Positions 1 through 64,000 of a stretch of DNA of 64,000 nt are shown piece by piece. The DNA is from Spirochaetota bacterium (GTDB lineage: Bacteria; Spirochaetota; UBA4802; UBA5550), in the NCBI GenBank assembly GCA_963664815.2, contig CAXXHB010000003.1, positions 1,824,001-1,888,000 of the forward strand, in the 5' to 3' direction. The number at the start of each line of letters is the position of its first letter. Positions within the stretch are counted from its first letter, which is position 1. A program made the position numbers and the translations under genes. Below the pieces are notes generated by a model. The model made no database searches and was not told where the DNA came from. It saw only the letters and a list, made by a program, of their open reading frames with translations.

Positions 1-16
1 CTCCTGGTATTATTTT

Positions 17-430
17 TTAATCTTCAGGTAAAGATGATCCTGAATATTTCGGCACAAGAATTTTCCATTCTCGTTTTGGTGCATCGGCTCCAAATGTAAG
101 CCCTGGTTTTTCAACAATCCTTGCATTTATTCCTCCACCTATGTACTTTCCTGCGGATGTATTTTTAACCATTACAGTAAAACTTGATGGAAGTAATCTG
201 AGTGCATCAAAAGCTTTATTGCTCGGAGATTCCTCTTTCAGCGTAATCGTTATTGTATATCTATCATCATTTACTTTTGAAAAACTCACATCACCATCAA
301 TTCCGACAACGGTTTTATATTCTTCCTTTGTCATTGGATCAATTTTGATTTTGTCTCCTTCAGAAAAACCGGTAACAGTAAACCCATTAACAATAAGCTG
401 AACTTTTTTAGGATCGTATAAATCACTCAT
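17..430 (-). CDS. Phage tail tube protein (DUF3277-like)
   Basis: 137 aa, YDPKKV...GF..G...VGIDG...ITITLKEESPSN...REWKI pattern; directly after the sheath gene. Confidence 0.8.
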   Translation of the reverse strand: MSDLYDPKKVQLIVNGFTVTGFSEGDKIKIDPMTKEEYKTVVGIDGDVSFSKVNDDRYTITITLKEESPSNKAFDALRLLPSSFTVMVKNTSAGKYIGGGINARIVEKPGLTFGADAPKREWKILVPKYSGSSLPED

Positions 431-431
431 G

Positions 432-1469
432 TTATACCTCTATTGTTCCATTAACTGTCATATTATGAACGGCCCCGGCAACCGTTAATGAAAATTTAAT
501 ACCGGGAATATTCCTTGCAGCCCTGTCTGTAGCAGAAATGTCAGACCTTTCAGGAATTGTAATCTTGTACATATATACACCTTCATCTGACAGCTCGGCA
601 TCATCCTCCGTAACAACTTTTGCAATTATACCGTTCTCGCCACAGTCTTTAAAAACCTCCCGCATGGTCGATTCAATCATTGCAAAGCCGGTGTTATCAA
701 ATGGAATTTTATCATTCTTAATCTGAAGGTTGAAAAGAGCCTCTCCAAGACGGGCTTTAACATAGTCCCTTGACATCATGTTATCTATGTATTCACCGCC
801 GGTAGTAATCCCCTCATTTGAATAAACAACTCCTGATCTCTTGGAAAAAGTCTGTCCGTGACCGGTTCGGATCTGATTCAGTTCTGTAGTTGTAAAGCTC
901 GAAGCGGATACTCCTGTGGGACATTTCCACTTCCATGTAATTGAACCAATGTCTTTAGGCAGGCACATCCCGACCCAGGCCGCCTCCGGATAGTCTGCAG
1001 CCTTATCATGTATAAGGTACGCTTCCCTGTTGTTGTTTCTACCTGTCAGAGCTGTTATTGCCGAACTGCAACCTATAAATATTTTTTCATTTGATAGCGC
1101 CCATGTTCCCGCAAGTGCGAGGCTGGTCGCATCTCTTTCAGTTATTAGCAGGGCATACCAGTCATTATGATTTACAATCAGTGCAGCAAGGGCTGTATCA
1201 ATAGCAACTTCACTGTCACGGCAATATACCGCTATTGTTTCAGGGCATGGTGACTGAGCAAACATCATCGCTGCCATTTTATATTCTGAATCCGTTGTCA
1301 GAAATCCTGCTTCTGTCATTTCAGACAACTCTGCATATTCTGCATATACTCCCTGCAGCACATTTCCATCAACTTTTGATCCAAGAATAAGCGGCAGGGC
1401 AAATCCCTGGACGCTCAATGCTTTTGTAAGCATGCTTATATTTATTACTATGTCATTTAAGTCTGCCAC
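432..1469 (-). CDS. Phage tail sheath protein (DUF3383-like)
   Basis: 345 aa, GSITWKWK, GEYID, KIPFDNTG and C-terminal AGAVH motifs. Confidence 0.85.
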   Translation of the reverse strand: MADLNDIVINISMLTKALSVQGFALPLILGSKVDGNVLQGVYAEYAELSEMTEAGFLTTDSEYKMAAMMFAQSPCPETIAVYCRDSEVAIDTALAALIVNHNDWYALLITERDATSLALAGTWALSNEKIFIGCSSAITALTGRNNNREAYLIHDKAADYPEAAWVGMCLPKDIGSITWKWKCPTGVSASSFTTTELNQIRTGHGQTFSKRSGVVYSNEGITTGGEYIDNMMSRDYVKARLGEALFNLQIKNDKIPFDNTGFAMIESTMREVFKDCGENGIIAKVVTEDDAELSDEGVYMYKITIPERSDISATDRAARNIPGIKFSLTVAGAVHNMTVNGTIEV

Positions 1470-1470
1470 T

Positions 1471-1995
1471 TCAACCCTCCACTTTATACGTTATTTCATC
1501 TATGGTTGCTGATAAATCCACCGTATCCATAGTCTCAGTTTTAACTGATTTATCTTTAACGTTAAAATCGAAACCAATCCTGTGTTCATACGCGGTTTCA
1601 AAAAAAACGGTTCTGTCCTGTACCGGACTTTTTACTGATATACCCAGACCAGTTTCATCAGCGGCTTCTGATCCGGAAAGGGAATCCATCCAATCATGCG
1701 CTTCCTCAGCAAATGCCCAGAGATTTGAATAATCTTTCTCCCCGCCGATAAAACTTAACGAAATAACAAGGTCTGATTCTCTGGTTGATGTTTTCAGTAT
1801 CTTTGAATCATCGCCGGCAACCGGTTCGTATTCAGCGATAACGCATTGTGCCGGTTCACCTTCACTTGACAGTATTTTATAGGACATGAATGGATAACCA
1901 GGCCTCTCTCCAGACTGCTCATTCCGCACAAAATTTATATTCAGATGTGCAGAAAGGACTTTAAGATACGCCTGTATCTTCTTAAGCCTGGTCAT
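1471..1995 (-). CDS. Phage neck/tail terminator protein
   Basis: 174 aa, Q.GERP.YPFMSY motif; position immediately before the sheath. Confidence 0.65.
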   Translation of the reverse strand: MTRLKKIQAYLKVLSAHLNINFVRNEQSGERPGYPFMSYKILSSEGEPAQCVIAEYEPVAGDDSKILKTSTRESDLVISLSFIGGEKDYSNLWAFAEEAHDWMDSLSGSEAADETGLGISVKSPVQDRTVFFETAYEHRIGFDFNVKDKSVKTETMDTVDLSATIDEITYKVEG

Positions 1996-2323
1996 AAATT
2001 CTTTTACCCATGTAATAGTTAAATCCGCCTTCCGAACGGATGCCTATATCTCCAATCCGGTACTTTATCTCTTCATACTCGATTAAATCCCCGCTTTTAT
2101 ATAAAACCGGTCCCGATTTATAAAACTTCATGTCGCCGGCTTTATACTTCCCTTCAGGGAGGTGTTTTTCCTGTGATAGTGTAACAGGGCGGGGAACCAT
2201 AGTCGTATCAACCGGATCATTAAATGATTCAACTGCTCTTTCCCCATCCACGTACTCACCATCAGCAGGTTTAACGAGTACATGGATTTTTACCGCCCTG
2301 TATTCTCCGGCGAAGGCTCTCAT
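1982..2323 (-). CDS. Phage head-closure/stopper protein
   Basis: 113 aa, GEYVDG...LPEG...GDLIEY...YRI pattern; synteny. Confidence 0.6.
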   Translation of the reverse strand: MRAFAGEYRAVKIHVLVKPADGEYVDGERAVESFNDPVDTTMVPRPVTLSQEKHLPEGKYKAGDMKFYKSGPVLYKSGDLIEYEEIKYRIGDIGIRSEGGFNYYMGKRIYDQA

Positions 2324-2928
2324 CCCTCAACCTCATAACCTATGGATTTAAGCAAATCACCAGAATCAATAAGGGTCTTATCCTCGTTTTTAATACGTCT
2401 TGTAAGAAGAGAGTTCGATGGAGCAATATTTGATGAGATGTTGATCTTTATGCTTGAAACTATGGATTGCCCGATGGCGTTACAGAGATCCTCAGCTCTC
2501 CCTCCGCCTCCAAGAATTCTTTCAAGGGCAGCTCTTGCCATGTTATATGCCTTTTCCTGTGTTTCACTTTTATCCAGTGCAGTCCTGATAAATGCTCTTT
2601 CCGGAATAACAACTTTTTGAACGAGTAAAAAACAGGTCACATTTCCCATAACAAGCCTTGCAGTTTTCCAGTCTTTACCAGGTACAAAATCAAACATCCC
2701 TTCAGGAAAATCTTTAGGACTTTTACCTTTAAATTCGGGCTGAAGCGGAATAGCCAGGTATTTACCTGATTTTGGTTTTATCTCTGCTCCGAATTCATTT
2801 GCTGCCGCATATTTTGCCAACAGAGAGCCTTCATCAGCAACAACACCGACTATTATTTTCTTGTTTTCGAGTTTTCCGAGCTCTGTTTCAAGGCTGGAAA
2901 CCTCCACATACTTTACTTTCCCAGCCAT
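2320..2928 (-). CDS. Phage neck/virion morphogenesis protein
   Basis: AAANEFG, IPERAFIR and K.LIDSGDLLKSI motifs; GGAGG RBS before the ATG at 2928; ORF can extend to an ATG at 2988. Confidence 0.7.
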   Translation of the reverse strand: MAGKVKYVEVSSLETELGKLENKKIIVGVVADEGSLLAKYAAANEFGAEIKPKSGKYLAIPLQPEFKGKSPKDFPEGMFDFVPGKDWKTARLVMGNVTCFLLVQKVVIPERAFIRTALDKSETQEKAYNMARAALERILGGGGRAEDLCNAIGQSIVSSIKINISSNIAPSNSLLTRRIKNEDKTLIDSGDLLKSIGYEVEG

Positions 2929-2984
2929 GAATACCTCCAGGCACAGACATACAATAAGCAGTAATGATATAATTGATAATTTCT

Positions 2985-3311
2985 TCATACGATGAATCCT
3001 CTTCTTCCTGTGATAGTCCGGAGTTCCCGGATATATAAATTAAGCCAGCCTCCACCCGTGCTGTCTGAGTAAGTTTCACTAACATCTGCAATACTCTTTG
3101 ACGTTACCGAGCCTTTTATTTCTCCCGTGCTCTCCAGTATACTTGCTGCACAATATTCCTGGAGATCGGCAAATGCTTCATGAGAATCACTTACTCCATC
3201 AGCTTTAACCTTTCGAGCTGATGATACAAGAACCTTCTGAAGCCGGGTATCCGATAACTCGGGTACCCCGCCCAGAAGTTCACGAAGAGAGGCTGTCGTT
3301 GAAACCGGCAT
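2985..3311 (-). CDS. Head-tail adaptor (DUF4054-like)
   Basis: 108 aa after the capsid gene; VTSKSIADVSETY...T..G..Y pattern. Confidence 0.65.
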   Translation of the reverse strand: MPVSTTASLRELLGGVPELSDTRLQKVLVSSARKVKADGVSDSHEAFADLQEYCAASILESTGEIKGSVTSKSIADVSETYSDSTGGGWLNLYIRELRTITGRRGFIV

Positions 3312-3312
3312 T

Positions 3313-4263
3313 TTAAACTCCTTTACCTACATAGATGCCCTTGGGATGTCTGATAATACAACCGGCTGTACGCTCTTCAACTACCTGTTCCGATGTTTCA
3401 AGAATGTCATAAACCGGGTTGCCAAGCGCCATGTCCTGGATAACCGCAAGTTCGATGATTTCCGGATTATTATCAAGAATGGCGAAAGCATTTACTGATC
3501 CGCTGAGACCGTTGTAGGTGCTGGACATCTGGCCTGTTACAATAATTTTTTCAAAGAACGCCCCCTCTGTCTGGAGCCATTTCAGTACTGTCATCGGGCT
3601 GTTGTCAGAATAGGGCTGAAGGAGTAGATTATAATGATCAGAATCAAGGATCAGAACTCTGGCTTTGAAAATGTTTCCTTTTTCAACTGCAGATTTACCA
3701 GCAAGCAGGTCTTTAAGGATTTCCTTCGGAGTTTTGTTTAGCCATAGACGTTTGGCTGCTGTGTCTGTTCCAGAAGCTCCTGCTAATACTGATTCAGATG
3801 TAATCCCTGAATGATTAAGAATGCCAATAATTTTATGATTACTGTCACCTGTGAATACCAGCCTGTTTTCGGTTTCTGCAATAAACCTTCGGGCTGTTGA
3901 CACTCGTACTGTATCAAGACTCATAGAAGGCCCTTTACCAAGAGCTGCTTTTGCCTGTACAGCCTGCCTTTCAGCCTTTGTATATCTGATACCTGTGGTT
4001 ATAGAATAGACCTGCATGGTCTCTCTGCCCCCTTTTTCACCAACAAAAGGCACATCCTTTGCGGAAGCTCCTGCTGCGAGAATTTTTGCAGATCCTGCCA
4101 TGTCGTACCAGTCGTAACCGATCTCCTGGGCATAAATGGGGAAGCTGTTATTTACTTTGAGAAACTGTCTCGCGACAAGTTCCTCTTTCTTTACTTCATA
4201 GAGGACATTTTCAATAGCGAGTAAGTCCTCTTTTCTTATAAGTGCATCCTGTCTTATTGACAT
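3313..4263 (-). CDS. Major capsid protein (DUF2184/linocin-M18-like HK97 fold)
   Basis: 316 aa; GSAKI, ENRLVFTGD...GILNH and C-terminal RTAGCIIRHP...GV motifs. Confidence 0.85.
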   Translation of the reverse strand: MSIRQDALIRKEDLLAIENVLYEVKKEELVARQFLKVNNSFPIYAQEIGYDWYDMAGSAKILAAGASAKDVPFVGEKGGRETMQVYSITTGIRYTKAERQAVQAKAALGKGPSMSLDTVRVSTARRFIAETENRLVFTGDSNHKIIGILNHSGITSESVLAGASGTDTAAKRLWLNKTPKEILKDLLAGKSAVEKGNIFKARVLILDSDHYNLLLQPYSDNSPMTVLKWLQTEGAFFEKIIVTGQMSSTYNGLSGSVNAFAILDNNPEIIELAVIQDMALGNPVYDILETSEQVVEERTAGCIIRHPKGIYVGKGV

Positions 4264-4287
4264 AATTTACCCTCTTATTCCTTATTA

Positions 4288-4782
4288 TTAAACATCTGCT
4301 GTGAGCTTAAACGGCCCGCTTACCCATAAGGCAACATAACCGGCACCAGTTATTGTCCCACGGTATTCTGCATTCGAAATAACTGCCGTTTTTCCGGCTT
4401 CTGCTGTTGTACAAAATGCACCAGCTGCCTTTCCGGTAACTGCGGTATGCCTTACACGTACCGGATCACCCGGATCAACAGCTTCCTCAGCATAAACTAC
4501 AACAATCCCTTTTCTTATTACCCCCACAGGGTCGCCAATGCTGTAAAGCTCATCGTCAAACTGGGAAGCCTCAAAAGACTTTGCAGCCACACCAAGAAAT
4601 TCATCAGTAGCAGCTGATATTGTCTTAACACCTGCATCTTCTGATCCACGCACAACCGCTGAACCGAATAGAATCTCACCTTCAGCCGCAAAACTCTGAA
4701 CATATTCATCAGGAAGATGCTCAGCGATTTCTCCGCCATCCCTGACTTCGTTATTATATAATCCGCCTTCCGGAATACTCAT
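4288..4782 (-). CDS. Capsid decoration/cement protein
   Basis: AEGEILFG.AV...GDPVGVIRKG.V.V.AEEAV..GDPV.VR pattern; GGAGG RBS supports the ATG at 4782; lies between DUF2213 and the capsid gene. Confidence 0.7.
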   Translation of the reverse strand: MSIPEGGLYNNEVRDGGEIAEHLPDEYVQSFAAEGEILFGSAVVRGSEDAGVKTISAATDEFLGVAAKSFEASQFDDELYSIGDPVGVIRKGIVVVYAEEAVDPGDPVRVRHTAVTGKAAGAFCTTAEAGKTAVISNAEYRGTITGAGYVALWVSGPFKLTADV

Positions 4783-4783
4783 G

Positions 4784-5980
4784 TTACACCTCCAACATGT
4801 TGAGCCGTGCGCTCTTTTTCTTTTCAATAACCGCTTCATCAATACGATTATCTGATACCGTATCCCCGGTGATATTTGCTTTTTCTCTGGCGAATGTTAA
4901 AGCTGCATCAAACCTTGCATCTATAAAGAGATCATCGAGTGTATCAACTTTAACCTCTTTATCATACGGTAAAGTCTTCTCAATAACAGCTAACTTTATA
5001 GCCCTGTCGGTAAGACCATCATACTTGACATCAGGAATGACTGATTTTGCTGTATCAATTAGTGTAAGCCTGTTTTTAACGGCTTCATCAATTCTCAGTG
5101 CTTCATCAGATCGCTTTTTATCGGCATCCTGTTTCTTTGTTACTGCTTCGAGCGCATCGATTTTAGCCTGCTGTACCATTACCTTTTTTCTGAGATCTAA
5201 AAGTTCCTTTGCTGAATCCGTTTTAGAATCTACAACGGTTCCTGTATCGCCACCATTACCGTCAGCCGGTTTATCTCCGGACGATCCCTCACCATCTGCC
5301 GGCTCTTCATTAGATATCCCCAGGAGTGCCAGGAATTTCTTGATTGCTTCAAGTAATTTAGATTCCATTTTTGAATCTCTCCTTGTTGTATTTTTAGTTT
5401 CTGTCTGAACTGCATATTTAACATCCGCCGAATCGAGATATGCCCTTACGCTCTCACCGGCACGGCCCTTATCTACATGAGCAACATGATTTATAAGAAT
5501 GTTCGTCTGTCTGGCGTCATAGCGCTGACCTTCAAATTCTCCCGGGGTATAATCGATGTCAGTTTTAAATCCTATACTCACTTCTACCTTTCTGTTTTCT
5601 TCTAAATCAGCAATGAGAGCGGCATCAAAGACAGTTTCAGTAAAATCAATCCTGTTATCTTTAATTATTGCGGTGTCTCCGAGGGAACCTTTGACATATT
5701 TTTGCCAATTCGTTGTTGATACCATCCCTCTATTATCTTCAATAGGCGGATGTCCGTCAGTTACAGGGGCACCTTTTGCCGAGTTTATTGTAATATCAGA
5801 AAAAAGGTCACCCGGAAGCTTGGCCTCCATGCGAATATCACCGGATGGAGTAAAATATGGGAAAACCCCGGGCCGTGCGATAGAGACTCTCGCACGGAGA
5901 AAACCATCTCCGCGCATAAGGGTCTCTATCTGACCACGATCAAATCTAAACTCGCTATCGAATTTTTTTTCAGGTTTCAT
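4784..5980 (-). CDS. DUF2213 prohead protease/scaffold protein
   Basis: IARPGVFPY, PVTDGHP, EVSIG and INHVAHVDKGRAG motifs plus a coiled-coil C-terminus; start re-assigned to the ATG at 5980. Confidence 0.85.
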   Translation of the reverse strand: MKPEKKFDSEFRFDRGQIETLMRGDGFLRARVSIARPGVFPYFTPSGDIRMEAKLPGDLFSDITINSAKGAPVTDGHPPIEDNRGMVSTTNWQKYVKGSLGDTAIIKDNRIDFTETVFDAALIADLEENRKVEVSIGFKTDIDYTPGEFEGQRYDARQTNILINHVAHVDKGRAGESVRAYLDSADVKYAVQTETKNTTRRDSKMESKLLEAIKKFLALLGISNEEPADGEGSSGDKPADGNGGDTGTVVDSKTDSAKELLDLRKKVMVQQAKIDALEAVTKKQDADKKRSDEALRIDEAVKNRLTLIDTAKSVIPDVKYDGLTDRAIKLAVIEKTLPYDKEVKVDTLDDLFIDARFDAALTFAREKANITGDTVSDNRIDEAVIEKKKSARLNMLEV

Positions 5981-5987
5981 TGAAGGA

Positions 5988-6050
5988 AAGTTATGATAAA
6001 ATAAAAAAAGCAGCAAGAGGCATGTGACAGAAAGAGAATGCAACTGGTGT
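5988..6050 (-). promoter_or_regulatory. Putative late promoter and activator box (head operon)
   Basis: TTGCTG-17-TAACTT, 7 nt before the ATG; CTGTCACATGCCTCTTGC matches the box at 12073-12090 in 16/18 positions. Confidence 0.55.
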
Positions 6051-6080
6051 ATATGATAGAAACTGGTTCTATTTATAATA

Positions 6081-6107
6081 AAAAAAGCGGAGATTTATTC
6101 CGCTTTT
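6081..6107 (-). terminator. Intrinsic terminator after the HNH gene
   Basis: AAAAGCGGA-ATAAATC-TCCGCTTTTTT on the minus strand. Confidence 0.7.
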
Positions 6108-6141
6108 CATTACTGATTTTCCATTATTCAATGCGATTTTC

Positions 6142-6588
6142 TTATTTCTTTTCATCATTACCTTTTCGCCGATTTGTCAGCCTCGAAACAATCCTCAAAT
6201 TTCTCTTATGGTTACTGCCGCCGGTGGACAGTGGTTTCTTATGGTCGACTTCTCTTGGATCTCCGACCTTAAGCCCCATGATTTTTCTTGCTTTATTCCG
6301 GGCAGCCCGGTTTTTTTTCTGCTCAGGCTTGGCATGATAATTCTGATATTCTTTTTTGTAATCACGATCAAATGCGTCTTGTATTAAACTATCTTCAGCA
6401 TTATTTTTCGACATTCTGGAATTGCTTATATCATTATGAATAAGAAGAACAGTTCTCCTGGCACTTTCAATGTCAGAGGAATAACCATTATCAACCAACA
6501 TCTTAGCTGCGATCTCATCAGTAACACTCTCATGAAGGAGAGCTCCAAGGACGTCCAGAAATATGCGTGTTTTTGAGTTCACTTCCAT
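6142..6588 (-). CDS. HNH endonuclease with an unrelated ~65-aa N-terminal part
   Basis: EVDHKKPLSTGGSNHKRNLRIVSRLTNRRKG HNH motif. Confidence 0.8.
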   Translation of the reverse strand: MEVNSKTRIFLDVLGALLHESVTDEIAAKMLVDNGYSSDIESARRTVLLIHNDISNSRMSKNNAEDSLIQDAFDRDYKKEYQNYHAKPEQKKNRAARNKARKIMGLKVGDPREVDHKKPLSTGGSNHKRNLRIVSRLTNRRKGNDEKK

Positions 6589-8108
6589 TTCAACTCCTTA
6601 AACATCTTCTCTATACAATTATAGACGTTTTTAAAATCACTGTCAATCCAATAATACTTTTCGTAATCAATTCTTTTTGAAGAAAACTGTGCTGTTATAT
6701 CTGCATCAATTCCTGATTCAGCAACATACTGTTCCATCGATCTGGCAAAAAGTTCAGTCGGAGTCAACATATATTCAAGGTGGGCTCTTGTCGCACTGTC
6801 TTTTGTAAAGTTTTTAAGTGATTTCAGTTCTTTACATAAATCAGTCTTTTCGATATTTTTAATTATATCCGTGTATAGTTTCCCTGCTGACTCTGGAAGC
6901 ACCTTCATATCTACCCAGTGGAAAAACTCATGGATAAATGTAGATTTCTCATAATTGATTCCAGGTTTAATAGCTAAATGACCACTTTTAAAATGATATG
7001 CCTGGGTATTTATAAAATATGGATCTGATGTATTCATTTGAACCACTGTTAACGGTCTGACCTTAGCTGTGTCGATTGTCATCAACCTGCCTATTGAAGA
7101 AAGAGCCTCATTGACATTTTTTTTAAGCGCGGGGTTATCAATGTTGATTATTGTTCTTCCTGTCAGGTAATTATTACTTCCCGAATTGAAATTTGCAGTT
7201 TCATTACCTGGCCTGATTGTTTCAAAGTAGTTATCATCAACCGAACCTGTATATGCTTTCTCAGAAGCTTCTGGACCCAGTGCAGGTTCCGCCCAGCATC
7301 TGCAATTATAGTCCTCTCCCGGATGAAGTGCTTTTACAGTATTACCTGATTGAACCATTGGTGGATTATTCCAGTTATGATAGGTTCCCTCAAGCGCGAG
7401 ATGGCTGTCTCTTGTTCGACGTCCTCCTACACATCTCCATATATATCCTGGAATTCCGGCTTCTTTCTGTCTTAACCTCGTTGTTTCACCAAAGAACTTA
7501 GAGGCTTGGTCTCTTGCCCAGAACCTGGCTTTAGATTCATTTACTCCTGTAAATCTTCTGAGTTTGTTGCCGATTTCAAAATTACCTTCGCCATTAAGAA
7601 TGCCGTTTTTAACGATGTCATTCATCTCTGTAAAGTGTTCTTTGTATGCATCATTTATCAAACCAACATTCTGTTTAACAACATCATCGATGAGACCTTC
7701 ATTCAGATTTTTCCTGAGATTAATGGATGCCATCCAGAGTTCTCCAGGCATATTCTTCGGGGTAACTCTCCCGGTAACTGAAGGTTGTTGTGGAGTATTC
7801 AGCCTGGTATAAAGTTTTGTTATCGCATCGTTGGTTTTATCCCTGCTCCAGGCATCAATAAGAGCGAAGTTTTTCCTGATCTTTCCTTCAATTTCGGAGG
7901 AGTTTATCTTATCACCATACTCTGCCCTTAAATCTGCCATGAAAACCATCATCTGGGTTATTGAATCAGCTCTTACGGTGTTATCACTGTCAGATTTTAT
8001 TTCATGTTTAAGTTTTTTAATGATTTCATTGGTGTATGGTATAGCAAGCTGCCTGAACTCCTGCAGAAAGTATTTCTGATACTGTTTTTCCAGCGCAACA
8101 GGATACAT
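6579..8108 (-). CDS. MuF (SPP1 gp7-like) head protein with C-terminal HEXXH metallopeptidase/LPD1-like extension
   Basis: ARDQ, YIW...RTRDSH and HPGEDYNCRC MuF motifs; C-terminal FIHEFFHWVD and ELFARSMEQY. Confidence 0.85.
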   Translation of the reverse strand: MYPVALEKQYQKYFLQEFRQLAIPYTNEIIKKLKHEIKSDSDNTVRADSITQMMVFMADLRAEYGDKINSSEIEGKIRKNFALIDAWSRDKTNDAITKLYTRLNTPQQPSVTGRVTPKNMPGELWMASINLRKNLNEGLIDDVVKQNVGLINDAYKEHFTEMNDIVKNGILNGEGNFEIGNKLRRFTGVNESKARFWARDQASKFFGETTRLRQKEAGIPGYIWRCVGGRRTRDSHLALEGTYHNWNNPPMVQSGNTVKALHPGEDYNCRCWAEPALGPEASEKAYTGSVDDNYFETIRPGNETANFNSGSNNYLTGRTIINIDNPALKKNVNEALSSIGRLMTIDTAKVRPLTVVQMNTSDPYFINTQAYHFKSGHLAIKPGINYEKSTFIHEFFHWVDMKVLPESAGKLYTDIIKNIEKTDLCKELKSLKNFTKDSATRAHLEYMLTPTELFARSMEQYVAESGIDADITAQFSSKRIDYEKYYWIDSDFKNVYNCIEKMFKELKWK

Positions 8109-8240
8109 TTACAGGTTCCGTAACTGTTTTATGTCGCATTGGCTGTGAATGTTTTTATATACCCTGTTATTAACGTTAAAAGGGCTTCCAAATACTTCCA
8201 AACCTGAAAACAGGGCATATATATGATGCGACATAATCAT
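8109..8240 (-). CDS. Small 43-aa ORF between portal and MuF (not in ORF track)
   Basis: ATG overlaps the portal TGA (ATGA); its TAA abuts the MuF ATG; MIMSHHIYALFSG...QLRNL. Confidence 0.4.
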   Translation of the reverse strand: MIMSHHIYALFSGLEVFGSPFNVNNRVYKNIHSQCDIKQLRNL

Positions 8241-9625
8241 TCCTGAAAACCCCCATTATTTTGAGAGCTGTCCGGATTGGCATTTTCACCGGTTTTTTCT
8301 CCCTCCGGTAGAGGTTTTGTTTCGAAACTGACAGGCTGTCCTTCCCATTCTTCAAACTCTTCCAGTTCATGAAAACGCATCTGTTTTACTTCTGAAGGTG
8401 AGATTACCCCCTTATCAATATAAATGCCGTCTCGCTGGCCTTCTTTGAGCTCGCGATCGGCCTTTTCTTTAGGATCTTCGGTCCATAAAGGATTGAATTC
8501 AGCTTCCCAGTCAAGTGATGATGTATTGCCATCCAGAGCATCATATATCGCGCCATTTCGTTCGGCGATTACAAGACCGATAAGCCAGTTAATTACACCC
8601 CTTACATCAGTCTCCTGAAACTTAGCAATACCATCATAATACCCGCGCAGATCAAACTGACCGGATGTGATTACACCCTGGCTCTGTCCCATAAGCCTGC
8701 TCTTTGGCATCCTGGACATGCCTGCCAGATTCTCCATGATAAAATCAAATGCCTCTTTGAGAAATCCTTTACCGGCTTCTGTGCCGATGATCCGCGTCAG
8801 CTCCTCGTCCTCAGCAATTCCCATGCAGCTCTGTGTTGACATAACTGCTTTCATGTTCAGGAGCGTTTCAGCTACCTTTGCAGGCGGCATTCCTTTAAAG
8901 TCCGGGGATTTGAATACCCATATTGCCATTTCATAAACAATAGTTGCCACTGACCATAAAGCCGAATCCTGTGCAATCACAGGATCAAGAATTGTGGCTA
9001 TCACGGAGATCCCTTTACGTTCCTCCGGCATATAGTTTCTTACCATATGCCAGAGCCTGGACTCATGTACATCGTTACCTGCAATGTAATATTTACGCTT
9101 GTGGTAATATTTTGAAAGCGGGTTCACCGCTGAGTCAGTAATCGAAACATAGTCCGGGCCGAAAACATTTATATAATCGATCTGATCAATTTCAGGCATA
9201 GGGTTGGCAAGTTCAGAATAAATCTGTGGTTTAGCAGATTTAATTCCAACATACATGAATCCGCCTTCCTGGTACATTCGTGAAAACCTTATCAGATCCT
9301 TTATCTTTCCCCTGGCTTTCAGATCATCAAGTCTGTTCATTATGAGCCTGGATATACCCAGACCTTCAAGTCCCTTTTCAATATCATCAGTATCACGGTT
9401 TGTTTTGATGGTAATCCATTCTCTGACAGCATCTTCCGCAGGAGCGTCAACGACTGTTTCAATAAAACCATTGGACATATAATACTGACGCATTGTGGGC
9501 GCAGAGAAACCTTTAGCATGAGGCTGTAGCCGTTCCAGTTTGTCTCTTGATGTACCGCGTCCGGTTTGAAATTCCGTCATGGAATCATATCTATTTTCTA
9601 GCGGTGTTGCTGATTTTTTTGTCAT
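8237..9625 (-). CDS. Phage portal protein (DUF1073/HI1409-like)
   Basis: VVDAPAEDAVREW, VHESRL, MPKSRLMGQS, D...YYD.I...QE and FNPLW motifs; follows the terminase. Confidence 0.85.
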   Translation of the reverse strand: MTKKSATPLENRYDSMTEFQTGRGTSRDKLERLQPHAKGFSAPTMRQYYMSNGFIETVVDAPAEDAVREWITIKTNRDTDDIEKGLEGLGISRLIMNRLDDLKARGKIKDLIRFSRMYQEGGFMYVGIKSAKPQIYSELANPMPEIDQIDYINVFGPDYVSITDSAVNPLSKYYHKRKYYIAGNDVHESRLWHMVRNYMPEERKGISVIATILDPVIAQDSALWSVATIVYEMAIWVFKSPDFKGMPPAKVAETLLNMKAVMSTQSCMGIAEDEELTRIIGTEAGKGFLKEAFDFIMENLAGMSRMPKSRLMGQSQGVITSGQFDLRGYYDGIAKFQETDVRGVINWLIGLVIAERNGAIYDALDGNTSSLDWEAEFNPLWTEDPKEKADRELKEGQRDGIYIDKGVISPSEVKQMRFHELEEFEEWEGQPVSFETKPLPEGEKTGENANPDSSQNNGGFQE

Positions 9626-11071
9626 TTAAAATCTCCTGAAGAAGTTGGCGAGGCCGCTGTAACGATCTGCAATTCTGGGCTTACCGAGTCCCAGCTGCTG
9701 GATAAGCCCGGCAAGGGAGTCAGCCGCATCTTTCTCTTTTGATAATTCTGTATATTTTAAAACCTTTTTCAAATACTCAGGTGTTACATTCTTCGAAAAA
9801 TAAATATTATGCCAGTTTTGTTTGACATAATTGATGATCCGGAAATGTTTATTCTTTATACTTTCAATTAGACCGATGTTCAATCCCCGTTTTTCAAGCT
9901 CATACTTCATAATTCGCTGAGCTTGGTTTGATTCAATCCAGAGTTTATTAAGTTTCTCCTGATCATAAATCCGCTCAAGAGTGTTATATGTTTTATCAAT
10001 CTCTCCTTTCCAGACATACCCGCCAGTGATAAAAGCTTTGGCTTCAGTTTCACTGATTATTTCAATTCCGCCGGTGGATAAAGCAACATCACAGTCTCCA
10101 CCAAAGGCTGGATCGGTATAGCCAATACGCGGCATTCGATCAGATGCTTCTCTAAAAACCGGATCATTAAAAATCCTATCTATAAGATCAACAGGTGTCT
10201 GCTGATAAAGAGCCTGAAATATTTTTTCACCAACTGATTCCCTTATATCCTGAACTTCCTCCAGAATATAAGCTTCAGGCCAGAGTGGTATCCCATTACT
10301 GTCAAGCATCGGTAATGAAAGAACATCCCATTTACCACCTTCTGATATAATCCCTTCCTGATCAATAAGCCTGCCGGCGAGGTCATTAGTAACCCATCTG
10401 GTCATTGGAATAATAATAGCAGCTCCGGGATAAAGTCTGGTACGTAAAACTGCCCTGTACCAGTCCCATATTTTGTTTTGTATAACTTCGGAGACAGCTT
10501 CAGAATAATCTTTAACTGGATCATCAATTACTGCAATATGGGCTCCATAACCTGTGATCCCTCCACGTGTTCCTGCCGCAATACATTTACCTCCTGCAGT
10601 TGTATGCCATTCACCAGCAGCTCGTTTATCTGATTTGATAACTGTTCCAGGAAATATCGCATGATACATTTCAGTTTCAAGGATATCTCTCACCCAACCA
10701 GTATACTCCTTTGCTTTATCATCGTTATAACTGGCTAATATAACCTCTCTTCGGGGATTTTTCCCAAACAGCCATGATATAAACATTTGAGATGTAGTAT
10801 AACTCTTGCTAAAACGGGGAGGCATATTGATTATAAGACGCTTTATTTCACCCCTTTCTACGGCTTCAAGTTTTGCTGCAATTTTCTGAATGTGCTCTGG
10901 TGAGACATATAATGGATCAATATATTTGGCATAGGCAAGGAGTTCATTTCTCCCAAAATTTTTTCCATAGAGTCTTCTATCAGATGGAAGAATCTTAGAG
11001 AACTTTTTTGTCCCTTCCTCAAGAATCGCTTCGAGTACAAATTGCATATTATCATGCATCAACATTTGCAT
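9626..11071 (-). CDS. terL: Terminase large subunit
   Basis: LIINMPPRFSKS Walker A, ITGYGA...IDDPVK Walker B, TRW...DLAGRL, ALYQQTP, DPA and D..DS nuclease residues. Confidence 0.9.
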   Translation of the reverse strand: MQMLMHDNMQFVLEAILEEGTKKFSKILPSDRRLYGKNFGRNELLAYAKYIDPLYVSPEHIQKIAAKLEAVERGEIKRLIINMPPRFSKSYTTSQMFISWLFGKNPRREVILASYNDDKAKEYTGWVRDILETEMYHAIFPGTVIKSDKRAAGEWHTTAGGKCIAAGTRGGITGYGAHIAVIDDPVKDYSEAVSEVIQNKIWDWYRAVLRTRLYPGAAIIIPMTRWVTNDLAGRLIDQEGIISEGGKWDVLSLPMLDSNGIPLWPEAYILEEVQDIRESVGEKIFQALYQQTPVDLIDRIFNDPVFREASDRMPRIGYTDPAFGGDCDVALSTGGIEIISETEAKAFITGGYVWKGEIDKTYNTLERIYDQEKLNKLWIESNQAQRIMKYELEKRGLNIGLIESIKNKHFRIINYVKQNWHNIYFSKNVTPEYLKKVLKYTELSKEKDAADSLAGLIQQLGLGKPRIADRYSGLANFFRRF

Positions 11072-11624
11072 TTATACTCTTTCTGTTTTCTAATTTTTCC
11101 GGATCTTCATGGAGTATTCTGATACGGATTTCTTTTTCAATATGCGACCAATGTTTTTTTATTATATTGCGTACTTCGGGTACCTCTGCGAAGATTTCGA
11201 GCATGATCTGTATTACAACTATAATACTTACATCCTCTTGTGACTTTTTATCCAGCTTAATCAGAAATTCAGATACGGCTTTCCATGCATATAAACCGCC
11301 CTCTGCTGAACCAACCTTCGGAGCATTTTCACCAGTGAGCTGTTCATATAACTTCTCCTGAAGGGTATCAGCTTTATCCCTTATTTTTACTACCCGAGCC
11401 TGTTCAGCAACCTCCACAGTCTGCTTTGCAACAGTTCTTGTTTCATTACGGTAATCAATCCAGGTTCCGCCACGGCTGTCTGTTTTTTCTGCCCAATTCT
11501 TTATTGTATTAGGAGTTATTGTTATGCCAAAATCTTTTGCCAGCATACGGGCTGTTTCTTCGTAAGTCGTTCCCTGGATAAATAAAGCATATGCTCTGAT
11601 TTTTATAAAGTCCTGGTAAGCCAT
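11052..11624 (-). CDS. Putative terminase small subunit (DUF1804-like HTH)
   Basis: N-terminal HTH (YEETARML...PNTIKNW...W); directly upstream of terL; ATG at 11624 overlaps the upstream TAA. Confidence 0.65.
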   Translation of the reverse strand: MAYQDFIKIRAYALFIQGTTYEETARMLAKDFGITITPNTIKNWAEKTDSRGGTWIDYRNETRTVAKQTVEVAEQARVVKIRDKADTLQEKLYEQLTGENAPKVGSAEGGLYAWKAVSEFLIKLDKKSQEDVSIIVVIQIMLEIFAEVPEVRNIIKKHWSHIEKEIRIRILHEDPEKLENRKSINANVDA

Positions 11625-12019
11625 TATTTCAATGACCTCCATATATTGAAGGCAAACTGTGAAATGGAAAAAGCCGCTGCAGCGATTGATGTGTAAATAG
11701 CGAGTTTTAAAGCAAGAAGCTTCTTGTCCATCCTCTGGTTTATATTGGCCTGCAGGGAATGAATTTTATCAGAGCATGATATCTCTACTCTTTTGGTTTC
11801 AGTGTCAACCTTGGTGTTTGAGCGATCAACTTCTTTATTGAGGTTTTTATATGACTCTTCCAGTCTTATAATTCGCTCCGAATTTTTGCTGGCTTCGTGT
11901 CTCAGACACCGAATTTCATCTTCAATAACATCAACTTTCTTTTCAATGCCGTCAAATCTTGCATTAAGGTTGCTTAAACCTATAAGCACCTGGTCTATTT
12001 TATCAATTATTTCACTCAT
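11624..12019 (-). CDS. Coiled-coil protein with C-terminal transmembrane helix
   Basis: Heptad repeats plus hydrophobic LALKLAIYTSIAAAAFSISQF; start re-assigned to MSEIIDK. Confidence 0.6.
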   Translation of the reverse strand: MSEIIDKIDQVLIGLSNLNARFDGIEKKVDVIEDEIRCLRHEASKNSERIIRLEESYKNLNKEVDRSNTKVDTETKRVEISCSDKIHSLQANINQRMDKKLLALKLAIYTSIAAAAFSISQFAFNIWRSLK

Positions 12020-12047
12020 TCCCGGCTCCGCAATTGATTCTATGCGG

Positions 12048-12120
12048 AATGTATTGGAATAAACTGATGTGCGCAAGAGGCAAGTGACTGCAACTGAGTT
12101 AAATCACTATTAACTGGCGT
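12048..12120 (-). promoter_or_regulatory. Putative late promoter and activator box (terminase operon)
   Basis: TTGCGC-17-TACATT; CAGTCACTTGCCTCTTGC box shared with 6013-6030. Confidence 0.55.
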
Positions 12121-12131
12121 TAAAAAATATT

Positions 12132-12347
12132 TTATTCGAGGTAATTACAGGCTGGAGTATATGACTTATCCCGGAAATCACGAAGATCTTTAACACGGTA
12201 AAGTACTTTACGGCGAGAATATTTGAAAAAAGGAATTTTACCATCCTCCCTGTATCTTACAATTGTACTGTCAGACACATTGAGGATTGCCGCCGCTTCG
12301 CGGAGTGTGACCAACTCATCATCGCGGTATTTTGTGGTATCAATCAT
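12132..12347 (-). CDS. HTH_17 (excisionase/MerR-like) DNA-binding protein
   Basis: LVTLREAAAILNVSDSTIVRYREDGKIP...KVLYR..DL. Confidence 0.85.
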   Translation of the reverse strand: MIDTTKYRDDELVTLREAAAILNVSDSTIVRYREDGKIPFFKYSRRKVLYRVKDLRDFRDKSYTPACNYLE

Positions 12348-12387
12348 ACCCCGATAATAAATGGTACATAATACGGTGTCAAGTAAT

Positions 12388-12819
12388 TTACCAGCAAACG
12401 CCGGCAGAGGCTTTAATTCCTATAAAATCAGTTGAGGCATCAGCTCCTCCACCGATTGAAAATCTGCCAAACCTGTATAAATACATAACACCAATGTATG
12501 GATCGATACCAGAAGAATCAAATTTATATCCATATGACAGGGTGATAGAATGAACCCTATTAATCCAGTCGTTTGCTTCAGGAATGAGAGTTTTCGGGAT
12601 CTCCGTCGCAGCTTCACCTTTACCCTCAGCTATAGTTTTGAATTTTAAACTCTTCCCTGAAAAATCAAATGAATTATGAGTAATCTTCTCTCCGCTGATC
12701 TGTGTTGTTTTGACTTCGTCTGTTGATGTTCCTGGCTGTTGAAGAAAAAAGTATGCAATTACTGAACCTGTGAAGGCTCCTGTTAAAAATGCAGCTATAA
12801 ATAATCTGATTGTTTTCAT
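12388..12819 (-). CDS. Membrane-anchored phage protein with beta-rich C-terminus ending in Trp
   Basis: N-terminal TM segment; amphipathic beta strands. Confidence 0.55.
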   Translation of the reverse strand: MKTIRLFIAAFLTGAFTGSVIAYFFLQQPGTSTDEVKTTQISGEKITHNSFDFSGKSLKFKTIAEGKGEAATEIPKTLIPEANDWINRVHSITLSYGYKFDSSGIDPYIGVMYLYRFGRFSIGGGADASTDFIGIKASAGVCW

Positions 12820-12907
12820 GAGTTTATTAAATGATGTTTTTTGAAAGAGGGCAAGGGCTATCTGGGATAAAGAGAATTAAACTGAAGTTTATTAGTAATA
12901 AAAAATT

Positions 12908-14062
12908 TTAAAAATTATCCTTTTTTCTCCTGATTTCCATTATATCATAAATTTCTTTTTTATGCAGCATGTTTTCCGGAAGGCATGCTATCTCCTGAAT
13001 ATCAATAGGAAAATAGCATAATTGATGCAGTAGTTCATCAACGGAAAGGACTTCATTTAAAATTAATTTGAAGGCTTTATATAAAAAAAGAGGTTTTTCT
13101 GTTTCAATTATATCATCTAAAGGTTCTTCCATTCTCCAATGTCTTTTGCTAATGTTTATAAACAGATTTGTCTTTTGATGTTCGGTAATAATTCCAAGCT
13201 GTTCACATCGCATTATCATTGCCTGAATTGAAACCTTCCATCTCTTTTTCAAATCAACAAAATTATCAAGTGTCGGCCATTTGACTTCTATTGGAAAAGT
13301 CGATTCCGGTAATAAAAATGAAGATGCAAATCTGTTTACCTGATTTTCTTGTATTTTAAATTTTGTTGAATTAGTCAGATCATTTTTATCGACATTACTA
13401 TGAAAAAGGAGATGCCCTAGCTCATGCGCCGCATTGAAACGCATTCTGACTGCTTTGATATCCGATTTATCAAAATTGAGAATAATAAATGGTCTACCGG
13501 TTATGTCATCCCACTCGGAAAAGGCATTCAATCCTTCAGCGTCCATCTGGAAACCTGTCATAATCACACCTTTGTTTTCAAGAAGCTGTGTAATGTTGCT
13601 TATCGGTCCATAATTAAGGTTCCAGAGTTTACGTACCTGGTTGGCGAATGAATCAATATCATTTTCTGTCAATTTATAGGGATCTTTTATCTCAAAGTCC
13701 GGAAAAGAGAGATAAACGGGATCTATATATTGTTCTAAAAATGCAAAAATTTCTTTTAATACAATATATCTTCCTCGAGCTGAGGTTCGCTGAATTTTTG
13801 TTGTATAACTCATCGACCTATAAAAAACAGGGCTGCTGTTTTCAGCTATACTATTTCTTAAAAAGAACTCTTTAGGAAAATTTAATTTATCTGCTATCTT
13901 ATTGAAAGTTTCGGGAGCTGGAGTTTTTTCTCCACTCATATACAATGATATCATCTGCCTTGAGATTTCTATCATACCCTGAAGACCGGCAATATTAACT
14001 CCTCGGATGTCACATGCCAGCTTTAATCTCTCCCCGTTAAAGCCGGGTGTACCTTGCTTCAC
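12908..14062 (-). CDS. XRE-HTH + ImmA/IrrE Zn-metallopeptidase (RmrA-like antitoxin)
   Basis: GFNGERLK...RG HTH; RMRFNAAHELGHLLFH; E.Q.NRFASSFLLP; LKKRWKVSIQAM. Confidence 0.85.
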   Translation of the reverse strand: MKQGTPGFNGERLKLACDIRGVNIAGLQGMIEISRQMISLYMSGEKTPAPETFNKIADKLNFPKEFFLRNSIAENSSPVFYRSMSYTTKIQRTSARGRYIVLKEIFAFLEQYIDPVYLSFPDFEIKDPYKLTENDIDSFANQVRKLWNLNYGPISNITQLLENKGVIMTGFQMDAEGLNAFSEWDDITGRPFIILNFDKSDIKAVRMRFNAAHELGHLLFHSNVDKNDLTNSTKFKIQENQVNRFASSFLLPESTFPIEVKWPTLDNFVDLKKRWKVSIQAMIMRCEQLGIITEHQKTNLFINISKRHWRMEEPLDDIIETEKPLFLYKAFKLILNEVLSVDELLHQLCYFPIDIQEIACLPENMLHKKEIYDIMEIRRKKDNF

Positions 14063-14754
14063 TTCGCTTCCTCCTTCATCGCAATTTTCAGCATCGGCAT
14101 CGCTTCATCCCGAATCTCGGTAACAACAGGTTCGACAGGTTTTATTATGTTGATTGAATTACAATAAACATCCAGATTTATATTCTCTATATAAACATTG
14201 AAAGAAGGATCAGGAAATGCTATATTGGAAAATGACCTTTCTTCTTTTGAAAAAACAGAAGCTCTGTTGTGAGTAAGTATACCATATATCTTATCCTTTG
14301 TGCCATCTGATTTCATAGCATCAGCAGGGAAGAGATAGGGGGTTGAATCGTCATAATATATAGAATTTCCACGTGCAAGAGAGCACCTGAATTTCGATAG
14401 TTCAACCATACTCCCTGGTGATGCGATGGCTTTCTGAGTCAATATAATACTATCGGTTCGAAGGATCGTAAAGTTATACCCCTGTTCAGTGCGAGCATCC
14501 TCAATAATAAAACAGGAATATCTTCTGGCAATCTGTTTCAGGTTCTGGTCTGCATATGCATTGTATTCATAGGACAAAACATTCTTTGCCTGTGGATACT
14601 CAAAATTTCCATTTGCAATATTAGTTACGGCAAGGTTATATGCATGCTGCAGGCTGTTTTTCCACTCAATAAGAAATTCAACGGGTATTTCCAGATTTAT
14701 TATATCTTGTATCTTTCTCATAAGCCATCCTTTTACATTAAAAGTCAATGTCAA
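14059..14754 (-). CDS. Partner of the HTH-peptidase (RmrT-like putative toxin)
   Basis: 4-nt overlap with the peptidase gene; SKFRCSLARGN...YGILTH...IAFPD pattern; the true start may be MRKIQ. Confidence 0.55.
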   Translation of the reverse strand: MTLTFNVKGWLMRKIQDIINLEIPVEFLIEWKNSLQHAYNLAVTNIANGNFEYPQAKNVLSYEYNAYADQNLKQIARRYSCFIIEDARTEQGYNFTILRTDSIILTQKAIASPGSMVELSKFRCSLARGNSIYYDDSTPYLFPADAMKSDGTKDKIYGILTHNRASVFSKEERSFSNIAFPDPSFNVYIENINLDVYCNSINIIKPVEPVVTEIRDEAMPMLKIAMKEEAK

Positions 14755-14978
14755 ACAATGGCAATATTATCATGAAAATGTCAATCAAAAATATTATGTC
14801 TCAAAAAAATGTGTTTCTTTATTACTTCCTACAAAGGGAGCTCCCGCTCCCCATTCTTATAACCAGTTTAAAATACACACTCATTCATCAAAGGAAGAAT
14901 GTTTTGCCCATTACATACACCTGTTATTGTAATATCTTTTCCCGCTTTTAACTCTGAAGCTTTTTAAACATCTTAAAA

Positions 14979-15530
14979 TTAAATCTTTTCTTCCTGAACT
15001 TTACTCTCCCACTTATTTTTTTCATAATAATCAAGTGTACTAAAACCATTTGGTTTTCTGTAGGTATAAAATGCTCGAATATGTTTCATTTTTCCTTCTT
15101 CTAATCCATACCCTGCTCCAAAAGGATTTTGTGGAAATGCAGCATTTATTTCATTATCAAAAATAACCAAATAATACGTACCATTTGAAGAGAAGTTATC
15201 TTTTTTATATTTACAAAATTCCTTTAGTTTATTTAAATCAATTTGCTCGGAATAATAATATAAATCCATTGTATCATTCCACGCTCCAGTTTGCTGATCC
15301 TGGGTTTTAACAAACTTATAAGGGTATTTGTTATCATCAACTTTTGAGGGTGAACCGGAATCGAATGCGGCTATAAGAAAAAATGATATTATTGCAGATG
15401 TTCCAAAATATTTAAAGACTTCCTTCCTATCTTTTTTTTCTCCCCACCTAATAATCAATTCTGGCTTAATAAGACCTGTAATTAATAATGCAATAGAAAT
15501 GAAAAGTAATAATCCAAAGAAATCAGCCAT
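14979..15530 (-). CDS. Membrane protein, 2 TM plus extracytoplasmic domain (prophage moron)
   Basis: Two hydrophobic helices around GLIKPEL; AGGAG RBS; low GC. Confidence 0.65.
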   Translation of the reverse strand: MADFFGLLLFISIALLITGLIKPELIIRWGEKKDRKEVFKYFGTSAIISFFLIAAFDSGSPSKVDDNKYPYKFVKTQDQQTGAWNDTMDLYYYSEQIDLNKLKEFCKYKKDNFSSNGTYYLVIFDNEINAAFPQNPFGAGYGLEEGKMKHIRAFYTYRKPNGFSTLDYYEKNKWESKVQEEKI

Positions 15531-15592
15531 GGTTATTCTCCTTAAATTCAGATATTTATAATCATATTCAGGGTTTCTTTTAATAAAAGTTG

Positions 15593-15763
15593 TTAATGAC
15601 TTTTGTATATATTTACGTTAAAAATCACATCGCCGGCATTGTTGTTTCTTATCTTAATTTCTAAATCTTTTATGGAATCAATACCCGATTCCTCTTTACC
15701 GGATTTTACAGATTCAATGATCTGGTTCATATCTTTTATGATACTGAATTTTTCTCTTTCCAT
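15593..15763 (-). CDS. Small 56-aa protein downstream of the repressor (not in ORF track)
   Basis: MEREKFSIIKDMNQIIESVKSGKEE...NVNIYKSH; starts 7 nt after the repressor stop. Confidence 0.55.
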   Translation of the reverse strand: MEREKFSIIKDMNQIIESVKSGKEESGIDSIKDLEIKIRNNNAGDVIFNVNIYKSH

Positions 15764-15770
15764 AAATTCC

Positions 15771-16214
15771 CTATGAAAAATTTTTTAGCAGGACAACGTC
15801 CTCTTGGATCTCTCTGTCTATTGTACCTCCTTCAATATCTTCATGATTATGTTTTTTATATAAATACAATATAAGCTTTGCCAGTTTATCCGGAGGCATC
15901 TCCAGTCTTTCAGCATGGAGCATACGGACAACGATGGTTATAATAGATTCCATAAGTTCAGCATCGAAATCTTCTTCATATTTGAAGTTATCAGGTTTAT
16001 TGCTAATAAACATTTCTCCTTTGCCATAGAGTAGCCAGTCTGAAGATATTCCATGCACAGCTTGAATTGCCAATGCCACCTGTTTATCAATTTTGTGTAT
16101 ACCCTTGAGTTGCCTACTTAAGGTTGCTTGAGTTGTTCCAATACTTTCAGAAAACTCATTCTGCTTAAGTTTCAGCGTCTTAAGTATTATTGATAATCTT
16201 TCATTAGATTCCAT
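15771..16214 (-). CDS. Prophage repressor (XRE HTH)
   Basis: ERL...LKQNEFSESIGTTQATLSRQLKG...ISSDWLLYGKGEMF; divergent from the early operon. Confidence 0.85.
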   Translation of the reverse strand: MESNERLSIILKTLKLKQNEFSESIGTTQATLSRQLKGIHKIDKQVALAIQAVHGISSDWLLYGKGEMFISNKPDNFKYEEDFDAELMESIITIVVRMLHAERLEMPPDKLAKLILYLYKKHNHEDIEGGTIDREIQEDVVLLKNFS

Positions 16215-16229
16215 GAAACCTCAAAAAAA

Positions 16230-16279
16230 TTGCGTAACGTATAAATATTATTTGACAAATATACGTTTCGTATTATGTT
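16230..16279 (+). promoter_or_regulatory. Early promoter with two palindromic operators
   Basis: TTGACA (16252)-16-TATGTT; perfect palindrome ATACG-TTT-CGTAT (16261-16273) between -35 and -10; variant TTGCG-TAA-CGTAT (16230-16242). Confidence 0.65.
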
Positions 16280-16437
16280 GTTATTGTTGCTGTTCTTTGA
16301 GGGTCAGATTTGACCCTCGTATTAAAATAGCAACAATACAATATTATGTCTCTAATTGTCGTTAGTGCGACAGTTACAACACTAAATTAATATATGTTAG
16401 GATAATTTGCAACATAAAAATTAATATGGAGGTAGAT

Positions 16438-16695
16438 ATGAAGTGGTTAAAAAACATGAAGAAATTGAACTTCCGGTTCAACGGCTTTTCCAGGCATAAC
16501 TTTTACCTGGCGGAGTTTTCCCGCAGCATCTATTCAAGTTTTTCAATAAGCATCATCAATCCAGTAAGATGCATAGGCATTCTTGCATTTACCCGTCATC
16601 CAGGCGAGGACGCTGCATTTATCATTCTCAATATTGAATTCTACCGGGATATGGAGAACACATTCTTTTCAAAATTCACACACAGAGAGAAATGA
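16438..16695 (+). CDS. Hypothetical early protein
   Basis: GGAGG RBS before the ATG at 16438; stop overlaps the next ATG. Confidence 0.4.
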   Translation: MKWLKNMKKLNFRFNGFSRHNFYLAEFSRSIYSSFSISIINPVRCIGILAFTRHPGEDAAFIILNIEFYRDMENTFFSKFTHREK

Positions 16696-16841
16696 TGGAT
16701 AAGCAAGAACTGGAAAAACTCAAAAAGAGGCTGGATGACATAAAGAAGATTAAGCCGGCAACCATTGATGAAGCTGCTTATCTTTTCGCGGAAGTAAATG
16801 GCATTCATCAAAAGTTGAAAGCCGAGCAAAGAACATATTAA
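16692..16841 (+). CDS. Small 49-aa helical early protein (not in ORF track)
   Basis: MMDKQELEKLKKRLDDIKK...EQRTY; ATGA-coupled to the upstream ORF. Confidence 0.5.
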   Translation: MMDKQELEKLKKRLDDIKKIKPATIDEAAYLFAEVNGIHQKLKAEQRTY

Positions 16842-16870
16842 AAGTCAATAAATTTTAAAGGAGGCATAAA

Positions 16871-17179
16871 TTGAACCAAACATTAGCAAAAGCGGAAGGG
16901 TTTCTAAATGAAGCCCACAAAATCACATGGAGAGATATCCATGTAACAGACAGGGAGATGCTTCGAGTTGCCCTGATTAAAAAGCATGGCTCCCTCACAG
17001 TGGCTGCAGAAGCACTGGAGCTGCCTTATCCCAGGTTGAGTGCTGCAATTTGCGGAAGAGAATCTCTTCTTTATGTAGTTGCTACATTACAATCTGATCT
17101 TGGTTTGTCAGATGACCAGGTATTAAATCTCTGGCCGCTGCTGAAAAAGTGGCCCAGAAAATCCAGAGTTGCAAGTTAG
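16871..17179 (+). CDS. Ner/Cro-like HTH regulator
   Basis: LIKKHGSLTVAAEALELPYPRLSAAICG HTH; GGAGG RBS with TTG start; opposite the repressor. Confidence 0.7.
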   Translation: MNQTLAKAEGFLNEAHKITWRDIHVTDREMLRVALIKKHGSLTVAAEALELPYPRLSAAICGRESLLYVVATLQSDLGLSDDQVLNLWPLLKKWPRKSRVAS

Positions 17180-17190
17180 CAGGTGCTTCA

Positions 17191-17391
17191 ATGAAAACCA
17201 TAAGTATGGATTTAATCAACCAGGTTAAAGAGATCAAGGAAAAGACAGGTATCTCAACAAGGTCGGCAATGGAGATTCTTTCTGATACAGGCGTATGTAA
17301 AGAATCAGAACTGCCAGATGTAGAAACAATGGATGCCATACTACGTGGCATTGAAGAAAAACAAACAATGAAGGAGAGAGTCCATGTTTAA
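17191..17391 (+). CDS. Hypothetical early protein
   Basis: MKTISMDLINQVKEIKEKTGIS; coupled to neighbouring genes. Confidence 0.55.
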   Translation: MKTISMDLINQVKEIKEKTGISTRSAMEILSDTGVCKESELPDVETMDAILRGIEEKQTMKERVHV

Positions 17392-17632
17392 AAAAATCAT
17401 CAGGCCAAGGAAAAGAGAAGAAGAGATTATCACTTTTATCGAAAAAGAAGCGGGATGTAAAATAACAGGCAATGCCCGGGAAGCTATTCTTAACGAGCTG
17501 GAAGTATCATACAAACTTAACGGTCAGGTGTCCCAGGGGTATATAAACAACCTTGTTAAGGCTTACAGTTATGTAGCTCAGAAAAACGAAACGGCAATCC
17601 ATGCCGGGAATGCCGCCTCGCTCGCATCTTAA
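17384..17632 (+). CDS. Hypothetical early protein
   Basis: AAGGAG RBS; 82 aa; overlaps the upstream stop. Confidence 0.6.
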   Translation: MFKKIIRPRKREEEIITFIEKEAGCKITGNAREAILNELEVSYKLNGQVSQGYINNLVKAYSYVAQKNETAIHAGNAASLAS

Positions 17633-17673
17633 GTTGAAACAATTAAGTTAATCAATCATGAGGAGTGTATTGA

Positions 17674-18024
17674 ATGGGAGAAAAAAGTCAATCAATAAAA
17701 AGAACCCGAAGTCAGCTGGTAATAGATGTAACACGCTTGGTTATATCAAAGTATCCCACCCGATGGAATGCAAAAGAGATAGCTTTGATGACCGGCGCGA
17801 ACATCCGGACAGTAAACAGGGTGCTGGCAGAGATGACAGATGCCGGGCTGCTGGAAAGGAAGTACCAGACATATAGCCTCCCGATTGATGTAGTTAACCA
17901 GTTTTATGGTGCCAAGTGGTATGTAAAGCAGGAGATTGATAAGGAGATAATGATTAACAAAAAAGGAGATAGAAATGGGAAAGAAAAAACAGGAAAACGC
18001 AATAATCCCGGCAGAGATAGTTAA
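17674..18024 (+). CDS. Winged-HTH (IclR-like) protein
   Basis: WNAKEIALMTGANIRTVNRVLAEMTDAGLLER. Confidence 0.7.
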   Translation: MGEKSQSIKRTRSQLVIDVTRLVISKYPTRWNAKEIALMTGANIRTVNRVLAEMTDAGLLERKYQTYSLPIDVVNQFYGAKWYVKQEIDKEIMINKKGDRNGKEKTGKRNNPGRDS

Positions 18025-18814
18025 TGACGAAATTCTTGATGTGGCAACCGGTGAAATAATAAACACTGACAATGCTGAATCAAGGCTTGTATTCTTTGAA
18101 CAGCAAATTGCTTCAGGTTGTATACAGATAGCATTGGCTCTTAAAGCTATACGAGACGAGCAACTGTATATTTTAAGATGCAGATCAATGTCAGAATATA
18201 TAGAAGAGTATCTACCTATGCCTTTGAGAAATGCAAAGCGCCATCTCCAGATTGCTGATGCATTCAGCGGTAAAGCTCTCGAAAAATTCAAGAAAACACC
18301 AATGACTCTACTTCTCGAAATCTCGCGCAATGATGAACTTCTTGAAGAGGCTAATGATCCTGAATCAGACGCTGATGATGTTGTTAAGAAAGCGAGGGAG
18401 CAGGAAAAACGGAAATATCAGAAGAAACTTGAAAAGAGCGATGAAGTAATTAAGGGTCAGGATGCTCTTCTGAAAAATCTCCGTGACAGGCTGAATGAAA
18501 AAGATGATGAAATTGGTAAACTGAAAGGGAGCATCCAGGGCCTCATTTCAAAGAAAGACATTGATCCTGCCAAAATAGTTTTCATAACTCAGAAAAAAGA
18601 AGCCTTCGGTGTTATTGATGAATCTATGATTCAGATTCTTAACTGCCTGGGTACACTCAATAACATACCTTATGATCTGCTTGATGCCGAACTATCCGGT
18701 AAACTTTCACAATGTATGGCGGCAATAGAGGCCGGTATACGCAGGCTTCATGATTTTTATTCTTCATATGTTGTTACGCCTGCAGATAATGCTGATCTGG
18801 TACCGGGGCTATAA
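17975..18814 (+). CDS. Coiled-coil early protein upstream of the transposase (DUF3102-like)
   Basis: IALALKAIRDEQLY...EYIEE...RNAKRHLQIA pattern; position typical of B3-like phages. Confidence 0.6.
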   Translation: MGKKKQENAIIPAEIVNDEILDVATGEIINTDNAESRLVFFEQQIASGCIQIALALKAIRDEQLYILRCRSMSEYIEEYLPMPLRNAKRHLQIADAFSGKALEKFKKTPMTLLLEISRNDELLEEANDPESDADDVVKKAREQEKRKYQKKLEKSDEVIKGQDALLKNLRDRLNEKDDEIGKLKGSIQGLISKKDIDPAKIVFITQKKEAFGVIDESMIQILNCLGTLNNIPYDLLDAELSGKLSQCMAAIEAGIRRLHDFYSSYVVTPADNADLVPGL

Positions 18815-18815
18815 A

Positions 18816-20564
18816 ATGGCAAAGGGAAAGACATTCGACGAATATCTCCTTATCGAATATTCAAACAGAATCAATGCTGCTGAAAGCCGCACTGAAAAAA
18901 GAGATGCTGTTGAATGGTTTATGGAAGTGTCCGGATGCTCAAAAGGTACTGCATACAAAGTGAAGGATAAAATCTCAAAGGGTATACCATATATAGAAAT
19001 TGCATCAGCCAATCAGAAAAGAAAACCAAGAAAAAACGATGTTGAACTTCAGATTGAAAAGCGCGATGCATTACGCGTCTCCGCAATAAAAAGAAGACCT
19101 GGTGAAGATAAAAAGTGGATACCTACCGAGCGGGCTATAGAAATCTGTGAGGATATGGGACTCATCGAGAAGGAAAAATATAACCGTTACAAGATGGATC
19201 GCATACTCGCACGGGAAGGTTTAAATTTCCGCTCAGCTCAACATAGTAAAATAGCATGGGAGATAACAGCAGATTATCCCATGCATGTACTCGTGGTTGA
19301 TGCCACACCAATAGATCACTATTACATGAGTCTCGATCGTAAAGTTGTACGTTATGATGGATTGGCGAGCGGGGACAAACATGTTGATGATTATCTTGAA
19401 AGGGATAAGCTTTCAAAGGTGTGGGTCTACTATGCTGTAGATATGAAGACTAAGGCATTTCTTGTGCTGCCATTTGCTTCAGTTCCAAAAGGAGCAGCAT
19501 CAAAAAACCCGGGTGAGAATGCTGAAGACTGGATGGCCTTTCTTAAATGGGTTATGCTCCCCAAACAAAATACTCCATCACCTCTTGAGGGTAGAAAAGC
19601 TCCGTTCTCTGATTGCCCTATTGAGGGGATACCTACCTTTCTATACAGTGACCGTGGTTCAGGAATCGGTAAATCATCTCTTGTCGGCAGGATGTGTTTA
19701 CGGCTTGGTATTCAAATTGTAACTCACTTACCCGGAAATCCATCGGCTAAGGGGTCAGTCGAAAGCCGTATTGGGGCCTTTAAACGAAGCTTTGAATGCC
19801 AGATAAACCCTGGCGTAATTAAAGACATTAACCAGCTCATTTACTTCTATATGTCCTGGGCAGAGTACTACAACAAAAAGCATGGTCTGTATGACAAATG
19901 GCTCAAAGAGTCGCTTGAACATCCAGTTACCAGGGTAACTCCGCAGAATCTTCAGGATGTAACAGTATCACATATCATCAGGGTAATTGACGGCTATGGG
20001 TGCGTTTCAATTGATGGAGAGAAATGGTTTGTAACATGTGATGGAAAGTATAAAGGAACAAAAGCAACCATATACAGGGTTCCTTCAAAAGACGGTTTTG
20101 TTTATAAAGCGGAGCTGCGTGACCGGGTAATAGTGGACTGTTATAATGGCAGAAAGCAGCACAGGTTTGAAGAGATTAAAAGCTTCCCGAAAACTGAAGG
20201 TGAAAGAAATCGGGAAGAAGCCCAGGGACTGTCAAAGGTAATCGGAGGTATGCAGGATTTTGACGATATACTTCCCAAAAACGGAGACAGCAAGATTGTT
20301 CGTATGCCTTCAATAACCAGACCATCAATAGATACTCACTCACCAGTTGTACCATCAGAATTTAAAAGCCCTGAAAAAGCCTGGAAATGGGTACTCAACC
20401 AGACCGGACTTTTTCTGGAAGAGATTCCGGAGGATAGTCGCGATTCAATCAACAACCTCTTTATCATGTTCATCCGGGAGGAGGGATTTATCTCAGGTGA
20501 ATTTGCAGTAAAGATGGCAAATCTAATAAACAGTAAAAAGAAGGAGGGAATATCTCATGGGTGA
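18816..20564 (+). CDS. Mu-like DDE transposase (MuA)
   Basis: VVDAT, LYSDRGS and HLPGNPSAKGSVE catalytic triad; start re-assigned to MAKGKT. Confidence 0.85.
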   Translation: MAKGKTFDEYLLIEYSNRINAAESRTEKRDAVEWFMEVSGCSKGTAYKVKDKISKGIPYIEIASANQKRKPRKNDVELQIEKRDALRVSAIKRRPGEDKKWIPTERAIEICEDMGLIEKEKYNRYKMDRILAREGLNFRSAQHSKIAWEITADYPMHVLVVDATPIDHYYMSLDRKVVRYDGLASGDKHVDDYLERDKLSKVWVYYAVDMKTKAFLVLPFASVPKGAASKNPGENAEDWMAFLKWVMLPKQNTPSPLEGRKAPFSDCPIEGIPTFLYSDRGSGIGKSSLVGRMCLRLGIQIVTHLPGNPSAKGSVESRIGAFKRSFECQINPGVIKDINQLIYFYMSWAEYYNKKHGLYDKWLKESLEHPVTRVTPQNLQDVTVSHIIRVIDGYGCVSIDGEKWFVTCDGKYKGTKATIYRVPSKDGFVYKAELRDRVIVDCYNGRKQHRFEEIKSFPKTEGERNREEAQGLSKVIGGMQDFDDILPKNGDSKIVRMPSITRPSIDTHSPVVPSEFKSPEKAWKWVLNQTGLFLEEIPEDSRDSINNLFIMFIREEGFISGEFAVKMANLINSKKKEGISHG

Positions 20565-21543
20565 AAATACAATTGTACCTGTTGAAACACAAAATGTCCG
20601 TGCTGTTAAGAATGCAGTTCGTTCAACTGTTAATAATAATGGAATGATGGCTGTAGTGGCAGATGTAGGTTCAGGTAAAACAACTATGTTTAATTATCTG
20701 GCAGACTACTGGAGCAGTAATCCTCAGAAGTTCAGGGTTATAACCGTTAAAGCCTTTGAGTCGCCACTCACAAAAATTGGGGTTATAATGCGTCTTATGA
20801 TGGAAACAATAAATTCGGATATTCATATTCCTCGCGGGATTGAGAGACAGTATAAAGGACTTACAGATGAACTTTTCAGGTTCACCAGAAACAGAAGTAA
20901 CAGGGTTATCCTTATGATAGATGAAGCACAGGATTTGAATTACCAGACATTCATGGATATAAAGAAGATCCATGAAATTGCCGGCAATGGTATGAAGAAT
21001 ATGTTTTCAGTCATCCTCTTCGGTAAACCTCACCGCAAATGGGACAAACTTTATGCCGGCCCTGAAATAGGTTACCGCATGAATATGGTACTTCTTGAAG
21101 AACTTACCCAGGATGAAATGATAAAAATCGCTGAACAAAGATTCACTCTCAACTTTGAAAACGATGCAGTACGTAAAAGATTCACTGCATCTGTTAAGTA
21201 CAAAACACCGCTCGGCATTGAGTTTTTTGCAAAAGCGTTAAAGAAAGAACTTGGACTCGATGAAAGTGAATCAGCTCATGTAAATTCTGAGTTGGTTACA
21301 AAGATACCAATGTTGTCACTAAAGATCAGAGCAAAACAGGCTGGTATAAAACAGCATGATATAGCGGAAGCTGGCCGCCAGGTGATTAAACATAAAAAAG
21401 TCAATGAACAGAGAGTCAGTGAGTTCATGAATAACAAGCTTGATGATGAACAACTGGCAACTGAGCTCACAGTAATTACAGAGCAGCTTATAAATTCAAG
21501 CCTTACTCGCAAGCGCAATATAATATCAGGTAAAGCAAATTAA
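20557..21543 (+). CDS. MuB/ExeA-like AAA+ transposition ATPase
   Basis: ADVGSGKT Walker A; LMIDEAQ Walker B; follows the transposase. Confidence 0.85.
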   Translation: MGENTIVPVETQNVRAVKNAVRSTVNNNGMMAVVADVGSGKTTMFNYLADYWSSNPQKFRVITVKAFESPLTKIGVIMRLMMETINSDIHIPRGIERQYKGLTDELFRFTRNRSNRVILMIDEAQDLNYQTFMDIKKIHEIAGNGMKNMFSVILFGKPHRKWDKLYAGPEIGYRMNMVLLEELTQDEMIKIAEQRFTLNFENDAVRKRFTASVKYKTPLGIEFFAKALKKELGLDESESAHVNSELVTKIPMLSLKIRAKQAGIKQHDIAEAGRQVIKHKKVNEQRVSEFMNNKLDDEQLATELTVITEQLINSSLTRKRNIISGKAN

Positions 21544-21559
21544 AAAACTGGAGGGATAA

Positions 21560-22204
21560 ATGAAACCAACAAGTAAAAAAAGCAGCAAATCAAAGCTTAA
21601 AGATGAAGGTTACATGCAGGATGCACAGGGACGCCTCATTCCGCTCTCTAAAATAAAACCAATGGATTTAGAGAGAGACAAGCTTGTGAAGCAAATTGCA
21701 GCAGATGCAAAAATTGAATCGGATATTCTGTTTAACTTTAAAAAAAAGACAATGAAGGCTATAAATTCCTTTTCTGACAAATCTGCAAAGGAATACAAAG
21801 TCGGGCTTGGAGGTGAAAAAGGAAACATCACATTGTTAAGCTATGATGGCAAACTAAAAATAGTACGCTCGGTCAGTGAATATATTGTTTTCAATGAACG
21901 ACTTCAAGTTGCTAAAGCATTAATCAATGAATGTATACAGGAATGGTCAGATGGCAGCCGGGATGAGATAAAAGTATTAATCAATGATGCTTTCTCGGTA
22001 AATAAGCAGGGTAAAATTGATAAAAACAGAATACTCGGATTAAGAAGAGTACAGATAAAACACCCAAAGTGGAAAAAGGCTATGGACGCAATAACAGAAA
22101 GTATTCAGGTAGCCAATTCTAAAGAATATATCCGCGTTTATGAACAAACGGAGGATGGACGTTATTTACCTATTAACCTCGATATCGCTGCAATCGAGAT
22201 TTAA
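21560..22204 (+). CDS. DUF3164 family protein
   Basis: YMQDAQGRLIP..KIKPMDLERD, GGEKGNITLLSYDG and W..AMDAI.ESIQV...KEYIRVYE. Confidence 0.9.
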   Translation: MKPTSKKSSKSKLKDEGYMQDAQGRLIPLSKIKPMDLERDKLVKQIAADAKIESDILFNFKKKTMKAINSFSDKSAKEYKVGLGGEKGNITLLSYDGKLKIVRSVSEYIVFNERLQVAKALINECIQEWSDGSRDEIKVLINDAFSVNKQGKIDKNRILGLRRVQIKHPKWKKAMDAITESIQVANSKEYIRVYEQTEDGRYLPINLDIAAIEI

Positions 22205-22205
22205 C

Positions 22206-22691
22206 ATGAATAGTTCTCAAAAAAATATACCAAAATCCGGCGGCACCGCGCGTAATAAAAAAATTTCACGCATCTGGTGCCTCGCCAGGGATCTCGGTAT
22301 GAACGGAAAAAACGAAGAGAACCTTTACCTTGTCGTTGAATCAATTACAGGAAAAGATTCAATTTCAGCTCTCAATTTAATGGAGCTTGATACTGTATGC
22401 CGTACCCTTAAATCTCTTCTGTTCAAACAAAATAGGCAGAAATACCTTGAGAACGCAAAGAACAGTAAAAATGGCACGGTTTATCTCCCCACCAAGTCAC
22501 AGAAAAGCCTTGTATCCGATTACATGATAAAGCTTACAGAGCAGTTAAAACTAAATGTACCGGAGTTTTATCTTGAATCAATTTCACGTAGAACTTTCAG
22601 AAAGGATTATAAACGGCTGAACCGGGGAGAAATGCAGAGACTCATCGAAGTGCTTAAATCAATTTATAAAAGAAACCAGGAGGAAAAATGA
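22206..22691 (+). CDS. gemA: GemA/Mu gp16 (DUF1018)-like regulator
   Basis: KI...ARDLGM...TGKDSISALN..EL..V...LK and L...E...LIEVLKSI..R. Confidence 0.75.
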   Translation: MNSSQKNIPKSGGTARNKKISRIWCLARDLGMNGKNEENLYLVVESITGKDSISALNLMELDTVCRTLKSLLFKQNRQKYLENAKNSKNGTVYLPTKSQKSLVSDYMIKLTEQLKLNVPEFYLESISRRTFRKDYKRLNRGEMQRLIEVLKSIYKRNQEEK

Positions 22692-23335
22692 AAATTATTG
22701 AAGGATTTATTCCATCCGGACATCCAAACCGTCCGGGTAAAAAACTCGAAGCATTAAAAGCAGTGGTTATTCATTATACACAGAATGAACACCCTGAGGC
22801 TACGGATACAATGAATGTAAGGTATATCGGGCGCAAATATATACGTAATGAAACCGGAACATTCGAATCTGATGGTAAAACACCATTCCGTTTCGGGTCG
22901 GCACATGTATTCTGCGATATGGATTCAATCACACTCGCTATTCCAGTTGACGAAGTAGCATGGGGATGTGGAGACAAAAACTTCCATGGAGGATACCAGC
23001 CAGTTGCTGAATCAACATTCAAACGCCGACAGAATTTTCAGACCGTTTCTGTCGAAATTTGCAATAATGATGCTGTCAAAAATTCAGATGAAGACTGGGA
23101 TGGTGCTGTTTCCAATGCCAGACAGTGGGTAATAGATTTCCTTAAAGATCAAAAACTGACTGTTGATGTTGATGGATCACTTAATCCCCAGAAGCTAAAG
23201 GCAACTCCGGAGGCAGGGAAAATACTCATTCTCCGTCACTATGATCTTACAGGTAAAAATTGCCCGGCCAGGTTCGTTAAAGATACAGAAGCATGGGAAT
23301 CTTTTATCAGGGATATTTCAAATTCAGTAGCATAA
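22688..23335 (+). CDS. N-acetylmuramoyl-L-alanine amidase (Amidase_2), putative endolysin
   Basis: VVIHYT, SAHVFCD...IP.DEVAW, VEIC and RHYDLTGKNCP. Confidence 0.85.
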   Translation: MKIIEGFIPSGHPNRPGKKLEALKAVVIHYTQNEHPEATDTMNVRYIGRKYIRNETGTFESDGKTPFRFGSAHVFCDMDSITLAIPVDEVAWGCGDKNFHGGYQPVAESTFKRRQNFQTVSVEICNNDAVKNSDEDWDGAVSNARQWVIDFLKDQKLTVDVDGSLNPQKLKATPEAGKILILRHYDLTGKNCPARFVKDTEAWESFIRDISNSVA

Positions 23336-23356
23336 TATTATACCAAGGAGTGTACA

Positions 23357-23698
23357 ATGATAAAAAAAAGAAATACCGGCATGGCAAATAAATCCCGTCC
23401 TGCCGCAGAGCCGGACGGAGATCCGGCTGAAACCGTGATTAAAGCTGTTCAGCCTCTGGGAGATGACAGTATAGAAAAAATTGACAATCAGTACGAAGCA
23501 GCAGGTTTCGCCATCAAAGAAATTTTTAAAAACTGGAAAAAGTTCCTGATTCTAATCTCCGTGATACTTCTTATCATCGGGATTATATTGCTTCTGCTTC
23601 TGCCGGGGTATAAATGCCAGACAAAATCAAACTCATTTGAAAAGAGTCCAGTTAATCTGCCAGGTAAAGAACACTCCACATCTGGAGGAGTAGAATAA
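23357..23698 (+). CDS. Single-TM membrane protein (possible lysis accessory)
   Basis: Long hydrophobic helix FLILISVILLIIGIILLLLLPG after the amidase. Confidence 0.55.
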   Translation: MIKKRNTGMANKSRPAAEPDGDPAETVIKAVQPLGDDSIEKIDNQYEAAGFAIKEIFKNWKKFLILISVILLIIGIILLLLLPGYKCQTKSNSFEKSPVNLPGKEHSTSGGVE

Positions 23699-23734
23699 AT
23701 CATGTTTTAAAAATAAATTGAAGGGAGACTGCCA

Positions 23735-23899
23735 ATGAATGCCGGTTTAGTATCAGTTAATAAAGTCCCAGTAATAAAATGCCAGAAATCAATTGATAAG
23801 GAGATGCTTGAAGCCATAGAAAATATAAAGGCCACACTTCTTATAGAAAAAAAGAAAGGTAATCCAGACGCAGATTTCATTTTAAGGAGGATGAGATGA
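23735..23899 (+). CDS. Small 54-aa protein (not in ORF track)
   Basis: GGGAG RBS; MNAGLVSVNKVPVIKC...ILRRMR; ATGA overlap with the exonuclease gene. Confidence 0.5.
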   Translation: MNAGLVSVNKVPVIKCQKSIDKEMLEAIENIKATLLIEKKKGNPDADFILRRMR

Positions 23900-24444
23900 G
23901 CAAGTTTAATGATATAATGATAGATATAGAAACGCTCGGAGCAGTTCCCTACAGCGTTATATTATCAATTGCAGCAGTGGAGTTTGACATGAGAACCGGA
24001 AAAACCGGACGGGAGTTTTATTGTATCGTTGACCCGGAATCATGCCAGAAACATGGTCTTAAAATTGAAGCGAATACAGTCCTCTGGTGGTTGACACAAT
24101 CGATTGAAGCGCGCGCTGAGTTTACTGGAAGTAAATCAAAACTTGATATTACAAAAGCACTCAATCAATTCAATAACTTTATTTCGAAGTGTGAAATTAA
24201 TGTAAATCTGTGGGCAAATTCTCCATCATTCGATTGTGCCAGAATCCGTGAGGCATGTGAGATAACAGGTCTTAAAGTTCCCTGGACTTATAAACAGGAA
24301 AGAGACTGTCGGACTATTATGGCAAGGTATCCACATGCAATCCCGAAAAATAAGAAATTAGTTTCACACAATGCCCTTAATGATTGTTATAACCAGATCG
24401 AGCGTCTTGTCTTTGTTGATGATTTTATCCGGAGGATGAAATGA
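23896..24444 (+). CDS. DEDDh 3'-5' exonuclease (exonuclease VIII N-terminal/DUF5051-like)
   Basis: MIDIETLG, T..WW, WANSPSFD, RDCRT and HNALND. Confidence 0.85.
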   Translation: MSKFNDIMIDIETLGAVPYSVILSIAAVEFDMRTGKTGREFYCIVDPESCQKHGLKIEANTVLWWLTQSIEARAEFTGSKSKLDITKALNQFNNFISKCEINVNLWANSPSFDCARIREACEITGLKVPWTYKQERDCRTIMARYPHAIPKNKKLVSHNALNDCYNQIERLVFVDDFIRRMK

Positions 24445-24647
24445 TTAAGCCAGATGATCTTTATAAACTTGATATGGGATTTACATTGGCGGTAATAGCA
24501 TTGATAACCGCGATGGGTATGCAAGCAGAGAATCAGAAAAGGCTTTCAGACGGTTTATCAATAGCATATGGAGAAGATCAGTTTAACCAAATTATTAAAA
24601 ACAATGATCTTCATTATAACGTTGTAGTTGAAAGATGGAGGTCTTAA
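24441..24647 (+). CDS. Small phage hypothetical protein
   Basis: GMQAENQKR...SIAYGEDQF; coupled to the upstream gene. Confidence 0.6.
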   Translation: MIKPDDLYKLDMGFTLAVIALITAMGMQAENQKRLSDGLSIAYGEDQFNQIIKNNDLHYNVVVERWRS

Positions 24648-24650
24648 TCA

Positions 24651-24851
24651 ATGGCACTTCGAGGAAGAGATCGTACAAAATTATTAACGGCTGGTTTTCA
24701 GATATTTCGAAGGGAGGAATCCAGGTTGTTAATCAAAATTTGCAATGAGAGAAACGAATGGTCGTTTTATAAAAAATGCAGCACAAAAAAAGAACTCAAG
24801 GAAGAAATGGACAAACTCATGGATATGCAGTTCTGCATCGAGGACATATGA
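24651..24851 (+). CDS. Small phage hypothetical protein
   Basis: GGAGG RBS; 66 aa. Confidence 0.6.
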   Translation: MALRGRDRTKLLTAGFQIFRREESRLLIKICNERNEWSFYKKCSTKKELKEEMDKLMDMQFCIEDI

Positions 24852-24872
24852 AAACAATTAGGAGAAGTAATT

Positions 24873-25067
24873 ATGCTAATTATATTCAAAAGAATTAAAG
24901 CAGATTTAAAAGAAATATTTGAACTCGTGCAAAAACATCCAGAATTGAAACAAATGACAAAAAAAGAAATGTTGGTTGCTCAGCAACTCATAACCGATTC
25001 TTTAAAAAAACTGAAACGCAGCATCTCATATTCAGAATCTGTAAACCAAGGAGACTTATTCAAATGA
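24873..25067 (+). CDS. Small phage hypothetical protein
   Basis: AGGAG RBS; ends QGDLFK (clamp-binding-like motif). Confidence 0.55.
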   Translation: MLIIFKRIKADLKEIFELVQKHPELKQMTKKEMLVAQQLITDSLKKLKRSISYSESVNQGDLFK

Positions 25068-25366
25068 ATATTATTATGAGACCTCGTAACGCCGGAAAAA
25101 CAACTGAACTTATTAAACTCAGTGCTCAGAATGGTGGATATATCGTATGTAATTCCCATAATGAGGCTTGGCAAATTCATGAGCTTTCAAGACAAATGGG
25201 ATTAGAAATTCCATTTCCTCTTACTTATTCAGAATTTCTTCATGGATATTATCATCCCCAAGGTGTTAAAAATTTATTAATTGATAATGCTGACTATCTA
25301 ATTAATAGTCTAAGTAAATCACCAATAGAAGCAATTACGCTAACAACTGATACACGGGAGGGATAA
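25064..25366 (+). CDS. Minimal P-loop protein
   Basis: RPRNAGKTTELIK Walker A-like and LLIDN Walker B-like motifs in 100 aa. Confidence 0.6.
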   Translation: MNIIMRPRNAGKTTELIKLSAQNGGYIVCNSHNEAWQIHELSRQMGLEIPFPLTYSEFLHGYYHPQGVKNLLIDNADYLINSLSKSPIEAITLTTDTREG

Positions 25367-25370
25367 AAGC

Positions 25371-25586
25371 ATGTATCCTGAATATAAAAAAGAAGAGGTT
25401 TTGCGTGAAAAACGATATTTGGGTGATGGTCTCCATTATTTTATTATACGCCCTGACAAATGGAGCGGAGAGCCTTTAGCAGAATTATTTGATTCACAAG
25501 GTAAATCTATGATGATGGTAACTATCGGGAATAGAAGCATCCATAATATTATTGATCTTTTCGAAATAAGGGTTATGCATCAATAA
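25371..25586 (+). CDS. Small phage hypothetical protein
   Basis: GGAGG RBS; 71 aa. Confidence 0.55.
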   Translation: MYPEYKKEEVLREKRYLGDGLHYFIIRPDKWSGEPLAELFDSQGKSMMMVTIGNRSIHNIIDLFEIRVMHQ

Positions 25587-25589
25587 TAA

Positions 25590-25674
25590 GTGATGCTTTT
25601 CATGGGGAACTGACAGTTTTAGTTAGACCACGACCAGTAAGTCGAAGCTGCAGAAGCTTGTAAAAATCACACCA
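25590..25674 (+). ncRNA. Candidate four-way-junction structured RNA
   Basis: Closing stem GTGAT/ATCAC plus three internal hairpins; ends in ACCA. Confidence 0.35.
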
Positions 25675-25684
25675 GAGGGTAAAG

Positions 25685-25894
25685 ATGTCAGAGTGGATAA
25701 GCGTTAAAGACGGATTGCCGGAATATAATACCAACTATGATGATAAATATTTTATTTATAGAGATATTTGTAATTGTTTTGATGCTGCATTTTTTGATGG
25801 CAAAAATTTTATCGCAGATGATGGAGAAATTTATAGAGAAGTATCGCATTGGATGAAACCGGAGGCTCCAAAACGAAAAAGTATAAAGAATTAG
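25685..25894 (+). CDS. DUF551-like protein
   Basis: MSEWISVKDGLPE...VSHWM.P..P signature. Confidence 0.8.
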   Translation: MSEWISVKDGLPEYNTNYDDKYFIYRDICNCFDAAFFDGKNFIADDGEIYREVSHWMKPEAPKRKSIKN

Positions 25895-25978
25895 TTGTAA
25901 AAAGTCGCGGAAAATTTTTCATGGGTAGGTGTATTATCCTTTATTCCGAAATTTACCAAATTCTGGTAATCTCTCTGA

Positions 25979-26086
25979 CAGTTTTATTTAATAATTCATT
26001 TAAAAATACTATTTTTCCTCAGTTTTCCTAACTTTTCAGTTTACATTTAATTACACATCGTTTATGGGGGGAGTATCACTTAAACA
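25979..26086. repeat. Putative transposable-phage end with repeated transposase-binding sites
   Basis: CAGTTT at 25979, 26020 and 26037; terminal CA at 26085-26086 (reverse strand reads TGTTTAAGTG...). Confidence 0.5.
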
Positions 26087-27464
26087 AATGTTCCTTATTG
26101 ATTTTATTAATAATTTTAAAACAATGGGTTATGATAAAGATTATTTTCCAGTTCTAAGAAGCAAAACAAAGAATGTCAGGACATTGCTGTTTCTCGATAT
26201 TGCTGAGGAGGTATTTTCATACTACCAGGATGCGCTTGCATCTCGAAATCAGCTTGATTTTGCTGATATGATTAATGAAGCAGATAAGATACTGACTGAA
26301 ATTGAGAAGTATAAAGATAAGCCAAAATATAAATACATTATCATAGATGAGTTCCAGGACATTGCAAAGCAGAGGTTCAACCTGACAAAGCGTCTTGCAG
26401 ATGTTACAGGTGCGCATGTTGTTGCTGTAGGTGATGACTGGCAGTCCATATTCGCCTTTGCAGGTTCAGACATAACACTCTTTCAGAAGTTCCTTGAACT
26501 GATGGGTGACGGCATACCGCTTTATATTACTCATACATACAGAAATTCGCAGGAACTTATTGACATTGCCGGTAGTTTTATTCAGAAGAACTCCTCACAA
26601 ATAAAAAAGCAATTAAAATCACCAAAGAAGATAAAGAATCCTGTTGTTATTGAATGCTATGATGATGCGAAAGATATCCGTAAAAACTGGATAAGTACAA
26701 TCGAGGAGACAATCGGTAAGATTGTTAATGAATTCGGTCCTGAGTCATCTATCCTTTTGATAGGCAGGTATAACTTTGACAGGGATTTACTTATAAAATC
26801 TGACAAGTTTGAAGAAATATCTAATGAGAAGGTAAGGTGTAAAAAATACCCGAGAGCCCTGATTATCTTTCTGACAGCGCATACTTCAAAGGGACTTGGC
26901 TTTGACAATGTCATTGTTCTGAATATGCTGGAGGGGAGGTACGGCTTCCCTTCACAGATTGAAGATGATCCAGTTATGAAGCTGGTTACCCACAGTGATG
27001 ATACAATACAATTCGCGGAAGAGAGAAGGCTGCTCTATGTTGCCATGACACGAACAAAGAACAAAGTATACTTGATTACTCCTCTGACACGCCCTTCACG
27101 TTTTGTCATTGAACTTGCGGATGATTATAAAATACCGCATCATGAAGATATGAGTAAGGATATACAACTTAAAAGATATATGCCCTGCCCGGTCTGTGGC
27201 CTGCCTCTAAAGTATGAAAACAACAAGAATTATGGACTGACTTTATATATGTGTACCAACGAACCTGAACTATGCGATTTTATGACAAACGATAAGGTTT
27301 TACCCGGGGATATATACAAGTGTCCTAAATGTACTGATGGTTACATGATTGTTAAGAAGAGAAAAAATGATGATAACAGATTTTACGGTTGTACCAACTT
27401 TAATTCGAATCCGAAATGTACAAATAGTTGTACAATAAACATTCAGCCTGTGAAAAATAAATGA
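26087..27464 (+). pseudogene. 3' part of a UvrD/HelD-like helicase with C-terminal Zn ribbons, interrupted by the prophage
   Basis: Has LDFADMI, IIIDEFQD, VGDDWQSI, YRNS, TAHTSKGL and EERRLLYVAMTR but no Walker A; Cys-pair topoisomerase-type Zn fingers. Confidence 0.8.
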
Positions 27465-27541
27465 ACAAGAAAGAATTGATTTGTTATTTGTATGAATAAA
27501 ACAAAAAGGTTATTAAACCTGAATAAAGACCGGGGGCATTA

Positions 27542-28582
27542 ATGAATACTCTGAAAAAAATCACAGGTTCACCATTGTTCATACCATCAGTGACGGCAAT
27601 ATACCTTACGGGCCTTGGCGAATCGCGCGGAAGACAGGAGTTGTATACAAGGCAGTCTCCGCAGAAGCTTAAAACCCTCAGGGAGCATGCCCTCATTGAA
27701 AGCGCGGTATCTTCAAACCGCATTGAGGGGGTTACAATAGACCGGTCACGGGTTGCTACGGTTGTATTCGGCAAATCAGTACTGCGTGACCGCGAAGAGG
27801 AGGAGGTGCGCGGGTATAAAGAAGCCCTGAAGCTTATTCATGAAAAAGGCACCTCTCTGCCGGTCAATGAAGAGACAATTAAAAAACTGCATTACCTGTC
27901 CAGGGGAGGTACCGGTGACGCAGGAGAATACAAAACAAAAAACAGTGATATTATTGAAAAATACACAGACGGCAGGGAGCGAATCAGGTTTAAAACAGTA
28001 AGTGCAGCAGAGACTCCCGGTGCAATGGAGCAGCTTGTTGCTTTATGGTATGACTGCCTTGTGGATAATCGTGTACCAGAACTGGTGCTGCTTGCCGCAT
28101 GGAACCTTGACTTCCTTTGTATTCATCCATTTCGTGACGGCAATGGCCGTGTTTCACGGCTCCTGCTGCTCCAGCAGCTCTATCACCTCGGTTATGAAGT
28201 AGGACGGTACATAAGTCTTGAAAGGATAATCGAAGATACAAAGGACCGTTATTATGAAACTCTGGAGTTGAGTTCAGAAGGATGGCATATGGGTAAAAAT
28301 GATCCATGGCCTTACATTAATTACATACTTTACACTCTTAAAACAGCCTGTGCTGAATTTGAATCACGTTTTTCAGGGACTTCGGCGCCGCGCGGTTCCA
28401 AGCGGCAGATGGTGGAGGAGGCCATTCTTTCCATGAAAGTCAGCTTTACCGTAAATGATATCATGGATAAATGTCCCGGTGTAAGTATTGATACAGTGAG
28501 AAAAATATTTAAAGAGAAGCAGAAAGATGGACTTATTGAATGTTTAGTTCAGGGGCGTGACGCGAAGTGGCGTGTAAAATAG
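27542..28582 (+). CDS. Fic family protein with C-terminal HTH
   Basis: HPFRDGNGRVSR canonical Fic motif; SNRIEG. Confidence 0.9.
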   Translation: MNTLKKITGSPLFIPSVTAIYLTGLGESRGRQELYTRQSPQKLKTLREHALIESAVSSNRIEGVTIDRSRVATVVFGKSVLRDREEEEVRGYKEALKLIHEKGTSLPVNEETIKKLHYLSRGGTGDAGEYKTKNSDIIEKYTDGRERIRFKTVSAAETPGAMEQLVALWYDCLVDNRVPELVLLAAWNLDFLCIHPFRDGNGRVSRLLLLQQLYHLGYEVGRYISLERIIEDTKDRYYETLELSSEGWHMGKNDPWPYINYILYTLKTACAEFESRFSGTSAPRGSKRQMVEEAILSMKVSFTVNDIMDKCPGVSIDTVRKIFKEKQKDGLIECLVQGRDAKWRVK

Positions 28583-28651
28583 TATATGGGTAATACCCGG
28601 TTAATTAGGTATTAAATCAGGTAATTTGGAACTAAAGTATAAGTGTAAAAA

Positions 28652-29079
28652 TATGCCTGTCAGTATACGCCATCATACAATTCGTGAATATAGTGTAATT
28701 GCTTCTTCAAATGCAGAGAAGAAGTATAAAGAAAAACATTGTTCAGAGGGAGAGGTTCTATATAGAGTACGATGACTTTATCCGCGACAGACCTGAAAAC
28801 AGGCTGATCAAATCAACACTGTGTCTGCTGCTTAAGGCGTCGTTAAATGATGACAACATAAAGAAGCTGAGCCCCTTAGTTAACGGAAACGGAAGGGTAG
28901 TCCGTCTTATTATGAACCTTGTGCTCATGCAGAGCGGTTTCAACATTGCTCTTATACCGCCAGTTATTCGAGTTGAGTATATATCCTCGATAGAGCAGGC
29001 TCATAAGAATGATGAGGCATTTATTAATCTTATATGCAGATCGGTTTATGAAACACAGAAGGAGTGCTTAAGGATGCTT
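28652..29079 (+). pseudogene. Chimeric remnant: McrC fragments fused to a Fic C-terminus
   Basis: MPVSIRHHTIREY and ERFYIEYDDF..DRPENRLIKSTL (McrC-like), then degenerate PLVNGNGRVVRLIMN (Fic); last codons cut by IS66. Confidence 0.65.
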
Positions 29080-29146
29080 GTAAGCGTCAAATTAACCCCA
29101 TCTTGAAAAAAGATCAATGATATATTACAATACCCTTCATTAAAAA

Positions 29147-29473
29147 ATGGAGGAAGAGATGAGTAAAAGAATTGAATATCAGAAACGCGATATGTCAAGC
29201 ATGGAGAAACATATAGCCGCCTGGGAACAAAGCGGGATATCACAAGTTGAGTATTGCAGAGAAAATAAAATACCTCTGTCAACCTTCGGCAACTGGAAAT
29301 CAAAAGTAAGTAAAAAATCTCAGAAAGAAATACCATTTATTGAACTGCAGGGGAATTTTTCATATCAGGATGAATATTTTGAATTACTGCTCGATGATGG
29401 CATGACTTTGAGAATCCGTGAAACCATCCCTGTATCGCAATTACGAAATATCATTCTTGCCATACGGAGGTAG
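29147..29473 (+). CDS. tnpA: IS66 accessory protein TnpA
   Basis: HIAAWEQSGISQVEYCRENKI..STF..W. Confidence 0.85.
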   Translation: MEEEMSKRIEYQKRDMSSMEKHIAAWEQSGISQVEYCRENKIPLSTFGNWKSKVSKKSQKEIPFIELQGNFSYQDEYFELLLDDGMTLRIRETIPVSQLRNIILAIRR

Positions 29474-29823
29474 TGATGCTCAATTTGCAGAGAGAAACGA
29501 GGATATTTCTTCATCCCGGCAAAACAGATTTTCGAAAGTCAATCAATGGTTTATCCGTCTTTGTTCAGGAGCATATGAAGGAAGACCCTTTCAGCGGGAA
29601 TTACTATGTGTTCTGCAACCGGACAAAAAATATGCTGAAGATATTATACTGGGACAGGAATGGTTTCTGCCTGTGGCATAAAAGACTGGAGGAGGATAAA
29701 TTCCGCTGGCCCCGTATAGCCGAAGATGTCCATGAGATTACCCGCGAGGAATTCCGGTGGCTGTTACAGGGGCTTGACTTCTATAATGCTCATAAAATCC
29801 GCCGTTATGCAAGCGTGATATAA
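29473..29823 (+). CDS. tnpB: IS66 accessory protein TnpB
   Basis: TDFRKSINGL, FCNR...KILYWDRNGF.L..KRLE. Confidence 0.92.
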   Translation: MMLNLQRETRIFLHPGKTDFRKSINGLSVFVQEHMKEDPFSGNYYVFCNRTKNMLKILYWDRNGFCLWHKRLEEDKFRWPRIAEDVHEITREEFRWLLQGLDFYNAHKIRRYASVI

Positions 29824-29846
29824 AAATTAATTGCAATCATGAGGGC

Positions 29847-31442
29847 ATGTTATATGATGTACTCATGATTGCAATGCCCGACAACCTTCCTGATGATGTA
29901 AACGAGCTCAAGAAAATTATTTCAAACCTGGCAAATGAATACGAAAAAGAAATTCAATATCTTAAAGAGAAAAATAAATTTTTACTTCAAAAGTTATTCG
30001 GCCGTAAAAGCGAGAAGCTAACTCCCGATGATATTCTACAGGGCCGCCTGTTTGATGAATCAGAATTCTACTCTGATGAGAATGAAAACGCAGAAGATGA
30101 TTCACCTGAAAAGCTAACCGTTGTTTCATCTCATACACGCCGGAAGACAGGAAAGAAACCTCTTCCTGAATCACTCCCTCGTGTTGATGTTGTACATGAT
30201 ATCTCCGAAGAAGAAAAACAGTGTGCCTGCGGGTGCGAGATGAAACGCATTGGGGAAGAAGTTTCTGAAAAGCTTGATATGATTCCTGCGAAAATCCAGG
30301 TGCTTCGTCATATCCGATATAAATATGCCTGTAAAAACTGTGAAGGGAGCGAAAGTGATGAAGCTCCGGTAAAGATTGCGCCATTGCCTCCGCAGATTAT
30401 ACCGCAGGGGATTGCAACACCAGGACTTGCGGCATGGGTGCTGGTGAGTAAATTCTGCGATGCGCTTCCTTTTTACCGGCAGGAAAAGCTTTTTTCCCGG
30501 ATTGGTGTTGATATTTCACGAGCGACTTTTTGTAACTGGTCCATTATTACACATAGAGGCAGTGAACGGCTGCTCGAACTGATGTGGAGAGATATTCTTG
30601 CGTCTCGGCTTGTTGGCATGGATGAGACGCCGGTGCAGGTTATGAAAGAGCCAGGCCGCAAAAATACAACAAAGTCATACATGTGGCTGTTCCGGGGTGG
30701 AGAAGAAACCCGACCAATTGTGATATTCCGGTATGCTCCGACCCGGGGATCAGAATTCATAAACAGTGAATTTGCGGATTACGAAGGTGTCATCCAGACC
30801 GACGGCTATCAGGGATACAAAACTCTGGGTAAAAAAGAAAAAGTAACACATGCTGTATGCTGGGCACATGTCCGGAGAAAATTCATGGAAGCGATGAATG
30901 GCACCAGTCAGTCTTTTTCACATTCTATAGTATCGATGATAAAAACGCTTTATGATGTAGAAAAAGAAATACGTGAGAATAAATATAACCATGAAGAGAT
31001 CAGACAGGTGCGCAATGATAAATCACGTCCAGTAGTAGAAAAGATAGAACAGCAATTGAAAAAGCATGTTCACAGTATTGCACCGGGAAGTCTTGCCGGT
31101 AAGGCAATCTCATACTCATTAAAGCTGTGGCCCCAGTTGTGTGTATATCTTGACAACCCTATTATTCCCATCGACAATAATCATGTTGAAAATGCAATCC
31201 GTCCTTTTGTGGTGGGACGAAAAAACTGGCTTTTTTCCGGTAGCCCGCGCGGTGCCCATGCCAGTGCCGGATTATATAGCATAATAGAGACGGCAAAGGC
31301 AAATGGTCTTGAGCCATACTGGTATCTTAGATACCTGTTTGAAAAATTACCTGCCTGTACAAGTGATAATGAAATCCGGTCAATTATGCCGAATAGAATT
31401 GATCCTGAAGTTATCAGTAAACTCAGAGGTGGGGTTAATTAA
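29847..31442 (+). CDS. tnpC: IS66 transposase TnpC
   Basis: LFGRKSEK, Zn finger, DETPV, QTDGY, CWAHVRRKF and DNNHVENAIRP...GRKNWLF. Confidence 0.95.
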   Translation: MLYDVLMIAMPDNLPDDVNELKKIISNLANEYEKEIQYLKEKNKFLLQKLFGRKSEKLTPDDILQGRLFDESEFYSDENENAEDDSPEKLTVVSSHTRRKTGKKPLPESLPRVDVVHDISEEEKQCACGCEMKRIGEEVSEKLDMIPAKIQVLRHIRYKYACKNCEGSESDEAPVKIAPLPPQIIPQGIATPGLAAWVLVSKFCDALPFYRQEKLFSRIGVDISRATFCNWSIITHRGSERLLELMWRDILASRLVGMDETPVQVMKEPGRKNTTKSYMWLFRGGEETRPIVIFRYAPTRGSEFINSEFADYEGVIQTDGYQGYKTLGKKEKVTHAVCWAHVRRKFMEAMNGTSQSFSHSIVSMIKTLYDVEKEIRENKYNHEEIRQVRNDKSRPVVEKIEQQLKKHVHSIAPGSLAGKAISYSLKLWPQLCVYLDNPIIPIDNNHVENAIRPFVVGRKNWLFSGSPRGAHASAGLYSIIETAKANGLEPYWYLRYLFEKLPACTSDNEIRSIMPNRIDPEVISKLRGGVN

Positions 31443-31478
31443 GCACATACGGATGCTTAATATTTAAGGCTAGTATTT

Positions 31479-31645
31479 GTGAACCACGGACAACACGAAA
31501 TACATGAACATAAGATTTTATATCAGGAAGTAGTATATAAAATTCAGGTGCAGTATTTTAAGTTTATAGAGAATCTGGATGCGGATTTCTTGAATCTGTT
31601 TACCTGGAATGTCTTGAAAGAGAGATGTTGATCAGTGAAATTCCC
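31479..31645 (+). pseudogene. GxxExxY protein fragment
   Basis: Frameshifted ILYQEVVYKIQ / VYRESGCGFLESVYLECLERE...IP. Confidence 0.6.
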
Positions 31646-31927
31646 GGGTTGTACCTGTTACGGACAGGGTTAACCTTGATGACCAGATATGGGATACATT
31701 CAGGTTCCGTTGAAATAAGCGGTTGCATCCCTGCAAAAGCCGGACATACAATAATGAAATATATTACACAGATTAAAACTCTGCAAATAAATTAAAAAGT
31801 GAATTACAGTTCCGGATATTGTAAAAATTTCTGTAATCAGATAATCTGCAGTAAAAAAATAGTTTTCTGTATTATAAAAAAACCGATAAAGATAATATAA
31901 GAGTGTAAATAGAGTCTATTTGTAAAT

Positions 31928-32470
31928 ATGGAGCACTATATGAAAAGAAATTCACTTTTAATTATCCCTTTTATAACATTTTTTATTGTTTTTCTGACCG
32001 GTATAACAGAGATCAACAGCTCTTCATTGATTGAGCAGATCAAGCCTACTGCCGAAGAGATTCCGGAAGGATATATGTTCGGCCAGGTGCCAAAGTTTGC
32101 ACAGAATGTTCTGAAAAACAATCCATGGAGTCTTGATAAGGATGCAATAAAGAGAATGACCGGCAGAATATATCCCGGTGGCGAATATACTAAAGTATCA
32201 GATCTGCATATGTCAATAATTACAAATAAAAACAAGCCATATGGTTCTGATATGGGGTGCTATATATTTATATTCAGGGATAAAAAAGCGGCTCAGGAAG
32301 AGTTAATGAAACTCAAAGAGTATGTAAACAATAATAGCGACAGGTCGATTATAATTGATAAGAGCAATCTTGCAGTATATCTATACGTTAACAATACAAA
32401 GAATTTCGAGTATATAAAAACAATATCCGGAATAATGAAGAAAAGAATGGATAAATTACCTGTTCTTTAA
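31928..32470 (+). CDS. Exported hypothetical protein
   Basis: Signal-peptide-like N-terminus; 180 aa. Confidence 0.7.
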   Translation: MEHYMKRNSLLIIPFITFFIVFLTGITEINSSSLIEQIKPTAEEIPEGYMFGQVPKFAQNVLKNNPWSLDKDAIKRMTGRIYPGGEYTKVSDLHMSIITNKNKPYGSDMGCYIFIFRDKKAAQEELMKLKEYVNNNSDRSIIIDKSNLAVYLYVNNTKNFEYIKTISGIMKKRMDKLPVL

Positions 32471-32893
32471 ATGATAAATGGCAGATATTTATGTTTTAGT
32501 TATCTATTTATCTGCCGGTGCGGACTCGCTTATCTTAAAAAACTGCTGGACTTTTATGAATAATATGCAGAGGCTTATTTTTCCCTTCCATAGATGAACT
32601 TTATATTAACTTTATATTAACTTTCAAATAAATCTTTTAATCTTGCAACAGCCCCGGTATTTGTTGTATCATGATAGAAATTTTCAGGCCTCACTTATTT
32701 TAACTCCTTATTTGTTTTAATTAAAATATCGCTTATAACCGGGAAAAAGTCTAAAAGTAAATGGCTTTTAATAAAAAAGGTGAATATTAATCAGGCAGTA
32801 AATTTTTAAATGCTTTTGTGATACATATAGAACTTTAAATAATTCAGTACATCAGCAGAGGGACATGGATGAATCAGGCAATCATTATTATCA

Positions 32894-35353
32894 TCAGCTT
32901 GTTTTGAAGAATTCCAGCTGTGCTTTCATGCTTTCGGCCTGCGCGCTTATCTCCTCTGCGGATGATGCAATTTCCTCCGCTCCCGATGCCTGGGACTGTG
33001 TCTGTTCATTAATCTGATTCATTGTTTTTGCTATTTCCTGCTGGGTTACAGTCTGTTCGTGTGTGGATGTGGAAATATTGTCAGACATCTCCATGACCTG
33101 TCTTGTTGCAATAGTAACTTCTTCACCCGCCTTTGCCTGGGTTTCGCTTGATCGCGCAATTTTCTGTACAAGCTCCTTTGTATCATTTATAAATGTAATA
33201 ATATTTTCAAGAGCCTTTGATGTATCGCTGATATCCTGCTTCCCCTGTTTTGCGGATTTAACACCGCGGGAAACAAGATTTGTTATATTTTTTGCCGATT
33301 CAGCTGTCTGATCCGCCAGTTTTCCTATTTCGTCGGCGACAACTGCAAATCCTCTTCCATGATCACCCGCTCTTGCTGCTTCAATTGCCGCATTCAGCGC
33401 CAGGAGGTTTACCTGGTCAGATATATCGCTTATCAGTGTGACCATTTCTGCAATTTTCAGGGAATTCTCCTCAATGCTGTTCATCCCTGCAATTGTATTC
33501 TGCATCAGTTCATTGCCTTTCATTGCTTCATTATTTGTATTATTGGCAACCTTCAGGGCCGATACTGCGTCGGAATTAATCAGGCTTATAAGCTGTCCAA
33601 GTTCTTCGATGGATTGATAAGTCTTTTTAGCGTGATCGGACTGAAGTTTTGAATTGTCGGAAATATTTTCATTTGATGCAGATATCTCTTCCAGTGATGC
33701 TGTTGCCTCTTCCACGGCCGCTGCCTGTGCCTGTGCACTGTCGGCAAGGGATGAGCTTGTAGACGAAAGTTCAACTGCAGATACCGAAAGCTGGTTAGCT
33801 GAGTTTAAAGCTGATGTAATAACTTCTGTTATCTTATCCTGGAACCTTTTCATATTCTGTATCATGTTGCCGAATTCATCAGGGAGAAAATCGTCTACGC
33901 GGGCCGTAAGGTCTCCATCTGCAAGCTTTCTGAATACCCTGATTGTATTTTTAATCGGCTGAGAAAAGCCCATACCAATGCGGTAAATAATAAAAGTTAC
34001 AACAACTCCCACGAATAAAAGGAAACATGACAATCGTACTATAATGTCATCAACCTGTTCCATCACATGTTTCTGATAGCTGATAGAAACAAGGTAGTGT
34101 CCCGTGGTATTGATCCTGATTTTTCTGAATGAAACCGATTTGCCATTAATAATATACTCATGAAAATCTTTATCCGTGTTTCTGACAAATTCATTTATAT
34201 CACGGCCATCTTCATCTTTTATATCCTTGCCTATAGTCTTTCCTATGAACTCCGGCTGTGGATGATAAATTACTTTTCCCTTATCGGTAATAATCATATA
34301 CATCGTCTGATTCTTTGAACTTACCCTGTTAAGCATGTCTTCAATGGAAGTGATATTAATAGAGTGTGCTATACCTCCGGCTGTTTTGCCATTTACAACT
34401 GCAGGCACTGCGCATGCTATTACCTGTTTCCCCGTTGATCTGCTTATAATGATTTCAGACCATTTGGGTTCACCGCTTGAAACTGCCTCTCTGAGGTAGT
34501 CCCTGTCTGCAAGAGAAACAGTTTTCCCCAGACTGTTATATGTAATATAGTCATTCCTGAAAAAATAAAGCAGGGCGCTGTCCTTTGATATCCTGTTCTG
34601 ATAAAGCTTTTCGGCAAGACGCAGGGCATCTTTGTCTGACAGTGCAGATGGTGAAATAAAATTGAGGCAGGTTTTAAGCTCATTTTCGGTTGTTTTAAAG
34701 ATACTGTCTATCTTGGCCGTCGTTGCCTCGGCCTGGAGCGCAGTTGCCTCTTTATAAGTCTCTATGCTGCGGTTGACATTTGTTGAATAGATTCCAAGGG
34801 CAATAAAAAGAAATGTTAATATCATAAATGAAAGTATCGGCGCCAGAAGTTTTTCAAAAACAGCAAGCGGTCTCATCGGTAAAACTGAGGTAAAGGGATA
34901 GATGATTATCATTGCTCTGTAGTAATGATATAATGAAATACCTATATTTAAAAAAATTCCAATTACTATAAAGAAAACTGACTGATATATTGTATAGAAA
35001 ATATGAAGTTTAAATCCGAGGAACCCTGTAACAAAGGAGAGTATAACAAGGAGTGAAGATATAAATACTGTCATGTATGTCGGGAATCTGACAGCAAACT
35101 TAACTGATTGCTCATCATCGGCGCCTTTTTCAGCAGAATTTAAAAGTTTATTTACCAGAAGACGGTAAAGAAAAACCGAACATAAGATAAGCGGAATTGA
35201 TGGCAATAAAAATGTGACTGATATCCTTATTGCTGGTTTTATCCCGACACCAATCATAAGCAGCAGCATCATAAATACAGGGTGCAGGATAATCATCAAA
35301 AGATAGTTTTTTATCAGTTGTAAATATATTGATTTTGATTCTTCAGTTTGCAT
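32894..35353 (-). CDS. Methyl-accepting chemotaxis protein (multi-TM N-terminus, dCache, HAMP)
   Basis: QVNLLALNAAIEAARAGDHGRGFAVVADEI; DRDY...W cache motif; DEFG HAMP. Confidence 0.95.
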   Translation of the reverse strand: MQTEESKSIYLQLIKNYLLMIILHPVFMMLLLMIGVGIKPAIRISVTFLLPSIPLILCSVFLYRLLVNKLLNSAEKGADDEQSVKFAVRFPTYMTVFISSLLVILSFVTGFLGFKLHIFYTIYQSVFFIVIGIFLNIGISLYHYYRAMIIIYPFTSVLPMRPLAVFEKLLAPILSFMILTFLFIALGIYSTNVNRSIETYKEATALQAEATTAKIDSIFKTTENELKTCLNFISPSALSDKDALRLAEKLYQNRISKDSALLYFFRNDYITYNSLGKTVSLADRDYLREAVSSGEPKWSEIIISRSTGKQVIACAVPAVVNGKTAGGIAHSINITSIEDMLNRVSSKNQTMYMIITDKGKVIYHPQPEFIGKTIGKDIKDEDGRDINEFVRNTDKDFHEYIINGKSVSFRKIRINTTGHYLVSISYQKHVMEQVDDIIVRLSCFLLFVGVVVTFIIYRIGMGFSQPIKNTIRVFRKLADGDLTARVDDFLPDEFGNMIQNMKRFQDKITEVITSALNSANQLSVSAVELSSTSSSLADSAQAQAAAVEEATASLEEISASNENISDNSKLQSDHAKKTYQSIEELGQLISLINSDAVSALKVANNTNNEAMKGNELMQNTIAGMNSIEENSLKIAEMVTLISDISDQVNLLALNAAIEAARAGDHGRGFAVVADEIGKLADQTAESAKNITNLVSRGVKSAKQGKQDISDTSKALENIITFINDTKELVQKIARSSETQAKAGEEVTIATRQVMEMSDNISTSTHEQTVTQQEIAKTMNQINEQTQSQASGAEEIASSAEEISAQAESMKAQLEFFKTS

Positions 35354-35663
35354 CTCGATACTCCATGATGGACAATGACAGTTATTTCTGAATTAAATAA
35401 CTGTTTAATTTATTAACACTATGCTTAAAGTATACAATATTTCACAAATAATTGTGTAAATATAAAATCAATCTTTTTTTAAAAAGTTCAGGTTGTTTTT
35501 GATACTGAACTATATTGGATATAATCTTAATTTATTAAGATATATACGATATAAGAGGAGAAGATCCATGAAAGCTGTTTAAGGTGAATGGCGGTTTAAT
35601 CTGTTTCGGGAGGATGTTGTACGGATTTAACAGCATCCTTCACCGGCATGGAAGCAATCTGTC

Positions 35664-37277
35664 CTAACTTGCCTCCATCTCCAGGGTCTGATCATTATGT
35701 TCAATACTGACAAGAAACCTGGCCCTTGGATTTTTATCCTTGGCTATCTGCAGTGTAAATTTATTGTCAGGTATAAAAACCATGTTGTTATTTTTATCAG
35801 CAAAGAGGCAGTGGTACCTGAAGCCTGTCAGGTCTTTAATGTCTTCTTTATCTTCAAACTTGACCCAGACTGCCTTGTAGCCGTTTATAGGTGAGAAATT
35901 GCAGCTTGCCCCGAATTCATTAAGAAGCCTGTATTTGATTACATCGAACTGCAGCTGCCCCACGACTCCTATCACCTTTCTCTGCCCCGGATTCTGGGTG
36001 AACAGCTGTGCAAGCCCCTCATCGGTTAACTGGTTGAGACCTTTTTCAAGCTGTTTCGCTTTGTATGGGTCGGTGTTCCTGACCTCGCAGAAATGTTCCG
36101 GAGAAAATCTCGGAATTCCTTTATACATAAATGAATCACCCTCGGTAAGCGTATCCCCGATCTTGAAAATACCTGAATCGTAAAGACCTATAACATCTCC
36201 CGGATAGGCATCTTCTATAAGGCTTTTATCCTGCGCCATGAAGTTTGCAGGGTTCGGAAATTTGATGTCCCTGTCAAGGCGTACATGGTGATAGAATTTG
36301 TTTCTTTCAAACTTTCCGGAGCATACCCTCAGGAAAGCGATCCGGTCCCTGTGTCTTGGGTCGAGATTCGCGTGAATTTTAAATACAAATCCGCTGAATT
36401 TCTCTTCGGATGGTTCCACAATACCACTGGTTGTTTCGCGTGACTGCGGGTGGGGAGCTATCTCTATAAAAGTATCAAGTAGTTCCTTTACACCGAAGTT
36501 ATTGACAGCGCTTCCGAAAAAGACCGGAGCAAGCATTCCGGAAAGATAATCCTCTGTGTTGAATTTATCGTAGATACTCTCCACAAGTTCAATTTCATCG
36601 CGAAGCTTTATCGCATCATGACCTATAACGGTATCTATCTCGGGATCATCAAGTCCATCGAATGATTTTACTTCATTCTGATCCTCAATCTGGCTTTTCC
36701 CTGATTTGAAGAAATTAAACGAATTTCTGTAAATGTTATAAACTCCCTTGAACGAACTCCCCATTCCTACAGGCCAGCTTAAGGGGCGTACGTTTATATC
36801 AAGATCTTTTTCAAGTTCATCAAGAAGCTCGATAGGGAGTTTCCCGTCACGGTCCATCTTGTTTATAAAGATAATAACAGGATAGTTTCTTAAACGGCAT
36901 ACCTCCATAAGCTTTCTGGTCTGTTCCTCCACACCTTTAACGCTGTCTATAACGAGTATAACGCTGTCAACGGCCGTAAGTGTCCTGTATGTATCCTCTG
37001 CAAAATCCTTATGCCCCGGAGTATCAAGCAGGTTTATGATATGGTCCCTGTAGTTGAATGACAGCACTGAGGTCGTAACAGAGATACCCCTCTGCTTTTC
37101 AATCTCCATAAAATCGGAAGTTGCGGTTTTTTTTATTTTATTCGATTTTACAGCTCCTGCTATCTGTATTGCGCCGCTATATAAAAGTAGTTTTTCTGTT
37201 AATGTCGTTTTTCCTGCGTCAGGGTGACTTATAATTGCGAAAGTCTTTCTCCTGCTGATTTCTTTGATTAAACTCAT
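35664..37277 (-). CDS. prfC: Peptide chain release factor 3
   Basis: [32 protein letters not shown] and [10 protein letters not shown]; start likely MSLIKE. Confidence 0.97.
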
Positions 37278-37784
37278 TTTAAACCTTGTTCCTGGAATAA
37301 TATGCAATCTCAGGGAGTTTATTTAACAATGGAGTAAATATTGCTTCCCGGACCTTTTAAACCCATCAGGCAGATAAAAATATCGGTACTGCTGAGATGA
37401 GGAGATAATTTTACATTGGCGGATTCTGTCAACAAACAAAAAGAGAGTTTAAGGCAACATACACCGTATATGGACCTGAGGCAATTGATTCAGCTGGCTA
37501 TGACCGGTAATTTATTTTTAGGCAACATGAGTTGTAAAATATTAAACTATAAGGAGATTTTTTTATCGATTTTCATTCTATATAACGATTTATTTATTAT
37601 ATTATATATAGAAAATAATTCGTTAATGACCGGTGTTTAATTCTGTAAGACGATGTAATCATTATTTTTTACCTGAGAATAGACATGTTTTGCAGGGGCC
37701 GGCAGATTTTTTAACAGAATAATTTCAGGAATGTATGAATGAATATTATTAAATATGATATTATATAAACGGATGAGGTGAAAG

Positions 37785-37988
37785 ATGCAGAAAACCTACA
37801 AGTGTAAAAACAATCATAAGTTTAAAAAGGATGAAGCCCCGGGTGTCATATGCCCGACATGTAATGAACCTGCAGAAATGGTTAAATGGCAGAACGTGGA
37901 CTCCCTTGAAGCAAATAAAAAGGGGCTTGGTTTAATGGAAGAGTTCGGTTCCGTTGTAAAAGAACTGAAGGGCGGCAAAAGAAAATAG
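37785..37988 (+). CDS. Small Zn-ribbon protein
   Basis: YKCKNNHKF...CPTC; GAGGTG RBS. Confidence 0.7.
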   Translation: MQKTYKCKNNHKFKKDEAPGVICPTCNEPAEMVKWQNVDSLEANKKGLGLMEEFGSVVKELKGGKRK

Positions 37989-38138
37989 CTTATTTATCCG
38001 GATTGACTGGAGTTTATACTTGTGAATTAATTATTGACATTAAAAGATAAAAGATTAATTAGATACAGGGAAAGATATAGCTGATTTTAAAAGAATATAC
38101 ATTTATGTATATTATAAGGATTCAGTCCGGAAACCTAA

Positions 38139-39410
38139 ATGAAATATAACAATGTTATACTTAGCCAGTGTCTTGAGGCCCTGGGGCTTGTGCTTGAATA
38201 TGATCTGAATGACAATTCAGCTCATCAGCATGCTATCAGGGTGGGAGAGATGTGTGCTATCATTGCGGAAAAAGTCGGACTAGCCCCTGACAAAATCCAG
38301 CAGATTTATTATGCCGGTCTTATCCATGATATAGGTAAAATAGCTATAGATATTAATATCCTCGGCCAGAAGAGAGAGTTGACGAAGGAAGAATTTGAAA
38401 TTGTTAAAACACATTCTGTAACCGGGGGGAAAATTGCTGCAACACTTCCGGAGCTCAGCGATCTGGCATTCTGGATAAGGTGGCACCATGAAAAATGGGA
38501 TGGAACCGGATACCCGGATGGATTAGCAGGGGCCGAGATACCAATTGAGGTGCAGATACTCAGCGCTGTAGACTGCTTCGATTCACTTCAGACATCGAGG
38601 CTTGACAGGGAAAAACTCTCCGCAGAAGAATCTGAGCGTGTCATCAAAGAGCAGAGGGGGACATCCTTTAATCCGGTTATAGTCGACATGATATCAGATA
38701 TGATCTGGAAAAAAGAAATTGTTCCGGGAAAGTCATCAGATAAGTTCCTTCAGATAAAAGAGAAATATATAAACAGGGATTATATAAGCGGTCCCGATGA
38801 TTCCTGGACAGGCTGGGGTATGTCCGGCATTTACCCTATATTGAAACTTTTTGCCAGGGTAATTGATGCTAAACATGGTTATACGCAGGGGCATTCCACA
38901 AGGGTGTCGATACTTTCAAAATTTATAGCCAAGAAAGCGGGGCTCCCTGCCGCCGATGTTATAAAAGTTGAAATTGCCGGCCTTCTGCATGATGCCGGAA
39001 AAATAAGCATCCCGCACGATGTTCTTGATAAAAAGAACACTCCCGATTCAAATGAATGGGAAATAATTAAAAACCATCCGATGCATTCTTATAACATTCT
39101 GAAAAATATCAATCTGATGAATGAAATAGCGGATATAACAAAACAGCATCATGAAAGGCTCGATGGTTCCGGTTATCCAAATGGTTACAGTGAAAACAAA
39201 ATAGATCTCCTGGCGCAGATAATAGCAATATCTGATTCATTCGACGCAATGACAAGCAACCGTGCATATCGCGAGATGTGCAATGTGGAATCGGCTTTTC
39301 GTGATCTGATTAAAGGTTCAGGCACACTTTATAATAGTGAATTCGTCAAAGTACTTACGGGTACACCGGCTTATTATATCAAAGCGCTTTTTGATATGAA
39401 TATAGATTGA
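38139..39410 (+). CDS. Tandem HD-GYP phosphodiesterase
   Basis: Two HD motifs (HDIGK, HDAGK) and two HHE..DG.GYP motifs. Confidence 0.92.
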   Translation: MKYNNVILSQCLEALGLVLEYDLNDNSAHQHAIRVGEMCAIIAEKVGLAPDKIQQIYYAGLIHDIGKIAIDINILGQKRELTKEEFEIVKTHSVTGGKIAATLPELSDLAFWIRWHHEKWDGTGYPDGLAGAEIPIEVQILSAVDCFDSLQTSRLDREKLSAEESERVIKEQRGTSFNPVIVDMISDMIWKKEIVPGKSSDKFLQIKEKYINRDYISGPDDSWTGWGMSGIYPILKLFARVIDAKHGYTQGHSTRVSILSKFIAKKAGLPAADVIKVEIAGLLHDAGKISIPHDVLDKKNTPDSNEWEIIKNHPMHSYNILKNINLMNEIADITKQHHERLDGSGYPNGYSENKIDLLAQIIAISDSFDAMTSNRAYREMCNVESAFRDLIKGSGTLYNSEFVKVLTGTPAYYIKALFDMNID

Positions 39411-39521
39411 TGAAGTTCTTCAGGCTGCATTAACCTCTTTCATGAAACGACTATTTAAAGATATAAATTTTCCGGCGTTAAGACTTTAATATGTATTTTA
39501 TTGAAACTCTCTGAATTAATA

Positions 39522-40166
39522 TTACCGGAATATAAGTCTGATGGTTTCTTCAGAAGCATATCCCTCTTCATAGATATATTTTGTCTCAATTTTTACATCA
39601 GTGTTTGAGTGTTTTATATTATGGCCGATAAGCCTCATCCGTTCATCGTATACCGGTTTCATAATCATGATATATTTATCCGTTTTATTGAATATAATGA
39701 GGTCTGTTAAACCGTTTTTATATCTGAAATCTATTGTCTGGAACAGGATATTCCCGGGTTTATAATAACTGACTTTATCAATTTTATTATCAGTGTAATT
39801 TATCCTTACATATTCAAGAAGTATCTCCTGTGGTGAATAAACCTCTTCACCGTAAATAAGGCCCGTTTCATTATAATAATACCTTCTTGTCTTAATCAAA
39901 ATACCTGAGGGATCATATGATCTTTCAAGCATCAGTCTGTTTTCCGGATTGTACTTGTACCTGGAATAATCTGTAAGCCGGCCGCTGCTGAAGGATGACA
40001 TCTTTATAACATATCCATTTTTGTTATATTCGATTTTAACTGTCGATGATAGATGTGATTCGACGTAAAACTGCAATTCACATGGCCTTGTATTAATATC
40101 GCTCCCGTTAAGAACGGATGATAAAATGAATGTTAATAAAATAATATAAACAGATCGCAGTTTCAA
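39522..40166 (-). CDS. Exported protein with YD/RHS-like beta repeats
   Basis: Signal peptide; repeated Y.Y...G units. Confidence 0.6.
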   Translation of the reverse strand: MKLRSVYIILLTFILSSVLNGSDINTRPCELQFYVESHLSSTVKIEYNKNGYVIKMSSFSSGRLTDYSRYKYNPENRLMLERSYDPSGILIKTRRYYYNETGLIYGEEVYSPQEILLEYVRINYTDNKIDKVSYYKPGNILFQTIDFRYKNGLTDLIIFNKTDKYIMIMKPVYDERMRLIGHNIKHSNTDVKIETKYIYEEGYASEETIRLIFR

Positions 40167-40184
40167 TTCAGTACCTCTCAGGAC

Positions 40185-40838
40185 TTATAATAGTTTCAGT
40201 AAATCAGAGGGCGCTTTTATCATCATTCTGGCGCCATGTTCCATAAGTTCATCGGCATTTCTGAATCCCCATAAAGCCCCAACCGGGTACATGCCGGCGT
40301 TTATTGCAGTTTCCATATCTGATCCTGAATCACCGAGATAGATTATTTCATCAGGTGATATGCCGAGAATGCTTATAATTTCAAATGCAGATGCCGGGTC
40401 AGGCTTGCGGGGGATGTTTTCCCGTTCTCCAAAAACAGCTTCGAATTTCCACCGTCCAAGGAATTTATCAACTATCTTCAGTGTAAGTGCATGCATCTTG
40501 TTTGAAAGTACTGCAAGCTTTAAGCCATTGGCGGTAAGTTCATCGAGAAGTTCCGGTATGCCTTCATAAGGGAGAGTTCTGTCGCCCCATCTGCTGCCGT
40601 ATTCCTCAAACATTTTGTCAAGGCATTCTTCAATTGTTGATTCATTCCTGTACTCATGTGGCAGAACATTAATTACAAGATTTCGAAGCCCTTTTCCGAC
40701 AAAATATTTATATTCAGGAATTTCGTGAATGGGTAATCCCTTTGATTCAAGAACAGCATTCATTGAATTACCAAGATCATCGATTGTGTTGAGAAGTGTT
40801 CCGTCAAGATCGAAAACAACAGCTTTATATCTGTTCAC
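40185..40838 (-). CDS. HAD family hydrolase (phosphoglycolate phosphatase-like)
   Basis: FDLDGTL, LSNK, KPDP and YLGDS.SD. Confidence 0.92.
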   Translation of the reverse strand: MNRYKAVVFDLDGTLLNTIDDLGNSMNAVLESKGLPIHEIPEYKYFVGKGLRNLVINVLPHEYRNESTIEECLDKMFEEYGSRWGDRTLPYEGIPELLDELTANGLKLAVLSNKMHALTLKIVDKFLGRWKFEAVFGERENIPRKPDPASAFEIISILGISPDEIIYLGDSGSDMETAINAGMYPVGALWGFRNADELMEHGARMMIKAPSDLLKLL

Positions 40839-41167
40839 CGTTTTACCTTATCAGTTTATAATTAAATTAAGAAATTTTTTATAATAGAAAATGCTTCAAT
40901 CTCACCGCTACCCCTGGCGGCTGCGAGATTGTTCAGTTAAACTGTTATGAATATAAGATTGATGCAAATTATACATTTAAAGAAATAAAATCAATTGAAT
41001 TAGTAAATAGTTATGTAATTTCTGAATTTTCAGGGATTGCCGAACCTGTGCAGAGTCAGTTAAATAGAAAATTAATTTGATATTTTAGTATATTTTAAAA
41101 TATTCTACTAATAAAAATCTGATAAATTCCGAAAATATAATGAGACATAACTGCAGGGAGGTGCGAT

Positions 41168-41542
41168 ATGACAGCAATTCGATTTCCTAATTCAGTTGGT
41201 ATTGGAAGCGGCGGCGGCAGAACAGACAGCCACCATGAAACCAGAGGTGTCAGGGGTTTGATTAAAAGCCATAAAAGCAGCGATGTAATTGAGATTTCAA
41301 CTGAAGCAAAAAACAGATTTGCGAAAGACAACCTTATAAGGCTTGAAAAGGTCAAGCTGATGAAGGAGGCAAAGGATTACAGGATTGAGTTAAATGAAGA
41401 GCTGAAATTCAAAGAGGCTGATCTCCGGAATGTTTACAGAATGATAAAAATATCGGATGCGAAAAGTAAACTTAAGGAAGGTTTCTTTGATCTTTATGAA
41501 GATTATATTATTAAAAAGATTATCAATAAACCGGAAATATGA
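41168..41542 (+). CDS. Hypothetical protein with FlgM-like features
   Basis: D.IEISTEAK...RLEKVK; GGGAGG RBS. Confidence 0.45.
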   Translation: MTAIRFPNSVGIGSGGGRTDSHHETRGVRGLIKSHKSSDVIEISTEAKNRFAKDNLIRLEKVKLMKEAKDYRIELNEELKFKEADLRNVYRMIKISDAKSKLKEGFFDLYEDYIIKKIINKPEI

Positions 41543-41551
41543 TGTAATATT

Positions 41552-41585
41552 TCAGAATCCGGAGCCTCAGGACTCCGGATTCTGA
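41552..41585. repeat. Perfect 13-bp inverted repeat (terminator or REP-like)
   Basis: TCAGAATCCGGAG-8nt-CTCCGGATTCTGA. Confidence 0.7.
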
Positions 41586-41595
41586 CAAGGATTGT

Positions 41596-41985
41596 ATGAT
41601 TAATAAAGATATTGTAAATTTTGCTGTTAACATTTTAGGGTGCCAGTGTGACAACAGCGTATTCAGCTCTATCGAAAAATATGACAACATTCTGCTAAAC
41701 TGCGGTATAAGGCTTAAGAATAAAATTATCATTGGTAAAAGGCTGATGATCTATATTGCCGATGAAACTTCACTCAGTCCGAAAGATGTCTGGAAAGTTA
41801 TTATTGATGGTAAAACGGAAAGAGACAGCATGATGTATAACAGGTTACGGATTGTCATTGTTGCAGACAGGATAAATGAAATCGCGCCTGTTTATTATAG
41901 TGAATTTGACGGTATTAAAGAAAAAGATGAAAGAATTCATATACATGTAATAAGGGCGGAGGACTCAATCAGGGATAATGTATGA
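41596..41985 (+). CDS. Conserved hypothetical protein
   Basis: LGCQC...VF...IGKRLMIY...G..ERD...YNRLRIV...DERIHIH. Confidence 0.7.
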   Translation: MINKDIVNFAVNILGCQCDNSVFSSIEKYDNILLNCGIRLKNKIIIGKRLMIYIADETSLSPKDVWKVIIDGKTERDSMMYNRLRIVIVADRINEIAPVYYSEFDGIKEKDERIHIHVIRAEDSIRDNV

Positions 41986-42095
41986 CAATCACCTGATTGA
42001 GTTTCCGGTTAAAATTTAATAGTTTCTGTGTGTGTGGTTTGACGCTTAATTGTTATTATGTTTAACAGAATATTAAACTCCGGACAGGAATGGGA

Positions 42096-43310
42096 TCATT
42101 GTTTTGCAGATTCCTCTTCTATAACCTCTCCGAGACGCATAATTCCCTCTTCAATATCTGACGGTGATGAGAAGCTGAAATTAAGCCTCATTTCATTTTC
42201 TCCACCCTGACCGGGATAAAATGAATTTCCTGAAACATATGCGACATTGCGTTTAAGCGCTTTTTCATGCATTGTCATGGTGTTGATATTTTCCGGGAAC
42301 TTAAGCCACAGGAATAAACCTCCCCCCGGTGTTTCATATAAAGCCGACGGAATAATTCTGTCTATTGCATCTGTCATAAGATCACGTTTATCTCTGTATA
42401 TCTTTTTAACCCTCTCAATCTGCTCATATATTGATCCGGTGTCTATAAACTCATGAATAACAAATTGCGACATTGTATGGCTGCATGTGTCTTCCCCCTG
42501 TTTGGCTATTGTGCATCGTCGTACGGTTTCCTCCTGAGCGTTCAGCCATCCTGTCCGCATGCCTGGGGAAACTGTCTTGGAGAATGAACCGAGGTAGACA
42601 ATCCGTTTTTCAGTATCTATATTCTTAAACGGTACAACATGTTTGTTATCATATCGTATCATTCCGTAGGGATCATCTTCGACAATCATTAAATCATGTT
42701 TTGATGCAACAGAATAAATAGCTTTCCTGCGGGAGTTATCCACAGTAATTCCTGTGGGATTATGAATTGAAGGAATGGTGTAAATAAATCTCGGTTTTTT
42801 CCCGGCAATGATTAACTCGCATATTTTTTTATCAAGCTCCACAGGGTCCATTCCGCTATTGCCTATGGCGAGCGGATGTATCTCTGCCATAAATGAACGG
42901 AAACAGCTTATCGCACCGACGAAGGTAGGGTTTTCCGTGATAACGGCATCTCCCGGATTGAGAAGTACTTTGCATAAAAGGTAGAGTGCCTGCTGAGAGC
43001 CGCTTGTTACAAGTATATTGTCGGGCGATGCTGAAAGGCCGTAAATATGGTACATCAGATCACATATTGATTCGCGCAGCGGGGTGTATCCTTCAGTGGT
43101 TCCATATTGAAACACCGATGATCCATGCTCTGCTATTGTTCTGTCTATTATATCTTTCAGTTCTTCAAGAGGGAAGGCTTCCGGTCCGGGTAACCCTCCC
43201 GCGAAACTTATCATCTGCGGGTTGCCGGTGAGTTTCATCATATCACGGATTGCGGATGATTTCATATTGAGGGATGAATGGGAATAAACTGGGGTATAAT
43301 GGTCATTCAT
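42096..43310 (-). CDS. PLP-dependent class I/II aminotransferase (LysN/ARO8-like)
   Basis: ISFAGGLP, QYGTTEG, SGSQQAL, HNPTG, EDDPY, GSFSKT.SPGMRTGW and MRLNFS. Confidence 0.92.
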   Translation of the reverse strand: MNDHYTPVYSHSSLNMKSSAIRDMMKLTGNPQMISFAGGLPGPEAFPLEELKDIIDRTIAEHGSSVFQYGTTEGYTPLRESICDLMYHIYGLSASPDNILVTSGSQQALYLLCKVLLNPGDAVITENPTFVGAISCFRSFMAEIHPLAIGNSGMDPVELDKKICELIIAGKKPRFIYTIPSIHNPTGITVDNSRRKAIYSVASKHDLMIVEDDPYGMIRYDNKHVVPFKNIDTEKRIVYLGSFSKTVSPGMRTGWLNAQEETVRRCTIAKQGEDTCSHTMSQFVIHEFIDTGSIYEQIERVKKIYRDKRDLMTDAIDRIIPSALYETPGGGLFLWLKFPENINTMTMHEKALKRNVAYVSGNSFYPGQGGENEMRLNFSFSSPSDIEEGIMRLGEVIEEESAKQ

Positions 43311-43419
43311 AAAAGGAACCTCCGCGCCGATAACAGGGGGTGTTTTTAATTATAATATTAAATGCTGCTGTTTTAACTGATGCGGCTTTTGAAGATTTGA
43401 TTGCTGCTGACTTTTTCAT
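43303..43419 (-). CDS. Second Ala/Ile-rich leader peptide (38 aa)
   Basis: AAGGAG RBS; MKKSAAIKSSKAASVKTAAFNIIIKNTPCYRRGGSFYE; overlaps the aminotransferase RBS and start. Confidence 0.6.
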   Translation of the reverse strand: MKKSAAIKSSKAASVKTAAFNIIIKNTPCYRRGGSFYE

Positions 43420-43467
43420 GACAGACTCCTTTATTGTTTTTTATAATGATTCGCAAAAATTTTAACC

Positions 43468-43495
43468 AAAAAAAAGCCCGCTTAATAAGCGGGCT
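43468..43495 (-). terminator. Attenuator terminator upstream of the aminotransferase
   Basis: AGCCCGCTT-ATT-AAGCGGGCT followed by a T run on the minus strand. Confidence 0.85.
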
Positions 43496-43520
43496 CTGTT
43501 TCATAAATATTTATATATAT

Positions 43521-43613
43521 TCAGGAATTTACCCGCAGAGGAATACCGCTGTCGATAGCCGCAGCTGCCGCAGTAATAATAATGCTAATGAATATACAAT
43601 CTGATTTTATCAT
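43521..43613 (-). CDS. Ile/Ala-rich attenuator leader peptide (30 aa)
   Basis: MIKSDCIFISIIITAAAAAIDSGIPLRVNS; contains GCGGGT complementary to the terminator 5' arm. Confidence 0.75.
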   Translation of the reverse strand: MIKSDCIFISIIITAAAAAIDSGIPLRVNS

Positions 43614-43620
43614 ATTAATA

Positions 43621-43650
43621 ACATTAATAAATATGAGGCATAACTGTCAA
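43621..43650 (-). promoter_or_regulatory. Sigma70-type promoter of the attenuated leader
   Basis: TTGACA-18-TAATGT, 7 nt upstream of the leader ATG; no SD. Confidence 0.65.
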
Positions 43651-43926
43651 TATATAAAGTTCATATAAATAAAAAATTGATTTGAACAGGCAAATTTTAA
43701 TTCTGCTTAGACCTGATATTTTATGACAAAGTTCCTGATTTCTATATTTTTTTCCTGTTTCTATGTATTTTATTTGAAAATTTTTAACTCAAGGGTTAAA
43801 TTAACTAATAAAGTGCTTGATTTTAAAAAACCGGATTAACAAAAATGTTACAACAAAAACCTGGTATTTAATAATTTTTACCACAAATTCACCACAAATT
43901 TTTAAAATTCTGGCGGTTTAAATCAT

Positions 43927-44436
43927 ATGAAGCTACTTCGTTTTTTATTTATAATCATAACAGGTTTCTTATTTCTGACGATCAATACCCCGGTGAACGG
44001 AGAGGTTTTAAAAGGAACAGTGGCTCCGGTTTTTAATCTCAGAACGCCGAGAGGGGAGCTTGTGAAACCATTCCAGAGCCAGAAGCCTATGATAATAAGT
44101 TTCTTTTTTACAGATTGTCCGAATTGTAAAATTGAGCTGAAGGCCCTTGAACAGTTTTATCTGAATAATGGTGACAAGGTTGCGGTTTTCATTGTAGGTA
44201 CTTCATTTAAAAAGGATGTTGATGTAGCTGAAGATGTAGATGCCTTTATCAGGGATCTCGGAATAAACATTACTCCTCTTGTAGATAAATATAAAGATGT
44301 GATCAGAACTTATGGTGTTTCAAAATATCCGTCGCTTTTTTTTCTTAACAGTAAGGGGGAGGTTGTTTTTAAATCTGAAGTTTACAGCGAAAAAACAATC
44401 TCTGAGCTTGAAAAACAGTTAAAAACAGTAAAATAA
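43927..44436 (+). CDS. Exported TlpA/AhpC-TSA thioredoxin-fold protein
   Basis: Signal peptide; APVFNL...FF.TDCPNCK.EL; YGV..YP. Confidence 0.85.
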   Translation: MKLLRFLFIIITGFLFLTINTPVNGEVLKGTVAPVFNLRTPRGELVKPFQSQKPMIISFFFTDCPNCKIELKALEQFYLNNGDKVAVFIVGTSFKKDVDVAEDVDAFIRDLGINITPLVDKYKDVIRTYGVSKYPSLFFLNSKGEVVFKSEVYSEKTISELEKQLKTVK

Positions 44437-44450
44437 CACGAGGACTTTCC

Positions 44451-45728
44451 ATGATTAAGAAGATATCCATAGTATTGTTGTCAGTAATGACAGTGTTCTG
44501 CAGTGTTTCGTATGCTGCAAAAGTGCAAAAAAAGAATATTTTTATTAAACCCTTCACTGTGGACGGTAAGGGCGTATCCATGGATTTCACAGATTATATG
44601 TCTGAAGTAATTGTTGAGTATGAAGAGTATAATCTTATTTCAGAAGAGGATGTAAGCGCCCAGAAATCGGCTATTGAAGGTAAAATGGCATCCTCCTCTT
44701 CAGATGTTGATAATGACGCATCAATGAAAGCATTAATGGAGGCTGTCGATTCTGATAGTATAATCTTCGGTACCATAGACAAAAATGATGACGGGTCTCT
44801 GACTGTAATGGGGCGTATTCTTGACCGTAAAACCGGAATCGGCAAAGGGAAAACAATAAAGGTAAAAAGGGCCAGGTATCTGGATATAGCAGCGAGGGCG
44901 CTGGCACACTATCTTATAACAAAAAAAGATTCATATCTTGATGAACTTAAGGAAGATATGGAAGATAAAGAAAAGGGCGTCGCCAAGGCTGAAAAGAAAC
45001 GTAGAAACACGCTGCTCGGAATCGAATCAGATTTTGAAGGTCAGAATGAAACGGTTGCAAAATCACCTTTTATCAGGGTCGGGTACAGCGGTATCGGCGG
45101 CAGTTCATATATTAATGATAAGAAGGTAAATGAATACTATCCGAAAGCCCAGGTGCTTTCTGCTGATCTCTTTGTATACAGGTCAAGGGATATTGTAGGT
45201 GATGGCGTTGATATATATTCAAAATTCATGTACAAGAAGTTTTCATCTGATGATGCGTCAGTCGAAAAGTTTAAGACTGATATGACTGCGCTTAACCTGA
45301 CGACCAATAATGAGAAACTGGCCGGCCAATATCTGATACCTTCCGGCAATACGCTGAAAGAACTTGAAATGATACAGAAGAGCATTGATATCGGCTTCAG
45401 ATTTGTAGGGACATCATATTTTTTAAACGAAGCATGGTCTTTATATATGATGTTCGGTGGAAGGTATATGCAGGTTACTGAAACATACAAAACAACGAAT
45501 TCCATGTTGTTACCGGAAGATTTTAAGAAAAATTTTACCGGCATAGGGGGAGTAGCCGGTTTAGGGTTAGAGGTGACTATAAACAGGTATATGGGGTTAT
45601 TTGCCGAGGTTAATGCCGGTTATGTTCCTATCGGAGACAATAAATTAAATTATGACGGATATCAGCTGATTGTAGGGGCAACACTCAGAAACAGTCACAC
45701 TGAATATCCATTCCTTGGTATTCTGTAA
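44451..45728 (+). CDS. Putative outer-membrane protein (CsgG/DUF2380-like N-domain, coiled coil, beta-barrel)
   Basis: Signal peptide; IIFGTI; alternating C-terminal strands GGVAGLGLEV, GLFAEVN and GATLR. Confidence 0.6.
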   Translation: MIKKISIVLLSVMTVFCSVSYAAKVQKKNIFIKPFTVDGKGVSMDFTDYMSEVIVEYEEYNLISEEDVSAQKSAIEGKMASSSSDVDNDASMKALMEAVDSDSIIFGTIDKNDDGSLTVMGRILDRKTGIGKGKTIKVKRARYLDIAARALAHYLITKKDSYLDELKEDMEDKEKGVAKAEKKRRNTLLGIESDFEGQNETVAKSPFIRVGYSGIGGSSYINDKKVNEYYPKAQVLSADLFVYRSRDIVGDGVDIYSKFMYKKFSSDDASVEKFKTDMTALNLTTNNEKLAGQYLIPSGNTLKELEMIQKSIDIGFRFVGTSYFLNEAWSLYMMFGGRYMQVTETYKTTNSMLLPEDFKKNFTGIGGVAGLGLEVTINRYMGLFAEVNAGYVPIGDNKLNYDGYQLIVGATLRNSHTEYPFLGIL

Positions 45729-45762
45729 AAATCGAAATGATTATTAAACGGGGACTTGCATT

Positions 45763-47013
45763 ATGAAAAAAATATTTTATATACTGACAGCGACAATTGT
45801 GATAATGGCAAATATACCTGCATTAACTGCTGCAGAGAAGAGTATAATCTATGTAAAGAATTTTACTATAGATACCGCCAGCGGATTAAAGGAAAATGAT
45901 CCTGTAAAAAATGAAGTAAAGAACATTATACAGGATGAGTTTGAAAAGGATGGAAGATTTTCTGTAACGGCGGATCAGGATATATCTGCCATGCTTCAGC
46001 AGGAGGCTAAAAGTCAGAGTTTTGGAAAGTGCTCTTCTGAAAGCTGTATTCAGGAACTTATGGAAAAGATTAAAGCGCAGGTTATTGTTTTCGGAAGGAT
46101 AAGAAAGGGTGATGACGGCTATACTTATATTACTGCCCGTTATATGGACAGCACCTCAGGCATACCGAAAGTTACAAAAATCAGGACAATTAAATATAAA
46201 CACAGTGATGATGTTGAAAAGGGCTCAAAAGCGCTGGCGCGCTATCTCATCACAGGCAAGGATGACAAGGTTATAGCTTTTATGGATGAAGTATATAACA
46301 GGGAAGAGGATGAATCCAAATCAAAAAACATCGAGGAAGAGAAACAGCTCGCGAAAAAGAAGGAAGCAGAGTATAATGCGAAGGTGGAAAAGGCCGCAAA
46401 AGAGAGAAAAAATGCCTTAATGTCCCGCTCTCCGCGCTTAAGGGCCGGTTACGGTTTTTTTATGTCAACAGGCAACAAAGATGTGGATGATGTTTTCAAG
46501 GAACAGTCCGGCTATTTTCTGGATATCATGTTTGCAAGAGGCCCTATAAACGAACGTTTTAACCGCGACTGTTATTTCAGGTTTATATACAAAAAATACG
46601 GCATGAACGATGATTCCATTAAATCAAAACCTGTATTGGGAAAAGATGCAATAAATGACAGTACCGGAAAATTTTATGGAATGGACTTCGGCTTCAGGCT
46701 GAAAATAAACAGGTATTTTATGCTCACCGCCTTTGATCCATACGCCCTTGCAGGTATCAGAACCGGGTGGTATACTGAAAAGGCAAAAGACAAATATGAT
46801 AATTCAGATTTAAAGGTTACACTTGGAGGATACGGCGGTTACGTTGGCGGTGGAATGGAGTTTGCTTTCTTTGAAAACCTCGGGTTCTTCGGAGAGTATA
46901 ACCGGGGAATATTCAAGATCGGAAAAGATAAAACAAATATTGAAGGTAACCAGTTCTACGGCGGTGTAACACTGAGAACAGAGATAGAAGAAAGAAGTTC
47001 TTCAAGGTACTAA
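45763..47013 (+). CDS. Paralogous putative outer-membrane protein
   Basis: Same layout; CSSESC; ALARYLIT vs ALAHYLIT; GGYVGGGMEF, GFFGEYN and GVTLR. Confidence 0.6.
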   Translation: MKKIFYILTATIVIMANIPALTAAEKSIIYVKNFTIDTASGLKENDPVKNEVKNIIQDEFEKDGRFSVTADQDISAMLQQEAKSQSFGKCSSESCIQELMEKIKAQVIVFGRIRKGDDGYTYITARYMDSTSGIPKVTKIRTIKYKHSDDVEKGSKALARYLITGKDDKVIAFMDEVYNREEDESKSKNIEEEKQLAKKKEAEYNAKVEKAAKERKNALMSRSPRLRAGYGFFMSTGNKDVDDVFKEQSGYFLDIMFARGPINERFNRDCYFRFIYKKYGMNDDSIKSKPVLGKDAINDSTGKFYGMDFGFRLKINRYFMLTAFDPYALAGIRTGWYTEKAKDKYDNSDLKVTLGGYGGYVGGGMEFAFFENLGFFGEYNRGIFKIGKDKTNIEGNQFYGGVTLRTEIEERSSSRY

Positions 47014-47037
47014 CGGGAAAGGATACAGAGGTTTAAT

Positions 47038-47463
47038 ATGAAAAAAATATCGATATTAATAACGGCAATAATGGCATTACTTGTTTTATCATGCGGGGAT
47101 GGAGACATGCTTGACCCTGCAAAAGGTATAGATTCACTGGGAGATACAACACTTCTTTATGGAACAGTTAAAACAAGCTCCTATTCTCCAACACCAACAT
47201 ATGTTTTGGTTTATAAAACTAACAGTAATTCTTATATACTGGCGAAAATACCGATAGTTAACGGAGAATATGCAGCAAGAGTGAATTTATCAAGTATAAC
47301 TAACTATTGCTATTTACACCTTGCTTCTGGTACCACTATTGCCAATGAAGTGAGTACTACAACATATCCCAGTTCCAAGAAACAATTTTATTCCAATGGG
47401 TCAGTTGACTACGACAGCGATAGACAGAGTGAGTTTGATACTATGTATGAATGGAATTTTTAG
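47038..47463 (+). CDS. Lipoprotein
   Basis: MKK-hydrophobic-VLSC lipobox. Confidence 0.75.
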   Translation: MKKISILITAIMALLVLSCGDGDMLDPAKGIDSLGDTTLLYGTVKTSSYSPTPTYVLVYKTNSNSYILAKIPIVNGEYAARVNLSSITNYCYLHLASGTTIANEVSTTTYPSSKKQFYSNGSVDYDSDRQSEFDTMYEWNF

Positions 47464-47505
47464 TTAAACTGAAACATTAAATAATACTTATATTTTAAGA
47501 TTATA

Positions 47506-47539
47506 AAAAAACCGGTTCAATAAAATGGACCGGTTTTTT
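47506..47539. terminator. Bidirectional intrinsic terminator
   Basis: AAAAAACCGGTTCA...TGGACCGGTTTTTT. Confidence 0.8.
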
Positions 47540-47560
47540 AATTTACGAAATATTTAGGCC

Positions 47561-47668
47561 CTGTCATTTCGAACATATGTGAGTGCTTCGGCTCCGCTCA
47601 GCAACCGTTTATAACGGTCAGTGAGCCAGTCGAACTGCTCAATCGCTATTGCTTCTTCGAAATGACAG
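47561..47668. repeat. Nested REP/MITE-like palindromic element
   Basis: Outer IR CTGTCATTTCGAA/TTCGAAATGACAG; inner TTCGGCT..GCTCA..ACCG / CGGT..TGAGC..AGTCGAA. Confidence 0.65.
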
Positions 47669-47745
47669 ACTATGTTCTATTTCAATCGTAAAATGCTATA
47701 GATCATGGACATGTCAAATACTGATTTGTTTCGAAAGGCAGGTCA

Positions 47746-48297
47746 TTATACAATTTTTATATTATACTTCATCAGAAGATTTGCCGCTTCAGGAAGAGAA
47801 AATTTTGCCCCTTTGACTTTATTTATATTCAGATCGATAAAGTAGTTTTCAGCTGTTGAAAAATCGGCGTTTTCAATATCGGATCTCTCAAAAAGCGCAT
47901 CGGCAAGGTCGCATTCAATAAACTGTGCCGATTTCAGGTTTGATTCAATGAAGCACGCCTCTTTAAGTGAACATTTATTGAAAACTGAATTTTTTAAATT
48001 GTTTTTTTCAAACACGGCATAATCAAGCATGCAGCGGTCAAAATTCACGGCAAAAAGAAAATGATTAACCCTGCTGAAGTTTACACCGGTAAGCCTGGAT
48101 TCCTCAAAGGTGACATTGTCAAAAATATAGTTGTCAATGTTCATTGATGAAAGATCAATATTGAATAATACGCATTCGTGAAATTCATATATAGAATCGG
48201 CGGTATCAGGGAAAATGCACCCCTCAAACCGGCATTTATAGAACTCAGTTTCTCCGGGGGCCGGAGTCGTTAATTTGTATGTCTTTTCTGTTTTCAT
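47746..48297 (-). CDS. Pentapeptide repeat protein
   Basis: Repeated (C/A/V).F.. pentads; KVKGAKFSLPEA. Confidence 0.9.
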   Translation of the reverse strand: MKTEKTYKLTTPAPGETEFYKCRFEGCIFPDTADSIYEFHECVLFNIDLSSMNIDNYIFDNVTFEESRLTGVNFSRVNHFLFAVNFDRCMLDYAVFEKNNLKNSVFNKCSLKEACFIESNLKSAQFIECDLADALFERSDIENADFSTAENYFIDLNINKVKGAKFSLPEAANLLMKYNIKIV

Positions 48298-48406
48298 TCG
48301 TTACAGTAACTTTTTTCTGAACAGTACTCAGGAGTTTATTAAAATTGTTAATTTTCATGCCCGGCTGATATAGTTCCGGATATGCAATCTGTTATTATAT
48401 ATGTTG

Positions 48407-49711
48407 TTACTTGTTATCCTTTTTCAGTTTTTTATATTTGTATACCTTCATGCCAGGTTTTATCTCATCCCTGCTGCCTGATGATACTTCACATTTTGTT
48501 GTTGTCATCATAGGGAAGGTTGCACGGAGTATTATAATATTATCGCCGGAATAAATGCAAAGTTTGTCACCCATCATCACTTTGCTTGCTATATCTTTAC
48601 CTGCAACTATCAGTTCGTTTTTCGAAACAGATTTCAGTTCACCGACACACTGGCCTGCCAGTTCAAGTGATTGGCTCTGTTTTTCAACTACGATGGGATT
48701 TTTTATATAACCCCATTTATCATCTTTTTTTACCCTTGCCATCCCTTCAGAAAAGAAACCGGCTTCATCAAAGTATGGTTCAATAACATATTTTCCATTA
48801 TTATCGATAAATCCGGCTTTACCGTTGGTTTTTACGCTGGCCAGGCCTTCAAGAAAGTTACCCGCCGAATCATATTGAGGTTGTATTACAACTTTTCCTT
48901 TTTTATCTATATAACCGTATAATCCGTCTTTTTTAATCTTTGCAAGACCTTCTGAAAAATTATCAACATCTTCAAACTGTGGATCAACAGAAAACATTCC
49001 ATTTTTGCCGATGAAACCCCATTTGCCGTTTTTCTTAACTTTTGCCATCCCTTCCGAAAAAGACCCTGATTCATCGAATTGTGGTTCTTTTATAATCTTA
49101 CCCTTTTTATCAATGTAACCGTATTTATCTTTATTCTTAACTTTTGCCATCCCTTCTGAAAAATCGAATGCATCATCAAAATCCGGCTTTATTACAATGG
49201 TTCCCGTTTTATCTATATATCCGTAAATTCCATCCTTTTTGATATAAGCAAGATTTTCTGAAAAACTCCCGACGTTACTGAATTGTGGTTCTATAATAAA
49301 TTTGCCGGTTGTATCTATATAACCCCATTTACCATTCTTTTGAGCATAAGCCAGCCCCTCTGAAAAATCAAATGCTCCATCAAACTGAGGCTTTATTGCA
49401 ACATCACCTTTAACATTTATATAGCCATATTCTCCGTTTTTCTCATAATTGGCCAGTCCCTCAGAAAAAAAACGTGCATAGTCATATTGTGGTTTAATTG
49501 CAAGTTTTCCATCTTTATCAATATATCCAAACTTTTCATCTTTGAAAATAAGCGCCATACCGTCGGAGAAATCTCTTTCATCATCAAACTGGGGTTCAAC
49601 AAGCCAGATGACATTACTGTTTGCTTCAGTCTGGGCATTGCCGTTGATGATTGATGTTGTAACGGCACAAATAGTGATTACTGTCGCAATGAATATTTTT
49701 ATTTTTAACAT
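48407..49711 (-). CDS. WG-repeat exported protein
   Basis: About 8 FSEGLA.V...GKWG(Y/F)ID..G..VI.PQFD repeats. Confidence 0.93.
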   Translation of the reverse strand: MLKIKIFIATVITICAVTTSIINGNAQTEANSNVIWLVEPQFDDERDFSDGMALIFKDEKFGYIDKDGKLAIKPQYDYARFFSEGLANYEKNGEYGYINVKGDVAIKPQFDGAFDFSEGLAYAQKNGKWGYIDTTGKFIIEPQFSNVGSFSENLAYIKKDGIYGYIDKTGTIVIKPDFDDAFDFSEGMAKVKNKDKYGYIDKKGKIIKEPQFDESGSFSEGMAKVKKNGKWGFIGKNGMFSVDPQFEDVDNFSEGLAKIKKDGLYGYIDKKGKVVIQPQYDSAGNFLEGLASVKTNGKAGFIDNNGKYVIEPYFDEAGFFSEGMARVKKDDKWGYIKNPIVVEKQSQSLELAGQCVGELKSVSKNELIVAGKDIASKVMMGDKLCIYSGDNIIILRATFPMMTTTKCEVSSGSRDEIKPGMKVYKYKKLKKDNK

Positions 49712-50056
49712 GTGGTCCTCATTTTTTTCTTTAAGTGAAATATATATTTATCAGAAATTAAAAAAATAGCAGAGATATTTTTTTTCAAGAATTTTTAGTA
49801 ATTAACAACATGAATTCTTTAAAATTTAAATATTAAGAATGAAATATTAAAATATATCTTTTTTATTTTCATAACAGAGAAAAGATGAACATTTTATATC
49901 AACATAAATTAATCTTTGATTATTTATTTCCTTTTAAAATTTAAATAACCTGATTTGTTAAATGATAGTGATTATTGATTTCTGTTAAATAGCGTTTGAC
50001 AAAAAATAACACCTGTTACATAACATGATAAATAAACCTTTTCAGCGGAGTAAAAA

Positions 50057-50665
50057 ATGCCCCCTAAGGCTGTTTTTAACAGGGAAGATATTATTTCAAC
50101 TGCATTTGAGATAGTCAGAAAGAGCGGTTTCGGGGAATTCAGCGCCAGGAAAATTGCCGATGAACTCCATTCTTCAACAGCTCCCGTTTATTCATATTTC
50201 AGTTCCATGGATGAGCTTAGATCCGAGGTGCTGGACAGAGCAGAAAATCTGATGCTGGAATACACAATGAAATCGTATACAAAAAGCGTATTTCTCAACA
50301 TGGGGACAGGGCTTGTTCTTTTTGCACAGGAGAACCGTGAGCTTTTCAGGGCACTTCTACTTGAAAGCAGTGATACAAAAGCGCTTCTTGAAAAATTTTT
50401 CAGTTCCATTACTTCCGAACTGGACAGGGATGAACTTGTATCACTCCTTCCGGCTAAAGAGAGAAGAGAGGTTATGAACAGGATGGCAATCTTTACACAC
50501 GGTTTTGCATCGCTTGTCTGCGTGGGCCTTATCAGCGAAGTGAGTAAAAATACGGCAATTAAAACCATGTATAATATGGGACGGGATGTGATAAACATTG
50601 CGCTTAAAAAGGCGGGAATAAATGAAAGTATTCCGTATGATAATGCATCTGCGGGAATAAAATAA
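50057..50665 (+). CDS. TetR family regulator
   Basis: MPPK...II..AF.IV...G...FSARKIA..L..ST.PVYSYF. Confidence 0.9.
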   Translation: MPPKAVFNREDIISTAFEIVRKSGFGEFSARKIADELHSSTAPVYSYFSSMDELRSEVLDRAENLMLEYTMKSYTKSVFLNMGTGLVLFAQENRELFRALLLESSDTKALLEKFFSSITSELDRDELVSLLPAKERREVMNRMAIFTHGFASLVCVGLISEVSKNTAIKTMYNMGRDVINIALKKAGINESIPYDNASAGIK

Positions 50666-50678
50666 AGAGAGGTCATGT

Positions 50679-51659
50679 ATGAAAACAAGAATAACAGAGA
50701 TGTTCGGAATCGATTACCCTGTAATATGCGGAGCCATGTATCTGGTTGGAGAGCCAAAGCTTACGGCTGCTATTTCAAATGCGGGTGGTATGGGTAATCT
50801 CACTGCAGGTAATTATAAATCTGCCGAAGATCTCAGAAATGCCATTCGTGAAACAAAGAAACTGACGGATAAACCGTTTATGGTGGGCATAACAATACTC
50901 CCGTCATTTCACATTACAATGGACGATCATAGGAAAAATCTTGAAATCTGCGCTGAAGAAAAAGTCGGCGGAATAGAGGTTTCAGGAACCCCCCTTGACA
51001 AGGTTGGAAAGCAGTATATGGATATGCTTAGAAAAGCTGGTGTAAAGATGTTTCATAAGGTAGGCGCTGTAAAACATGCACAACATGCCGAAGAGGCGGG
51101 TTATGACGGAATATACGCCGCAGGAATTGAAGAGGGCGGGCATCCGCTGAATGATGACGTTACAACCATGATACTGACGCCGAAAATAGCGGAAACTGTG
51201 AAAATTCCGGTTGTTACAGTCGGAGGAATTGCGGATGGAAAGTCACTGGCTGCGGCACTTGCACTTGGAGCTGAAGGTGTAATGATGGCAACCCGCTTCA
51301 TGGCTACATACGAGTGCGGTGTACATGACAATATCAAGCAGGAGATACTTAAAAGGCAGGAGTATGATACAACACTGATCTGCAAGTCAATAAATCTTCA
51401 GGGAAGGGCGATAAAGAACAGGGTTGTGGGTGAGATTCTTGCTGCCGAGGCAAAGGGGGCAAGCCTTATGGAACTCGCACCACTTATTACAGGTGACAGA
51501 TGCCAGGAAGCCTGGGATAATGGAGATGTCGATGTGGCACCGATGATGATGGGACAATCACTCGGGCGCATTCATGATATAAAGTCATGTAAAGCGGTAA
51601 TTGAAGATATGGTAAAACAGGCTAAAGAAGAGATAGCGCGGGTGACAAGGCAGTTCTGA
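50679..51659 (+). CDS. Nitronate monooxygenase/FabK-like flavoenzyme
   Basis: KTRITEMFGIDYPVI.GAM, EEGGH, GGIADG..LAAALALGA and GQS.G.I. Confidence 0.9.
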   Translation: MKTRITEMFGIDYPVICGAMYLVGEPKLTAAISNAGGMGNLTAGNYKSAEDLRNAIRETKKLTDKPFMVGITILPSFHITMDDHRKNLEICAEEKVGGIEVSGTPLDKVGKQYMDMLRKAGVKMFHKVGAVKHAQHAEEAGYDGIYAAGIEEGGHPLNDDVTTMILTPKIAETVKIPVVTVGGIADGKSLAAALALGAEGVMMATRFMATYECGVHDNIKQEILKRQEYDTTLICKSINLQGRAIKNRVVGEILAAEAKGASLMELAPLITGDRCQEAWDNGDVDVAPMMMGQSLGRIHDIKSCKAVIEDMVKQAKEEIARVTRQF

Positions 51660-51691
51660 AAAACTGATTAATAAATGTAAATTAGAAAGAC

Positions 51692-51723
51692 AATCCTTCC
51701 TCATTCATGGGGAGGGATTTTTT
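51692..51723 (+). terminator. Intrinsic terminator
   Basis: AATCCTTCCTCA-TTCA-TGGGGAGGGATTTTTT. Confidence 0.75.
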
Positions 51724-51849
51724 ATATTCTGATGCTGAGAAATGTTATTGTATGTTTACAGCTTCGCTCAAATATTGTTTTTTTAATAACTACCGGTTTT
51801 TTAGTAAGATAATTATTATTCAAGATGTAATGTTATTATTCCGTTAATA

Positions 51850-53055
51850 ATGACAAGACGGGGTGAATTTGTGGAAACAGTCCATTATGATAAAACTGAA
51901 CTTGAAGTCATTACTGTAAACGAGTTAGATGGAGAAAAAACGGAAGATCCTCAAATCAGAAATATTCTCAGGGAAAAGACATTCAACAGTGAGCTTAACC
52001 AGTTAGTCAATAAAATATATAATAATGAACAGATGATTGAAGAACCGGTCCCTGTTCCTGAAATGTCTGATCCGGCTGAAAAATATAATCTGCTGCTTGA
52101 ATATGAAAAGATAATTTACAGACTGAAACATTCTGATGAATTGAACTCAGTTTCATCCCGCTTTAATCCTTTCGAAACAGATATAAACGTATATGATGAT
52201 ATTGACGATACTGCGGACTATATAAAAGCGGGTATGCTTCAGTCCGGTTATTCACGATACCAGATATTGAAATATAATTTTAATGACAAGGCATATAGAA
52301 GCGATATCAATCATCTCGATTCATCATATTCATCGGATATGTACTTCAGCAACAATGATCCGCTGATTTTAAAAATAAATGATTATATTGAAGGATTTGT
52401 GTTAACACCGGATATAATAAAGTCCGATCCATTTTTTTCAAAAAAATTTCTCAACAGTGATGCGGATGACCTGTCACAGCATAAATTCTATATAGTCAAA
52501 ATTTCATCTCTTTTTAAAAATACATGCAACGGAAAGATGTTTGCTAATAAATTCAGCAGATTTGAAGAATCACTCTCACCATTGCTCCTGATAGAACTCG
52601 ACTCTGAACATCAGGTAAATCCGGAGAAAATTTTCAGAAACCTGGAAGAGACTGCGGCGCTTCCTTTAATAATATATTTTTTAAAAAATATAGTTAAATT
52701 CAGCATTAACAATTTGTCATATGAAAACATACTGTTCATGATTGAACTATTTATAAAATCTGCAGTCAATACTCGCTTAAAAAGTTATATAGTAACTTTG
52801 GTTGATTATTCCAGAAAAGATAATATATTTATCTACAAATACTTTTTATCAAAATTAAGGAGAATACTTAACAGAAACTATTTAATTCTCAAAATAAGTA
52901 TCAACAGAGCTGTAGTTATTACAACAGCTCCGGATATGAGGGATATTGATCATCTGATCGAAAGAATTAATTCCGGAGTAAAAATAATCGGTATGGAATC
53001 TGTTGACTATAATGAATATCTCAACAGTAAAGAATTTGTTAATCTTTTTCTATAA
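51850..53055 (+). CDS. Hypothetical protein
   Basis: 401-aa ORF; no recognisable motif. Confidence 0.7.
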   Translation: MTRRGEFVETVHYDKTELEVITVNELDGEKTEDPQIRNILREKTFNSELNQLVNKIYNNEQMIEEPVPVPEMSDPAEKYNLLLEYEKIIYRLKHSDELNSVSSRFNPFETDINVYDDIDDTADYIKAGMLQSGYSRYQILKYNFNDKAYRSDINHLDSSYSSDMYFSNNDPLILKINDYIEGFVLTPDIIKSDPFFSKKFLNSDADDLSQHKFYIVKISSLFKNTCNGKMFANKFSRFEESLSPLLLIELDSEHQVNPEKIFRNLEETAALPLIIYFLKNIVKFSINNLSYENILFMIELFIKSAVNTRLKSYIVTLVDYSRKDNIFIYKYFLSKLRRILNRNYLILKISINRAVVITTAPDMRDIDHLIERINSGVKIIGMESVDYNEYLNSKEFVNLFL

Positions 53056-53108
53056 CCCCAATCCGGCATTAATTTCTTGCATAATTACGTGTATTTCAGT
53101 ATCCTGAT

Positions 53109-54323
53109 ATGAATATTATGAACAAGATATTTTTAATAATATTTTCAGCGGTAGTTCTTTTCTCCGCAAGTGAAAACCTCTTTTCGGCGGGGAGTATTGG
53201 AACTTCAGGCGCTGATTTCCTTGAACTGGGTGTCGGATCAAGACCTCTTGCAATGGGTGAGGCTTTCACAGCTGAGACAAACGATGTAAACTGTCTATAT
53301 TATAATCCTGCAGGTCTGGGATCTGTACGATTTCCTGTGTTAACGATTTTTCATAACGAACTTATTCTTGATTCAAGACTGGAAAATTTAAGTATGGCAT
53401 ATCCCCTTTATGGAGGATGGATTGGAATTGCAAACTCCCTTTTCTGGGTCCCCGTTTTTGATAAAATTGATATAAATGGTGAAAAAACAGGAGATGTAAA
53501 GTACTATAACGGGAATTTTACAACAGGTTATGGTTATGATTTCGGTTCTTTCTATCTTGGCGGTTCATTAAAATACATTTATCAGAAAATCGATACATTA
53601 TTTGTAAGCTCAGTTGCAATGGATTTGGGAATACTCAAAGGGATGTATTTATATTCCCCTTTTGACACCCCTATAAGAAATTTTCATGTAGGTTTTTCCA
53701 TGCTGAATCTTGGAACAAAAGCAAAAGATGATCCGCTGCCAAGGATGTTAAGATTCGGAACATCATATAAACTTACAAAATGGTTTGGATTTAATCTGGA
53801 CATGACCGAGAACTTTATTGATTCTTCAGATTTATATGATTTTACATATCTTTTTGATGAAAGCTTTCGTATAAATACTGGTGTGGAGTTAAATTATCTC
53901 GAACTTATTTATTTAAGGGGTGGCTGGCGTTTTAATGACGCAGGAACATATTCACTGGGTTTTGGATTTAACTATTCTATAAAAAACACTGCTTTCAGTG
54001 TTGATACATCCTATTCTGATAATGGTATTTTCGGCCCTGTATATTCACTGAGTGTGACAATTAAACTCATCCCCAAGGTTATTACAGTAAGCGATAAATT
54101 GCGCGCTGAAGTTCATTATAAAAAAGGTATCAAGCATTTTGTTGCAGATGATCTTGATTCTGCTATTGATGAATTCAATACGGCGAAAGACTACAATCCC
54201 TATCATAAAAATATTGATAGAAAAATAAAGGATCTTGAAGAGATTAAAAAATTGAAGGAAAAAAACAGGGAACTCGATGATGAACTCAAAAAAAATGAAA
54301 ACCAGGGAGAATTCCAGTATTAG
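53109..54323 (+). CDS. UPF0164/PorV-like outer-membrane beta-barrel with C-terminal TPR
   Basis: ADFLELGVGSRPLAMGEAF...YYNPAGL; HYKKG...A..EF..A..YNP. Confidence 0.8.
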   Translation: MNIMNKIFLIIFSAVVLFSASENLFSAGSIGTSGADFLELGVGSRPLAMGEAFTAETNDVNCLYYNPAGLGSVRFPVLTIFHNELILDSRLENLSMAYPLYGGWIGIANSLFWVPVFDKIDINGEKTGDVKYYNGNFTTGYGYDFGSFYLGGSLKYIYQKIDTLFVSSVAMDLGILKGMYLYSPFDTPIRNFHVGFSMLNLGTKAKDDPLPRMLRFGTSYKLTKWFGFNLDMTENFIDSSDLYDFTYLFDESFRINTGVELNYLELIYLRGGWRFNDAGTYSLGFGFNYSIKNTAFSVDTSYSDNGIFGPVYSLSVTIKLIPKVITVSDKLRAEVHYKKGIKHFVADDLDSAIDEFNTAKDYNPYHKNIDRKIKDLEEIKKLKEKNRELDDELKKNENQGEFQY

Positions 54324-54990
54324 AAAAATTACCGTTGAGAAAAATTTTTGTAAAAATGCATACGGCTCGGTTCTTTTCGGTATGGGGAATACAAAGGTTA
54401 TTTGTGCGGTACATATATCTGATGATGTTCCGGATCATGCAAAAAGAAAAAATACTGGATGGCTTTCTGCCGAGTATACAATGCTGCCATATTCAACTCA
54501 GACAAGGACAAAAAGAGAATTTACAAAACGTGACGGCCGTTCTGTTGAAATCCAGCGTCTTATAGGAAGATCTCTCAGGGCTGCAATTGATCTTGATAAA
54601 CTACCCGGTTATTCAATATATGTTGATTGCGATGTGGTTCAGGCTGATGGAGGTACAAGAACAGCTTCAATTACAGGCGGATATATTGCCCTGAAATTGG
54701 CTGTAGACAGAATGCTCAAAGAGGGATTGATTAAAATTAATCCCATTGTGTCAAATGTTGCAGCGATATCAGTAGGTATTATAAATAATGAAATTCACCT
54801 CGATCTTGATTATGCAAAAGACTCCATTGCAGATGTTGATATGAATATTGTGATGAATGGGAATCTGGATTTTATTGAAATTCAGGGTACGGGGGAACAG
54901 TCATCTTTTTCGGGGAGGCAACTTGATCAAATGCTCAAAGCTGCTGAAGCCGGAATCCGAGAGATTATTTCCATTCAGAATTTATACTGA
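54277..54990 (+). CDS. rph: Ribonuclease PH
   Basis: GW..AEY.MLP, GRSVEIQRLIGRSLR, DCDV.QADGGTRTASITG and EIQGTGE. Confidence 0.95.
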   Translation: MMNSKKMKTRENSSIRKITVEKNFCKNAYGSVLFGMGNTKVICAVHISDDVPDHAKRKNTGWLSAEYTMLPYSTQTRTKREFTKRDGRSVEIQRLIGRSLRAAIDLDKLPGYSIYVDCDVVQADGGTRTASITGGYIALKLAVDRMLKEGLIKINPIVSNVAAISVGIINNEIHLDLDYAKDSIADVDMNIVMNGNLDFIEIQGTGEQSSFSGRQLDQMLKAAEAGIREIISIQNLY

Positions 54991-55125
54991 TTTCTGTTAT
55001 AACCCGCCTGATAAAATAGATACAGAAATTAATGTAAAAAAGCCGATAAAATAAATGAGTATGCCTGATCTGTTAAATTTCTGTTAACCGGGTACATATT
55101 AAAATTTTATATCCACGGTATTTTT

Positions 55126-55866
55126 ATGAAATCACGATTCAGATTCAATATAATTATATTTTTTATATCTGTTTTTATTCCACACTTCGCCTTCTCTCAG
55201 GGTACCCAGACTGTTGTTATTGGTACCCCGACAGCATTTACTATTTCCAAAGGTACATATAATGTTTTGTTTCTTGAATATGATAAAGGGGGAATGGAGT
55301 TTAAAACTTTCCTGGGCCTTCATGATATACTATATCTCGGTTTGTCGCTTGATGTGCAAAATGCAATCGGGCAGGAGAAGCCTCAGTTTAATGTGCCGGG
55401 CGTAATTGGAAAGATCAGGTTCAATGACGGATGGGAATCCTTCCCGATTATACTTGCCGCCGGTTACGATTCATTTTATGTCGGGTATGATGGAGTTGAG
55501 GATAACCCGGAAAATGAATTAAACAGGGTAATATATGGGCCGTATTTTGTGCTGACAGGTTCAATCTATTTATTTGATTCCGAACAATACCTCAGCGCAG
55601 GGATAAGAACACCTACTCAGCCCTATTATAAACCTGAAAATACTTCATATTTTACATCGCTTGATATTCCGCTTGGCGAATTTTTCAGATTTCAGTTTGA
55701 GATGGAAAGAGTATACTGGAACTTCAGAGATCGTAATCAATGGCTGTATAATGCAGGATTGAAGTACAACTATTTTGATCATATCGGTCTGGAAATTGCC
55801 ATTCTGATGCAGGATAATCAGAGACCTAACAGAATAATCAGGATTGAATATCATGGTGAATTTTAA
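55126..55866 (+). CDS. Putative outer-membrane beta-barrel protein (YjbH-like)
   Basis: Signal peptide; TPTA; amphipathic strands; terminal Phe. Confidence 0.55.
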   Translation: MKSRFRFNIIIFFISVFIPHFAFSQGTQTVVIGTPTAFTISKGTYNVLFLEYDKGGMEFKTFLGLHDILYLGLSLDVQNAIGQEKPQFNVPGVIGKIRFNDGWESFPIILAAGYDSFYVGYDGVEDNPENELNRVIYGPYFVLTGSIYLFDSEQYLSAGIRTPTQPYYKPENTSYFTSLDIPLGEFFRFQFEMERVYWNFRDRNQWLYNAGLKYNYFDHIGLEIAILMQDNQRPNRIIRIEYHGEF

Positions 55867-56335
55867 AAACAGTTTTCTGGCATTAGTAGTAATTTTTTTA
55901 TATATTTCCTTATATTCAGACAACGTTAATAATAAATGCATTATATATCTCAATTCTGAAAGTGGTAAAAAAAATATTATTAATGCAGAAGTTGCCGGCT
56001 CATCCTCTGAGCGGGAGAAGGGTCTGATGTACAGGGAATCTTTAAGTGAAAATGATGGAATGCTTTTTGTCTTTGAAAAGGAGCAAAATCTCAGTTTCTG
56101 GATGAAAAACACATTAATTCCACTTGATATAGCATATATAAACAAAAATGGCATAATAAATGAAATATATCATATGAAACCGCTTGACGTTTCTGTAACA
56201 TATAATTCCGTTAAACCAGCAATGTTTGCTCTTGAAGTTAATCTCGGATGGTACGGCAGACATAAAATAAAACCTGGATCAAAGATAGAATTTAATGGAT
56301 GCCTCAGTAAACCGGATAGCCTCATCAAAAGATGA
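55844..56335 (+). CDS. DUF192 family protein
   Basis: ER.KGLMYR...GMLFVF...FWMKNTLIPLDI...LEVN.G. Confidence 0.92.
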   Translation: MNIMVNFKNSFLALVVIFLYISLYSDNVNNKCIIYLNSESGKKNIINAEVAGSSSEREKGLMYRESLSENDGMLFVFEKEQNLSFWMKNTLIPLDIAYINKNGIINEIYHMKPLDVSVTYNSVKPAMFALEVNLGWYGRHKIKPGSKIEFNGCLSKPDSLIKR

Positions 56336-57410
56336 GAAAGCACTTCTGATTTCAATTTATATTAAAGGCGAAGACAGGGAAAAAGCGGAATATTCCCTTG
56401 ATGAACTGCGTCTTCTTGTAAAAACGGCAGGAGCTGTTATTGTTGATTCGATAACAATAAAAAGAGACTCAATTGACCCGGCCTATATATTCGGTACAGG
56501 ATATATAGATATTATAAAACAAAAAATTGAAGAACTGGAGCTTAAGCTTATTATTTTTGATCTTGTCAATATCCGTCCTGCCCAGATACGAAATCTTGAA
56601 GACAAGCTCAACTGCCGCGTAATCGGAAGAAACGAAGTTATACTGGATATTTTTGCAAGAAGAGCAAGGAGCGCTGAATCCAAAATACAGGTTGAGCTTG
56701 CACAGCTGAAATATATACTTCCCAGACTCAAAGGTCTCGGCGGTGTACTCTCCCGGCTCGGCGGCGGTATTGGGACAAGAGGGCCTGGTGAAACAATGCT
56801 CGAAACTGACAAAAGGCACATATTAAAGAGAATAGATGTGCTTAAAGATAAACTGAAAAAATATGAAGAGCACAGGCGCAGAACGAGAAATGCAAGAAAC
56901 GATAAATTTATCGGTGCAGTTGTAGGTTATACCAATGCCGGAAAATCAACCCTTATTAATCTTCTTGCCAAAGATGATCTTTTTGTGGAAGACAGACTTT
57001 TTGCGACTCTCGATTCATATACAAGGTCTGTTTTCATAACACCTGAGATTGGAATTCTGCTTACTGATACAGTCGGGTTTATTCAAAACCTTCCTGCAAA
57101 TCTGATTGAATCATTCAGGTCAACTCTTGAGGATATTGAAAATTCTGATTTCATTATACATGTTGTTGATATAAATGCGCCTGATATCGAATCTAATATA
57201 AAAACAGTAGAAAACGAACTTGTTCAGCTGAAAACAGAGGAAAAGCCATTAATTTTGTTTTTTAATAAAACAGATTCAGCTATGGAAAAAAATATAAATA
57301 TTGTAAAACATAAATACCCTGAATCGATAGCAGGTTCTGCCAGAACATCAGAAGGAATAAATCTGTTAAAACAGGCTATATCCGATATATATAAATCAAA
57401 ATCAAAATAA
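56295..57410 (+). CDS. hflX: GTPase HflX
   Basis: QVELAQLKY.LPRL, GIGTRGPGET, GYTNAGKST, LFATLD and DTVGFI. Confidence 0.96.
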   Translation: MDASVNRIASSKDEKALLISIYIKGEDREKAEYSLDELRLLVKTAGAVIVDSITIKRDSIDPAYIFGTGYIDIIKQKIEELELKLIIFDLVNIRPAQIRNLEDKLNCRVIGRNEVILDIFARRARSAESKIQVELAQLKYILPRLKGLGGVLSRLGGGIGTRGPGETMLETDKRHILKRIDVLKDKLKKYEEHRRRTRNARNDKFIGAVVGYTNAGKSTLINLLAKDDLFVEDRLFATLDSYTRSVFITPEIGILLTDTVGFIQNLPANLIESFRSTLEDIENSDFIIHVVDINAPDIESNIKTVENELVQLKTEEKPLILFFNKTDSAMEKNINIVKHKYPESIAGSARTSEGINLLKQAISDIYKSKSK

Positions 57411-57734
57411 AAAAGGCTTTTTTCATTCGCTGTATTGATCCGGAGCATTTATATCAACGGCAATATTTACAACAAAGGAATTAAGATGGTGCTTATACTG
57501 ATAAGTATTCAGGTAAAATATCAGTAATTGCTAAAAAAATATTTTTTTACACTTTTATAAAGATAGAGGGTAAATGTTAAAATAAAAACTATTTTTAAAA
57601 AACAGTATCTTTTAAAAATATTTTCTTGATAAATGTAACATAAACCTGAATGATGTTTACATAAATAAAATATCTGCACACTTATCAGTAATCTCAAAAA
57701 AATCAAATTAAAAAATGAAAAACAGGATATTACA

Positions 57735-60464
57735 ATGCTTGAAATAATACTGAATACAGTATTCGGGACCAAACCTGAACGTGACAGAAAAAAATTACAA
57801 CCCTATGCCGACAGAATAAATCTTCTTGAAAGCAATGTTTCAAAAATGTCGCAGCAGGAGATGCTTACCAGAACATCAGAATTTAAACTGATGATTGAAA
57901 AAGGTGAATCGCTTGATAATATTCTTCCTGAAGCTTACGCAATGGTCAGGGAAGCATCTATCCGAACTCTTGGCATGAGACACTTTGATGTTCAGCTCAT
58001 GGGTGGTGTTGTTCTTCACAAAGGGCAGATAGCTGAGATGAAAACCGGTGAAGGGAAAACCCTTGTTGCAACGCTTCCGATATATTTAAATGCTCTTAAA
58101 GGAAAAGGAGTTCATGTCGTTACAGTAAATGATTATTTAGCCAAACGTGACGCGGAGTGGATGGGGCCGATATACAGATACCTTGGATTGAATTTCGGTA
58201 TTATCCAGCACTATCTGGGGCCAATTGAGAGACAGAAGGCTTATGGATGCGATATAACGTACGGTACAAATAATGAATTCGGATTTGATTATCTGAGAGA
58301 TAATATGGTCGAACATCGCAGCCTGAAGGTTCAGCGTGATCTTCATTACTGCATCGTTGACGAGGTTGACTCCATACTTATAGATGAGTCGAGAACTCCT
58401 CTTATAATATCAGGCTCTATTGAAGAATCAACTAAAAAGTATATACAGATTAATAAAATTATTCCTCAGCTGAAAGAGGGAGCCGACTATGAAGTAGTTG
58501 AAAAAGATAAAAATGCCACTTTAACCGAAGAAGGGGTGTCTCATATAGAACGCATTTTAAAAATAGACAATCTCTATGATAATAAGCATATTGATATCAT
58601 TCATCACATCCATCAGGCACTTAAGGCACACCTTGTTTTTCACAGAGATATTGATTATATAGTAAAAGACGGCCAGGTGATAATTGTAGATGAGTTTACA
58701 GGAAGGCTTATGCCGGGCAGGAGATTCTCTGACGGTTTGCACCAGGCGCTTGAGGCAAAGGAAAATGTTACCGTAGCAAGAGAGAGCCAGACTCTTGCTT
58801 CAATTACATTCCAGAATTATTTCAGAATGTATAAAAAGCTTTCAGGTATGACCGGAACAGCTGAAACTGAATCTGTCGAGTTTAAAAATATTTATGGTCT
58901 CGATGTAGCTGTAATTCCCACCAATCTTCCCCTTATAAGAAATGACAGGCCTGATCGTGTTTACAAAACTGAAAGAGAAAAGTTTAACGCCATTGCTGCG
59001 GAGATATCCGAATATAGTTCAAAAGGAAGACCTATTCTTGTAGGAACAATTTCGATTGAAAAGTCTGAAAAGCTTTCAAACCTTCTCCGGTCAAAGGGCA
59101 TTATACATAATGTACTTAATGCCAAATATCATGAAAAGGAAGCGCAGATAGTTGCTGAAGCTGGAAGACCGGGAGCTGTTACAATTGCGACAAATATGGC
59201 AGGTCGTGGTACTGATATTGTTCTTGGAGGGAAGAAATCATATAATGATGAAATGGAATCTCATAAATCAGTTCACAATAAGGAATTATGGGATAGTTTT
59301 AAGTTAAAGATAATGGTTTCGGATTTCGATGAAGCTGAAAAGCTTGCAGAACAGATGCAGGGGCAGGATAAAAATAAAGCACTTTCAGTTATTAAAAACG
59401 GGCGTGACTGGGTAAAAAATCATGAAAAGGTTGTTGATGCCGGTGGTCTTCATATTCTGGGAACGGAACGTCATGAAGCAAGAAGGATTGATAATCAGCT
59501 GAGGGGCCGTTCCGGCAGACAGGGGGATCCCGGTTCTTCCAGATTTTATCTTTCACTTGAAGATGAGCTTATGAGACTTTTCGGTTCAGAAAGAATCGGG
59601 AAGGTTATGGACAGGCTTGGAATGGAAGAGGGGCAGGAAATTGAAAGTCCTATGGTTTCCAAGGCAATTGCAAGCGCTCAAAAACGTGTTGAAGGCAGAA
59701 ATTTTGAAATAAGGAAGCATCTTCTTGAGTATGATGATGTTATGAATGCTCAGAGAACTTATGTTTATAAAAAAAGAAATGAACTTCTCGATGGAGTAGA
59801 TATATCCGAAGAAGTCAAAGGATATCTTACTGATGTAATAGAGAGAAGAGTTGATTTTTTCTCACAGGGTATGAAACACCCTGAGCAGTGGGATCTTGAA
59901 GGTCTTAAAAACTGGTTTAAGCAGAAATTCACTGTTGATCTTGATTATGAAGAGATTAATCCTGTCGAGTTGTCGTATTCCGGTTTTATTGCAGCAATGG
60001 AAAACAAAGTAAATACGCTGTATTCAATCAGAGAGGAAAAAAACGGATCCGAGGATATGAGGATCATTGAAAGACTGATATCACTTCAGGTTGTTGATAA
60101 TAAATGGAGAGACCACCTTCTTGCGATGGATCAGCTCAGAGATGGTATCTGGGCAATGGGTTATGGTGAGAAAAATCCTCTTGTCGAATATAAGATTGAG
60201 GGGTCATCAATCTTTAATGAAATGATAGGAAGTCTTAAAGAAGATATAATCGAATTCCTCATGAAAGTAGAAATCCGTAAAGTTGAACAGGAGATTCCGG
60301 TTTCATACACGCCTGCCGGAGATGAGTTTCATGCGGAGGTTGACCAGTTCGGTTCAGGAGGTATACCTGTTCAGTCATCATTCGGGAAAAAAAACAGGGC
60401 TGAAGAAAAACATACTGAAGGTGGAGTAAAAAGAAAAAAATCAAGAAGAAGCAGGAGAAGTTGA
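57735..60464 (+). CDS. secA: Protein translocase subunit SecA
   Basis: MKTGEGKT, VDEVDSILIDE, TNMAGRGTDI and NQLRGRSGRQGDPG. Confidence 0.98.
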   Translation: MLEIILNTVFGTKPERDRKKLQPYADRINLLESNVSKMSQQEMLTRTSEFKLMIEKGESLDNILPEAYAMVREASIRTLGMRHFDVQLMGGVVLHKGQIAEMKTGEGKTLVATLPIYLNALKGKGVHVVTVNDYLAKRDAEWMGPIYRYLGLNFGIIQHYLGPIERQKAYGCDITYGTNNEFGFDYLRDNMVEHRSLKVQRDLHYCIVDEVDSILIDESRTPLIISGSIEESTKKYIQINKIIPQLKEGADYEVVEKDKNATLTEEGVSHIERILKIDNLYDNKHIDIIHHIHQALKAHLVFHRDIDYIVKDGQVIIVDEFTGRLMPGRRFSDGLHQALEAKENVTVARESQTLASITFQNYFRMYKKLSGMTGTAETESVEFKNIYGLDVAVIPTNLPLIRNDRPDRVYKTEREKFNAIAAEISEYSSKGRPILVGTISIEKSEKLSNLLRSKGIIHNVLNAKYHEKEAQIVAEAGRPGAVTIATNMAGRGTDIVLGGKKSYNDEMESHKSVHNKELWDSFKLKIMVSDFDEAEKLAEQMQGQDKNKALSVIKNGRDWVKNHEKVVDAGGLHILGTERHEARRIDNQLRGRSGRQGDPGSSRFYLSLEDELMRLFGSERIGKVMDRLGMEEGQEIESPMVSKAIASAQKRVEGRNFEIRKHLLEYDDVMNAQRTYVYKKRNELLDGVDISEEVKGYLTDVIERRVDFFSQGMKHPEQWDLEGLKNWFKQKFTVDLDYEEINPVELSYSGFIAAMENKVNTLYSIREEKNGSEDMRIIERLISLQVVDNKWRDHLLAMDQLRDGIWAMGYGEKNPLVEYKIEGSSIFNEMIGSLKEDIIEFLMKVEIRKVEQEIPVSYTPAGDEFHAEVDQFGSGGIPVQSSFGKKNRAEEKHTEGGVKRKKSRRSRRS

Positions 60465-60465
60465 A

Positions 60466-61824
60466 ATGAAATCTCCTTTGATGAAAAGTGTTTCAGGCAT
60501 CAGGGGCATAGTCGGTGAAAGTTTTACTCCGGTGCTTCTGAATTCTGCAGGTTCCGCTTTTGCTAAATTTGCCGGATATGGTACAGTCGTTGTCGGCAGA
60601 GACAGCCGGCCCACTGGCGAAGCAGTTTCGATGAACCTGATTTCGGTACTTCTTCTCTCCGGATGTGATGTTATTGATATTGGTGTTGTCCCTACTCCAA
60701 CAGTTCAGGTAATGGTTGAAGAACTTAAAGCTGCCGGAGGTATTGTTTTGTCGGCATCCCACAATCCCGTTGAATGGAATGCGCTGAAACTTATAAACAG
60801 CAGCGGTACTTTCTTAACCCCATCAGAAATAAAAAAACTTTTTAAATTAATGGAAGCACATTCTGACTTTAAAAAATGGAACGAAATTGGAAAACTCAGG
60901 TTTATTAATAATGCCGGAGAAATTCACCTTAAAAAAATAATGGATATTGTAGATGTTCAAAAAATAAGAAACAGAAAACTGCACGTTGTCCTTGATTCTG
61001 TGAATGGCGCTGGTTCATTAATTACACCTGACTTTTTAAGACAGCTTAACTGTAAAGTTACGGAGATTAATTGTATTCCTGACGGACTGTTCCCCCGTGG
61101 TGCTGAACCTCTTCCTGAAAATCTGAAACAGCTGTCGGAAGCCGTAATAAAGCATAAAGCAGATATAGGTTTTGCTCAGGATCCTGATGCAGACAGGCTT
61201 GCTGTAGTTGATGAAAATGGAAAACCGGTTGGTGAGGAGTATACGGTAACCCTTGTTGCTGATCACATTCTTGAAAGAAGACAGGGGGGTGTTGTAGTTA
61301 ATCTTTCCACTACAAAAGCCGTTGAAGATATTGCTTCAAGGCATAAAGTCCCTTTTTTCAGAGCAAAGGTGGGGGAGATAAATGTTGTTGAAGAGATAAA
61401 AAAGAGAGATGCAATAATTGGCGGAGAGGGTAATGGCGGAGTTATCTCTCCGGAGGTTCATCTTGGCCGTGACAGTCTTGCCGGTATTGCATATATACTT
61501 GAAATGATGTCTGTAAGAAAGAAAAAAATTTCTGAAATAATGAATGATATGCCTGAGTATTATATGAAGAAAGGCAAGGTCAGACTGGGTGAAAATTCAG
61601 ATGTAAATAATATTTTAAATGTAATAAAAAGTCAGTTTAAAGATGAAAAAATTTCAACAATTGACGGATTAAGAATAGATTTCGTAAAAAATGAAAATTT
61701 TAAAAGAGGGTGGGTACATCTCAGATCTTCAAACACGGAGCCGATTTTCAGGATAATTGCAGAGGCTGATTCAGAGTATAAAATGAATTCGATTTACAAA
61801 CACTTTTCAGGATTAATAAAATAA
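60466..61824 (+). CDS. Phosphoglucosamine mutase/phosphomannomutase family
   Basis: SGIRG, SASHNP, DPDADR, GGEGNGG and RSSNTEP. Confidence 0.92.
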   Translation: MKSPLMKSVSGIRGIVGESFTPVLLNSAGSAFAKFAGYGTVVVGRDSRPTGEAVSMNLISVLLLSGCDVIDIGVVPTPTVQVMVEELKAAGGIVLSASHNPVEWNALKLINSSGTFLTPSEIKKLFKLMEAHSDFKKWNEIGKLRFINNAGEIHLKKIMDIVDVQKIRNRKLHVVLDSVNGAGSLITPDFLRQLNCKVTEINCIPDGLFPRGAEPLPENLKQLSEAVIKHKADIGFAQDPDADRLAVVDENGKPVGEEYTVTLVADHILERRQGGVVVNLSTTKAVEDIASRHKVPFFRAKVGEINVVEEIKKRDAIIGGEGNGGVISPEVHLGRDSLAGIAYILEMMSVRKKKISEIMNDMPEYYMKKGKVRLGENSDVNNILNVIKSQFKDEKISTIDGLRIDFVKNENFKRGWVHLRSSNTEPIFRIIAEADSEYKMNSIYKHFSGLIK

Positions 61825-61825
61825 A

Positions 61826-61850
61826 AAGCCCATTTTATTTCTATGGGCTT
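61826..61850. terminator. Hairpin between convergent genes
   Basis: AAGCCCAT...ATGGGCTT. Confidence 0.6.
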
Positions 61851-61884
61851 ATAAATTATTTCAGGCTATCGGTTATTATAAGTG

Positions 61885-62409
61885 TTAACTGCAGCCTGAA
61901 CAACCTCCGCCGCAACCGTCTCCACAGCTGTCTCCGCATCCGCACTCATCTTCCAGACCATACTCAATTTCCTCTTCTGTTGCTTCTCTTATATCAATAA
62001 TCTCAACATCAAAAAGAAGGTTTTTGCCTGCTAAAGGATGATTTCCGTCAAGAGTAATTTCATTATCAGATACATCAACAATAGTGAGAATCTGCATGCC
62101 CCCTTCATCATATGCCTGAAGCTGCATTCCAACTTCAATGCTTGGAAGATGTGATAATTTATCTTTACCTATTTTCTGAATAAGACCTTCAACCCTCAGG
62201 CCATAAGCATCTTCAGCTTTAACGGATGCAGTAAATTTATCCCCTACCTGTTTTCCTTCGAGTTCAGCTTCAAGGCCGGGAATTATACTGCCGGTTCCAT
62301 GAAGGTATTCAAGTGGTGCACTCTTTGATGAGCTGTCAAGGATTTCACCGGAATCATTTTTAAGTGTATATTCGAAGGTTACCACCTTATTTTCTTCAAT
62401 TTTGAGCAT
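61885..62409 (-). CDS. slyD: FKBP-type peptidyl-prolyl isomerase SlyD
   Basis: PLEYLHG...IIPGLE, DGNHPLAGK.L.F, REATEEE and Cys/Gly-rich tail. Confidence 0.93.
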   Translation of the reverse strand: MLKIEENKVVTFEYTLKNDSGEILDSSSKSAPLEYLHGTGSIIPGLEAELEGKQVGDKFTASVKAEDAYGLRVEGLIQKIGKDKLSHLPSIEVGMQLQAYDEGGMQILTIVDVSDNEITLDGNHPLAGKNLLFDVEIIDIREATEEEIEYGLEDECGCGDSCGDGCGGGCSGCS

Positions 62410-62608
62410 TAAAAAACCTCTCTTTTTTGATAAATGAATAACGTAATATTCGTATTCAATAATGCTTTTTTGTTACTTACGATAATATAAGTCAAATTAT
62501 TTTAATAAAAAATAAAAAAAACACTTCCGGTAATACAGTTTGAAATGGTGAAAAATTGTGGACATTTCCGGTATTCTTTTAAATAAATCCATCAGGTGGA
62601 GAATATTT

Positions 62609-64000
62609 ATGTCACAAAAAAGCATCGCGAAGTACAGGATCGAAGTTTATTATACAAAAGAAGATCCAAGAGGAACATCTGTAAAATTAAAGTTGAATAA
62701 TCTAGGGTATTCAATTGATAAAATATATATTTCAAACAACTATTTAATAAATATTGACATTGATGAAATCACTCTGAAACCGGCAGCTGCTATTCTTGTT
62801 CAACCTGTAACTGAGAGTTTTTCAATAAACAGTCCGTATAATCCTGAAAATTTTGATTTTTGTATTGAGGTGGGATTTCTCCCCGGCGTGACTGATAATA
62901 TTGCTCATACAGTCAGAGAATCTTTTGAAGATTTTTTTAAGATGAAATTCGACAGTGAAAAATCATTCTTTTATACAACATCATATTTTATAAAAGGTGA
63001 GGTCGATTCGAATACTATTAATTTATTAGGTAGGGAATTTTTTAATCCTCTTATACAGAGGATTAAAATTTTATCTTATAATGAGTATGTATTAAATAAA
63101 GGTATGGGATATGAAATTCCTGTTGTGCATATATCTGATGATGCGGGAGTGGATAATGTAAATCTGAATGTTAACAGTGAGGACCTTCTGAAAATAGGCA
63201 GGGATGGCATTCTGAATAATGACGGCACAAGAAGAGGACCTCTTGCTCTGGATATGCTTTCAATGAATGTCATTAAGGATTACTTTTATAATGAAGAGAA
63301 AAGAGAACCAACCGATATTGAACTTGAATCCATAGCACAGACCTGGAGTGAACATTGCAAGCATACCATTTTCGCGTCATCAATAGATGATGATACTCCT
63401 GAAGGAATTTACAAAACATATATCCGCGAGGCTACTAAGAGAATCAGAAAAGAGAAGGGAGATAAAGATTTCTGTGTGTCAGTTTTTACAGATAATTCCG
63501 GAGGAATCGATTTTGATGATGATTATATAATATCAGATAAAGTTGAAACACATAACAGTCCAAGTGCCCTTGATCCTTTTGGGGGTGCAATAACCGGCAT
63601 TGTCGGCGTAAACAGGGATTCCATCGGATTCGGAATGGGGGCAAAACCTGTCGCTAACCGTTTCGGGTTTTGTTTTGCCGATCCTGAAGATGAAAAACCT
63701 GTATATAAAAACAGAACCGGTGAAAGCAGACTTCTTTCACCCCGCAGAATTATGGAAGGAGTAGTACATGGAGTAAATGCTGGTGGAAACACTTCAGGTA
63801 TACCGACACCTCAGGGATTTATTTACTTTGATGAAAGATATAAAGGCAAACCCCTTGTGTTTGTTGGAACAATAGGCCTTATACCCAGAAAAACAGCCGG
63901 ACGTTCATCAGTTGAGAAAAAGGCAATGAATGGTGATAATATTGTTATAGTGGGGGGGAGAGTCGGAAGAGATGGAATTCATGGAGCGACTTTCTCGTCT
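62609..64000 (+). CDS. purL: Phosphoribosylformylglycinamidine synthase PurL, 5' part (runs off the window; not in ORF track)
   Basis: ATG at 62609; PGVTDN, AQTWSEHCKH, KVETHNSPSALDPFGGA and GGRVGRDGIHGATFSS. Confidence 0.93.
   Translation, partial: MSQKSIAKYRIEVYYTKEDPRGTSVKLKLNNLGYSIDKIYISNNYLINIDIDEITLKPAAAILVQPVTESFSINSPYNPENFDFCIEVGFLPGVTDNIAHTVRESFEDFFKMKFDSEKSFFYTTSYFIKGEVDSNTINLLGREFFNPLIQRIKILSYNEYVLNKGMGYEIPVVHISDDAGVDNVNLNVNSEDLLKIGRDGILNNDGTRRGPLALDMLSMNVIKDYFYNEEKREPTDIELESIAQTWSEHCKHTIFASSIDDDTPEGIYKTYIREATKRIRKEKGDKDFCVSVFTDNSGGIDFDDDYIISDKVETHNSPSALDPFGGAITGIVGVNRDSIGFGMGAKPVANRFGFCFADPEDEKPVYKNRTGESRLLSPRRIMEGVVHGVNAGGNTSGIPTPQGFIYFDERYKGKPLVFVGTIGLIPRKTAGRSSVEKKAMNGDNIVIVGGRVGRDGIHGATFSS

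Follow-up and report, generated by a model that had tools for sequence, protein, structure and literature searches.

To our knowledge, alanine has no textbook biosynthetic attenuator. The E. coli ivbL leader contains Ala codons, and an effect of alanine was once reported. The alanine-tuned attenuator found in print is the mycobacterial whiB7 uORF (PMC10274678), which was overlooked when an earlier sequence-only reading of the present locus stated that no well-characterised Ala attenuator was known. It acts indirectly, via WhiB7, and resembles the locus described here in having an Ala-enriched uORF, in stalling that leads to antitermination and in a regulatory loop that ends at an alanine aminotransferase, aspC. 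The likeness of the B. subtilis at operon is of another kind: transcription and then translation read the charging of one tRNA, and a finished leader peptide shuts the next gene (PMC2311275). The reading that we hold for the present locus, with a little more confidence than doubt, is a tandem ribosome-read attenuator. Two serial leaders would both respond to uncharged tRNA-Ala. Transcription would be governed by the first, and translation by the second through ribosome traffic without an RNA switch, or else in the opposite sense (band-pass), and the arrangement would mark a clade of the LysN/MsAT family as alanine-supplying transaminases.

The window is a stretch of 64,000 nucleotides from a Spirochaetota bacterium (GCA_963664815.2, contig CAXXHB010000003.1, positions 1,824,001 to 1,888,000), and the locus occupies 42096-43650 of its minus strand. 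The parts that had been described there were all found (promoter, leader ATG, Ala run, eight Ile, GCGGGT, terminator, AAGGAG and second ORF). A sigma-70-type promoter (43621..43650; TTGACA at 43650-43645, an 18-nt spacer and TAATGT at 43626-43621), recognised from the sequence and its homologues, precedes a leaderless ORF of 30 codons, leader peptide 1 (43521..43613, ATG at 43613), likewise placed by sequence and homologue comparison. Its codons 15-19 form an Ala run (GCG GCA GCT GCG GCT, 43571-43557). The 5' strand of the antiterminator, GCGGGT (43531..43536), complements GCCCGC (43494-43489) in the arm of an intrinsic terminator with an 11-bp stem and a U-tract (43466..43497, stem-loop 43497-43473); this GCCCGC lies 26 nt past the leader 1 stop. 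A second ORF of 38 codons (ORF 2, 43419-43303), with an AAGGAG SD at 43431-43426 and six Ala in codons 5-19, covers both the SD (GGAGGT, 43323-43318) and the ATG (43310) of a monocistronic class I PLP aminotransferase of 404 aa (43310-42096; Pfam PF00155 above cut-off), with whose start it shares 8 nt. Contigs from other sequencing runs agree with the assembly, with zero differences over the parts covered (43146-44100 by contig X3; 43120-43427 and 43554-43708 by contig X4, from a second study). Elsewhere in the window lie a divergent ResA/StoA-like thioredoxin that leads a series of exported proteins of no NCBIfam family (43927-47463, plus strand), a WG-repeat protein (48407-49711, minus strand) and a protein with, by eye, two HD-GYP-like halves (38139-39410, plus strand).

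The complete cassette was present in all seven distinct orthologous loci whose DNA was obtained from the enzyme's clade, which are kin rather than independent trials. These loci, with enzymes 59-69% identical, come from six genomes of the family plus metagenome contig L028 (L020 and L021 were dropped as repeats), and the flanking genes in each of the six other loci differ from those in the window. The enzyme loci were located by an alignment scan of contigs, a single-protein scan having given no match. The enzyme occurs in 6 of the 64 genomes of the family, and no additional one was found among 122 genomes of the order. No convincing tandem leader was seen before the 28 next-nearest homologues of the phylum, at 27 distant loci (of 160 retrieved) or, by eye, at 10 paralogue loci near 38% identity. 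When a covariance model was run over the 122 order genomes, matches were obtained in 21. The six strong places were the training loci, and inspection of the 17 weak matches gave one trp leader and otherwise ordinary terminators or unclear cases, with no Ala leader before another gene. A loose DNA pattern searched over the 64 family genomes returned noise, controls being as frequent as matches. One 43% homologue, from candidate division FCPU426 (L105), is preceded at a distance of about 200-290 nt by a run of GCA triplets and a stretch resembling a terminator; an ATG-led Ala leader was not found in that upstream DNA. Four outer homologues of the enzyme (L287, L288, L294 and L296) lie directly 3' of other genes, whose C-termini presumably belong in two cases to an indolepyruvate oxidoreductase beta subunit and in two to RtcB.

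In 7/7 loci TTGAC sits 35-37 nt 5' of the leader ATG, and a hexamer with A2 and T6 is found 6-7 nt before that ATG. This promoter was absent from the listing of a consensus promoter scan of the window because its TAATGT −10 box matches only 3/6 of TATAAT. The spacing of TTGAC together with the lack of an SD, both seen in all seven loci, places the predicted transcription start at, or adjoining, the A of the leader AUG. Leader 1 is 27-30 codons long throughout, and its Ala cluster begins at codon 13-16. Alanine makes up 33 of the 77 residues (43%) of codons 11-21, which is 6.9x its genome use, and none of the 63 in codons 2-10; all four Ala codons occur in the set. Over the same codons 11-21 there are 14 Ile (2.0x) and 9 Val, so that Ile/Val stand at about twice genome use beside the Ala run, and one alignment column is an invariant Ile. 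The reading frame differs among loci after an IP motif, indicating that the 3' end of leader 1 is conserved as RNA and not as peptide. In the genome of the window, a short leaderless ORF accompanies 549 promoter-like sites. At three of them a terminator and then a gene come next, and of the three only the present locus shows an amino-acid run; genome-wide leader scans of the same genome found no second Ala leader.

The sequence-only reading had proposed that both Ala and Ile are sensed. The alanine half of that proposal stands, given the 6.9x enrichment in leader 1 and 2.8x over ORF 2, and the Ala run is kept in 7/7 loci. The Ile half does not: enrichment is 2.0x and 0.9x, respectively, and the eight Ile of leader 1 are peculiar to this genome, the other six loci having 2-6. 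Judging by these codons, the signal of stage 1 is alanine rather than Ile.

GCGGG lies at nt 77-82 from the leader AUG in all seven loci, and the terminator core (AGCCCGC/GCGGGCT plus a T-run) is invariant. The antiterminator is paired in 41 of 42 cells with no compensatory change, and as the pairs of both structures are invariant, the covariation that had been looked to as a test gives no support. When the RNA was folded with a ribosome at successive positions, the antiterminator formed with the ribosome up to codon 22 and was lost beyond codons 23-25. With the ribosome on the Ala codons, pairing of the terminator 5' arm was 0.80-1.00 in all seven loci, dropping in all seven to 0.01-0.51 once the ribosome was past codon 25, and a ribosome modelled at the leader 1 stop let the terminator form. 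Note that the naked leader RNA already folds into the antiterminator. No upstream protector hairpin stood out over nt 25-75 of the seven loci against synonymous resamples, the sole common upstream hairpin being a 3-bp CCC/GGG. As any stall in codons 2-22 would give read-through, specificity would rest on codon bias. The hairpin over the Ala run is no stabler than in synonymous resamples (fraction 0.07-0.49), and thus structure does not explain the codons. The geometry of a ribosome-mediated attenuator, as had been claimed, is borne out for stage 1 by a leader, terminator and antiterminator kept in 7/7 loci and by the fit of the ribosome-position folding. Very probably, then, stage 1 attenuates transcription through a stalled ribosome.

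The claim of a second Ala-biased ORF over the enzyme start was also upheld. In every locus ORF 2 has an AGGAG/GGAGG SD, an MK start and 36-38 codons, and covers the SD and ATG of the enzyme. The overlap is 8 nt in six loci and 17 nt in the seventh, where the ORF 2 stop is displaced 9 nt downstream. The distance from the ORF 2 ATG to the enzyme ATG is 97-109 nt and equals 1 mod 3 in 7/7 loci, and the spacer before ORF 2 varies freely (53-148 nt). The frame is open in all seven loci, with shuffles staying open 8-28% of the time; DNA identity between loci is 56%, as against 50% for shuffles. All 43 Ala of the set fall within codons 2-25 (4.1x genome use), and Ile, at 0.9x, is not enriched. Alanine is the most enriched residue in leader 1 and ORF 2 alike, with synonymous variation in both. 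The ORF 2 peptides are only 22-38% identical to that of the window, and thus the codons rather than the product seem to be kept. Among 1003 genes of this genome with free upstream DNA, eight have an SD-led ORF of 20-60 codons overlapping the gene start, of which this is the most Ala-rich and the only one with more than three Ala in codons 2-25. To judge by its conservation, ORF 2 is real. A duplicate of leader 1 was rejected as its origin, the profile likeness being weak (35% over 8 columns). A frameshifted enzyme N-terminus and a MocR remnant were both rejected, on the inference drawn from an SD of its own for each ORF, the lack of a conserved slippery site or HTH, and NCBIfam MocR matches under cut-off.

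Opening the ribosome-binding site of the enzyme costs 4.5-11.8 kcal/mol in the seven loci, a value reached by 28-80% of upstream shuffles and lying between the 36th and 99th percentiles of 500 genes of this genome. The ORF 2 site is easier to open than the enzyme site in 7/7 loci. A G-rich SD belonging to the enzyme itself is retained in all seven loci with ordinary accessibility, and therefore a melting ribosome is not needed. Stalls modelled on the Ala codons of ORF 2 made opening cheaper in some loci only, and then by no more than a few kcal/mol, and no conserved switch structure was found by folding between ORF 2 and the enzyme start of the seven loci.

In the scheme that we infer, as regards start site, leader translation, stalling, sign of stage 2 and substrate alike, a 70S ribosome would initiate on the leaderless leader 1. 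With charged Ala-tRNA present it would pass codon 23 and cover GCGGG, the terminator would form and transcription would stop. With the ribosome stalled on the Ala run, GCGGG would be free to pair with the terminator 5' arm, and RNA polymerase would read through. On the read-through mRNA the SD of ORF 2, strong and accessible, would then recruit ribosomes. If alanine sufficed, they would cross, and terminate on, the SD/AUG of the enzyme, suppressing fresh initiation; if it were short, they would stall within the first 25 codons of ORF 2, at least 11 codons upstream, and free the enzyme SD. That stage 2 senses Ala at all seems probable, its sign being surmised. A two-stage alanine gauge with both stages acting in the same direction is the leading, though tentative, reading, to which we give somewhat less than an even chance. 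A precedent for the occlusion sign is that complete translation of RtpLP prevents translation of RtpA (PMC2311275), and the geometry here is compatible with leader-peptide translation that blocks the next gene in that manner.

The opposite sign would arise if ORF 2 and the enzyme were coupled by termination-reinitiation behind the same stage 1. Alanine shortage would then throttle translation of the enzyme and give an incoherent, band-pass response: mild starvation would switch it on, and severe starvation would damp it. The 8-nt overlap in 6/7 loci, with the enzyme SD inside ORF 2, is the kind of arrangement in which coupling is usual: start-stop overlaps with an internal SD gave positive coupling in 13 of 14 tested pairs (PMC6728339), and coupling was shown for a uORF behind a riboswitch, that of ppe2 (PMC11260477). 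The enzyme site is, however, not unusually closed, and in a synthetic test coupling was lost when the second SD was unstructured, since ribosomes could then initiate there de novo (PMC11602170). Moreover, coupling in ppe2 depended on a tight overlap and on movement in the forward direction (PMC11260477), whereas the ORF 2 stop lies behind the enzyme AUG. The 9-nt drift of that stop in one locus is the reason why covering of the start fits better than tight reinitiation. We regard coupling as unlikely.

It is unlikely to a similar degree that stage 1 is real and ORF 2 is translated without sensing Ala, serving as a loading ramp or protecting the mRNA from nuclease or Rho, being left over from a duplicated or older leader, or encoding a small peptide. 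The Ala of ORF 2 are scattered in pairs and short runs, 28 of the 43 codons are GCA, one locus has just four Ala (P 0.06 alone), and the lack of a conserved switch structure fits an ORF without a sensing role. On the other hand, a 4.1x enrichment with every Ala confined to codons 2-25 despite near-random DNA identity speaks against this reading, the peptides are too poorly conserved to form a folded product, and the weak profile likeness to leader 1 argues against a relic.

We think it quite improbable that the leaders are general sensors of translation rate or of several amino acids, Ala plus Ile/Val, in the manner of B. subtilis yfmH or the whiB7 uORF, with part of the GCN bias serving RNA structure. 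It is true that in the folding a stall anywhere up to codon 22 leaves the antiterminator formed, that the invariant Ile column and the twofold Ile/Val beside the run point the same way, and that yfmH senses many amino acids (10.1101/2020.04.20.051573), but alanine alone provides 43% of leader 1 codons 11-21 and, by the resampling of the Ala-run hairpin, structure does not account for the codons. Least likely of all is the ACCCCC:GGAGGT anti-SD hairpin of the sequence-only reading, to be released by ribosomes stalled on Ala/Ile codons. In its favour, most loci allow some local hairpin to be drawn at or close to the SD, and in several the site becomes a few kcal/mol cheaper to open once the 5' part is masked. 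It fails nonetheless: the pairing is not conserved in sequence, no pairing is common to the loci, in none of the seven does opening the site cost more than in upstream shuffles, a ribosome on the Ala codons opens it inconsistently (the cost stays at 11.8 kcal/mol in one locus) and the last Ala in the window lies 8 codons before the proposed anti-SD. With that hairpin gone, control by ribosome traffic is favoured.

By its nearest solved relatives (1x0m/3aov, 1wst, 1vp4, 2egy and 2zc0), which comprise the Pyrococcus aminotransferase II homologue PH0207, a multiple-substrate aminotransferase (MsAT), LysN and an alanine-glyoxylate transaminase, the enzyme falls into the LysN/MsAT/PH0207 group of class I aminotransferases. 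Its clade consists of 33 proteins at 56-100% identity, followed by a gap to 45%, and the sources label the members Spirochaetota or uncultured Leptospirales. D212, K245 and R375, which we take to be the PLP and carboxylate residues, are invariant in all 33, and the predicted structure has a mean pLDDT of 80. The label AvtA-like had to be given up, as the enzyme scores 95 bits against a cut-off of 402 (the best AvtA model) and 92 against 467 with the NCBIfam AvtA models, whereas another gene scores 513 against 467. The genome of the window separately encodes that AvtA, above the NCBIfam cut-off (L242), an AlaA-like transaminase (L237) and an alanine dehydrogenase, Ald (L312), and no Ala leader was found in the DNA read upstream of these three genes. 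With such enzymes already present and without such leaders, the need for another Ala source is not evident. Displacement of AlaA by this enzyme was considered and rejected, since an AlaA-like gene co-occurs in 4/6 genomes with the enzyme and the two misses are genomes 77-78% complete. An Ala leader was present at none of the 27 AlaA-like loci examined (of 29), four of them with short upstream DNA. Most likely the cell has recruited a transaminase of broad specificity to supply additional alanine on induction, a role suggested by the leader alone.

About 200 nt before the AlaA-like gene of a single genome (L255), a TTGACA promoter is followed by a strong GC hairpin without a U-tract. The tRNA-Ala complement of the genome of the window is two TGC genes and one GGC gene, and the genome also has a selenocysteine tRNA (G000:C2 23616-23707, minus strand).

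Leaderless or short leaders are used elsewhere in this lineage for Trp, Leu and Phe/Tyr. In the genome of the window a Leu-rich leader peptide and a terminator (L280; G000:C3 3739580-3739760, minus strand) precede a gene that we recognised from its sequence as leuA-like. Between that terminator and the gene lies a further stretch of about 170 nt with hairpin-like sequence and two short ORFs, for which there was no Rfam match. A Phe/Tyr-rich leader with an alternating F/Y run and a terminator (L281; G000:C3 41890-42100, plus strand) stands before what we take, again from the sequence, to be a DAHP-synthase-like gene. A relative (L231 1500-1650, plus strand) carries a leaderless Trp leader before a trpE-like gene, with three Trp codons at 16-18, the same promoter spacing, a related terminator and antiterminator, and an Rfam Trp_leader score of 30.6 bits, under the cut-off.

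Among known systems, the E. coli leaders trpL, hisL, leuL, thrL and ilvL match stage 1 in their ORF with a run of one amino acid, their competing antiterminator and intrinsic terminator, and their spacing (10.1101/834739 and textbook). In contrast, the amino acid here is alanine, the start is leaderless, there is no clear protector hairpin and a second leader follows. In Rfam the locus scores under every leader cut-off (Trp 34.4 against 41, Thr 25.5 against 55 and Leu 24.4 against 50 bits). The whiB7 uORF is longer and diverse, its target is a transcription factor, and it responds to antibiotics as well as to many amino acids (PMC10274678), whereas here a compact Ala run stands directly before the gene controlled, that of the class I aminotransferase. 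In the at operon the first stage is a T-box and the amino acid is Trp (PMC2311275), in contrast to a ribosome-read leader for Ala whose stage 2 sign is conjectural. No T-box was among 36 Rfam matches up to E 10, and the leader ORF occupies stage 1. The mycobacterial poly-Cys short ORFs are likewise leaderless sensor ORFs with a run of one amino acid, but act by SD-sequestering duplexes (10.1101/834739), whereas the leaderless ORF here would steer a terminator. The erm genes with two leaders also have two serial leader peptides before one gene, but stalling there is antibiotic-induced and the leaders have no common amino-acid bias (PMC8274638), whereas both are Ala-biased here. Within the literature covered, largely outside the subscription journals, we found neither an Ala attenuator acting directly on an enzyme gene nor two leaders sharing one bias.

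A compact Ala leader directly before an enzyme would bring alanine, and a spirochaete lineage that has received little study, within the reach of attenuation. It also hints at the function of an aminotransferase family whose annotation is difficult. The cassette of about 350 nt is small and portable, and raises the questions of whether ribosome traffic over an overlapping upstream ORF is enough to regulate a bacterial gene and what a cell gains from reading one tRNA a second time. Stage 1 has a textbook mechanism; what is new here is the pair of serial Ala leaders with a target of the LysN/MsAT family, and the distinctive part is the second, Ala-rich ORF that overlaps the enzyme.
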